A stretch of DNA of 41,325 bases from a virus. The notes below the pieces were generated by a model. That model made no database searches, had not been told where the DNA came from, and saw only the letters and a list, made by a program, of their open reading frames with translations. The translations under genes were made by a program, and so were the position numbers. Numbering within the stretch: the first letter of the stretch is position 1; each line of letters starts with the position of its first letter. Of the stretch, positions 1-41,325 are shown one piece after another. The stretch is from IMG/VR virus record IMGVR_UViG_3300045988_032064, positions 1-41,325 of that record; one strand, 5' to 3'.

Positions 1-75
1 CATTTTGAAGCGTGGGAACGATGTAGAGATACGGCGCAAGGGCGGCGGGTATGTCGTCCTGGAAGTAAAAAAAAC
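1..75. repeat. 75-nt direct terminal repeat, identical to 41251..41325 (circular closure, terminal redundancy or assembly overlap)
   Basis: Compared by eye base for base: cattttgaagcgtgggaacg...ggaagtaaaaaaaac is present at both ends. Confidence 0.95.
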
Positions 76-100
76 AATCAAATATTCTACTCCAACATAA
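2..100 (+). CDS. 3' part of a 43-aa ORF that starts at 41219 and crosses the repeat junction; hypothetical
   Basis: The frame continues from ATG 41219 through the repeat to TAA 98-100. Product: MNPEIIKAIEAILKRGNDVEIRRKGGGYVVLEVKKTIKYSTPT. No family recognised. Confidence 0.45.
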   Translation: MLKRGNDVEIRRKGGGYVVLEVKKTIKYSTPT

Positions 101-123
101 TTGGGTGTTGGAAAGGGCAATTG

Positions 124-168
124 GAGCCGAGCAAGACGCAAAAATGCGGTTTGTTCGGCTCTTTTTTT
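124..168 (+). terminator. Rho-independent terminator
   Basis: 11-bp stem gagccgagcaa/ttgttcggctc (one G-U pair) followed by T7 at 162-168. Confidence 0.75.
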
Positions 169-251
169 GGTAAAACCCGCAAAAGAACAGCGGTTTTTAT
201 ATCACAGTCGCCCCCGAGGTATAGGGGCCGAAGAAAAGGAGACTGAAAAAA

Positions 252-866
252 ATGGCACTTACAAGAAAGCTTCTCAAAGGCATGGGTCTGACCGATGAAC
301 AGATCGACACCATCATCGAGGCCCACACCGACACCGTGAACGGCCTGAAAGACCAGATTTCCACGTACAAGGCCGACGCAGAAAAGCTTCCGGGCGTACA
401 GAAGGAATTGGACGACCTGAAAAAGGACAGCAGCGGCAACGACTACAAGGCCAAGTACGAAAAGGAGCACAAGGACTTCCAGGACTACAAGACCGGAATC
501 GAAGCCAAAGAGAGCGCAGCTGCCAAAGAAAAGGCGGCAAGAGCGTATTTCCAGGGAAAGGGCATTCCCGCAGAGAGCATGGCGCTGGTGATCCGGGGCG
601 CAAAGGCTGAAATTGACGGCCTGACGCTGGATGGGGAAACCATCAAGGACACCGCTGCTCTGGACGGACTGCTTTCCGGCGACTACAAGGGGCTGGTTGG
701 GAAAGTCAAAAAGAACGGAACCCAGACCCAGACACCGCCCGATACCACGGATGGAGTAAAGAGCCGGGCTGAAATCTACAAGAAGGATGATAAAGGCCGG
801 TATCTGCTGTCTACCGCAGAGCGGCAGGCTGCGCTTGCGGAAAGCTTAGCAAGCGAAAATGAATAA
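252..866 (+). CDS. Head scaffolding protein (GP20-like)
   Basis: SD ggag upstream. 204 aa, charged and helical. The N-terminus MALTRKLLKGMGLTDEQIDTIIEAH is typical of scaffold proteins. Sits directly upstream of the capsid gene. Confidence 0.75.
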   Translation: MALTRKLLKGMGLTDEQIDTIIEAHTDTVNGLKDQISTYKADAEKLPGVQKELDDLKKDSSGNDYKAKYEKEHKDFQDYKTGIEAKESAAAKEKAARAYFQGKGIPAESMALVIRGAKAEIDGLTLDGETIKDTAALDGLLSGDYKGLVGKVKKNGTQTQTPPDTTDGVKSRAEIYKKDDKGRYLLSTAERQAALAESLASENE

Positions 867-886
867 AATCGAAAGGAGCTGTTGAA

Positions 887-1786
887 ATGGCAGTAAAAAC
901 GAACGTAACTACAACTGCGCAGTACACGACTACCGCCCGAGAGGTGGATTTCGTGACCCGGTTCGACGACAACTGGGACGCACTGCGCACGATTTTGGGC
1001 ATTATGCGGCCTATCCGCAAAGCCCCTGGCACTAAGCTGGTATCCTATAAGGCCGAGGTGGACGGCGGCCTGAAAGGCGGTTCCACCGTAGCGGAAGGAG
1101 ACGAGATCCCATTCACCAAGATGAAGGTAGCCCCTGTTGCCTATGGTGACATTGAGGTTTCCAAGTATGCGAAGAGTGTGACCATTGAGGGCGTTGCCAA
1201 GTATGGCGCAGAGGTTGCCGTGGAAAAGACGGATGACGCTTTCTTGGTTGCCCTTCAGAACAAGATTCTGGGCGACTTCTATACCTTCCTGGCTACCGGT
1301 ACCCTGGCCCTGACCCCCAAGACTTGGCAACAGGCACTTGCACAGGCTAAGGGCAAGGTCCTTGCCAAATTCATGGGCATGGACAAGGACGTGACCGAGG
1401 TCGTTGGATTTGCCAACATCATGGATTTCTACGACTACCTGGGCGATAAGGAGATTACCACCCAGACCATGTTCGGCCTGACCTATGTCCAGAACTTCCT
1501 GGGCTACAGCACCCTGTTCCTGCTGCCCGATAAGTATGTCGCCGCCGGTAAGGTTATCGCTACACCTGTGGAAAACATCGACCTGTACTATGTAGACCCC
1601 AGCGATAGCGACTTTGCAAAGCTGGGCCTGAACTACACTGTGAAGGGCGAAACCAACCTGATCGGTGTTCATGTGGAGGGCGACTACAGCCGTGCTACCG
1701 GTGATATGTACGCCATCATGGGCATGAAGCTGTGGGCGGAATACCTGGACGGTATTGCTGTTGCCACCGTTACCCCGGGGGGTTAA
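887..1786 (+). CDS. Major capsid protein
   Basis: SD gaaaggag. 299 aa, positioned after the scaffold and before the neck genes. Confidence 0.75.
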   Translation: MAVKTNVTTTAQYTTTAREVDFVTRFDDNWDALRTILGIMRPIRKAPGTKLVSYKAEVDGGLKGGSTVAEGDEIPFTKMKVAPVAYGDIEVSKYAKSVTIEGVAKYGAEVAVEKTDDAFLVALQNKILGDFYTFLATGTLALTPKTWQQALAQAKGKVLAKFMGMDKDVTEVVGFANIMDFYDYLGDKEITTQTMFGLTYVQNFLGYSTLFLLPDKYVAAGKVIATPVENIDLYYVDPSDSDFAKLGLNYTVKGETNLIGVHVEGDYSRATGDMYAIMGMKLWAEYLDGIAVATVTPGG

Positions 1787-1839
1787 AAGCGGCCCTGACC
1801 ATTGATAACACCGCACCGGCAGCCGTGGACTTTGACGGC

Positions 1840-1992
1840 ATGACAAAAGCCCAGCTTTTGGAATACGCCAAGGAAAACGGCATTGCCGGAGTCAGTGCCG
1901 CAATGAACAAAGCGGATATTCTGGCCGCCGTGAAGGGCCAGCAGCCAAGGAAGGAGAAAGCGGAATGGAACAGAAACCCGAATCGGCGGTAA
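1840..1992 (+). CDS. Small HeH/Rho-N-like domain protein, or a frameshift extension of the capsid protein
   Basis: In-frame ATG inside track ORF 1732..1992. MTKAQLLEYAKENGIAGVSAAMNKADILAAV resembles a Rho-N/HeH motif. No SD upstream, unlike neighbouring genes. Confidence 0.4.
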   Translation: MTKAQLLEYAKENGIAGVSAAMNKADILAAVKGQQPRKEKAEWNRNPNRR

Positions 1993-2405
1993 GCCTCTAT
2001 GAAATCCTGCGATACCTCCACGACTTCTTCCCTGGCGACCGGTGGACCTGTGCGGATGAGCCTATCAAGGACGGGCACATCACCTTCCCTGGTTTGGAAG
2101 ACGGGGACATCTACCTGATTGAGGGGAGCCGCCGGAATGATGGACTCCATGTGTACGGTAACTGGGACCTGCGAGGCGAGTCCTTGACCGGGTATGTGAC
2201 CGAGTGCCGCATACCGCCGGAGCTGCTGGCCATGGCGGATGAAATTAGCGCTTGGCAGTCAAAGCACGCTGAGGAGCTGGAAAGCCCGTATCAGTCCGAA
2301 TCTTTAGGGGAGTATTCCTACGTCAAAGCGAGCGGAAGCACCGGCGAACCAACGAGCTGGAAGACGGTATTTGGTCCCCGGCTGCGGACATGGAGGAAGC
2401 TATGA
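1965..2405 (+). CDS. Putative head-tail connector/adaptor protein
   Basis: SD aaggag. 146 aa. Called from its position between the capsid and head-closure genes. Confidence 0.5.
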   Translation: MEQKPESAVSLYEILRYLHDFFPGDRWTCADEPIKDGHITFPGLEDGDIYLIEGSRRNDGLHVYGNWDLRGESLTGYVTECRIPPELLAMADEISAWQSKHAEELESPYQSESLGEYSYVKASGSTGEPTSWKTVFGPRLRTWRKL

Positions 2406-2755
2406 GTCTACTGGACAATTTTTTGAAATATAAATGCGTCCTGATGGAGAAGAAACGCACTCCTGATGGGGCTGGCGGCTGGATCACGGAATGGACGGAA
2501 GGGGCGGAATTTGAAGCTAATATCGTCCTGGACCAGTCCCTGCAGGCCAGAGTGGCCGAAAAAGAGGGTGTTACCTCTGTTTACACCGTGATCACCAGGC
2601 GGAGCACTGTCTTGGAATTCCATGACGTTTTCAAACGTTTGTCCGACGGCACGATTTTCCGGGCAACCAGCAATGGGGCTGATAAGCAGTCCCCCAAGAC
2701 TGGCACCCTGGATATGTGCCAGGTGACAGCGGAGAGATGGGAGCTGACCCAATGA
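2402..2755 (+). CDS. Putative head-closure / head-tail joining protein
   Basis: ATGA overlap with the upstream stop and SD ggagga. Residue pattern ...DGAGGWITEWTEGAEFEANI...VYTVITRR fits head-closure proteins. Confidence 0.55.
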   Translation: MSLLDNFLKYKCVLMEKKRTPDGAGGWITEWTEGAEFEANIVLDQSLQARVAEKEGVTSVYTVITRRSTVLEFHDVFKRLSDGTIFRATSNGADKQSPKTGTLDMCQVTAERWELTQ

Positions 2756-3114
2756 CAGCGGACAAGGCCCTCCATCAGTTTTTTAACAGCTTTGGTATTC
2801 CTGCCTTCCCGGAGACAGCTGTCCCGGATAAGCAGGAAATGCCATATATCACATACTCGTTCGCCACGGCTGGATTTGATGATCTGCCGGTTGGACTGGT
2901 GGTGAACATCTGGTACAAGACCGAATCCGAGGCAGTACCCACAGCGAAGGGGATGCAAATCGGGGACGCAATAGGCCGGGAGGGCTGTCTGGTCGATATT
3001 GACGGCGGCTATATCTGGCTTACAAAAGGCTCCCCATTTTTGCGGGCCGTGCCGGATGAGGATAACACCATCAAACGGCGGAGTTTAAATATCACCGCCG
3101 AATTTTTTGTATAG
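2752..3114 (+). CDS. Putative tail completion/terminator (neck) protein
   Basis: ATGA overlap at 2752. 120 aa, immediately before the major tail gene. Confidence 0.5.
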   Translation: MTADKALHQFFNSFGIPAFPETAVPDKQEMPYITYSFATAGFDDLPVGLVVNIWYKTESEAVPTAKGMQIGDAIGREGCLVDIDGGYIWLTKGSPFLRAVPDEDNTIKRRSLNITAEFFV

Positions 3115-3129
3115 GAGGGAAAAAACTAT

Positions 3130-3690
3130 ATGTTTACTCAGATTTCGTCTGAGGCTTTCAAAAATATTCAGCGTGGAGCGGGCATGATCCTGAACAAATT
3201 TGACCCCGCAAATCCTGCAAAGCCTGCGGACGCGGACATTGTGTGCGCCACCACCGGCGGCATTCAGGCCAGCTGCGTGGCGAACTACGTTGATGACGGC
3301 GAGGACATTGACAATGTGCCAAACAACACCAAGGAACTGAAGCAGCTGGAAAGCTGGGAGTGCAAAATGAGCTTCACGATGGTAACCATGACCGCCGCCG
3401 CACTGAAGCTGGCTCTTGGCGCTGCTACCGTCAGCGGAAACAAGATTGTTCCCAAGGCCGCACTGGAAAGCACTGATTTTACCGACACGCTGTGGTGGGT
3501 TGGCGACATGGGCGACGGCGGTCTGGCCGCTATCTGCCTGAAAAATGTGCTGTCTTCCGGCGGTTTCAGTTTGCAGACCACCAAGAACGGCAAGGGCCAG
3601 GTCAGCGTGGAGCTGCTGGGCCATGTTTCCATTTCCGCACTGGACGAAGTTCCCATGGAATTCTATGTGCAGGAAAACATTGCAGCGTAA
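3130..3690 (+). CDS. Major tail protein
   Basis: SD aggaggg. 186 aa, directly upstream of the chaperone pair and the tape measure. Confidence 0.7.
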   Translation: MFTQISSEAFKNIQRGAGMILNKFDPANPAKPADADIVCATTGGIQASCVANYVDDGEDIDNVPNNTKELKQLESWECKMSFTMVTMTAAALKLALGAATVSGNKIVPKAALESTDFTDTLWWVGDMGDGGLAAICLKNVLSSGGFSLQTTKNGKGQVSVELLGHVSISALDEVPMEFYVQENIAA

Positions 3691-3702
3691 AGGAGAAAAG
3701 AC

Positions 3703-4041
3703 ATGAAATTTCTGTTTGATTTGCCCAATGAGCAGCTGCTACCCGCAACTTGCGACCTTGCCGACGCTGTGGAGCAGCTTGTCAAGGTAAGCAATATTAT
3801 GGCGCTGCGTACTCCCGTTGCAGATGGAGAAAACAAGGAAACTGTTGCAAAGCGGAATTTTAAAAAAATTTATTTCCGGCTTTGCAAAGAATACCCCAAG
3901 GAGACCGGCGCTGTGCTGGATAGGTTGTGGGTGCTGGAAGATGGCGAGAAAGCGCCGAACGCCATTGTGACGGCAAGTATTGTGCTGTTACGCAAGGACG
4001 TTATCAGTTTTTTTACATCGTTGCTTCAGCTGGCGCAGTAA
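3703..4041 (+). CDS. Tail assembly chaperone (G-like)
   Basis: SD aaaggag. 112 aa, between the major tail gene and the tape measure. A slippery site lies near its 3' end. Confidence 0.75.
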   Translation: MKFLFDLPNEQLLPATCDLADAVEQLVKVSNIMALRTPVADGENKETVAKRNFKKIYFRLCKEYPKETGAVLDRLWVLEDGEKAPNAIVTASIVLLRKDVISFFTSLLQLAQ

Positions 4042-4355
4042 GTTACCGGCGGGCGCTGTTTTCGATTCCTCCTGCGTGGTTCCCGATATGCGAATTTCGG
4101 CACATTTTGGCAAAAATCACAGATGAAATAAATCTGGAAAATCAGCGAAAGACCATCATTTGCTATTTTGCAGATGCCATTATGAGCATATCCAAGAATA
4201 CAGCAATGGTTGTGAATGGCGAATATGTGCAGACACGGTTGGCGGACCTTTTGGAACCTCCTGACAACGATAAACGGAGTGCGGAGGAGATCATTGAGGA
4301 TATAAGCGAAAAGCTGGAAAAGATTGGTGGTGAAGACAATAGCAGGTTTACTTGA
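3703..4355 (+). CDS. Tail assembly chaperone -1 frameshift fusion (GT-like)
   Basis: A -1 slip at T TTT TTT (4008-4014) joins frame 1 to the frame-0 ORF that stays open to 4355. The downstream ORF has no start codon or SD of its own. Confidence 0.65.
4008..4014 (+). promoter_or_regulatory. Slippery heptamer T TTT TTT for -1 programmed frameshifting
   Basis: The zero frame reads agT TTT TTT aca. The -1 frame continues ...FFYIVASAGAVSYRR... Confidence 0.65.
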
Positions 4356-6081
4356 TCTGTTTGTGCAAATCAGTGTAGACGATAAGGCGAGCAACAAAAT
4401 CGGGAATATCAGCAAAAAGGCAACAACTGCTTTTAGCAAGATTGGGGCTGCCGCCGGGGCCGGAATGAAACTTGCCGCAAAAGGCGCAACTGTTGCCGCT
4501 GGTGCTATTGCTACTCTGTCCACAATGGCCGTCAAAACCTATTCGAATTATGAGCAGCTTGTTGGCGGCGTAAAAACATTGTTTGGTGCCGGCGAACAAT
4601 CGTTTAACCAGTTTGCAAAAGCGTCCGGATTGCCTGTAAAGGAAGCAACGGCACAATACTCTCAAATGATGGCAGCTCAAAAAGCGGTAATGGAAAATGC
4701 AGACGAAGCGTATAAAAACGCCGGACTATCTGCAAATGACTACATGGAGACCGTTACCGGATTTGCGGCAGCCTTAAATAGCAGTTTGGGCGGAAATACT
4801 CTGAAATCCGCACAATATGCGGATATGGCCGTGAAAGACATGGCGGACAACTCAAACAAGATGGGCAGCAGCATGGAAAGTATTCAAAATGCCTATCAGG
4901 GGTTCGCCAAGCAAAACTATACCATGTTGGACAACCTGAAACTTGGCTACGGCGGCACAAAAACCGAAATGGAACGGCTGCTGGCTGAGGCAAGCAAAAT
5001 TTCCGGGAAGAAATTTGACTTATCGTCTTACGCTGATGTTGTTGAGGCAATCCACACCATTCAGACCGAGATGGGCATCACCGGGACTACGGCAGAGGAA
5101 GCCGAGCATACCATTTCCGGATCTGTGAACGCCATGAAAGCGGCATGGACAAACTGGTTGACAGGGCTAGGTAACAGCAAAGCCGACATTGGCAAATTAA
5201 CGACGCAGCTAATTGATTCCGCAAAGACTGTACTTGCAAATGTAATGCCTGTGGTTAGGCAAGTGCTTACCACACTGGGCGACGTTATCAGTAACGACGC
5301 ACCTGCAATCATCGAAGAAGGGCTTTCATATATTTTGGATGCTGCACCGCAATTGTTAGAGATGGGTGGGCAACTGATTTCTTCACTTGTCGATGGAATA
5401 ATTGCAAATTTGCCGCAAATCCTTAGTGCTGCAACGCAGCTGATAACCATGCTTTGTAACGGTATTATGGAATCTGCATCACAGATACCAGAAGCAGTTA
5501 CAGAGATTATCACGCAGCTGGTTAATTTCATTGTTGCAAATGCACCGCAATTGTTGGTGGCTGGTGTTACACTTGTCCTATCATTAATACAGGGACTAGT
5601 CAAAGCTATTCCAGATATTATACAAGCTATTCCGCAGCTTATTGACGGAATTGTGTCTGCCTTTGATAATGCTTCGTCTCAGATTTTGGGTATTGGTAGA
5701 CAAATTGTGCAAGATATTATAGATGGTATATCAAGCGCATGGGATGGCCTTGTAAGTTGGTTTAACGGTTTGTGGGATAGCCTGTTCGGCGGGAGGTCTG
5801 TAAGTGTTGGCGTAAGCTATGAAGATGGAAGTCACAGCGGGATTGGCGGACATTATGCAATCGGTACGGACTATGTCCCCTACAACGGGATGCCCGCTAT
5901 CCTACACCGAGGAGAAGCAATCCTGAACGCCCCCGAGGCTGAGGATTGGCGCAGAGGCCGGGGGCGTGGCAACAGCCAGGGGATCACCATTGTGCAGAAT
6001 ATCCAGTCCGTGCCACAGACTCCTATCCAGCTGGCGGCGGCAACACAGGCCATGTTTGAACAAGCGAGGTGGGCACTGTAA
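4324..6081 (+). CDS. Tape measure protein
   Basis: 585 aa, Ala/Gly-rich and helical, in the canonical position after the chaperone pair. The start is ambiguous (TTG 4324 or GTG 4327/4330). Confidence 0.85.
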   Translation: MVVKTIAGLLDLFVQISVDDKASNKIGNISKKATTAFSKIGAAAGAGMKLAAKGATVAAGAIATLSTMAVKTYSNYEQLVGGVKTLFGAGEQSFNQFAKASGLPVKEATAQYSQMMAAQKAVMENADEAYKNAGLSANDYMETVTGFAAALNSSLGGNTLKSAQYADMAVKDMADNSNKMGSSMESIQNAYQGFAKQNYTMLDNLKLGYGGTKTEMERLLAEASKISGKKFDLSSYADVVEAIHTIQTEMGITGTTAEEAEHTISGSVNAMKAAWTNWLTGLGNSKADIGKLTTQLIDSAKTVLANVMPVVRQVLTTLGDVISNDAPAIIEEGLSYILDAAPQLLEMGGQLISSLVDGIIANLPQILSAATQLITMLCNGIMESASQIPEAVTEIITQLVNFIVANAPQLLVAGVTLVLSLIQGLVKAIPDIIQAIPQLIDGIVSAFDNASSQILGIGRQIVQDIIDGISSAWDGLVSWFNGLWDSLFGGRSVSVGVSYEDGSHSGIGGHYAIGTDYVPYNGMPAILHRGEAILNAPEAEDWRRGRGRGNSQGITIVQNIQSVPQTPIQLAAATQAMFEQARWAL

Positions 6082-6935
6082 TGGCACTCAACAATCTTTT
6101 GAAAACATTTGTTTATAAAAATGATGACGGCGCAGCCATTACCCTCACCTATGATGGGGGCTACCTCATCAGCAAGCCCGTGGGCATTGATACCGTAAGC
6201 GTTACCATCAGCGAGGCTCAGGGCATCGGGCAGACCGGGACTACCATCCGATCTGCCAATGTGGACAGCCGCCCGGTGACCATTTCCGGCATAATCGTTG
6301 GAGACAGCCAGCCAGAGAAAAAGGAGCGGCTTATGGAGGTTGTCCGGCCTGACCTGGGCGGAAAGCTCTTTTGTGATGACTACTACCTGGAGGTCCACCC
6401 TACCGGCACGCCAACCATCGAAGCCAAGCCACGGCAGGCGAAATTCCAGTTTGCGCTCCTGGCCCCATATCCCTACTGGATGAAGGGTGAGAATGCCTAT
6501 GCCGCCCTGAGCGGCGTAGAGAAGCGGTTTAAATTCCCGTGGAATATCAGCAGGCCTTACCGGTTTGGCGAGGTGGTTACACGGCAGTTTATCACCATCC
6601 ACAACTCTGGACAGCTGGAAGTCCCGTTTACGGTTACTTTCACAGCCCTGGACGCTGTAACGAACCCGAAAATTATCGATGCCAAGACCAACAACTACCT
6701 GTTGGTGAAAAAGAGCATGGTAGCCGGTGAGCGGCTTGTGGTGGAAATCACCCACGACCGGGTATATGTCACATCCTCTGCGGATGGAGAGTGCCGTGGT
6801 GCTTTGGACATCAAATCCAAGTTCTACCGGCTGAGAGTTGGCGACAACGTCATCAAACCAGAAGCGGACAGCGGGAAAAATAATCTGAGCGTATCTATCG
6901 ACTACGCCATTGAAAAAACAGGAGTTGTGCTATGA
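6081..6935 (+). CDS. Distal tail protein (Dit-like)
   Basis: TAATG overlap with the tape measure stop, SD gaggtggg. Position immediately after the tape measure. Confidence 0.65.
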   Translation: MALNNLLKTFVYKNDDGAAITLTYDGGYLISKPVGIDTVSVTISEAQGIGQTGTTIRSANVDSRPVTISGIIVGDSQPEKKERLMEVVRPDLGGKLFCDDYYLEVHPTGTPTIEAKPRQAKFQFALLAPYPYWMKGENAYAALSGVEKRFKFPWNISRPYRFGEVVTRQFITIHNSGQLEVPFTVTFTALDAVTNPKIIDAKTNNYLLVKKSMVAGERLVVEITHDRVYVTSSADGECRGALDIKSKFYRLRVGDNVIKPEADSGKNNLSVSIDYAIEKTGVVL

Positions 6936-7993
6936 GCCTGGAAATCTACCCTGCGAACCTGCCCACCAGATATGGCCTGTATGCCGTTACCGCTATCACC
7001 ATGAGCGAGAACTATAACGATGTGGGTAAAATCTCCATCGTTGTTGCGCTGGACGACTACGCTATTACCGCCTTAAAGCCAGGAAATATCGTGTATAACA
7101 CGGACCGGGGGACCACCTATATCCTGGTAAACGTAAAGAGCGACACCACAAAGCGTCTAATAACCGCCAACGGATACACCTCCGATTGGTTGCTGAACAA
7201 GCGAGTTGTGGCGGAAAAGCGGCAAATCGTCAACATTGAGGCCGACACCTACGACCTGATCACCAAGAATCTCAGGGGCCTGAGCCGCATCGACTTAGCC
7301 CCGGTGAAAGGGTTGGCGGAGACCTTCCAGAAGGACGACCCGGAGACCGAGGACGAAGACGAAAGCGTTATCAACGGCGGCCAGCTGCTGGACCGGGTGA
7401 CGGAGGTTTTGGACTACGGAAAGCTTGGGCGGCGGATGCTGTGGGACACAGAAAAGCTGAGGTGGACCTTTGAGATATTCAAGGGCGTAGACCGCACCGA
7501 TGGTATCCATGCCGTTGCTTTCGTGGAGGAGCAAGGCACCTGTACAGACCTGGTTATCAACGAGGACGATTCTACCTTTAAAAACTACGCCTGGATAGAG
7601 TACAAGCACAACGATATAACCTACAAAACCCAGGTTGGTACAGCCAAAGGTGACGACCGGCGGGAGGTGTGGATCGGCACATCTGTGATTGCAGAGCAAA
7701 ATGAATCCCGAAAAGCCGTTAAGAAGCGGGCCGAGGAACAGGCGGCGCTTGACCTGGGCAAGTATTTAAAGCGTACAAGCTTCACGGTGACCATCGATCC
7801 GGAGGAATTTGGTGTGCGATACGACATCGGAGACACGGTTTCCTGCGTGTCTAACCGGTTCGGCGTATCCTTCCAGGCCCAGGTGACCGGCTACTCTTAC
7901 AAACTGGATAGCAACGGCGAGACCACCAGCATTGTGCTGGGCGAACCGACTTTGACGGCGATTGACGAGGTGATTTTGAAACATGGAAATTAA
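6932..7993 (+). CDS. Tail tip / Tal-position protein (Gp37-like)
   Basis: ATGA overlap, 353 aa. Position after Dit. The N-terminus is reminiscent of the siphovirus Gp37-like family (from memory). Confidence 0.55.
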   Translation: MSLEIYPANLPTRYGLYAVTAITMSENYNDVGKISIVVALDDYAITALKPGNIVYNTDRGTTYILVNVKSDTTKRLITANGYTSDWLLNKRVVAEKRQIVNIEADTYDLITKNLRGLSRIDLAPVKGLAETFQKDDPETEDEDESVINGGQLLDRVTEVLDYGKLGRRMLWDTEKLRWTFEIFKGVDRTDGIHAVAFVEEQGTCTDLVINEDDSTFKNYAWIEYKHNDITYKTQVGTAKGDDRREVWIGTSVIAEQNESRKAVKKRAEEQAALDLGKYLKRTSFTVTIDPEEFGVRYDIGDTVSCVSNRFGVSFQAQVTGYSYKLDSNGETTSIVLGEPTLTAIDEVILKHGN

Positions 7994-8867
7994 GAGCTTT
8001 CCGAACAACAAAGACGAATACCAGGGCGCTCAGGACGTTATGCGCTGGCTGCATGGGCGTACTTCCGGCGTGTTTGGGGCGGAGAATAATGCCGCTGTGA
8101 AGTCCGCCGGGGGCATGGTTGTAAGCGTCACCGACGGTGTGGGCTGGATCACCAATGCCGATGCCGACGGCGTGGTTTGGTGGAACAGTACTCAGAAGGA
8201 CAGCGGCAACCCCATAAAACTGAGCCTGTCCCCTGCTGATTCCGCCCTGGACCGGATAGACCGGATCATCGTGGAATGGAAAACCACCGGATACGCCGAC
8301 CTACCGGAAATCAAGGTACTTGCGGGTACATCCGCCATTACCGCCGTCCCCCCTGCCCTGACCAACAGCGACGCTTTGCGGCAGCTGAGCTTGGCAAGGG
8401 TTAGCATCAAGGCAGGTGCTACCAGCATCACCGCCGCTGATATCACAGACGAGCGGCTGGACCCAACCGTCTGTGGGCTGGTGACGGAGCAGGTGAAGAT
8501 TGATACAAGCGCGATGCAAGAGCAGTTTGAGGGGCTGCTATCCTCCATCCAGCAGCAGTTGGAGGAACTGCAAGGGGGTACCGCCGTTGAGCTGAAAAAG
8601 CTGCTGTTTAAAAACACCACCGTACCCGTATCCGCATTTTTGGAAAACAGCACCTACGACGCAGAAGGTTTCCCCTATCGGGCCGCCGTGGCCCTGGAAG
8701 GGGTGAATGCCTCAATGATTCCTGAGGTGGTGTACAGTGTAAAGGCCGCCGCAAATACAGATTTTGCGCCTGTGGCGGAGAGCTATAACGGCGGTATCTA
8801 CATCTATGCTGGGTCTCAGCCGGAGGAAGCTGTTGATATCCCGACAATCATCTGCTGGAAGGGGTAA
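7983..8867 (+). CDS. Putative baseplate/tail fibre protein
   Basis: 294 aa. Motif RIDRIIVEW...ITDERLDPTVCGLV followed by a coiled coil, as seen in many fibre N-terminal modules. Confidence 0.5.
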   Translation: MEIKSFPNNKDEYQGAQDVMRWLHGRTSGVFGAENNAAVKSAGGMVVSVTDGVGWITNADADGVVWWNSTQKDSGNPIKLSLSPADSALDRIDRIIVEWKTTGYADLPEIKVLAGTSAITAVPPALTNSDALRQLSLARVSIKAGATSITAADITDERLDPTVCGLVTEQVKIDTSAMQEQFEGLLSSIQQQLEELQGGTAVELKKLLFKNTTVPVSAFLENSTYDAEGFPYRAAVALEGVNASMIPEVVYSVKAAANTDFAPVAESYNGGIYIYAGSQPEEAVDIPTIICWKG

Positions 8868-8874
8868 TGGAATA

Positions 8875-9642
8875 ATGATTGGACGCACAAACGCCGGTGG
8901 TTCTGGTGGCGGTGGACTAAACCTGAAAGTTGTAGGCGGCACCACACAGCCCACGGCACCACGGGAGAACACCATATGGATAAACACTACCACAGCCATT
9001 ACCGGCTACGCACTCAGCCCCACACAGCCAGAGACCGGCACAGAGGGCCTGGTGTGGCTCAAAACAGCGGATACCGGCGTGGAAATCAACGTGGGGCGGA
9101 AAAATGCGGTGTTGCTGCATTTGGCAATGTCCCAAGTGTACAGCGGTGGGGGTTGGAAAACCGTTGAGGGCTACGTGTACAAGAGCAGTGCATGGGTACA
9201 GTTTGGATTCCTTGCGCTATACAAAGACGGCGTTTTCTCTACTGACCACACTGAAAAAGTAATAAAAGGCTCAATCCAATATGCAGACACGTATTATACA
9301 GCCACTACAAATGGCGGTGGAAATGCTGGAGAAGCTTACGTTGTGTTTGGACCGCTATCTCTTGATGGAAATAAGACCGTTACCATGAGGGCGCAATTTG
9401 TATCGACAAAAGTAATTAATACTAGATTTGCTATTATGATAGCAAAAGATGCCAATGCAAACAGAAGTAATGCGGCGCTGAAAACCGAAGTAGATATCAA
9501 GGATTATGTGGAAAACACCGTATCGCTGGATATTAGCACGTTGGAAAGAGGAACGTGGTATGTCTACGCCGGCATCAATACCGGTGGAAGCGGTTGGAAT
9601 GACAAGCGTATCGTAAATGTAATGGAGGTGGGTTTTGCATGA
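8875..9642 (+). CDS. Putative tail fibre / receptor-binding protein
   Basis: Internal ATG 8875 of the track ORF. Gly-rich N-terminus MIGRTNAGGSGGGGLNLKVVGG. The C-terminal half (about 9190-9600) is visibly AT-richer. Confidence 0.5.
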   Translation: MIGRTNAGGSGGGGLNLKVVGGTTQPTAPRENTIWINTTTAITGYALSPTQPETGTEGLVWLKTADTGVEINVGRKNAVLLHLAMSQVYSGGGWKTVEGYVYKSSAWVQFGFLALYKDGVFSTDHTEKVIKGSIQYADTYYTATTNGGGNAGEAYVVFGPLSLDGNKTVTMRAQFVSTKVINTRFAIMIAKDANANRSNAALKTEVDIKDYVENTVSLDISTLERGTWYVYAGINTGGSGWNDKRIVNVMEVGFA

Positions 9643-9956
9643 CAATCTACATCGACACCGACTACAAATGCCATACCGCATCCAGCCCCGGTCTGACCGC
9701 TGTGGAGACTGACGCATTCACCGGCAAGTGCCCCGCCTACATTGAGGGCTACCGCTTTGTTCCATCCGGCTCTACCTGGGTACGTTCTGATGGCGCAATT
9801 TTCCAGGGCGAGATGGTTGCCCCATGGAAGCCCTGGGACGAGCTGGATGCCGCCCAACGTGAGTATGAGCGAGAACAGTACGCAACCTTGACCGCACAGA
9901 ACGCAGAGTATGAAACTGCCCTGTCCCAAATCGAAACTGCGCTGGGGGTGACGTGA
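9639..9956 (+). CDS. Hypothetical protein (fibre-associated)
   Basis: ATGA overlap, 105 aa, coiled-coil tail. Confidence 0.55.
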   Translation: MTIYIDTDYKCHTASSPGLTAVETDAFTGKCPAYIEGYRFVPSGSTWVRSDGAIFQGEMVAPWKPWDELDAAQREYEREQYATLTAQNAEYETALSQIETALGVT

Positions 9957-10078
9957 TGACCATCGAGGAACGGAAGCAGAGGATCCTCGCAAAGATTACA
10001 GAAATGCAAGCAGAGGGCGCAGACATGAAAAATGCGCTGACCATTTTGGAGGTGACACCGGATGCAGACGTGGAGTAA
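9956..10078 (+). CDS. Hypothetical 40-aa protein
   Basis: TGATG overlap, SD gggggtga. MTIEERKQRILAKITEMQAEGADMKNALTILEVTPDADVE. Below the ORF-track length cutoff. Confidence 0.4.
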   Translation: MTIEERKQRILAKITEMQAEGADMKNALTILEVTPDADVE

Positions 10079-10244
10079 TGGAGCCAAAAAGCGGCTGGTT
10101 GAAATTCGTGCCGCCGAGAATGGGGAGCAGGACATGAGAACCATTGCGGCGGCCCTTGCTAAGCTACCGCCTGGTCAACTAAAAAAAGTCCTCACAGAGG
10201 ATATCGTTGCCATTCTGGCGAAGTATGGGGTGGTCATCGGATGA
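10062..10244 (+). CDS. Hypothetical 60-aa protein
   Basis: SD ggaggtga 6 nt upstream of the ATG. Confidence 0.5.
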   Translation: MQTWSNGAKKRLVEIRAAENGEQDMRTIAAALAKLPPGQLKKVLTEDIVAILAKYGVVIG

Positions 10245-10273
10245 AATCCAAAACCTAAAGGAGGCCAAACAGT

Positions 10274-12706
10274 ATGGCAAATCGTGTCGTCCCAGACCGG
10301 TATGGCGTGATCAATATCGGAAAATTGAAAGAGAACTTGGTTACCGAGGTGCATCTACCCGCCCCGGGATTTGCTGGCGGTAGTTACGCCGTGCTGCTGC
10401 GGCGGCCTAAGGAGGAGCAGCCATATCCCGTAACCGTGCGGCACGAGGGCGGCAACCTGGTGTGGACGGTGCAAACCGCTGACACGGCCATTGCCGGAAT
10501 GGGCAAACTGGAATGCCGGTGGTATGGCGACAACGGCGAGGTAGCCAAGAGCCAAATCTACACAGTGCGCATTACCGATGGTCTCCCTGACCCCACCGAG
10601 GCCCCGGAGGCCTGGGCGGGATTTATGCAGCAGGTTAGCCAGGACGCTGGCCGGGCGGAAAGCGCCGCTGATAATGCCGCCAAGACGCTGCAAAAGCTGG
10701 AAGACGGAATCGCCTCCGGGGATTTCCGGGGCGAGAAAGGCGAGAAGGGCGAAAAGGGCGAAAAGGGAGACCGGGGCGAGGTGGGCCAAACTGGCCCCCA
10801 GGGATTGACTGGCCCGGTTGGCCCCAAGGGCGACCCCGGCCCCCAAGGGCCGAAGGGTGAAGCTGGCCCCGCCGGTGACACCACCGCCGCTGACGCCGCG
10901 GCAGAAGCAGCAAAAAAAGCCGCCCAGGAAGCCCAGAAAGCAGCGGAAGCGTCCGCCGGTTCGGCGGCGCAGGCTGCGGAATCTGTCGGCGGGCTGGCGG
11001 ATGATCTGGAGGCCACCCAGAACGATCTTGCCAAGATGAAACGGGCTATTAAATTCCAGGCGGAACTCAATAAGGGCCAGACTTGGGACTTTGAGGAGGA
11101 CACCCAGGAGGCCTACGAGCGGCAGGTGCCCAGCGGTGCCAAGGCCGGGGCGGTGATGGAGTGGGGTGGAACGACGGTGGCGTGGAATCAGCTGTGCCAA
11201 AACGCAGAACTGGCAAGCCTTGACGGATTTATCGAAGCCAGTTTGACCGTATTAACCGTAGCCGACGGGATAATTACAGCAAATTGTAAAGGGCCTAACC
11301 CTGGTGTTAAATCAAGTGATGATAATTGTATGGCTACAATTAACCACTACTATTACATCGCAACAACTGCAAAAATCGAAGCCGGTACTAGATATTATGC
11401 ACCATACTGTAATTCGGGTGTTTTTAATGTTGATCCACGTGCAAACGGAACGGGCGATTTCGTGCGATCCAGCGTAATAGCAAAGGCAATTACATCCGGG
11501 CCAGCCAAGATTGGCAGCCGAATTGCAACAACTGATAATGGATACTATGAAGGTGTTCTCCAGATGAAACAACCTGTTTTCATCGACCTCACCCTCCTCT
11601 ACGGCTCCGGCAACGAGCCGATGGATACCAGCGATCCCCGCATTGCCCAAATCGAGGCGTATGCGGCGGCCCACCCGGAGTACAACGCCGGAGAGCTGAT
11701 GAGTGCGGAGGTGGATAGCGTGGTGGAGCAGGGCGCCAACCTCATCAGCATCCAAGCGTTACAGGCATGGTGGCCCAATGATACTGAGGTCGATGGCGAC
11801 ATCCTTTATATCAAAGGAAATGGCACAAACGGAATATACAGGAAAAGATTCCCAATCAGTATTCCTTCAGGTGCCGTAATATCCGCAGAAGGAATTGAAC
11901 CGAAATTAAACATGCGCATGAGCAAAAACGCAAGGATAGTTTTTGTTCGTCCGAATGGGACGGCTTTTAGTTACTTGTTATCTGACGCATCTTGCGCCCC
12001 CCAAAAAATAGAAAATGTGGTTATGAACAGCGACATTATAGCGCTCTATTTAGATTACAGCGAATCCAATGACTTTTTTGGCATTGCGAATTTAATGATC
12101 CGGTTGCCTTATGCCTCGCCCGATTACTCCCCCTACCATCAGACCACCCATCCCATCCCGGATGCGGTGAAACAGCTCCCCGGCTACGGCTGGAGCGCTG
12201 GCTCTGTTGCCAACACGGTGAAGCGGACAGAAAACGGCTGGCAGTATGTGCAGCGGGTGGAGAGCGTGGATTTGGGGACGCTGGATTATACCAAAGAAGA
12301 AAATACATTTCGGGCAAAAATTCAGGGCATGCGGATCGTATCAACGGACGTGGCATTTAATGGCCGCTGCAAATCGTTTATTTCCATACGCTACAGAGAT
12401 AGCTGGACCGTTGATGGGACTATGTCACAAGATACCGCGAAGAGGCTGGTGCTTATCCACAGCGGGTATAGCGACATAGCATCCTTTTTGTCCTATATCC
12501 GTGGGACCCTCCTCTATTACGAGCTGGCCGCCCCCATCACCACAGACATCACCAACCTGATGGGTGAATCTCTGGCCCCGTTCCCGGTGGAGGCTGGCGG
12601 CTCCATCACCATGCACCACCCAAAGGCGGATGAGGGCTTTGCTATAGATGTTCCCGCAAAAATCCAGTACATCACAAAACTCTCGGAGGTGAGCGCTAAT
12701 GGATAA
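10274..12706 (+). CDS. Tail fibre with collagen-like repeats
   Basis: SD aaaggagg, 810 aa. 17 G-X-Y triplets, then an Ala-rich coiled coil, then two large C-terminal modules. Confidence 0.85.
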   Translation: MANRVVPDRYGVINIGKLKENLVTEVHLPAPGFAGGSYAVLLRRPKEEQPYPVTVRHEGGNLVWTVQTADTAIAGMGKLECRWYGDNGEVAKSQIYTVRITDGLPDPTEAPEAWAGFMQQVSQDAGRAESAADNAAKTLQKLEDGIASGDFRGEKGEKGEKGEKGDRGEVGQTGPQGLTGPVGPKGDPGPQGPKGEAGPAGDTTAADAAAEAAKKAAQEAQKAAEASAGSAAQAAESVGGLADDLEATQNDLAKMKRAIKFQAELNKGQTWDFEEDTQEAYERQVPSGAKAGAVMEWGGTTVAWNQLCQNAELASLDGFIEASLTVLTVADGIITANCKGPNPGVKSSDDNCMATINHYYYIATTAKIEAGTRYYAPYCNSGVFNVDPRANGTGDFVRSSVIAKAITSGPAKIGSRIATTDNGYYEGVLQMKQPVFIDLTLLYGSGNEPMDTSDPRIAQIEAYAAAHPEYNAGELMSAEVDSVVEQGANLISIQALQAWWPNDTEVDGDILYIKGNGTNGIYRKRFPISIPSGAVISAEGIEPKLNMRMSKNARIVFVRPNGTAFSYLLSDASCAPQKIENVVMNSDIIALYLDYSESNDFFGIANLMIRLPYASPDYSPYHQTTHPIPDAVKQLPGYGWSAGSVANTVKRTENGWQYVQRVESVDLGTLDYTKEENTFRAKIQGMRIVSTDVAFNGRCKSFISIRYRDSWTVDGTMSQDTAKRLVLIHSGYSDIASFLSYIRGTLLYYELAAPITTDITNLMGESLAPFPVEAGGSITMHHPKADEGFAIDVPAKIQYITKLSEVSANG
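10730..10882 (+). repeat. Collagen-like G-X-Y coding repeat (17 triplets, includes 4x GEK 9-bp units)
   Basis: GEKGEKGEKGEKGDRGEVGQTGPQGLTGPVGPKGDPGPQGPKGEAGPAGDT read directly from the translation. Confidence 0.9.
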
Positions 12707-12860
12707 CACCAAAACCGCCCTCCTGGGCCTGGTTGGGGCCACGGAGGAGGAGACCCAGCCCAGCCCCACCCCTACGGAGGAACGGCTCAAGGAATTGGAG
12801 AGCCAGAACCAGATGCTCATGGAGTGTCTGCTAGAGATGTCGGAGACAGTTTATGCGTAA
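12699..12860 (+). CDS. Hypothetical 53-aa protein
   Basis: The ATG overlaps the end of the fibre gene. MDNTKTALLGLVGATEEETQPSPTPTEERLKELESQNQMLMECLLEMSETVYA. Below the track cutoff. Confidence 0.4.
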   Translation: MDNTKTALLGLVGATEEETQPSPTPTEERLKELESQNQMLMECLLEMSETVYA

Positions 12861-12900
12861 GCTGCTGTTTTCATTACTTTTTGGGAAAGGAGGAGAAACA

Positions 12901-13032
12901 ATGATGGCTATGTTGTGGGCACAGCAGATCATGCTGGGAAAGAAAACTTACGCACAGGTCCCTCGGCTGCTGAAAGCGAAGGTTAAGGAAGTCCTGATCG
13001 ATTCCGGCTGTGAGGAGCTGGTTCAGGAGTAA
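12901..13032 (+). CDS. Hypothetical 43-aa protein common upstream of lysis genes
   Basis: SD aaaggagg. MMAMLWAQQIMLGKKTYAQVPRLLKAKVKEVLIDSGCEELVQE. Confidence 0.5.
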   Translation: MMAMLWAQQIMLGKKTYAQVPRLLKAKVKEVLIDSGCEELVQE

Positions 13033-13085
13033 CCAAAAGCGCCCTGCCCCCGAAAGGGGGTGGGGACAATTGGAGGTGAGAAAAA

Positions 13086-13754
13086 TTGACTATTAAACAA
13101 ATCCAGTGCCTTTTGGATTACCTGGGCTATGACCCCGGGGTAATCGACGGAGCCAACGGCCCCAACACGGAGGACGCTGTGAGGGCGTTCCAGGCGACGG
13201 AAGGGCTGACGGCGGACGGCATCCCTGGCCCTCTTACCGAAGCCAAGCTGCTGGACGCTGTTGCCGCCGGGCGGGTGTATAAGCCTCCCGACAAGGTCCC
13301 GGCGGCATCCCAACCCACCGGGACTGCTGACGCTGCCAAGTACCTCCGCTCTGATGGCTGCTACCATATCCCCAGGGGGGTGGATGTACAGCTTACCAAA
13401 AACTTTTGGGCCCACGAGATCCACTGCCAAGGGGTAGGTTGCTGCACTGAGAGCGTGATCTCCAAGCGGATCATGGAGCTGGCCCAGGAGATCCGGGACG
13501 ACCTGGGGGAGCCCCTGGCCATTGGCACCGCCAAGGGCTCCGGATACCGGTGCAAAACCCACAACGCAGAGGTAAACGGCGCGGCGGGGAGCCTGCACAT
13601 GATCTCCGATGCCGTGGACCTGAACTACCGGGACCCGGCCAAGCTCAAAAAGGTGGTGCTCCGGCACCTCACAGACGGCGAGGTGGGCCTCTATAGCTGG
13701 GGCTGCCATGTGGGGCGGTGGGACCGGGGCTACGTTAACCAGTTTTATAAGTAA
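13086..13754 (+). CDS. Endolysin: PG-binding domain + M15-type zinc peptidase
   Basis: TTG start after ggaggtgag. The N-terminal segment GYDPGVIDGANGPNTEDAVRAFQATEGLTADGIPG is PG_binding_1-like. The C-terminal segment SGYRCKTHNAEVNGAAGSLHMISDAVD is M15-like. Confidence 0.8.
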   Translation: MTIKQIQCLLDYLGYDPGVIDGANGPNTEDAVRAFQATEGLTADGIPGPLTEAKLLDAVAAGRVYKPPDKVPAASQPTGTADAAKYLRSDGCYHIPRGVDVQLTKNFWAHEIHCQGVGCCTESVISKRIMELAQEIRDDLGEPLAIGTAKGSGYRCKTHNAEVNGAAGSLHMISDAVDLNYRDPAKLKKVVLRHLTDGEVGLYSWGCHVGRWDRGYVNQFYK

Positions 13755-13770
13755 CAGGAGGATCTACATT

Positions 13771-14007
13771 TTGTCCAATGCCATTATTTCTCTGATCTCC
13801 GCCGTCATCGGCGGCGGGATCTCCCTGGTGGGGGTGCTGATCGCAAACAGCAAAGCCACCGCCGTGATGGAGGAAAAGATCGCGGAACTTACCCGGGAGG
13901 TCCGGGCCCACAACAACTTCGCCCAGCGGATTCCTGTTGTGGAGGAGCAGATCAAAGTCATCAACCACCGGCTGGCGGATTTGGAAGATTTCCACAAGCC
14001 GGACTAA
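13771..14007 (+). CDS. Single-pass membrane coiled-coil protein (holin-associated/XhlA-like)
   Basis: TTG start 9 nt after AGGAGG. N-terminal TM segment SNAIISLISAVIGGGISLVGVLIA followed by a coiled coil. Confidence 0.5.
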   Translation: MSNAIISLISAVIGGGISLVGVLIANSKATAVMEEKIAELTREVRAHNNFAQRIPVVEEQIKVINHRLADLEDFHKPD

Positions 14008-14025
14008 TTTAAGGAGGCAAAAACT

Positions 14026-14232
14026 ATGAAAATGACAAACAGAACTTATGACATCCTGAAATGGATCGCCCTGATCCTGCTGCCCGCCCTGGCTACGTTT
14101 TACGCTGCCATTGCGGCGGTGTGGAACCTGCCCTACACCGAGCAGGTAGTTGGAACTATCACGGCGGTGGACACTCTGCTGGGTACGCTGCTGAAAATTT
14201 CCAGCGACAACTACAAAAAGCAGGAGGGCTAA
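14026..14232 (+). CDS. Holin
   Basis: SD taaggagg, 68 aa. YDILKWIALILLPALATFYAAIAAVWNLPY is typical of small Gram-positive phage holins. Confidence 0.7.
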   Translation: MKMTNRTYDILKWIALILLPALATFYAAIAAVWNLPYTEQVVGTITAVDTLLGTLLKISSDNYKKQEG

Positions 14233-14239
14233 GTGATAA

Positions 14240-14476
14240 GTGGACCGGATCCCGTGGAACCGGGTGATTTTGGATGAATTTTGTTCCCTGGCGCTACTCA
14301 CGCCATTGGAAGAAAACATAATCCGTACCCGGGCCGCCGGATGGAGCCGTGTACAGCAGTGCCACGCTTACGGTATGTCCCTTGCCACATTAGATAGGCA
14401 CATCAGAAAGCTGCGCAAGCAATACGAGACGGTGCAGGAGTACAGCTATGTACTCCCCCGCAATATCGACTTCTGA
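14240..14476 (+). CDS. Small sigma-70 region-4/LuxR-like HTH regulator
   Basis: GTG start. LTPLEENIIRTRAAGWSRVQQCHAYGMSLATLDRHIRKLRKQY looks like a region-4 HTH. Confidence 0.5.
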   Translation: MDRIPWNRVILDEFCSLALLTPLEENIIRTRAAGWSRVQQCHAYGMSLATLDRHIRKLRKQYETVQEYSYVLPRNIDF

Positions 14477-14502
14477 CAGTTTTTTGACAACTATATGATT
14501 GT

Positions 14503-14542
14503 AAATCGGTAGGAAAACGATAGTTTTTCTACCGATTTTTTT
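14503..14542 (+). terminator. Rho-independent terminator
   Basis: 15-bp stem aaatcggtaggaaaa/tttttctaccgattt followed by a T-run. Confidence 0.8.
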
Positions 14543-14573
14543 GTTATCCTATGGGCAGAAAGGGGCGGTGCCT

Positions 14574-14954
14574 ATGGGAGCATACAGGCCATATAATCCA
14601 AACCCACGGGCTGCCAAAGTGGGCGATTGCGCCGTCCGGGCCGTAGCCAAAGCGTTAGGAATTGACTGGTATCAATCCTACATTGAGTTAGTCAACGAGG
14701 GCTTGGAGCAGTGCGACCTCCCTAGCGCAAACAATGTGTGGGGCGCTGTCCTCCGGCGGCATGGATTCCGGCGGGCGGCGATCCCAGAAGAATGCCCGGA
14801 CTGCTACACCGTGGGTGACTTTATCCGGGAACACCCGGCGGGAACCTACATTGTGGCCCTGAAAAACCACGTTGTGACCGTGGAGGACGGCGTGTTATAC
14901 GACACCTGGAACTCTATGGATGAAAACCCAATCTATTTTTGGAGGCGTGAATAA
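14574..14954 (+). CDS. Hypothetical protein with a papain-like Cys/His/Asp pattern
   Basis: SD agaaagggg. GDCAVRAVAKAL ... KNHVVTVEDGVLYDTW. First gene of the accessory operon. Confidence 0.6.
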   Translation: MGAYRPYNPNPRAAKVGDCAVRAVAKALGIDWYQSYIELVNEGLEQCDLPSANNVWGAVLRRHGFRRAAIPEECPDCYTVGDFIREHPAGTYIVALKNHVVTVEDGVLYDTWNSMDENPIYFWRRE

Positions 14955-15364
14955 TGGCGTATCCTTATCCTTACAGCGCACCATACGGGGCGCAGAGCTA
15001 TTTCCAGGTGGCACCAGGCAGCTATAGCCAACCAATGCAGATGCCGATACAGCAACCTACAGCACCAGTACAAGCCTCTCAGGCGACGCAGGACGACCGC
15101 ATCTGGGTAGCGTCCGAGTCTGCGGCAGAAGCGTTTTTTGTGGCCGCCAATGGCTTTGTACGGCTTTGGGACAGCAACAAGCCGGTATTTTACGAAAAAC
15201 GGGCCGACATGAACGGGCGGCCTATGCCGCTGGTAGCGTATGAATACAAGATACGGGATGCAAGCGCAGGACAGGAATCGGTTAGCGCCGGATTTGAGCA
15301 GCGGCTTTCCGCCGTAGAAGAAAAGCTAAAGAAAATGATGGAGGGACAGAACAATGATGCCTAA
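14954..15364 (+). CDS. Hypothetical protein, P/Q/Y-rich N-terminus
   Basis: TAATG coupling, 136 aa. Confidence 0.6.
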   Translation: MAYPYPYSAPYGAQSYFQVAPGSYSQPMQMPIQQPTAPVQASQATQDDRIWVASESAAEAFFVAANGFVRLWDSNKPVFYEKRADMNGRPMPLVAYEYKIRDASAGQESVSAGFEQRLSAVEEKLKKMMEGQNNDA

Positions 15365-15563
15365 CCCTATGCAGATGATTTCCCAATTCCCCCAGTTTAT
15401 GCAGCAGATGAGAGGCCAAGACCCCCAGCAATTGCTTAACCAGCTGGTACAGAGTGGCCGGGTGAATCAGCAGCAACTCAACCAGGCCCAGCAGATGGCA
15501 CAGCAGATGCAGGGACAGTTTGATCAATTCCGGGGAATGTTTGGTTTCGGTAACAGGCGGTAA
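15354..15563 (+). CDS. Hypothetical Gln-rich 69-aa protein
   Basis: Overlaps the upstream gene by 11 nt. 21 of 69 residues are Gln. Confidence 0.55.
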   Translation: MMPNPMQMISQFPQFMQQMRGQDPQQLLNQLVQSGRVNQQQLNQAQQMAQQMQGQFDQFRGMFGFGNRR

Positions 15564-15603
15564 CCCGCTGTTATAAATATCTTTTTTACAGGAGGAAAAC
15601 AAA

Positions 15604-16395
15604 ATGGCAATTTCCAACGAAATGGGCCCTGCTGATGTCCGAGCGTGCACCGAAGGTGCCAACGGATATGGCAACGGCATGGGCTGGGGCGGTGAATGGT
15701 TCATCTGGATCGTTCTCTTCGCTGTCCTGTTCGGCTGGGGCGGCAACGGCTGGGGCGGTGGCTTTGGTGGCCGTGGTGCTGGCGCTGGTGCTGTGGACGG
15801 CTATGTGCTGGCTTCCGACTTTTCCAACATTGAGCGGAAAATCGACAGCGTGAACAATGGCGTCTGCGACGGCTTTTATGCCATGAATACCGGAATGCTG
15901 AATGGGTTTGCTGGCGTGAACCAGAACATGAGCAACGGTTTCCAGGCGGCGGAGCTTTCCCGGTGCAACCAGCAGGCGGCTTTGATGCAACAGCTTTTCC
16001 AGATGCAGATGGCCCAGCAGCAGTGCTGCTGCGAGAACCGGGAGGCGGTCCAGGGCGTGAACTACAATCTGGCGACCCAGAGCTGTGACACCCGGAACAC
16101 CATCCAGAACACCACCCGGGACATCATCGACGCTATGAACTGCGGTTTCCGCTCCATCGACCAGCGGTTGACGGCTCAGGAAATGGCGGCAAAGGATCAG
16201 ATTATCGCTCAGCAGAACCAGAAGCTGTTTATGTCCGAGTTGGCCGCAAGCCAGAGCAACCAGAACCAGGTTCTAAAGGGCTATGTCGCCGAACAGTTCG
16301 CCTACTACAACCCCCCTGCCAGACCAGCTTATGTCGTCCCGAATCCCAACTGCTGCGGTAACGGCTACGGCTGCGGCTGCGGAAACGTGGCGTAA
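15604..16395 (+). CDS. Hypothetical Gly/Trp-rich membrane protein with 12 Cys
   Basis: SD aggagg. GWGGEWFIWIVLFAVLFGWGGNGWGGGFGG, a CCC triplet, and a C-terminal CCGNGYGCGCG. Confidence 0.7.
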   Translation: MAISNEMGPADVRACTEGANGYGNGMGWGGEWFIWIVLFAVLFGWGGNGWGGGFGGRGAGAGAVDGYVLASDFSNIERKIDSVNNGVCDGFYAMNTGMLNGFAGVNQNMSNGFQAAELSRCNQQAALMQQLFQMQMAQQQCCCENREAVQGVNYNLATQSCDTRNTIQNTTRDIIDAMNCGFRSIDQRLTAQEMAAKDQIIAQQNQKLFMSELAASQSNQNQVLKGYVAEQFAYYNPPARPAYVVPNPNCCGNGYGCGCGNVA

Positions 16396-16407
16396 GGAGG
16401 GCTGAAC

Positions 16408-16842
16408 ATGGCGGTTGAACTTACTGCAAACGCTGTCCAGGCAGTTCCGGCTGGGCAGAATGTGCTATTTACTGATACGCCGGTGAAATGTAACCGGGGG
16501 TATGTTGTTCACCGTGATGGGGCTGGCCTTGTAACCCTACGTGGACTTTGTAACGGCTGCTCCACCCTGGCCCGGTATCGGGTGCTGTTTGTGGGCAATA
16601 TCTCCGTTCCCACCGGCGGAACCGCTGGAGCTATCAGTGTGGCCCTGGCCCTGGGCGGGGAGGCGCTGCCTACCACTACGGCAACGGTTACCCCCGCCGC
16701 CGCTGGGGAAGCTTTTAACGTGGCGACTTCCGCCTTTGTGGATGTGCCCCGTAACTGCTGTGTGGCGCTGTCCGTGCGTAACATTTCCGGCCAGGCCATT
16801 GATGTTGCCAACGCCAATCTGATGATTGAGCGTGTGGCGTAA
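16408..16842 (+). CDS. Hypothetical beta-rich 144-aa protein (possibly TNF/C1q-like jelly roll)
   Basis: SD taaggaggg. Ala/Gly/Thr/Val-rich. The fold suggestion is from memory of BclA-C-terminal-like sequences and is unverified. Confidence 0.65.
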   Translation: MAVELTANAVQAVPAGQNVLFTDTPVKCNRGYVVHRDGAGLVTLRGLCNGCSTLARYRVLFVGNISVPTGGTAGAISVALALGGEALPTTTATVTPAAAGEAFNVATSAFVDVPRNCCVALSVRNISGQAIDVANANLMIERVA

Positions 16843-16857
16843 CAGGAGGTGAACAAA

Positions 16858-17232
16858 ATGAAGCATTTGGAAGATTTGCGGGATACCCTGTGCCGGGAGC
16901 TGGATGAAATCGCCGGAAAGGGCGAACTGTCCGCCGGTGCTCTCGATACCGTGGACAAGTTGGCCCACACCATCAAAAACCTGGACAAGGTGATGATGGG
17001 AGAAGGGTACAGCAGCGCCGGAGATTGGTATGCAATGGGTAACTACGGCGAACGGCCTGGATACCGGGACAGCGTGAGCTACCGGGGCCGGAAGCGGGAC
17101 AGCATGGGCCGCTACAGCCGGACCGATGCCAAGGAGGATATTGCCGACAAGCTGCGGCGCATGATGGATGATGCGCCTGACAGCAGAACCCGGGAGGCTT
17201 TAGACAAGGCCCTCCGGTGCATGGAGGAATAA
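16858..17232 (+). CDS. Hypothetical protein, helical ends and an R/S/Y/G-rich centre
   Basis: ATG 8 nt after AGGAGG, 124 aa. Confidence 0.65.
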   Translation: MKHLEDLRDTLCRELDEIAGKGELSAGALDTVDKLAHTIKNLDKVMMGEGYSSAGDWYAMGNYGERPGYRDSVSYRGRKRDSMGRYSRTDAKEDIADKLRRMMDDAPDSRTREALDKALRCMEE

Positions 17233-17235
17233 CGG

Positions 17236-17562
17236 ATGCTTACAGAGCGGGATTTGCTGGAAACCATAGAAGAGTGCAAAGCGGTACGGCGGCCCACGGC
17301 CTCCACTTGCCAGCTGATGGCCTCTTGCTATACCATCCTGGATCATCTATTCCCGGATGCTCCCCGCTCTGCCGATCCTGCCCCTGTACAAATGTATTCC
17401 ATGTCCCCACAACCGGTAGACACCGGCGGAAGCGAGTTTGTCCAGACGGCCAGAAAAGCCGGGATTTCCCGGCTTCTGGACGTGCTGGATGAACACATGG
17501 ATTGCATCCAGGCAATGTACCCCAAAGAGTATGCCGCTATCCTGCGGCGGCTGAGAGAATAA
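17236..17562 (+). CDS. Hypothetical protein
   Basis: SD ggagga, 108 aa. Last gene before the terminator. Confidence 0.65.
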   Translation: MLTERDLLETIEECKAVRRPTASTCQLMASCYTILDHLFPDAPRSADPAPVQMYSMSPQPVDTGGSEFVQTARKAGISRLLDVLDEHMDCIQAMYPKEYAAILRRLRE

Positions 17563-17577
17563 AGTATACTTGCAATA

Positions 17578-17614
17578 TTCCCCGGGAAAGATTCGTTTCC
17601 CGGGGAATTATTTG
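17578..17614 (+). terminator. Rho-independent terminator
   Basis: Perfect 12-bp stem ttccccgggaaa/tttcccggggaa with a 6-nt loop, then ttatttg. Confidence 0.8.
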
Positions 17615-17635
17615 TAAAGATTTGCGATTTACCTA

Positions 17636-17664
17636 TTGACAATCCACCCAATGAGTGGTATAAT
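17636..17664 (+). promoter_or_regulatory. Consensus sigma-70-type promoter
   Basis: TTGACA, 17-nt spacer, TATAAT, preceded by TGg (extended -10). Confidence 0.7.
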
Positions 17665-17713
17665 GAAGACACTTAAGGGAGACATCCCAATAAACAAAAA
17701 GGAGATCATAAAA

Positions 17714-17902
17714 ATGTACGCAGAATATCGTAGTAAATACGGGAAAATCGTCAAGCAGTGCCCAGGGCTTAATGAGTATTGGTACAAGGGAAAGCTCATT
17801 GCAGCAGGCAGCTCCATTTCCACCCCAAACCCGGATACTCCGCCAACAACGGAAGATTGGGCCTTTTGCGTTGCTCTCCGTGAACGCTCCTCAGAAGAAT
17901 AA
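17714..17902 (+). CDS. Hypothetical 62-aa protein
   Basis: SD aaggag. ATG 17714 lies downstream of the promoter. Confidence 0.55.
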   Translation: MYAEYRSKYGKIVKQCPGLNEYWYKGKLIAAGSSISTPNPDTPPTTEDWAFCVALRERSSEE

Positions 17903-17946
17903 CCACATTCCCCGCCCCGGAGGCACGAGGGCAGAAAGGCATAAGC

Positions 17947-18240
17947 ATGGAAAACGTTATCATCGCATCATTTGACTCTTTCAACCAGCGCCGCTACTCC
18001 GCCCCATGGATTGCCAAGTTTGCAGCCGGAAAGTATGATTTTAAAACCCATGTTGGAATGTACACCGGCAACAGCAGAGACGGCGAAGCCGGTGACCTTG
18101 TGGTCTTCTCCCCTGAAGAAGGCCAGATTTACGCCTATGGGCAGAAGGACTACCGAGGAAATAACACAAAGCTTTGCTTTGCGATCTGGCAGAACGGTGG
18201 GTTCACCCCCTGCGATAAGCTGGGGCGGCCTAAAGAGTGA
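17947..18240 (+). CDS. Hypothetical protein
   Basis: SD gaaagg, 97 aa. Confidence 0.6.
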   Translation: MENVIIASFDSFNQRRYSAPWIAKFAAGKYDFKTHVGMYTGNSRDGEAGDLVVFSPEEGQIYAYGQKDYRGNNTKLCFAIWQNGGFTPCDKLGRPKE

Positions 18241-18246
18241 GAAAAA

Positions 18247-18266
18247 GCCCGCCGAAACCGGCGGGC
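18247..18266. other. GC-rich hairpin (possible terminator)
   Basis: gcccgccg-aaac-cggcgggc. The A-run is upstream, so the U-tract is only on the - strand reading. Confidence 0.4.
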
Positions 18267-18399
18267 CTCTCCTGGAGCATCAACTCTCGCTGATTCATCC
18301 ATTTGCTTTTAAGCATTTATTTTTCAATCCACTCCCGTTTCTGGGAGACACCTGCAGTTTATCACGGCGAACGCCGAAAGTCAATAGGAGGAATTTTTT

Positions 18400-18729
18400 A
18401 TGAAAGCTATGGTAGCCATCGTAAGCAGTGGTTTCGGCAATGTCCCCAACAAAACCTTGATTTATCGCCCAGAAGATTCTGAGAATGTTGAGTTCCAGTT
18501 CCTGGATCTTGTGTGGGATGCCCTTGAGGTGGAATTCCCAGATTCGTTCCAGTTTTTAGAGTGTATGGATGGAGAGTATCGTCTTTTCGACGGTCGTGGG
18601 GAATTACTTGAGGCTTTTAACTATCCAGGGGAGTCGATCATTTCCTTTGTTGCCAAATATAGCGATCGAGATGTGCGGATAACCGATGGAAAAGGCGTGT
18701 TCGGGTCGGACAGAGGCTTTACAAAATGA
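18400..18729 (+). CDS. Hypothetical protein
   Basis: SD aggagg, 109 aa. Confidence 0.65.
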   Translation: MKAMVAIVSSGFGNVPNKTLIYRPEDSENVEFQFLDLVWDALEVEFPDSFQFLECMDGEYRLFDGRGELLEAFNYPGESIISFVAKYSDRDVRITDGKGVFGSDRGFTK

Positions 18730-19043
18730 TGGACGCCACCTTTACCGCCGTCCTCCGCCTATGGGAACAGGATCTATCCCAAAAAGAGATAGCCCGCCGC
18801 CTGAATCTCTCTGAGCAAAAGGTCCGCCGGATACTTGTAACCGCCGGGGCTATCCAGACGGAGGAATCCAGGCTCCACTCCCAGGGGCAAACCGTCGAGG
18901 AAATTGCCGCCGCACTTGGTAAAACTGTTAAGGCTGTGCAAGCCCGCATCCCCTACGATAAGGGCATGTACAACGCCGAGTACCCCACCATCAACGCCCT
19001 GCGCATCCGCAAAACCCGTAAAAAGAAAGGAAGCAAAAAATGA
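18726..19043 (+). CDS. HTH DNA-binding protein
   Basis: ATGA overlap. LSQKEIARRLNLSEQKVRRIL and a second unit TVEEIAAALGKTVKAVQARI. Confidence 0.6.
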   Translation: MMDATFTAVLRLWEQDLSQKEIARRLNLSEQKVRRILVTAGAIQTEESRLHSQGQTVEEIAAALGKTVKAVQARIPYDKGMYNAEYPTINALRIRKTRKKKGSKK

Positions 19044-19342
19044 CAAGAGAATACTTTTCACAGCTGATTGCCGAACTAGAAACCATCAGCGACCTGCCTG
19101 CATACTACGCAGAGACCGGCGGTTTCCGTTGCAGCGTAGATCGTCGGAACGCCTACACCGCATTCACACGCCCCTTCCGGGAGATCGTAAACTACACTGG
19201 CTTGAGCCAAGCCAAGTTCGCAAGACTCTACAACATCCCACGTCGCACCGTGGAAAACTGGTGCAGTGGCTCCAGAGAGTGCCCGCTGTACACCAGCCTC
19301 CTCTTACAAGAAGCTATTGGGCTGATTTCTTTTAGCAACTGA
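19040..19342 (+). CDS. HTH (XRE-like) protein
   Basis: ATGA overlap. GLSQAKFARLYNIPRRTVENWCSGSRECP. Confidence 0.6.
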   Translation: MTREYFSQLIAELETISDLPAYYAETGGFRCSVDRRNAYTAFTRPFREIVNYTGLSQAKFARLYNIPRRTVENWCSGSRECPLYTSLLLQEAIGLISFSN

Positions 19343-19346
19343 TTAC

Positions 19347-19371
19347 GCCAGCCCTCAAAAGGCTGGCTTTT
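19347..19371 (+). terminator. Rho-independent terminator
   Basis: gccagcc-ctcaaaa-ggctggc followed by tttt. Confidence 0.7.
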
Positions 19372-19499
19372 CCATTGCCAATAGCGTTGCCAAAACTGCC
19401 CGGAACAAATTCCCGTGCGCAGAAATTTATTCCGGTCAATGGAAATATTTTCCGCTATAATTATGCTCAATCACCGTAAAATTATGAATAAAGCAAAAC

Positions 19500-19537
19500 A
19501 AAAGGCCCGCTTAATCTGATAAGTGGGCCTTTTGTTA
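19500..19537 (-). terminator. Terminator hairpin abutting the tRNA-like 3' end
   Basis: 13-bp stem aaaaggcccgctt/aagtgggcctttt. A- and T-runs flank both sides, so it could act bidirectionally. Confidence 0.6.
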
Positions 19538-19565
19538 TGGCGGAGAGAGTGGGATTCGAACCCAC
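19538..19565 (-). other. tRNA 3'-end fragment (T-arm + acceptor + CCA); probable attP core
   Basis: The reverse complement gtgggttcgaatcccactctctccgcca has a T-loop TTCGAAT, a 5-bp T-stem, a 7-nt acceptor strand and G-CCA. It sits directly 3' of the integrase gene. Confidence 0.6.
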
Positions 19566-19603
19566 ACTACAAATGTGTTAAAGACGCATTGCGCTAGAGC
19601 TTT

Positions 19604-20710
19604 TTATTTTTCGTTTCCATTTGCGTTGCCAATTTGGCGGTTTTTAATGGCCTCTGGGGCAAAATAGTCAGTGAATTCACGGGAACGTTTGGCGATATCC
19701 TGTTCCGCCAAATGGGTATATATTTTGTGCATAGTCCCCAAATCTTTCCACCCGCCGATCTCCGCCGCCATCATCTCCGGGATGCCCATATGGTAGGCCA
19801 GCGAGGCGAAGCTATGGCGCAGACCGTGCATACCGACTTCCGGAAGGCTGTTTTCTTGGCATATCTTGTTGATGTGCTTAAACAGTGTACACGTGGCGGC
19901 GTTGACAACAAATTCTGAATCCTTTGGGGCCGCCATAAGTGCATCGTAAAGGGGCGGGATCATAGGCACCGGGCGGCGGGATTTTTTGGTTTTGTTCTGC
20001 GGCTTTAGCTTCAGCCCGTCCTCCCCTCTCACTTTAGCGCCACGAACATAGATTGCACGGTTTGCAAAGTCCACATTTTTCCAGGTGAGGCCCAGCATTT
20101 CAGAGCGGCGGAGGCTGGACAGGCACAGGAGCGCCGGTATCTCAATGGGCTGGCCCTTTACGGCCTCTACAAAGATATCAATCTGTTCCGGCTCCAGGAA
20201 GGGACGCTCATTCTCTTCCTTCTCGAAAAGCACCACTTCCGGTTGCCTGCCTGTTTCTTTTTTGATAGCCGCCGACATGAGGCCCCAGGCGTTCTTGATG
20301 TACTTAGAGGAACGGCCCAGCTTCTTTTCCTCGTCAATGGCTTGCTGCCAACGTTGATCTGGTGTCGTGTACACGTTGTATCGCATAGCAGATTGAAATG
20401 TGTTATTTCGATAGCGGATATAGCCGTATACCGTGGATGGAGACCGCCTCCCACGGCGCACCAGGTCCCTGGTGCTGTCGATGTAAGCGTCCACCGCCTC
20501 CCCCAGTGTCACCCGGTTCTGCCCTCCCTGGCTCTTGGATTCCATCACGCCGCTTTTCACGGCCAGGTACTCTGCCACGCATTCTTCGGAGCTATCCTTT
20601 GTGATGGACACCCGGCGGCCATCCACCAGTACCCTGGTGTGCCACGCCCCGGAAGGAAGCTGCTCAATCTTGGGCAGGCGGATATCCGGTGCTTTCTTTT
20701 TTCTTCCCAT
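19604..20710 (-). CDS. int: Tyrosine integrase
   Basis: 368 aa. LSSLRRSE, HGLRHSFAS and IYTHL form the catalytic R...HxxR...Y pattern. Adjacent to the tRNA fragment. Confidence 0.9.
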   Translation of the reverse strand: MGRKKKAPDIRLPKIEQLPSGAWHTRVLVDGRRVSITKDSSEECVAEYLAVKSGVMESKSQGGQNRVTLGEAVDAYIDSTRDLVRRGRRSPSTVYGYIRYRNNTFQSAMRYNVYTTPDQRWQQAIDEEKKLGRSSKYIKNAWGLMSAAIKKETGRQPEVVLFEKEENERPFLEPEQIDIFVEAVKGQPIEIPALLCLSSLRRSEMLGLTWKNVDFANRAIYVRGAKVRGEDGLKLKPQNKTKKSRRPVPMIPPLYDALMAAPKDSEFVVNAATCTLFKHINKICQENSLPEVGMHGLRHSFASLAYHMGIPEMMAAEIGGWKDLGTMHKIYTHLAEQDIAKRSREFTDYFAPEAIKNRQIGNANGNEK

Positions 20711-20715
20711 TTTCG

Positions 20716-21429
20716 CTACCTCTTCGTCTGATTATACCAACGGTTAACCGTAATGTACAGGAGCACCACCAGCAGCACCACAACGCAGATAGCACCCAGC
20801 CAGATAATGGCGGAGATTTTCCCCCCTGCCCGTATCAACCCCTGCTCCGGATTACGGGCATCCAGGACAACGTAAATGGCCCAGACGAGGGTAAACAGTA
20901 TGCACAAGCCGCATAGACCAAAAATAAGTGGCCGATCCGCCTTGCGCACCGCTTTGATATCCGCATCCTTTTGGGCTATGATCTTATCCTTTTGCACGAT
21001 CTGGGTATTTCGGAGAGCGACTCCCTCTTCCTGGATGCGGCTCCTATCCAGCAGCCGGTTTATCGCATGATCCTTTTCTTCCAGCAGCTCCTCTTTGTGG
21101 GCCAGCTCCAAGCGCAAGCGTTCCAATTCTGCGGTTTGGTCCTTTTGCGGCGGAGCCAACTCCATGAGCTCGTCTAAGGACAGGCCAAGGTCAATGGCCA
21201 TGGCTGTAACATCATAGATGCTTGGACCGGATAGATGCCCTGAGAAAAATTTTTTCACAGTGGATTCGCTCAGGCCGGTGCTGTCAATGATTTGCTGATT
21301 GGTTTTATGCTGTTCTTCTTTGGCCTTTTTCATTTTTGCTGGCAGATTGTCGCAAATTGTCGAAATTTGTTGTATTATCTTAATTTCTTCCATAGTTTTT
21401 ATTGTGAAGTCCTTGTGTTTCCGAGACAA
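20716..21429 (-). CDS. Membrane-anchored XRE-type HTH protein
   Basis: HTH QQIIDSTGLSESTVKKFFSG, then a coiled coil, then two C-terminal hydrophobic segments. The start is uncertain (TTG 21429 or ATG 21393). Confidence 0.65.
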   Translation of the reverse strand: MSRKHKDFTIKTMEEIKIIQQISTICDNLPAKMKKAKEEQHKTNQQIIDSTGLSESTVKKFFSGHLSGPSIYDVTAMAIDLGLSLDELMELAPPQKDQTAELERLRLELAHKEELLEEKDHAINRLLDRSRIQEEGVALRNTQIVQKDKIIAQKDADIKAVRKADRPLIFGLCGLCILFTLVWAIYVVLDARNPEQGLIRAGGKISAIIWLGAICVVVLLVVLLYITVNRWYNQTKR

Positions 21430-21587
21430 AACATGATATTACTCTCATAGTGTTTATATTACTAAATTACACCTTTACGGATACGCAATGGCTGAGTACC
21501 ATAAAGGTGCTTACCGGCAAGGGACGGAAATTGATCCGGTGGCAGCCCGGCCCCTCGGTGGCACTGGGGGCCGGGCGTATAATAAAG

Positions 21588-21836
21588 TTATGCTTTCCAA
21601 TGGTAGCCGCAGCTCTGGCAGACACACATGGAGCGGTGTTTAATCTTTGTTTTGTATTTCTTGGGTGCAAAAATTTTGACGATCAGCGCAGGGATAGTGA
21701 AGATGAGCCATTTGATGGGCCACCACCAAAAACCGATAAACAACCACCAGAAAACACCATGATGTTTTATCTTCAAGTTGGTTTCCGTGACCATCTGAAC
21801 CGTGACATTTTCGCTTCCGCACTTGGGACATCTCAT
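21588..21836 (-). CDS. Zn-ribbon membrane protein
   Basis: CPKCG...CQSCG flank a Trp-rich hydrophobic core VFWWLFIGFWWWPIKWLIFTIPALIV. Confidence 0.6.
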   Translation of the reverse strand: MRCPKCGSENVTVQMVTETNLKIKHHGVFWWLFIGFWWWPIKWLIFTIPALIVKIFAPKKYKTKIKHRSMCVCQSCGYHWKA

Positions 21837-22014
21837 TTTCTGTTCCTTCTTTCCAATATGTCCATTTTAACGGACATATCTTGTAATATAAAATAATCAA
21901 ATAGAACATTTGCTCTAAAATTCAAAATGTTGCTATAATCGAAAGTTTGTGCTATGCTTGATGTGTTGTGGAATTTGGCGTAACAGATTTTATCTTTATC
22001 GTCTACTTAGTTAT

Positions 22015-23550
22015 TCAATCATCTTCCTCATCCATACCGTCCTCCGGATTTTCGGATACCACGGTGATAGACTGACTTTGCCGGTATTGCTCTGCAACCA
22101 TTGTCCGCCGGAATTCTGCGGTAGGCTCTAGTTCCGTTACCAGCTGCTCCAACTCATCAATGGAAATGCGGAAGAATTCTTTCCGAAGATTTACCTTATT
22201 GACACGGCGATTATTGAGTATTTTATGAATCTTGTTTTCAAGCCCGACGGCATCATCCGAGAATATGAAGCTATGAACATCAAATGGGAACGGAACGCTT
22301 GCGCTACCCAATTCATCCACACGATCCTGCGGCTCCGCACGGCGTGTCATTCCAATTTTGAACACATCATCACCGAATGCTCCCAAGTTGCTGATTACAT
22401 ACACATTGCCGGCCTTACCATTCTGCAATGTGATGATTTGTTCCTTCTTTTCCTCCACCTGTGCCTTCTGAGCTTGAAGCTCTTTCAATCTGGCTTCCAG
22501 CTGTGTAATCTTTTCCACATCAGAGGTGGCGTGTAATTGCTCCTGCACCTGATTGATCTGATCGGTGTACTTAGCTTCTTCCTTCTCTACCTTCTTACGC
22601 TCTGCCTCCAAAGCCCTGCGTTCTTCTGCTTCCTGACGCATCTGTTCTCGGATTGCCCGCTGCTCTTCTTTGGCCCGTTCCTTTTGAACATAATACTCAT
22701 ATTCGATATGGATAGATTGCCCAAAAAGATATTCCAACTCACCGATAAATTTACGCATGGTGGGCGCAATGCTCTGGTTTCCATCAGCGGCAATCAAATA
22801 GAATTTCTGCATAAACTCTTTCATCTGATCCACAGACTTTTCCAGATTTCCAAATTTCAGATTAGCAAGGACATTCTGCAATTCTGAAATTGCGGCTATG
22901 GTAGTGAGTGCGTAGATTGCGGAGTTGGCCTTGGTGGTGTAGCGTGCCTTGTACTTATCAAGAACTTCCAGTATCAGCTTTTCGTTTTCTTTGTACCGCT
23001 TGCGAAGGTCCCGCATACCAAGGCATTGCAATTCAACCTTTACGGAAGGAGACAGTAAATCGTCCAATTCCGACAGCAGTCTAGAGATTTCTTCCGGAGA
23101 CTCTGGATAATCCGTAGCAGACATATCAATGGCATTTTGAACGGAAGAAAGCAGCTCCTTGAATTTGCGAATTTTCTTATCTACTGACGCAACACTCTTT
23201 TCAGACTTCCGTTCTGCTTCCATTGCAATCAGCTGCCTTGATTCCGCTGCTGTTGCCTGGGAAAGATTTTCTTGCAAAATCCTCTTTGATTCTGCAATTT
23301 TATCGGCCATTTCTTTTTCCGCTTGTTTGACACCGTCTTGTCTGGCTTCTTCGGCTAACTTTTTGTATGTCGCTTCACTATCGGAGAGCTCTTCAGAAAC
23401 CCTATCCAGTTCGCCTTGAAGAATATCTTTCTTTTCCGAAAGTGCTTTTATTTCCTCTTCCACTTTGGTAGTGGCTACACAGTTACTACACAATCCATTT
23501 TCAAGTTTCAAGAAAAAGCCTTTTCGACCACACCTGCTACACTTTGGCAT
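22015..23550 (-). CDS. Zn-ribbon / long coiled-coil / T5orf172 (GIY-YIG-like) protein, DUF4041-type architecture
   Basis: N-terminal CSRCG...CSNC, about 330 aa of coiled coil, and a C-terminal GNVYVISN...FKIGMTRR...RVDELGSASVPFPFDVH. ATG 23550 is preferred over GTG 23559 because of SD spacing. Confidence 0.75.
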   Translation of the reverse strand: MPKCSRCGRKGFFLKLENGLCSNCVATTKVEEEIKALSEKKDILQGELDRVSEELSDSEATYKKLAEEARQDGVKQAEKEMADKIAESKRILQENLSQATAAESRQLIAMEAERKSEKSVASVDKKIRKFKELLSSVQNAIDMSATDYPESPEEISRLLSELDDLLSPSVKVELQCLGMRDLRKRYKENEKLILEVLDKYKARYTTKANSAIYALTTIAAISELQNVLANLKFGNLEKSVDQMKEFMQKFYLIAADGNQSIAPTMRKFIGELEYLFGQSIHIEYEYYVQKERAKEEQRAIREQMRQEAEERRALEAERKKVEKEEAKYTDQINQVQEQLHATSDVEKITQLEARLKELQAQKAQVEEKKEQIITLQNGKAGNVYVISNLGAFGDDVFKIGMTRRAEPQDRVDELGSASVPFPFDVHSFIFSDDAVGLENKIHKILNNRRVNKVNLRKEFFRISIDELEQLVTELEPTAEFRRTMVAEQYRQSQSITVVSENPEDGMDEEDD

Positions 23551-23665
23551 TGGCAACACATCCCTAATCTATAAATTTATTTGCGAAAGGAAGAAAACGC
23601 TATGACAACCGAACAAATTGCGGCCATCTACATGGATTTACCGGAGGAAAAACAGGAAAAATTTG

Positions 23666-24013
23666 TCACTTTTCTGAATCAGCTTCTTTCCGAAGCGCAA
23701 GCAGATAAGCAACCGCTTCCTTTCGCTGCTGATCCGGCAAACTGTTAGCCAGCTCCGCAATATACATAGCCTCTACGTTCGTTCCGGGCGTAGGGGCTTT
23801 TTTTGCGCCTCTATCATCAGTATCACCAATCAAATATGGGATAGAAACACCAAAATAGTCAGCAAGTTTTTTTAACGTGTCACCATCCGGAAGATTGTCG
23901 TGCGTCTCCCAGTATCGTTTCTGGTTGATTCCAATTTGCAAATCTCCGCTAACCATCTTCCACTTAACCCCTTTTTCTTTCATGAGATCAAGTAGACGTT
24001 CTGAAAAATTCAT
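23666..24013 (-). CDS. CI-like XRE repressor
   Basis: ATG 24013 lies 8 nt after aggagg. HTH region LKKLADYFGVSIPYLIG. Divergent from the early operon. Confidence 0.75.
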   Translation of the reverse strand: MNFSERLLDLMKEKGVKWKMVSGDLQIGINQKRYWETHDNLPDGDTLKKLADYFGVSIPYLIGDTDDRGAKKAPTPGTNVEAMYIAELANSLPDQQRKEAVAYLLALRKEADSEK

Positions 24014-24047
24014 TGGACTCACCTCCTGAAATTTTTCACGAAAATAG

Positions 24048-24076
24048 TGATTTAGTGCTTGACAATCACTAAATTA
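24048..24076. promoter_or_regulatory. Operator-like inverted repeat over the -35 box
   Basis: tgatttagtg-N9-cactaaatta (9 of 10 bases complementary). A TAGTG motif occurs three times in 24045-24079. Confidence 0.45.
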
Positions 24077-24087
24077 GTGTGTATAAT
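24059..24087 (+). promoter_or_regulatory. Early rightward promoter
   Basis: TTGACA, 17-nt spacer, TATAAT (exact consensus). Confidence 0.7.
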
Positions 24088-24173
24088 ATGACCATAGTAA
24101 TAAACCACCTACAATATAGCACATACACAACAAAAATTCAAGGAATAAGACAACATTTTAGGAGGATCACACT

Positions 24174-24359
24174 ATGAAGCGTTTTGAGATCTGGGCAGAG
24201 TTCCCCGATGGCTGCGAAGCCAAGATTGAAAGCTGGAAGAGCCTGAAACAGGCCAGCAATGCGGTGGACGCAATGAACGCCGCCAACCGGAACGATACGG
24301 CTTGCGGATACGGATTCCCCCACGGAGTTCCCGCCTACACCATCCGGGTAAACCAGTAA
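24174..24359 (+). CDS. Hypothetical 61-aa early protein
   Basis: SD taggagg. First gene after the early promoter. Confidence 0.6.
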   Translation: MKRFEIWAEFPDGCEAKIESWKSLKQASNAVDAMNAANRNDTACGYGFPHGVPAYTIRVNQ

Positions 24360-24427
24360 CACAACGGGCGGGGCAACCCGCCCGATACAGAAATCACCCA
24401 ATGAACCATTTTGAAAGGAGCTTTTAT

Positions 24428-25081
24428 ATGGCAAAGTATAAAGTTGGAGATAAGGTGCGGATTGTAAGCGAGCGGCCTGATTCCAAAAAATATGTTGATG
24501 AAATGGTACGATTTCTCGGAAAAGAAATCACGATCAGTATGGTGAAAGAGTTTGGCGGCATTCCCTACTACTACAGTGAGGATGCAAAGCCGAAGGACCC
24601 GACTCAGAAGTGTTTCTGCAAGTGGTTCGGCGTTCCTGGCTACTATTTCAGGGATGAATGGATTTCCGGCCTTGCCGAGCAGAAGAAGCCCGCCAATGAA
24701 AACCTCTCTGTTACCATCCGCTTCTGTGGTCGCATGACTGTAGCGGAGCTTAACAAGAATGGAAGAGTAGTCAAAGTCAAGAACGCCTGGTGCAATCCTA
24801 AGGATGCCTACAGCAGAGCGGAGGGCGCAAGGGTCGCCGTTGAGCGGCTTTTTGAGAAGAAGGCTGGCAAGCTAGAAGAAGCCAGCAAGCCAAAGATTGG
24901 CGATAAGTTCGTCATCATGTCGAACAAAAGTCCGGACTGCCACCACCACTTCCAAATCGGCTCTGTTGTAACTCTTAAATACATAGAAGAAAACGGGAAA
25001 AAAAGTTACGAAGCGAATAACGGATTGATACAGATTGTACGGGACTGTGATGTTGCTCCGTATAGGGAGAAAGCCAAATAA
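24428..25081 (+). CDS. Hypothetical protein
   Basis: SD gaaaggag. Internal ATG of track ORF 24302..25081. A KxGDKxxI motif occurs at both ends. Confidence 0.6.
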   Translation: MAKYKVGDKVRIVSERPDSKKYVDEMVRFLGKEITISMVKEFGGIPYYYSEDAKPKDPTQKCFCKWFGVPGYYFRDEWISGLAEQKKPANENLSVTIRFCGRMTVAELNKNGRVVKVKNAWCNPKDAYSRAEGARVAVERLFEKKAGKLEEASKPKIGDKFVIMSNKSPDCHHHFQIGSVVTLKYIEENGKKSYEANNGLIQIVRDCDVAPYREKAK

Positions 25082-25167
25082 GCCGAAACGGCCTTCGGGC
25101 CGTCCGCCGGGACCGCCCGCCAGGCGCTGATGATGGCAGGGCAAAAAGCAGAAAGGAGCTGGAGACA

Positions 25168-25479
25168 ATGCCGAGAATCAGGCAATTAGCGGAAAAGTAC
25201 GCCGAGTGTGACCGAATAAAGGCAAAAGAAGCCTTTTGGAAGGAGATCAAGATGCGCCGCTGTGACATCGATATTGATTCCATGGAGGCCCTTGGACGAG
25301 AAATTGGTATTGACGCTTCTACGCTTCGAAAAAACGAAGCTGGTGATACCAAAATGAGCGTTACCACCATACAAAAGCTGGTTGATTTCTTAAAACCCGA
25401 CATCTCTACAGTTCTCCTTTTCCTGGGCTACTCCGAGAAGGAGATCAAGTCCTTCGCCAGAGGGTGCGTAAATCAGTAG
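25168..25479 (+). CDS. HTH regulator (Cro/antirepressor position)
   Basis: SD gaaaggag. LGREIGIDASTLRKNEAGDTKMSVTTIQKL. Confidence 0.6.
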   Translation: MPRIRQLAEKYAECDRIKAKEAFWKEIKMRRCDIDIDSMEALGREIGIDASTLRKNEAGDTKMSVTTIQKLVDFLKPDISTVLLFLGYSEKEIKSFARGCVNQ

Positions 25480-25523
25480 ATACGGGGGGCCAGCACGGCG
25501 AGTAGGGTTCTTACATCTCTTCT

Positions 25524-25559
25524 CCCTACGGAAGGGCGGTTCAAGTCCGCCCTCCCCTA
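25524..25559 (+). other. tRNA-like 3' half (T-arm + acceptor strand); not a complete tRNA in my hand fold
   Basis: ggcgg-TTCAAGT-ccgcc followed by ctcccct-a. Lies in a roughly 240-nt gap with no convincing ORF. Confidence 0.4.
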
Positions 25560-25719
25560 TCGGAATACCTCCTAATTTGGCAGCCGGAAAGACGGCCCCG
25601 ACCGGGCGGGCAATCCCGGACATATGGCGGGCACGGTTGATGCCTGGGATTTCACACCCATGGACGAGCGGTTCAACTCCGTCTCCCACCAGCAAGAAAA
25701 GTGGAAAGGATTGGATAAC

Positions 25720-26040
25720 ATGAGCATCAAGGACGCAACCCCGGAGGAAATCCGGGCAATGCAAGAGCGGATCAGCCGCCGCCAGAGTGACCGGCGGTAT
25801 GAAATGGAAATGGACCAAGCGGTGAGTATGGCCTGCAAAGCCAACCGCCGCCCTACCAGGACGGCCCCAGCCTGGACAGGTCCCAGCCTGGAGAGCGTGA
25901 TCGTGGCGACGGGAACGGCGATGCTGGCCGGAGCTGCGGCAATCCTGGGCGGGACCGGGGCGATACACACAGGGTACGCCGCAATGGTCACCGGCGTAGC
26001 CATGGCCGGGGCCGTGGGTGAAATCGCCCGGGCATTTTAA
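25720..26040 (+). CDS. Hypothetical protein with a Gly/Ala-rich hydrophobic C-terminus
   Basis: SD ggaaagga. Could start at 25624 instead. Confidence 0.45.
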   Translation: MSIKDATPEEIRAMQERISRRQSDRRYEMEMDQAVSMACKANRRPTRTAPAWTGPSLESVIVATGTAMLAGAAAILGGTGAIHTGYAAMVTGVAMAGAVGEIARAF

Positions 26041-26060
26041 TCGAGCAAGGAGGGTGTAGA

Positions 26061-26858
26061 ATGTCGAAAACTGTATGTTTCGAGCTGATAACACCAGATA
26101 TTGCGGCTAAATATCTGGAAACAAGCGCCGGGAATCGGCGTTTAGACATGAAAAATGTAAAAAAATATATCCGTGATATGGAAAATGAGTCGTGGGATTG
26201 CTCGAACGATGCAATCACTTTTGACAAGGAAGGACATTTGGTTAATGGACATCATAGACTAAACGCTGTTGTTAAATCCGGAAAAAACGCCGAATTTATA
26301 GTAATGCGTGATTCAGATTGCACAACTTTTGACCGTGGCCGAAATCGCAATACAGAACAATGGTTAAAAATGAATATGCATTACGATGTGCAAAAATGGG
26401 AACCAGCAATGGCCAGAATCCATTTTTACTATGTCAAAAACATAACAATGCCGTCTGACAATGAAATTCACGATTTTCTGGTCAAACACCAAAACAGCCA
26501 AGGCATTTTATCAGCCTTATGCCAAAGCAGAACAAGAACGTTCAAAACCTTTAGAAACGGATGGGCTGCATACGGACTTTTAAGCGCTATTTTGGCTGGA
26601 TATAACGAGCAAAAACTATTTCGTTTTGTCGATGTTGTAAACACTGGGTTTGCAAAAGATGATTCAGAGTCAGCAGCGATTGCTTTCAGAAATTTCTTAA
26701 TGAATTGCAAAGGTAATACCCTAAGCGCAAGAATTGAAGCGTGTTCTGTGTTGCAATCAGCACTAAAAAAATTTGCAACTGGGGATAGTTGCAGAATTGT
26801 TCGCAAGACAAACGGGTTGTATTACTCGGATGTTGCAATAAAAAGCGGGTTGCTGTGA
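26061..26858 (+). CDS. ParB-like nuclease-domain protein
   Basis: SD aaggaggg. FDKEGHLVNGHHRLNAV motif. The gene is visibly AT-richer than its neighbours. Confidence 0.65.
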   Translation: MSKTVCFELITPDIAAKYLETSAGNRRLDMKNVKKYIRDMENESWDCSNDAITFDKEGHLVNGHHRLNAVVKSGKNAEFIVMRDSDCTTFDRGRNRNTEQWLKMNMHYDVQKWEPAMARIHFYYVKNITMPSDNEIHDFLVKHQNSQGILSALCQSRTRTFKTFRNGWAAYGLLSAILAGYNEQKLFRFVDVVNTGFAKDDSESAAIAFRNFLMNCKGNTLSARIEACSVLQSALKKFATGDSCRIVRKTNGLYYSDVAIKSGLL

Positions 26859-26964
26859 TGTGCGGCAAGCCAGGGACTTTGACAGGCAGGACGAAGATGT
26901 GTTTTCCCTGGTCCGGGCCAACCGGGCCAGGCTCCAGAATAGCTGTAGATAACAGGAGGCTAGT

Positions 26965-27189
26965 ATGATCCCGTATTGTTACGATGCCACCGCCCAGGCA
27001 GAGGCCAGAGAAGCAGCAGCGGACCGGGATGCTATCAAGTGCGATTGCTGCGGCGGCCTGATCCGGGTGGGCGAGGTAAAGTTTTCCCTGGGAATGGGGC
27101 AAACGGTTCTGACCATTTGCAACGACTGCAAAGGCGACCTGGTAAGTTCCGCCGAAATCCACGGCGTAGAAGATGAAATTTATCTGTGA
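26965..27189 (+). CDS. Hypothetical Cys-rich 74-aa protein
   Basis: SD aggagg. CDCCGG...CNDC. Confidence 0.5.
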   Translation: MIPYCYDATAQAEAREAAADRDAIKCDCCGGLIRVGEVKFSLGMGQTVLTICNDCKGDLVSSAEIHGVEDEIYL

Positions 27190-27199
27190 GGTGAAATGT

Positions 27200-27385
27200 A
27201 TGAACTACAAAAAAATGAAGGCCCTGCGAGAAGCTGCCGGGATGACTCAGACGGAGCTTGGCGAAAAGGTACTTGTGGGGCAGACCATGATTGCCCGGGT
27301 GGAGGCAGGCGTGAAAGAGCCGTCCTTGTCCCTGCTGGGCCGGATTGCTGAGGCACTAGGCGTTGAAACTGCTGAGCTGCTATAA
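27200..27385 (+). CDS. XRE-family HTH protein
   Basis: SD gaggtga. MTQTELGEKVLVGQTMIARVEAG. Confidence 0.7.
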   Translation: MNYKKMKALREAAGMTQTELGEKVLVGQTMIARVEAGVKEPSLSLLGRIAEALGVETAELL

Positions 27386-27479
27386 AAAGCCGCCCCTGGG
27401 CGGATCAGACCCAGGAGCGGCACGCAGAAAGGAATTAGATAACACGGTTATTTTAACCGTTAAGAAAGGATTTGTCAAT

Positions 27480-27968
27480 ATGAATCTGACTATGAACGAT
27501 ATGGCCCAAGAATGGGACGAGGTTTTCAAAAAACTCCTTGACCCAGAAGCAGACGAGACGGCGGTTTTTGATACCCTCGAAATGATCGAGGCTGACATGG
27601 ACATCAAAGCCGACCATTATGCCAGATTTATTGGAGACCTGGCTGGTGATGCTGCAACCATCGATGCAGAAATCAAGCGTCTCCAGGAACGTAAAAAGTT
27701 TATCCTCAATCGCCGTGACCGCTTGAAAGCTACCTTATACGCCTCCATGAAGTCAACAGGCCGGACAAGTTTTAAAACTGCCCTGTACTCCTTCGCCATC
27801 CAAGGAAACGGCGGTAGTCGCCCTGTAAAGCTCCTAGATGAGGTCCCGGAGAGATGGAGAAAACCCGGAGAGCCGGATATGGGCAAAATCCGGGAAGCCC
27901 TAGAAAATGGTCAATCCCTTCCTTTCGCCGTCCTGGGTGACCGGGGCGAGAGTTTGAGGATCCGCTGA
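27480..27968 (+). CDS. Siphovirus Gp157-like protein
   Basis: Internal ATG 27480. Acidic helical N-terminus. Sits upstream of the ATPase and SSB, as in Gp157 modules. Confidence 0.55.
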   Translation: MNLTMNDMAQEWDEVFKKLLDPEADETAVFDTLEMIEADMDIKADHYARFIGDLAGDAATIDAEIKRLQERKKFILNRRDRLKATLYASMKSTGRTSFKTALYSFAIQGNGGSRPVKLLDEVPERWRKPGEPDMGKIREALENGQSLPFAVLGDRGESLRIR

Positions 27969-28051
27969 TGGACGAGGAAATCTACATGAACGCAAGAGTT
28001 CACAGGCCGGAAGAAAGCGGCCTGTGGGAAAAGGATAAGGAGGGAATTTAA

Positions 28052-28684
28052 ATGGGCATTCCAGTACTTGTGTTGGGCGAATCCGGAAGTGGTAAATCCG
28101 CCAGCCTGCGGAATTTTGAGCCTGCCGATGTAAGTATTATCAACGTGGCCGGTAAGCCTCTCCCCTTCCGTAAGAAATTGCCGATTGCCAACACCTGCGA
28201 CTATGGCAGGATCATGGGGGCCATCAAAAACAGCCCCAAAAAAGCATTTGTTATTGATGACAGCCAATACCTGATGTGCTTTGAATCCTTCGCCAAGGCC
28301 AAGGAGACCGGCTACGGCAAATATACCGATATGGCCCTGCATTTTTACAATCTGGTACAGTTCGTCATCACCCAGACCCCGCCGGACGTAATCGTGTACT
28401 TCCTGCATCACACCGACCAGGACAGCAACACCGGCAAGACACGGGCCAAGACACTGGGCAAGATGCTGGACAATCAGCTAACCCTGGAGGGCCTATTTTC
28501 TATCGTCCTGCTGTGTTACACGGACGGCAAGAAGCACGTCTTTGAGACCCAGAGCGACGGGACAAACACCTGTAAATCTCCGATGGAAATGTTCCCTGCT
28601 GAAATTGATAATGATTTGAAAGCCGTAGATAACACCATCCGGGAATATTATGATCTCAACAAGAAAGGAAACGATAAAAAATGA
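28052..28684 (+). CDS. AAA_24 / Sak4-like recombination ATPase
   Basis: SD taaggaggg. Walker A GESGSGKS. 210 aa. Confidence 0.75.
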   Translation: MGIPVLVLGESGSGKSASLRNFEPADVSIINVAGKPLPFRKKLPIANTCDYGRIMGAIKNSPKKAFVIDDSQYLMCFESFAKAKETGYGKYTDMALHFYNLVQFVITQTPPDVIVYFLHHTDQDSNTGKTRAKTLGKMLDNQLTLEGLFSIVLLCYTDGKKHVFETQSDGTNTCKSPMEMFPAEIDNDLKAVDNTIREYYDLNKKGNDKK

Positions 28685-29310
28685 TTACCAGACCGAACAA
28701 TTGGGACAATGTCCAGGCAGCATCTGATCGCCAAAAACTCCCCCTGGGTGCCTACGTCTGCACCATCGTACAGGCCAATATCCAAAACAGCAGCTACGGC
28801 GACCAGCTGTACGTGGGGTTTGACATCTCCGCCGGTGAGTGGGCCGGATACTACAAGGAGGACTTTGACCGGAACCAGAGGGCAGATAAGAAGTGGAAAG
28901 GCGTCCTGCGCCTCTGGCTGCCCAAGGACGACGGAAGCGACAAGGACGAGTGGACGAAATCCATTTTAAAGGGCTTTACGACCGCTGTGGAGGAATCCAA
29001 CCGGGGCTACCATTGGGATTGGGACGAGCGGTCCCTGCGAAAGAAAGAAATCGGTATCCTGTTCCGAAATGAGGAATGGGAATACGAAGGGAAAACCGGC
29101 TGGGCCGTGCGTCCCTTCCGGGCCATCAGTGTGGACGCCGTGGAAGATGGAGCTTTTACCATTCCCAAGGACAAACCTTTGAAGAACAAGCCAGCCCCCA
29201 CGGCTGGAAGCTATGACGCTCCTACCTTCGACAGCTACTCAACTCCCGCCAGCGCTCCATACTCTGACTTCGCGATGCTGGAGGATGACGACGCCCAGCT
29301 GCCCTTCTAA
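28681..29310 (+). CDS. DUF669-type single-strand DNA-binding protein
   Basis: ATGA overlap. The acidic C-terminal tip LEDDDAQLPF is like the SSB DDDIPF tail. Confidence 0.65.
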   Translation: MITRPNNWDNVQAASDRQKLPLGAYVCTIVQANIQNSSYGDQLYVGFDISAGEWAGYYKEDFDRNQRADKKWKGVLRLWLPKDDGSDKDEWTKSILKGFTTAVEESNRGYHWDWDERSLRKKEIGILFRNEEWEYEGKTGWAVRPFRAISVDAVEDGAFTIPKDKPLKNKPAPTAGSYDAPTFDSYSTPASAPYSDFAMLEDDDAQLPF

Positions 29311-29366
29311 CTGATATCACCCTGGGGCACACCGCCCCAGGGCCGTAATAAAACCAGGAGGCCCCA

Positions 29367-29747
29367 ATGAGAAGACGAAAATACGGAAATACCAAAATCA
29401 TGGTGGACGGCATCCAATTCGACAGCAAGCGAGAGGCGGCCCGATACCGGGAGCTTAAACTTCTGGAACGTGCCGGGGTGATATCCTTCCTCCAGCGGCA
29501 AACCAAATTCCAACTGATCCCCGACCAGCACGCCCCAAGCAATGCGATCTACACCAAAGGCCCCAGGAAAGGCCAGAGGAAGCCCGGGAAGCTCCTGGAA
29601 CATGAGTGCAGCTACATAGCCGACTTTTGCTACATCCGGAATGGTGAGACCGTCGTTGAGGATGCCAAGGGCTACAGGACCGAAGTATACAGGATCAAGA
29701 AAAAGCTGATGTTAGAACGGTACGGTATCCAGATAAGAGAGGTGTAG
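29367..29747 (+). CDS. DUF1064-family protein (putative nuclease/resolvase)
   Basis: SD aggagg. KYGNTKIMVDGIQFDSKREAARYRELKLL. Confidence 0.65.
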   Translation: MRRRKYGNTKIMVDGIQFDSKREAARYRELKLLERAGVISFLQRQTKFQLIPDQHAPSNAIYTKGPRKGQRKPGKLLEHECSYIADFCYIRNGETVVEDAKGYRTEVYRIKKKLMLERYGIQIREV

Positions 29748-29750
29748 CCT

Positions 29751-30497
29751 ATGGCTAGAGAGTACACGCCCATTCCGTTTGAGTTTTTGGAAGAGCTGGA
29801 CGGGTTGAGTGATGAAGAATATGGCCGCTTGATACGGGCTATGCAGGTGTATTCCATCAGCGGCGAAGAGCCGGAGTTACAAGGAATCGAGCGTCTATTC
29901 TGGAAGCGCTGCCGGAACACCATTGATCGGTATAATGAAAGCTACGAAAAGCGCAACACATCCAACGCTGAAAACGGCAGAAAAGGCGGGAGACCGAGAA
30001 AGCAAGCGGTTTTTGAAGAGACCCAAGAAAACCCAAATAACCCAATGGGTTTTTCGGAAACCCAAAATAACCCATCGGTTTTTGAAGAAACCCAAAAAAG
30101 CCAAACCGAATCCAAAACCAAAGCCAAATCCAAAACCAATAGTATTACCCCTATAGCCCCCAAGGGGGCGAAACGGTCAGACGCAGAATTCGAGATTTTT
30201 TGGAATGCCTACCCGACGAAAGTTGGCAAACAGCCTGCTCGGAAAGCTTTCGACAGGGTGAAAGTCCCTGTTGAAACACTTGTGGCGGCAATTGAGCGCC
30301 AGAAGTGCAGTAGCCAATGGAGTAAGGACGGCGGCCAGTACATCCCGAATCCGGCCACCTGGCTGAATCAGGGGCGGTGGACGGATGAGCTGCCGAAAAA
30401 GCCGGAGCCACAGCAGGAACTTGATGCCGACGTAGTATCGGCTATCCAGCGGATGCTTGCAGAGGAAGCTCAGGAAAGAGCCGTTGCTACGGGATAA
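29751..30497 (+). CDS. Replisome organiser / replication initiation-associated protein
   Basis: SD gaggtg, 248 aa. Internal DNA iterons. The C-terminal FWNAYPTKVGK...ATWLNQGRW motif is common in phage replication proteins. Confidence 0.6.
   Translation: MAREYTPIPFEFLEELDGLSDEEYGRLIRAMQVYSISGEEPELQGIERLFWKRCRNTIDRYNESYEKRNTSNAENGRKGGRPRKQAVFEETQENPNNPMGFSETQNNPSVFEETQKSQTESKTKAKSKTNSITPIAPKGAKRSDAEFEIFWNAYPTKVGKQPARKAFDRVKVPVETLVAAIERQKCSSQWSKDGGQYIPNPATWLNQGRWTDELPKKPEPQQELDADVVSAIQRMLAEEAQERAVATG
30007..30103. repeat. Three iteron-like repeats (candidate ori), followed by a phased CCAAA tract to about 30140
   Basis: cggtttttgaagaGacccaa..aacccaaataaccca / gggtttttcggaaacccaaaataaccca / cggtttttgaagaaacccaaaaaagcca. 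Confidence 0.55.
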
Positions 30498-30532
30498 TGG
30501 GCCGTAAGGCGTAGAAAGAAAGGAAATGCGAT

Positions 30533-30718
30533 ATGACAGAAAAACCTAAGACCAACGCAGACCGCATCCGGGAGATGACGGACGAGGAGTTGGCAAAGCT
30601 GCTAAGTACCGGAACATTTATCTGCGGGAGGCTTGAAGATGTCTGCGAGGATATGCCAGGGTGCGAGGAGTGTCTATGGGCCTGGCTCCGGTCACCGGTG
30701 GGGGAAAGCGAGAAATGA
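30533..30718 (+). CDS. Hypothetical Cys-rich 61-aa protein
   Basis: SD gaaagga. Confidence 0.55.
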   Translation: MTEKPKTNADRIREMTDEELAKLLSTGTFICGRLEDVCEDMPGCEECLWAWLRSPVGESEK

Positions 30719-31326
30719 TCCACCTTGGCGACATAACCAAAATCAACGGTTACACTGCTCCTGTTGTGGATGTGGTCATCGGCTGTAGCCCCTGCCAAGA
30801 CCTGAGCATTGCCGGAAAAAGGGCCGGCCTTGCCGGAGAGCGGTCAGGGTTGTACATGGAGAAAATCAGAATCATCAGGGAGATGAGAGCGCATGACAGA
30901 GCAAATGGACGGACAGGTGAGCTTATTCGCCCACGATACATGGTCTGGGAGAACGTCCCCGGAGCGTTCAGCTCCAACCACGGAAAAGACTTTGCCGCAG
31001 TCCTCGAAGAAGCGGTCAGGGTCATCGAGCCGGAAGCCCCCCCTGTTCCTGTGCCTGAAAAAGGATGGCCTACAAGCGGATGCCTCATGGGTGACGGATG
31101 GAGCGTTGCTTGGCGGGTACTCGATGCACAGTTTTGGGGAGTGCCCCAGAGACGGCGTAGAATCGCACTTGTCGCAGATTTTGGAGGTCTCACCGCACCC
31201 GAAATACTATTTGTCCGCAAGGGCTTGTCGGGGGATCCTCAACCGGGCAGCGAGACGAGGAAAAGACCTGCCGGAAGCTCTGAAAGCGGCGCTGCTTATG
31301 CAGTCAGAATCCGGGGGGGGCTGTGA
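30715..31326 (+). CDS. DNA (cytosine-5) methyltransferase, catalytic-core part (motifs III-VIII), lacking motif I
   Basis: ATGA-coupled start. GDIT, GCSPCQDLS (PCQ 30790-30798), ENV (30949-30957), QRRRR (31147-31161). Confidence 0.75.
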   Translation: MIHLGDITKINGYTAPVVDVVIGCSPCQDLSIAGKRAGLAGERSGLYMEKIRIIREMRAHDRANGRTGELIRPRYMVWENVPGAFSSNHGKDFAAVLEEAVRVIEPEAPPVPVPEKGWPTSGCLMGDGWSVAWRVLDAQFWGVPQRRRRIALVADFGGLTAPEILFVRKGLSGDPQPGSETRKRPAGSSESGAAYAVRIRGGL

Positions 31327-32164
31327 CGGAGGCGGTAAAGGAGCCTTAGTACAAAAAGAGCTTTCCGGGACTTTGGGTTGCAACAACGACCAGACGGTTT
31401 TCTGCCTCAACGACCAGGGCGGAAGAGTGATGGGCGTGACCGAGAATGTTTCCGGCACACTCCGGGCGCAGGAGCACGGGCACCAACCCCTTGTGACAGT
31501 GTTTGACCCGGCGCAAATCACAAGCCCTGTGAATCGTAGCCGCCCGGAGCCTGGGAAACCCTGCCACACATTGACCTCCAGAATGGGGACCGGTGGCGGA
31601 AACGTGCCAATTATGTTCCGGCAACAGCGCTTTGGGAGCTACGACCTGGACAACGTAGCCGGGACCTGCCAGGCCAGGGACGGCAAGGACGGAACCGCAA
31701 ATCTTGTGTGCGCCGTGGACTGCCGGCATGGAACCGAAAACCCGGATACAAACGGGACGCTGCAAGCAAAATCCACGGGTGGCCAAAGCCTGAACCTGAA
31801 CAACGTAGTCCGAGAGGCTATGACGGTTCGCCGGCTGACCCCCCTGGAGTGTGAGCGCTTGCAGGGATTCCCGGACGGCTGGACGGACATCGGTGAATGG
31901 GTGGACGGCAAGGGTAAGAAACGAAAAACCACCGATTCTAGCCGATACAAAGCTCTTGGCAACTCCATTGCTTTACCGCCCTGGAAATGGGTGCTGAAAC
32001 GGATTTGCGCCCAGTATGAGCGTGATGCAACCATGGCAAGCCTTTTTGACGGGATCGGCGGATTCCCGCTTATCTGGGAGCAGCTGAACGGAAAAGGGAG
32101 CTGCCTGTGGGCAAGCGAGATTGAAGAGTTCCCCATGGCGGTAACGAAAAAAAGGTTTGGCTAG
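30893..32164 (+). CDS. C5-methyltransferase part 2: TRD + motifs IX/X + displaced motif I/II; true 5' end unresolved
   Basis: RRLTPLECERLQGFPDGW, ALGNSIA, then MASLFDGIGGF...WASEIEEF at the C-terminus. The 5' 434 nt overlap the previous ORF in the +1 frame. Confidence 0.7.
   Translation: MTEQMDGQVSLFAHDTWSGRTSPERSAPTTEKTLPQSSKKRSGSSSRKPPLFLCLKKDGLQADASWVTDGALLGGYSMHSFGECPRDGVESHLSQILEVSPHPKYYLSARACRGILNRAARRGKDLPEALKAALLMQSESGGGCDGGGKGALVQKELSGTLGCNNDQTVFCLNDQGGRVMGVTENVSGTLRAQEHGHQPLVTVFDPAQITSPVNRSRPEPGKPCHTLTSRMGTGGGNVPIMFRQQRFGSYDLDNVAGTCQARDGKDGTANLVCAVDCRHGTENPDTNGTLQAKSTGGQSLNLNNVVREAMTVRRLTPLECERLQGFPDGWTDIGEWVDGKGKKRKTTDSSRYKALGNSIALPPWKWVLKRICAQYERDATMASLFDGIGGFPLIWEQLNGKGSCLWASEIEEFPMAVTKKRFG
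31313..31320. repeat. G8 homopolymer at the junction of the two methyltransferase reading frames
   Basis: ccgggggggg read directly. The frame-A stop TGA lies at 31324-31326. Confidence 0.9.
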
Positions 32165-32258
32165 ATCATTTTCGTGCATCCACGGAAATGATGGTTAACC
32201 GCCTCGAAATCGAGGCATTTAAAAGCCCGGGGGGCAACCCGGGCGGGAAGGAGATAAC

Positions 32259-32657
32259 ATGGAGAAACTAGAACCAATGGTATACTGCGATCACCGAATT
32301 GGACCCATCCGCCTTGCAGACGGTGAATACCATGGAATCCCATACTACGTGCTTAGCTTCGGAACACATCCTTGCGCTTATGTGGACATTGCTCCAATCG
32401 GAAGCATGGAAATCAACCCAGATGATATAGTCTGTCACGGCGGCGTGACTTATACCAATTATAGGTTAGCAACTGTAGAACGAGAAGGATGCTATATCGG
32501 GTGGGATTATGCACACTACATGGACTATGACGGATACCTTGGGAAAATGCACGAATATGCGTTCGGTTTTGCAAAAAAGTGGACCACCGAGGAGATCGTA
32601 GCCGAATGTATGGATGTGATTGACCAGATTTTAGGGGACAGGAGGGCTGGAAAATGA
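32259..32657 (+). CDS. Hypothetical protein
   Basis: SD gaaggag, 132 aa. Confidence 0.6.
   Translation: MEKLEPMVYCDHRIGPIRLADGEYHGIPYYVLSFGTHPCAYVDIAPIGSMEINPDDIVCHGGVTYTNYRLATVEREGCYIGWDYAHYMDYDGYLGKMHEYAFGFAKKWTTEEIVAECMDVIDQILGDRRAGK

Positions 32658-41325: not shown

Follow-up and report, generated by a model that had tools for sequence, protein, structure and literature searches.

The seven genes in the 14574-17562 region of the window (the whole 41,325-nucleotide stretch analysed here, IMG/VR virus record IMGVR_UViG_3300045988_032064) form a cassette. It is shown to move between two genomic positions as one block, and it is cargo that phages can dispense with or swap, rather than a part of the core virion machinery. 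Our best guess is that it encodes a late-made, membrane-anchored complex of the products of its fourth and fifth genes, with an accessory function.

Gene content of the cassette

The seven ORFs are named O1-O7 and the small HTH gene directly upstream, at 14240-14476, is named O0 (Table 1). The initial annotation had described seven tightly packed ORFs on one strand, each with a strong SD site, and all seven are present. The TAATG overlap of O1 and O2 and the 11-nt overlap of O2 and O3 were both found again, and GGAGG-type sites lie 7-9 nt 5' of O1-O5 and O7. O6 fits as well after a correction of its start, which is probably the ATG at 16858 rather than the GTG at 16849, because its AGGAG abuts the GTG and is spaced 9 nt from the ATG.

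Table 1. Features of the cassette and its flanks (positions in the window), with PHROG matches.
Feature	Position	Strand	Description	PHROG family
Direct repeats TGACAG / TGACAA / TGATTG	14474..14501	+	11-nt period; read from sequence	
Intrinsic terminator or attenuator hairpin + T-run	14503..14545	+	hairpin 14503-14538, 16 pairs; directly 5' of cassette	
O1	14574..14954	+	126 aa; often first gene of cassette, but optional	phrog_3754 (4.6e-33)
O2	14954..15364	+	136 aa	phrog_21718
O3	15354..15563	+	69 aa	phrog_22984 (7e-19)
O4	15604..16395	+	263 aa; core gene	phrog_16490 (1e-34)
O5	16408..16842	+	144 aa; core gene, O4 its constant neighbour	phrog_20016 (4e-49)
O6	16858..17232	+	ORF from GTG 16849; start probably ATG 16858	phrog_28802 (5e-9)
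O7	17236..17562	+	108 aa; last gene	
Closing terminator of cassette	17577..17608	+	13 pairs	

Since O5 has 641 relatives, O1 has 1705 and the O4 family has 1334 cluster representatives at 50% identity, and since six of the seven proteins (O1-O6) match PHROG families, the ORFs are genuine genes and have not arisen by chance. Every one of these families is labelled 'unknown function' and all homologues are named 'hypothetical protein'. The earlier impression that none of the seven has a recognisable virion, lysis, replication or lysogeny function holds for the profile searches of all seven, as no match to a known family of these kinds was obtained in Pfam, NCBIfam, PADLOC, PHROGs or the PDB sequences. 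Furthermore, no homology to a toxin, bacteriocin or lectin family and no membership of a sporulation family or of BclA_C at the sequence level was found for the cassette proteins, and no immunity gene could be identified. In NCBIfam, O4 has no match at E <= 1, hence no exosporium-leader (TIGR03720) signal, and the other six gave nothing relevant; in PADLOC-DB 2.0, O4 gave a chance-level match to PD-T4-6 (E = 0.099) and the other six none. Signal peptides are absent from all of O1-O7, and O4 is the only one with a hydrophobic N-terminus or a TM-grade hydrophobic segment. With regard to composition, the oddities first noted are real: of the 69 residues of O3, 21 are Gln, and O4, with 12 Cys, contains a CCC triplet and has CCGNGYGCGCG as its tail.

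Flanking elements

The cassette follows a lysis cassette, as initially described, composed of an endolysin (PG_binding_1 and Peptidase_M15_3) and a Dp-1 holin, and the two terminators said to bracket it are both in place. The gene that had been called sigma region-4-like, O0, does give HTH matches, but these are weak (E = 0.01-0.02), and it is a backbone gene, retained by phages in which other cargo has taken the place of the cassette.

The first of the direct repeats overlaps the O0 stop codon. TGAC(G/A)A repeats with a period of 10-11 nt are found 5' of the hairpin in relatives regardless of the downstream cargo; the repeats of the window are the conserved element at the 5' side of this slot. 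Across 10 relatives, 11 of 15 pairs of the hairpin are kept via compensatory changes, and the T-run and a downstream motif, G(T/C)TAT, are conserved in the same 10. Together, the repeats and the terminator may be a site at which the expression of whatever cargo fills the slot is generally controlled in this phage group. No sigma-70-like promoter was found at 14476-14574, directly before O1, so that the timing of cassette expression is deduced from gene order; a perfect TTGACA-17-TATAAT promoter is present at 17636-17664, 3' of the closing terminator.

Predicted properties of the cassette proteins

The initial annotation had likened O5 to the TNF/C1q-type jelly rolls such as BclA, and structure prediction and comparison agree with this. 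O5 has no match in Pfam at E <= 1, in NCBIfam or, as a single sequence or a profile, among the PDB sequences. Its AF2 model (pLDDT 87, pTM 0.83) finds BxpB as the best Foldseek match (E = 1.5e-7, TM 0.73), and compared with BxpB, ExsFA, F-BclA and the C-terminal domain of BclA it gives TM scores of 0.68-0.74 at 13-16% identity. On the basis of the model, O5 is a stand-alone TNF/C1q-like jelly roll resembling these proteins, with no N-terminal anchor extension. Cys117-Cys118 are invariant, and Cys51 is found in at least 90% of the aligned homologues. A structural likeness is also seen to small 'BclA protein' or TNF-like models of uncultured Caudoviricetes in BFVD (A0A8S5U2A1, A0A8S5S925 and others; TM 0.78-0.85), which share the fold of O5, have a size of 130-145 aa and all come from phage metagenomes; they are as uncharacterised as O5 and add no function.

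O4 is predicted to be a bitopic membrane protein. It contains 35 Gly and 5 Trp, and its single Trp-flanked TM segment lies between Gly-rich stretches, preceded by an acidic N-tail of ~30 aa and followed by a Q-rich helical domain with the CCC motif and, further on, by a Pro-rich motif and a C-terminus rich in Cys. The predicted topology, N-out/C-in, rests on a modest charge bias of the tail (a mean of 0.5 K+R vs 3.1 D+E in the family topology statistics). The CCC motif is found in 154 of 161 relatives and at least three Cys within the last 16 aa in 129 of 161, and the Pro-rich motif (PxPIPAYxVPNP type), ~25 aa from the C-terminus, in about 74-93 of the 161.

For O1, a papain-like Cys/His pattern had been proposed, to which an Asp can now be added: Cys19, His99 and Asp110 are invariant and in the canonical catalytic order among 75 sequences of 53-87% identity, and the family has an extra, invariant CPDC motif. 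No match was found in Pfam or NCBIfam, including their curated peptidase families. The AF2 model (pLDDT 94) has Josephin-2 as its best Foldseek match in the PDB, weakly (E = 0.053, probability 0.89, TM 0.49); the only coherent matches are Cys peptidases and amidases, the others being weaker still. As in the papain-like (clan CA-type) peptidases and amidases (Josephin, NlpC/P60, Tae4, C39-like), the Cys is at the start of a helix and the His and Asp are on the following beta strands, whereas O1 is much smaller, has weak structural scores and carries the CPDC motif. A minimal papain-like fold is the probable one for O1, a putative enzyme. Members of this family also occur alone in Bacillus, Geobacillus and Lak phages.

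O2, O6 and O7 are described from their alignments. O2, restricted to cassette-bearing phages and with no relatives in the PDB or Pfam, begins with a P/Q/Y-rich stretch and ends in a helical tail, and between them lies a conserved, beta-rich core (IWVxGExGAKxYxVxxxxxVxLxDSExxxFYxKxxDxxGxP). O3 is Gln/Met-rich (30% Q, 13% M), probably helical and conserved in its position across loci. O6 is helical, with an R/S/Y/G-rich centre (..SYRGRxRDSMGRYSR..). O7, with the motif YGDSEF...MDELMxTL, is probably helical too and was detected in ~1/3 of the loci.

Distribution and genomic positions

The cassette is found in about 80 species-level Clostridia genomes, with the gene order kept in most of the 80 loci. 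This ordered co-occurrence, in more than 80 genomes other than the window, substantiates the idea that the genes are a unit and runs counter to a refuting condition of the initial annotation, that the genes never occur together outside this genome. Collinear sets, O1-O2-O3-O4-O5-O6(-O7), are present in Butyrivibrio phage Ceridwen, Dulem viruses 33 and 35 and faecal phages; O1 is missing in some cassettes, for example in one prophage (L062). The hosts of the carrier phages belong to Oscillospiraceae, Lachnospiraceae and Ruminococcus and include Dysosmobacter, Subdoligranulum and Butyrivibrio, and two cultured lysogens, Lachnospiraceae JLR.KK009 and Lachnospira intestinalis CLA-AA-H89B, have it. 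In Ceridwen, where the cassette is in a late context, only a lytic cycle has been seen and no integrase is annotated.

These hosts and contexts bear on the spore-surface structure suggested by the initial annotation, in which ExsFA/BclA-like, Cys-rich and Gln-rich coat-like proteins supplied by the phage would assemble on spores. Its appeal lies in O5, whose structure is matched best by BxpB/ExsFA and BclA, proteins of the exosporium, and in the L062 prophage, which adjoins a truncated sporulation-type sigma gene; the Cys-rich O4, the Gln-rich O3 and the papain-fold enzyme also recall ExsY/CotY, GerQ and Tgl/YabG. Nevertheless, the likeness is at the level of the fold only, the late-operon contexts and the lytic cycle of Ceridwen do not suit such a role, and Dysosmobacter, Subdoligranulum and Butyrivibrio are not known to form spores. 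This reading is unlikely because signal peptides are lacking and such genera are among the hosts, and we give it hardly any weight. The more general extracytoplasmic structure first proposed is not supported either, in view of the lack of signal peptides and of the N-out/C-in topology predicted for O4.

Two positions can be distinguished, and in both the cassette lies 3' of late genes on the same strand. In the first, it stands between the endolysin and holin genes and the integrase; in the second, between portal-MuF and scaffold-MCP, in at least 10 loci. At one locus of the latter kind (L005), the ATG of O1 overlaps the MuF stop codon, and the one terminator-like site on the + strand is weak and lies within O4, so that none separates the cassette from MuF. 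At another locus (L045), a C5 DNA methylase gene is inserted between O4 and O5.

Sibling phages, with a holin 69-84% and an HTH gene 43-83% identical to those of the window, have this slot filled by another cargo, of three genes, which is unrelated to the cassette proteins by hhalign. Along this backbone (holin-HTH-[slot]-integrase), seven complete cassettes, and one of which only O1 was detected, compare with at least seven phages with alternative cargo. It is because same-backbone siblings hold this unrelated cargo that the cassette is considered dispensable and swappable.

In its fixed, terminator-bracketed slot between lysis genes and integrase, and in its presence, absence and replacement among siblings, the cassette resembles the morons and lysogenic-conversion hotspots at the lysis-att junction of Gram-positive siphophages. 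It differs from them in being made of seven co-adapted genes and not one or two, in having no promoter of its own that could be found, and in being found in Ceridwen as well and, in another lineage, inside the late head operon. The idea of lysogenic conversion, raised initially, is upheld in part, with regard to dispensable cargo in a swap slot, and weakened by Ceridwen and by the head-operon lineage. As an explanation it would hold that the genes are expressed from the prophage and serve anti-phage defence, with O4 as a membrane effector or exclusion protein and O1 or O5 as sensor or activator, in a defence-type cargo hotspot. The canonical slot with its alternative cargos, the terminators on both sides, the methylase nearby in the other lineage, and the encoding of a membrane protein and a putative protease are all in line with this. 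It is less easily reconciled with the PADLOC result, the stretch before O1 in which no promoter was found, the lytic Ceridwen and the fusion into a late head operon, and the defence systems known so far do not typically comprise Q-rich low-complexity proteins or an adaptor of TNF fold. We regard it as quite unlikely.

The position next to MuF also fits an optional virion add-on, in which trimers of O5 would sit on the capsid as decoration or on a fibre as its cap. O4 would be a coiled-coil fibre, or else a membrane-inserting protein that is ejected and engages the target membrane through its Gly/Trp-rich hydrophobic segment, and the rest would be assembly chaperones. The translational coupling to MuF speaks for this; phage fibres, spikes and whiskers often hold TNF-like domains, decoration proteins are often dispensable, and virion proteins likewise have no signal peptides. 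Conversely, siblings with the same backbone do without the cassette, and in the lineage of the window a lysis cassette and a strong, conserved terminator stand between it and the structural genes. The methylase implies that the head-operon site also takes non-structural cargo, no known virion protein is homologous, and O5 has no anchor extension. On balance a virion add-on seems unlikely, although it is the foremost of the alternatives.

The cassette lies immediately 3' of the genes for holin and endolysin, with a conserved terminator in between, and this would also suit factors made in the cytoplasm and freed by lysis to act as adhesin, lectin, matrix or toxin, as is the case for late-operon toxins and for PblA/PblB of Streptococcus phage SM1; O5 might bind glycans as a TNF-like lectin, and O4 might act on membranes in the manner of a peptide-like toxin. 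Such factors need no signal peptides, TNF-like folds include the lectin BC2L-C and the secreted Pgp3, and the Cys-rich, Gly/Trp-rich O4 recalls a bacteriocin-like composition. The lack of toxin, bacteriocin or lectin homology and of an immunity gene, and the length of O4 with its large conserved helical domain, as opposed to small bacteriocins, make this improbable.

A proposed membrane-tethered O4-O5 assembly

The explanation that we favour, tentatively and at somewhat less than an even chance, is a self-contained, horizontally mobile accessory cassette that tailed phages of Clostridia from gut and rumen carry, and whose late-made O4-O5 membrane assembly has a non-essential function. On this view the genes stand outside the machinery of the virion, lysis, replication and lysogeny control. 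O4 and O5 would be the core. O4 would span the cytoplasmic membrane, with the short acidic N-tail exposed to the exterior and the long Q-rich, helical, Cys-bearing domain kept in the cytoplasm, and O5 would form an ExsF/BxpB-like trimer of TNF fold that might dock the Pro-rich C-terminal motif of O4, by analogy with ExsF and the leaders of BclA and F-Anchor, giving a membrane-tethered, capped assembly. This docking, which we infer from the analogy, has a precedent in the clefts of the ExsF trimer, where the Pro-rich leader peptides of filament proteins dock (PMC12357932).

The anchoring of exosporium by ExsFA/BxpB and BclA in the Bacillus cereus group (PDB 8d02, 7r1m, 9h3d, 1wck) offers several parallels: O5 has the same stand-alone fold of ~140-150 aa, the Pro-rich motif of O4 is conserved as the docked leaders are Pro-rich, and in both cases the proteins lack a signal peptide and are synthesised in a cytoplasm whose lysis follows. 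Against these stand the low identity of O5 (13-16%, with no Pfam or NCBIfam membership), the lack of a collagen-like partner, an exosporium-leader match or an ExsY/CotY homologue in the cassette, its being encoded by phages, some of them with hosts not known to form spores, and a putative partner, O4, that is a membrane protein.

As for the other proteins, O1, as a Cys-His-Asp papain-fold enzyme, might process or cross-link a component, with the Gln-rich O2, O3 and O4 as candidates, and the Gln/Met-rich O3 and the helical O6 and O7 could be partners or chaperones. The assembly would be made late in infection and play a non-essential role aimed at the host envelope or at competitors, its most plausible outputs being superinfection exclusion or a modulated release. 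PADLOC gives no support for defence, and the embedding in the head operon and the TNF-like folds of phage fibres fit a virion add-on equally. A more specific form, which we put forward as rather unlikely, is a hitherto undescribed anchor in the infected cell resembling a miniature exosporium nap, where the O5 trimer would capture the tail, rich in Pro and Cys, of O4 as a membrane-anchored coiled-coil protein, and O1 and the Gln/Met-rich partners would mature it. If this were true, the cassette would represent a new class of phage accessory, for instance for superinfection exclusion or envelope remodelling, across the phages of gut Clostridia.

Since the cassette is optional cargo and yet is kept intact while changing position, it should give a selectable advantage. 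It is among the more widespread multi-gene 'dark matter' blocks in phages of the dominant gut and rumen Firmicutes, and the question is experimentally tractable, as it is carried by a phage in culture, Butyrivibrio virus Ceridwen, and by lysogens in culture. Once this advantage is identified, hundreds of phage genomes would gain an annotation in one step.

Gene content and surroundings of the cassette

The seven plus-strand genes O1–O7 make up an uncharacterised accessory cargo cassette of the phage. All seven ORFs are present as the initial annotation described them, including the TAATG overlap of O1 and O2, the 11-nt overlap of O2 and O3 and a GGAGG-type SD for each gene. The SD of O6, AGGAG, adjoins the GTG first called as its start (16849) and lies 9 nt from an ATG (16858), a spacing that makes the ATG the probable start. 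The flanking terminators are also real, the first with 16 pairs and a T-run and the second with 13 pairs, and directly after the latter lies a perfect sigma-70 consensus promoter (TTGACA-17 nt-TATAAT, with an upstream TG) which presumably drives a group of small genes, two of them encoding HTH proteins. The odd compositions proved exact as well, with 21 Gln among the 69 aa of O3, and 12 Cys, 35 Gly, 5 Trp, a CCC triplet and a CCGNGYGCGCG tail in O4.

Upstream of the cassette are a PG_binding_1 and Peptidase_M15_3 endolysin and a Dp-1-type holin, and downstream are HTH genes, a tyrosine integrase and repressor-like genes. The presence of MuF at the end of the window and of a scaffold gene and a likely, unannotated major capsid gene at its start suggests a complete, circularly permuted genome of a temperate siphophage of ~41 kb. 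A DNA search with the head genes found no close relatives in GenBank phages. In L089–L091, which come from close relatives of the window phage, a giant protein of >3200-3780 aa with an ART-PolyVal domain (PF18760) is encoded just upstream of the endolysin; the corresponding position in the window holds an 810-aa collagen-like tail-fibre gene.

Coordinates of the cassette and of related features in the window and in comparison loci
Feature	Record	Coordinates	Strand
Collagen-like tail-fibre gene	window	10274-12706	
O0 (HTH gene)	window	14240-14476	
Direct repeats	window	14474-14501	
Repeat-hairpin-T-run element	window	14474-14545	
Terminator before cassette	window	14503-14538	
O1	window	14574-14954	+
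O2	window	14954-15364	+
O3	window	15354-15563	+
O4	window	15604-16395	+
O5	window	16408-16842	+
O6	window	16849-17232 as first called; likelier start 16858	+
O7	window	17236-17562	+
Terminator after cassette	window	17577-17608	
Sigma-70 promoter	window	17636-17664	
Small genes	window	17947-19342	
Tyrosine integrase	window	19604-20710	reverse
Giant ART-PolyVal gene	L089-L091	1-6350	
C5 cytosine DNA methylase	L045	8819-9934	
Prophage end and adjoining ORF	L062	7421-8000	
Alternative cargo	L094 (IMG/VR relative)	9618-10756	
Alternative cargo	L096 (IMG/VR relative)	9815-10977	

Conservation of the gene set

None of O1–O7 has a significant match in Pfam, NCBIfam or PADLOC. Sequence searches of the PDB, run with single sequences and also with profiles of O1, O2, O4, O5, O6 and O7, were no more productive. 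PHROG matches exist for six of the proteins (phrog_3754, 21718, 22984, 16490, 20016 and 28802), all to families of 'unknown function'. Large protein collections contain 641 relatives of O5 and 1705 of O1, and the O4 family comprises 1334 cluster representatives at 50% identity; the name that these relatives carry is 'hypothetical protein'. For O2, O3, O6 and O7 no relatives of known structure or function were detected, and their divergent homologues had no match in Pfam, while a search for domain fusions in 85 diverse O4 relatives (Pfam, NCBIfam) turned up one chimeric CoaBC gene call and otherwise noise. The initial annotation could name no described system with this gene set, and none was found here: the literature search retrieved no paper describing it, and in the report on Ceridwen, a cultured Butyrivibrio phage, all these genes are annotated as hypothetical (PMC7372960).

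The proposal that the seven genes form a unit, which could not stand if they never co-occurred elsewhere, holds up, since the collinear set recurs in other phages and genomes. The order O1-O2-O3-O4-O5-O6(-O7) was recovered by tblastn in Butyrivibrio virus Ceridwen, in Dulem viruses 33 and 35 and in several human-faecal phage contigs. The proteins concerned in Ceridwen are QHJ73765-QHJ73769, QHJ73771 and QHJ73772. When one genome per species was scanned for the pattern, a shallow alignment found nothing and a diverse one gave 109 loci with an O5 relative. The 80 loci that were kept belong mostly to Oscillospiraceae, Lachnospiraceae and Ruminococcus, with the order conserved almost everywhere; a Dysosmobacter MAG comes closest (83% identity). 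One divergent sub-lineage has the layout [~170 aa][~78 aa]-O4-O5-[~210 aa][~110 aa], in which, as read in L062, the flanking genes are recognisably divergent O2, O3 and O6, and O7, to judge by position, would fill the ~110-aa slot. O4 and O5, neighbours throughout apart from insertions at their junction, are the invariable core of the cassette. O2 has been seen only together with the cassette. O1 is missing from some cassettes and belongs to a wider phage family whose members also occur alone, in Bacillus Tsamsa-like phages (as 'putative peptidase'), Geobacillus GBK2 and Lak megaphages.

Two genomic positions and a swappable slot

The cassette occupies two different positions. In the window, in L089–L092, in Dulem 33 and in others, it lies between the endolysin/holin genes and a reverse-strand integrase. 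In at least 10 loci it is found instead within the head operon, after portal and MuF and before scaffold and major capsid. In one of these, L005, the ATG of O1 overlaps the MuF stop and the only plus-strand terminator-like site between MuF and the scaffold gene is a weak one inside O4, which makes it very likely that the cassette shares a transcript with the late head genes at this locus. The cassette of the Lachnospiraceae JLR.KK009 chromosome (L045; CP143549) also sits in the head operon and carries a C5 cytosine DNA methylase (PF00145, E = 2.9e-58) between O4 and O5, which indicates that this region accepts unrelated cargo. Other loci have small (70-110 aa) or larger (210-370 aa) extra genes at the same junction, which, with the methylase counted in, is an insertion hotspot within the cassette.

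IMG/VR relatives fetched with the window's endolysin as query share a backbone of endolysin, holin, HTH gene (O0), cargo slot and integrase. The slot contains the cassette in seven of them, and in one more only O1 was detected. At least seven others have an unrelated three-gene set there instead. The first gene of this alternative cargo encodes 149-156 aa with a Gly-rich hydrophobic N-terminus and a coiled coil, the second 110 aa and the third 102 aa with a weak rubrerythrin/ferritin-like match (E = 0.0016). Homology of these products to O4, O6 or O7 was considered and rejected, as hhalign showed no profile similarity. Replacement in siblings with the same backbone marks the cassette as dispensable and swappable. 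It also separates the 78-aa O0 from the operon to which it had been linked, since O0 belongs to the backbone and is kept when the cargo differs.

Relatives share an element downstream of O0 whichever cargo occupies the slot, as seen in the window and in L093–L115. It consists of two to four direct repeats TGAC(G/A)A with a period of ~11 nt, the first overlapping the O0 stop, a hairpin of 15-16 bp with compensatory changes in 11 of 15 pairs among relatives, a conserved T-run and then G(T/C)TAT. This looks like a conserved, possibly regulated terminator/attenuator guarding the cargo slot, for which the O0 protein is perhaps the obvious candidate regulator.

Ceridwen has no annotated integrase and has been observed in the lytic cycle only (PMC7372960), which implies that the cassette is not tied to lysogeny; conversion or defence functions expressed from the prophage are rather unlikely. 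In Lachnospira intestinalis CLA-AA-H89B (L062), the end of the cassette-bearing prophage adjoins a 162-aa ORF that lies beside a YlmC/YmxH-like gene. The translation of this ORF resembles the C-terminal portion of a sporulation-type sigma-70-family factor, and the prophage may sit within a sigma-factor gene, as the skin element does.

The cassette resembles classic phage cargo or moron cassettes in its fixed slot, its replacement among siblings and its terminators. Three things are unusual about it: seven co-adapted genes form the unit, a second lineage has it within its head operon, and one carrier phage has been seen in the lytic cycle only.

Predicted folds and membrane topology

O5 had been likened to small TNF/C1q-type jelly rolls such as the C-terminal domain of BclA, a resemblance that is borne out at the level of the fold but not of the sequence (13-16% identity, no model match). 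Its AF2 model is all-beta (pLDDT 87, pTM 0.83), and the best Foldseek match in the PDB is BxpB (8d02; E = 1.5e-7, TM 0.73), followed by ExsFA, the ExsF/F-Anchor complex, F-BclA and BclA C-terminal domains and, ranked lower, by TNF-family ligands, Pgp3 and phage fibre knobs. The best BFVD matches are small stand-alone phage proteins, some of them named 'BclA protein'. Cys117-Cys118 is invariant, and at least 90% of the homologues in the alignment keep Cys51. Compared with the exosporium ExsFA/BxpB-BclA anchoring pair, the cassette is alike in fold and logic only, and departs from it in sequence, partners and context. A spore-surface structure, as the initial annotation had entertained, is highly improbable: some carrier hosts are not known to form spores, one carrier phage is known from the lytic cycle only, and no product belongs by sequence to any sporulation family.

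The papain-like Cys/His pattern noted in O1 is supported by the invariance of Cys19, His99, Asp110 and a CPDC motif in 75 homologues. Searches with the AF2 model (pLDDT 94) gave weak scores, with Josephin-2 as the best match (E = 0.053, TM 0.49), followed by the PaTox protease domain, Tae4, an NlpC/P60 endopeptidase and M48 USP, and the coherent matches are cysteine peptidases or amidases only. On this model, O1 would be a minimal papain-like enzyme, with protease, amidase or transglutaminase-like activity alike possible.

O4 has one Trp-flanked hydrophobic segment of ~16-18 aa between Gly-rich stretches, preceded by an acidic N-tail of ~30 aa nearly without Lys or Arg (mean 0.5 K+R vs 3.1 D+E), which, by the positive-inside rule, modestly favours an N-out/C-in topology. 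The C-terminal domain is Q-rich. CCC is found in 154 of 161 relatives, and 129 of the 161 have at least three Cys among their last 16 residues. Roughly half carry a Pro-rich motif, PxP[IV]P[AS][YF]xVxNP, ~25 aa before the C-terminus. No hydrophobic N-terminus was found in O1, O2, O3, O5, O6 or O7, and apart from the O4 N-tail the prediction for all products is a cytoplasmic location.

Both as a single sequence and as an 85-sequence profile, O4 (residues about 30-110) repeatedly matched influenza HA2 below the threshold (E about 0.05-0.5; with the profile, about 0.05-0.08), in the part of HA2 that holds the N-terminal fusion peptide and helix. The shared architecture is curious, but the match was judged compositional (a Gly/Trp-rich hydrophobic segment, then coil) and was not used. 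A YjcZ-like sporulation protein at the O4 N-terminus was dropped for want of NCBIfam support. So was a double-glycine-leader/C39 scheme, in which O1 cleaves the O4 N-tail at 'SLADIAAVTG(G/N)', because the motif occurs in cassettes without O1 (L004, L062) and a second class of N-tail exists among cassettes with O1.

Possible role of the cassette

ExsF, which is among the closest structural matches of O5, forms a trimer whose inter-subunit clefts receive the Pro-rich leader peptides of filament proteins (PMC12357932). By analogy, the Pro-rich motif next to the Cys-rich tail of O4 prompts the proposal of a capped stalk, in which membrane-anchored O4 would form the stalk and an O5 trimer the cap. 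O1 might process or cross-link one component, and the Gln/Met-rich O3, O2 and the helical O6 and O7 could be partners or chaperones. It is unlikely that the mechanism underlying the cassette is genuinely new. As the cassette lies downstream of late genes at both positions, the assembly would be made late, and its optional presence in a swap slot speaks for an accessory role. Among the rival readings, an add-on to the virion, ranked second overall, is doubtful, and an extracellular factor released by lysis is improbable. Exclusion of other phages, modulation of the envelope or of release, and an addition to the virion are the live options, among which a non-virion, membrane-associated accessory role is tentatively placed first.

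Follow-up and report, generated by a model that had tools for sequence, protein, structure and literature searches.

Permuted and Split C5 Methyltransferases

Circularly permuted C5 cytosine methyltransferases are found in nature, as illustrated by M.BssHII, M.Alw26I, M2.Eco31I, M.Esp3I and M2.BsaI, which belong to Type H, also termed 'class F' (bioRxiv 10.1101/2023.12.13.571470). The permutants of Class B, cp62M.MpeI and cp58M.SssI, are laboratory constructs of CG-specific enzymes from Mollicutes, and this class was described in 2018 as absent in nature (PMC5944983). A breakpoint between motifs II and III was not found among natural enzymes in two surveys (PMC5944983; bioRxiv 10.1101/2023.12.13.571470).

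M.AquI alpha/beta is a naturally split C5 methyltransferase, and the engineered fragments Mpe[62-279] and Mpe[280-61] complement each other, though only in part for M.MpeI; the equivalent fragments of M.SssI did so weakly or not at all (PMC5944983). Overprinted or nested phage genes have been reviewed (PMC8227390, PMC3494269). Nothing relevant on an overlapping gene within methyltransferase genes, or within P1 dmt, was found in the literature searched.

Organization of the Locus

The window analysed is the 41,325-nt viral record IMGVR_UViG_3300045988_032064, in which the gene region occupies positions 30,533-32,164 on the plus strand. It begins with a small ORF of 61 aa without a family assignment (30533-30718), whose TGA overlaps the methyltransferase ATG in the sequence ATGA, a junction shared by L001 and L002. 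This overlap marks the true 5´ end of the gene, so that no part of the enzyme lies upstream of 30715.

The alpha ORF (frame A, 30715-31326, 203 aa) comprises motifs III (HLGDIT), IV (PCQ, 30790-30798), VI (ENV, 30949-30957) and VIII (QRRRR, 31147-31161), followed by a variable linker, and a frame-A codon-position signature spans 30715-31164. Its terminator, TGA at 31324-31326, stands two codons past a G8 tract (31313-31320). The beta ORF (frame B, +1, 30893-32164, 423 aa) comprises a 141-codon segment, hereafter ORF-B (30893-31315), a variable/TRD region (31321-31828), motifs IX and X (31829-31978; RRLTPLECERLQGFPD, 31829-31876, and RYKALGNSIALP, 31943-31978), a linker, and the relocated motifs I and II (32033-32161; FDGIGG, 32045-32062, and WASEIEEFPMAVTKKRF). 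The linker AQYERDAT and a retained Met directly precede the latter segment, and the gene ends with TAG at 32162-32164. The same two-ORF layout is present in 20 relatives carrying G8.

A first-pass annotation of this DNA had placed PCQ, ENV and QRRRR in the frame of the ATG at 30715 (MIHLGDIT), and TPLECERLQGFPD and GNS (31958-31966) in the +1 frame, which it saw continue without an intervening stop into MASLFDGIGGF...KKRFG (32033-32161); all of these positions hold. The fused polypeptide of which it spoke is absent in the window, as frame A stops at 31324-31326 and the two frames are unjoined. It also overlooked the long overlap of the frames (30893-31326, 434 nt), which is itself a conserved coding feature. 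The start of beta lies 434 nt upstream in the +1 frame, so its first 141 codons share their DNA with motifs VI-VIII of alpha.

Both ORFs exceed the curated cut-off of the C5 methyltransferase profile (Pfam PF00145, 22 bits), alpha with 85.9 bits and beta with 43 bits, and the single-chain form P0030 scores 123 bits in four stretches. All the C5 motifs are present: IV (PC), VI (ENV), VIII (QxRxR), I (FxGxG), IX and X. Homologues of beta align over 100% of its length at 49-94% identity. Motifs IX and X are under purifying selection, as is the C-terminal I-II segment, in which diversity at codon positions 1, 2 and 3 is about 0.05-0.29, 0.01-0.22 and 0.47-0.59, respectively (65 sequences). The alpha of this phage reads GCSPCQ, while a Gly precedes S/T-P-C in 150 of 151 relatives (G-G or F-G before S-P-C in the family); the Cys in place of Gly, beside the catalytic loop, may impair or abolish catalysis in this phage. 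AlphaFold2 models of P0030 (29 homologues, mean pLDDT 33) and of the window beta (43 homologues, mean pLDDT 38) were too poor for a fold search, for which reason neither the Rossmann core nor an alpha/beta interface is visible in them.

The variable region carries short 'TL' modules (SGTLGC, SGTLRAQ, CHTLTSR, NGTLQAK), which come and go among relatives in mosaic fashion and are putative target-recognition modules. Multispecific phage C5 methyltransferases of the SPR and phi3T type recognise their targets through several domains arranged in tandem between motifs VIII and IX.

Circular Permutation of the Motifs

The order III-IV-VI-VIII-TRD-IX-X-I-II, proposed in the first-pass annotation together with a profile check, is supported by the mapping onto PF00145 and by a de-permuted alignment. 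Alpha maps to profile columns 46-129 (E 4.7e-24) and frame B to columns 260-322, which hold motifs IX and X, while the last 43 aa alone map to the N-terminal columns 4-39 (E 2.6e-4). In PHROGs, the relocated segment likewise corresponds to N-terminal columns 50-95 of phrog_363.

When the C-terminal 43 aa are placed before the N-terminus of frame A, this construct aligns colinearly with a canonical relative of 728 aa (55% identity, E 9e-75), without a gap at the junction, where ...AVTKKRFG plus MIHLGDIT matches ...RVTTKRLPFIKHYGDIT. The break coincides with the point at which KKRF(P/G) runs into M(I/K)HLGDIT in canonical relatives. The observation that no motif I lies upstream of 30715 also holds: when all six frames of the 41-kb window were scanned, a single motif I-like and a single motif IV-like site were found, and no second motif I.

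The arrangement is widespread. FDGIGG is located at the C-terminus in all of the 120 best database homologues, at least 68 viral contigs, as well as Faecalibacterium phage FP_Toutatis, share the order III..X-I-II, and no N-terminal motif I is found among loci L009-L088. Judged from these sequence comparisons, the order is a conserved family trait. Its topology is that of Class B: the chain opens between motifs II and III, and the old termini are joined, AQYERDAT-MASLFDGIGG following motif X. The suggestion that this breakpoint had not been described is therefore right for natural enzymes, as far as the two surveys extend, and wrong for engineered ones, since cp62M.MpeI and cp58M.SssI were built with it. 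A permutation through tandem duplication, with the Met retained, is plausible.

A G Tract that Gives One or Two ORFs

The G8 tract, which reads Gly-Gly in either frame, decides which upstream frame joins the downstream half, and the window has no single fused polypeptide because this length puts the halves in different frames. When one G is removed in silico, the gene becomes a 482-aa ORF that aligns with P0030 ungapped at 89.6% identity, and the alignment of the window gene with L001, which has G7, shows a single gap over 1438 nt. A census of viral contigs counted 1 G6, 46 G7, 15 G8 and no G9 alleles. G8 is polyphyletic among the contigs, and G7 and G8 occur within identical 600-nt flanks (L181 versus L209, L216 and L225; L192 and L195 versus L229). 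As in phase-variable genes, a homopolymer inside the ORF differs in length between otherwise identical sequences and shifts the frame. Since G7 and G8 recur and G6 and G9 are nearly absent, both architectures seem to be tolerated. An initiation site of beta inside the gene near the G tract was ruled out, as no conserved ATG or GTG is present there. A C7 tract (31037-31043), reading Pro-Pro in either frame, forms a second slippage-prone site, where P0265, a protein from the databases, passes from frame A into frame B.

The allele spectrum argues against a simple ON/OFF switch, in which G8 would inactivate the gene, only G7 revertants would methylate, and alpha and beta would be functionless by-products. 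Other out-of-frame lengths would then be expected to be about as common, but G6 and G9 together account for one contig against 15 with G8. Moreover, frame B is joined to the downstream half in lineages without any G tract, such as ..LLMQSENAECGWNKP.. and L041, a gene of canonical order is also split (L089), and alpha remains intact (203-206 aa, with PCQ, ENV and QRRRR) in 20 G8 loci from diverged lineages. A further split gene is found in Mycobacterium phage Porcelain. A homopolymer tract in the ORF is nonetheless the classical design of phase-variable methyltransferases, and both the length alleles in otherwise identical sequences and the unusual GCSPCQ of the window alpha would suit an OFF state, an explanation that is rather unlikely overall.

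Recoding is less probable still. A single chain could arise from G8 if the polymerase slipped during transcription or the ribosome shifted by +1 at the tract. Long homopolymers promote polymerase slippage, and the frame-A stop falls just two codons past the tract. However, no stimulatory element was recognised, G7 occurs as an allele in the DNA itself, and the need for Gly-Gly in both frames explains the tract more simply.

A Hidden Coding Sequence in the Catalytic Core

ORF-B overlies motifs VI-VIII of alpha in the +1 frame, making this stretch dual-coding. Its start region (30877-30895) contains a Shine-Dalgarno (SD)-like AGGGAG (30877-30882), a frame-B stop (TGA, 30884-30886) and the ATG (30893-30895). 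The arrangement is conserved in 49 distinct contexts of the permuted clade: an ATG, GTG or TTG always follows the stop by 2-3 codons, and every context has an SD-like motif (AAGGAG, AGGAG or GGGAG in 46, the weaker GAGG or AGGA in three), located 10-13 nt upstream in 44 of them.

The frame is open in 85 of 87 loci; these are related sequences, about 1.75 stops are expected, and around 10% of synonymous shuffles are also open. As shuffles are so often open, openness is weak evidence, and synonymous-site and codon-position tests were used instead. In the permuted clade, the 4-fold site diversity of frame A falls from 0.587 to 0.399 in the N-terminal part of ORF-B and 0.166 in its C-terminal part (p 9e-4 and 3e-4). 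The canonical clade gives 0.573, 0.377 and 0.177, then 0.610 downstream (p 1.5e-4 and 1.7e-6). This constraint starts and stops at the ORF-B boundaries. Over 31225-31299, the frame-B codon positions show the signature of a coding sequence (B3 0.50 > B1 0.29 > B2 0.23), which is also seen in 42 loci that lack the G tract and have frame A fused downstream. Synonymous suppression in the host frame, coincident with the ORF, is thus combined with codon periodicity in the second frame, as in overprinted genes.

In the protein library, the peptide falls into 3165 clusters at 50% identity, and it occupies the +1 frame of P1 dmt and of six other distant phage genes, including those of Vibrio and Mycobacterium phages. 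Its length is held at 139-162 codons across phyla, and in its last 62 codons frame B is better conserved than frame A. The strongly constrained C-terminal part (31154-31312; ESHLSQILE..PHPKYYLSARACRGILNRAARRGKDLPEALKAALLMQSE) has three predicted helices and is the sole segment of the beta model with pLDDT 64-73. A modest hhalign match relates it to the segment that follows motif VIII in Dcm (P 3.9e-4, probability 36%). A programmed +1 shift joining motif VIII to LSQILE was ruled out: the same nucleotides (31157-31190) encode both peptides, so a single chain cannot hold both.

The codon and synonymous-site patterns indicate that ORF-B is a real, selected coding sequence across the wider enzyme family. 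The alternative, that it is untranslated and that an RNA or DNA element within the gene causes the synonymous constraint, would fit the only moderate constraint on the N-terminal part and the searches of Pfam, NCBIfam, PHROGs and PDB sequences, in which neither single sequences nor a profile of ORF-B found a meaningful family or structure. It is very unlikely in view of the frame-B periodicity, with the third position most variable and the second least, the conservation of the peptide between Firmicutes phages and P1 over a stretch where frame A has diverged, the constant length, and the coincidence of the limits of constraint with those of the ORF.

A Model for the Enzyme

The selected status of ORF-B and the tolerated tract alleles are brought together in a joint reading judged probable, though well short of certain: the locus would be an orphan permuted C5 methyltransferase gene of a temperate gut phage, found here in its two-ORF state. 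The enzyme most likely protects phage DNA from host restriction by methylation. It belongs to a large natural clade in which the chain begins at motif III and the AdoMet loop (I-II) follows motif X. With G7, ORF-B would be made as a separate protein of about 150 aa, encoded within the gene of a single-chain enzyme. With G8, the catalytic half ends as alpha, and ORF-B forms the N-terminus of beta, which supplies the TRD and motifs IX, X, I and II. By analogy with engineered fragments of the same topology, alpha and beta may assemble into an active enzyme, and the helical C-terminal part of ORF-B may stand in for the stretch found after motif VIII in ordinary C5 enzymes.

A broader proposal is more tentative, and the chances are somewhat against it in its full form: the whole P1-Dmt-like family would be dual-coding, with the helical ORF-B element supplied in trans, as the free protein of about 150 aa of single-chain genes, or in cis, within the TRD-bearing half of split genes. 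Because each frame requires Gly-Gly and Pro-Pro at the same sites, the overlap would force G and C homopolymers, and slippage on these would let phage populations switch between single-chain and two-chain enzymes. In the gut-phage clade, the toggling of architecture would take place on a naturally circularly permuted scaffold.

Two further explanations are both highly improbable. Homopolymers are error-prone, and L001, the nearest full-length DNA relative compared, has G7, so the true gene might be a G7 single ORF altered by sequencing or assembly, but G8 was assembled independently in P0001-P0005 (90-94% identical; from Logan, ENA and NCBI), in P0044 (6 contigs from several samples) and in 15 IMG/VR contigs. 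A decaying pseudogene left by tandem duplication would account for the frameshift relative to single-ORF relatives and for the Gly-to-Cys change, but the halves keep all the catalytic and AdoMet motifs, purifying selection acts across the family, and no further stops or indels are seen relative to L001.

Significance and Comparison with Known Systems

The most active engineered permutation topology, with its break between II and III and thought to be missing in nature, is common in human-gut phages, and a natural example was already present, unrecognised, in RefSeq (FP_Toutatis). Automatic annotation systematically mis-describes such genes, either as a frame-B ORF or as two 'DNA methyltransferase' pieces. 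A widespread enzyme family, with the classical phage P1 among its carriers, contains a conserved hidden reading frame, and P1 offers a tractable system in which to test it directly. The locus also offers a natural case in which a single DNA tract selects a single-chain or a split form of an enzyme, a choice relevant to the engineered split methyltransferases used for targeted methylation.

Among the nearest counterparts are the Class B permutants, in which the chain likewise begins between motifs II and III and the native termini are joined. Unlike those constructs, the present family is natural, phage-borne and abundant, and carries an overlapping +1 ORF. The functional bacterial enzymes of Type H also show a circular permutation of the ten motifs. 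However, their breakpoint is the variable region, which places IX-X before I-VIII and leaves both structural domains intact, whereas here the large domain itself is broken, between II and III; the Type H order is not found. M.AquI keeps the canonical motif order and has a short overlap; here the overlap is 434 nt long and is itself conserved as coding sequence, and the G tract toggles the split.

The C5 domain of P1 Dmt, like related orphan C5 methyltransferases of phages and prophages, belongs to the same family as frame A (VWENVPG, WR.LDAQ..GV.QRRRR) and shares the nested +1 ORF (..LSQVLE..P.(K/R)Y(Y/F)LS.KAC.GILRR..KR.K.LP..). In P1, this ORF lies at 66713-67201 of NC_005856 and is unannotated in the record. 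P1 Dmt differs in its canonical motif order, its fusion to a Dam domain and its lack of a G-tract switch. In phasevarions, too, the length of a homopolymer within an ORF alters the product, the alternatives being an ON form and a truncated OFF form. Here, in contrast, two of the three frames give full motif sets, in one chain or in two, and the third is almost never seen. Finally, lambda Rz/Rz1 exemplifies the overprinted or nested genes of phages, and ORF-B resembles genes of this type as a +1-frame ORF inside another gene, detected by the suppression of synonymous variation. Unlike Rz/Rz1, it is located within the catalytic core of an enzyme (motifs VI-VIII), is conserved from one bacterial phylum to another, and may become joined to the second half of the gene in which it lies.

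Locus Layout and Motif Order

The ORF listing of the window contains two long same-strand ORFs in the methyltransferase region, with a mutual overlap of 434 nt. Frame A, or alpha (+ strand; first listed start 30661, MIHLGDIT at the ATG at 30715, stop 31324–31326), carries PCQ, ENV and QRRRR. Frame B, or beta (+ strand; ATG 30893 to TAG 32164, 423 aa), carries RRLTPLECERLQGFPD and GNS, followed by the linker AQYERDAT, which runs on into MASLFDGIGGF...WASEIEEFPMAVTKKRFG. Frame A maps to columns 46–129 of PF00145 and frame B to columns 260–322, and the last 43 aa alone map to columns 4–39 (E 2.6e-4), as the first-pass annotation had proposed; the mapping to PHROG 363 is split likewise between the two frames. 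Scanning the entire window in six frames revealed one motif I-like and one motif IV-like site, and the ATG of MIHLGDIT is overlapped by the TGA of the preceding small gene. Together, these data confirm the coordinates and the motif order originally assigned, with motifs I and II at the C-terminal end.

In a close relative (L002, 3204–4004), the gene 5′ of the methyltransferase encodes a DUF7666 protein in which the nonapeptide GDRGAASAT is repeated in a run. This gene ends in ..VEESEK and a stop at an ATGA junction, just like the window's upstream gene, to which it is unrelated; the junction thus travels with the methyltransferase.

The codon TGC at 30787–30789, in GCSPCQ, is a private Gly-to-Cys change at the glycine before S–P–C of motif IV. 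The two positions before S–P–C are GG in 136 relatives, FG in 14 and GD in one; since the glycine is retained in 150 of 151, the window's own copy may be weakened.

Permutation as a Family Trait

Comparison with homologues shows that the permutation is real and common to the family. FDGIGG is C-terminal in all of the best 120 frame-B matches from a 5.8-billion-protein collection, around 30 of which are single ORFs of 445–580 aa beginning M(I/K/T)HLGDIT, including P0030 with 99 member sequences. Motif I was N-terminal in none of the 80 IMG/VR loci retrieved with the frame-A half, and followed motif X in at least 68. The same permuted order is present in the cultured Faecalibacterium phage FP_Toutatis, where it is annotated as two 'DNA methyltransferase' genes. 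A de-permuted construct, joining the last 43 aa of the window's enzyme to the frame-A N-terminus, is colinear with residues 8–238 of a canonical 728-aa relative (55% identity, E 9e-75), with an ungapped junction (...AVTKKRFG/MIHLGDIT versus ...RVTTKRLPFIKHYGDIT). Furthermore, the relocated motif I–II segment is under ordinary purifying selection (65 distinct sequences). The permutation claim thus stands.

The frame break in FP_Toutatis (L178, NC_047915, 1105–2516) differs from that of the window: the first CDS comprises motifs III–VI and then the C part of ORF-B (described below), and the second ORF begins at motif VIII. Either genuine variation or an error in the RefSeq sequence could explain this break.

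The variable region (31321–31828) is a mosaic of short modules in the family (CLQGNGIDRADTAGCNGKGW.., CAGFKLGNSEQARSIGY.., LCLNDQGGxVMG.., ILDMSHACDVIR.. and TVFDPAQITSPVNRSRPEPGK..), which come and go independently among relatives, as expected of shuffled, putative target-recognition domains (TRDs). Between RLQGFP (motif IX) and GWTDIG, two beta homologues (P0012 and P0189) carry ~170 extra in-frame residues that include an HNH endonuclease domain (PF13392); this insertion looks like a homing-endonuclease or intein-like element inside the methyltransferase. In Mycobacterium phage Schatzie (L179, 327–1850), a methylase of this family contains an HNH endonuclease gene (827–1444) and is annotated 'coding region not determined; unable to determine intron boundaries'; this gene is probably interrupted by an intron.

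A Dual-Coding Stretch in the Overlap

The first 141 codons of beta (30893–31315, ORF-B) overlap alpha, with a C part at 31154–31312 preceded by an N part. The +1 frame is open over motifs VI–VIII in 85 of 87 loci, and the +2 frame has 6–7 stops; openness alone is weak evidence because ~10% of synonymous shuffles also stay open. The decisive evidence that the overlap codes in both frames is the pattern of variation. Among 69 distinct permuted-clade sequences, frame-A third positions are the most diverse across 30715–31164, all three positions are low in diversity across 31165–31224, and the order becomes that of frame B across 31225–31299 (B3 0.50, B1 0.29, B2 0.23). This flip is also found in 42 frame-A-fused loci without the G tract. 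At conserved frame-A four-fold sites of the permuted clade, diversity falls from 0.587 upstream to 0.399 in the N part (p 9e-4) and 0.166 in the C part (p 3e-4).

A canonical, non-permuted sister clade (55 distinct sequences) served for comparison. All its members have a nested +1 ORF of ~135–143 codons, and four-fold diversity is 0.573 upstream, 0.377 in the N part (p 1.5e-4) and 0.177 in the C part (p 1.7e-6), returning to 0.610 directly past the ORF-B stop (difference not significant). In all 49 distinct permuted-clade contexts, a start codon lies 2–3 codons past a frame-B stop and an SD-like motif is found upstream (AAGGAG, AGGAG or GGGAG in 46), with a spacing of 10–13 nt in 44. An exhaustive HMMER search found the ORF-B peptide in 3165 clusters at 50% identity, nearly always at the predicted N-terminus.

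By tblastn, the C part matches 133 phage records, every time under an annotated C5 methyltransferase gene. The offset from the annotated CDS is 1 mod 3 in the seven records checked (P1 dmt, Vibrio 1.009.O, Mycobacterium Porcelain, Streptococcus Javan102, Akkermansia Chantilly, Pseudomonas UF_RH7 and Roseobacter CRP-821). The nested ORFs listed for the first three comprise 147–162 codons and end ..SEWPNDA..LSQVLE..P.KY(Y/F)LS.KAC.GILRRA.KRGK.LP..L..AL. Over the last 62 codons, the same nucleotides give 49–59% identity in frame B versus 32–56% in frame A, even though the less conserved frame-A stretch includes motif VIII. ORF-B has no match in Pfam, NCBIfam, PHROG or PDB, and no annotation in the P1 record. 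The variation pattern and these matches indicate a conserved dual-coding stretch under the window's gene, common to phage P1 dmt.

The gene has only two G/C homopolymers of at least 7 nt, C7 (31037–31043) and G8, out of three in the entire 41-kb window, and both lie inside the overlap. C7 reads Pro–Pro and G8 Gly–Gly in both frames, and frame switches occur at each tract among database variants (P0265 for the C tract). Slippery sites thus arise from the overlap itself.

The G Tract and the Two-ORF State

The frames meet at the G8 tract (31313–31320). Deleting one G in silico yields a 482-aa ORF with 89.6% ungapped identity to P0030 over 481 aa, and L001, the closest DNA relative compared, shows a single gap against the window's gene over 1438 nt. 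In relatives with the CAGTCnGAnTCn-Gn-CTGTGACGG module, G7 corresponds to a single ORF in frame A and G8 to the two-ORF state. The first-pass annotation had referred to a fused polypeptide; its motif order holds, but G8 divides the halves between frames in the window.

The tract appears to be a genuine, recurrently switching site. G8 is polyphyletic by flank comparison: the 600-nt flanks of one G8 locus (L181) are identical to those of three G7 contigs, those of two others (L192 and L195) to a G7 contig (L229), and one cluster at ≤3% distance holds 11 G7 and 7 G8. G8 was also assembled independently, from three sources, in the window's nearest protein relatives (P0001–P0005). On this sequence evidence, the locus is a permuted enzyme gene that a recurrently switching tract of Gs has placed in the two-ORF state.

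A plain ON/OFF switch at the tract would produce G7 and G8 variants, yet it should fill the third frame too, which is almost absent from the IMG/VR census (G6 1, G7 46, G8 15, G9 0); this explanation is unlikely. The same scarcity points to both single-chain and two-chain architectures being tolerated. Alpha is intact in 20 G8 loci (203–206 aa, all motifs).

Possible Role of ORF-B

A simple ribosomal frameshift product is ruled out, since motif VIII and LSQILE share the same nucleotides and can never lie in one chain. In the AlphaFold model of beta, which is poor as a whole, only the constrained C part reaches moderate confidence (pLDDT 64–73), with three predicted helices, and residues 1–97 look disordered. 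This prediction and that of the single-chain form were both unsuccessful because of too little alignment depth. The ORF-B profile aligns to the segment directly after motif VIII in Dcm-type enzymes (P 0.062 against E. coli Dcm alone, P 3.9e-4 against a 43-sequence profile), which is a lead, not proof, that ORF-B is its counterpart. If so, the family would encode a post-motif-VIII element in the +1 frame; G7 genes would supply it as a free protein, and G8 and other 'type B' genes would fuse it to the TRD half. One 'type B' example (L089, 72–1815) is a split gene with canonical motif order. Between its motifs V and VI, 80 codons are inserted that are low-complexity in frame A and protein-like in frame B, where they contain a repeated TRD-like module (..MPCLRARERGGG.. 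twice), suggesting that translation of frame B starts far upstream in this gene.

Genome Context

The genome in the window is temperate and siphovirus-like, with an integrase (19604–20710, − strand) and a large terminase (36040–37287). Adjoining the integrase region is the gene (22015–23559, − strand) for a protein of 514 aa whose C-terminal domains are T5orf172/MUG113 (GIY-YIG-like). Just upstream of the methyltransferase lies a replication module that includes DUF1064 and DUF6291 genes. About 0.7 kb downstream is a small Lar-like restriction-alleviation ORF (32898–33110; PF14354, a weak match under the cut-off, E 2.6e-4), and in L001 the corresponding position also has a called Lar-family gene. 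This early/anti-restriction position, with no restriction gene seen among the scanned genes adjoining the methyltransferase, fits an orphan, protective enzyme.

Comparison with Known Permuted and Split Enzymes

The natural permuted C5 enzymes described by Albert et al. (M.BssHII, M.Alw26I, M2.Eco31I, M.Esp3I, M2.BsaI and 22 further enzymes from REBASE) all have their breakpoint in the variable region (PMC5944983). The same authors built permuted 'Class B' enzymes, cp62M.MpeI as well as cp58M.SssI, in which the chain now begins between motifs II and III (PMC5944983). A 2025 classification of m5C topologies recognises only the canonical and M2.Eco31I types (bioRxiv 10.1101/2023.12.13.571470). 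In contrast to M.BssHII and M2.Eco31I-type enzymes, the window's family is broken between motifs II and III, like the engineered Class B proteins. As judged from motif order, the family is thus a natural Class B permutation. This arrangement is absent from both surveys of natural enzymes, and the proposed permutation is novel for them.

M.AquI is a naturally split enzyme, divided after motif VIII. The engineered fragments Mpe[62-279] and Mpe[280-61] partially complement each other (PMC5944983). Their boundaries are exactly those of the alpha/beta split in the window. This complementation, the precedent of M.AquI and the scarcity of the third frame favour an active two-chain enzyme as the probable product of the G8 state.
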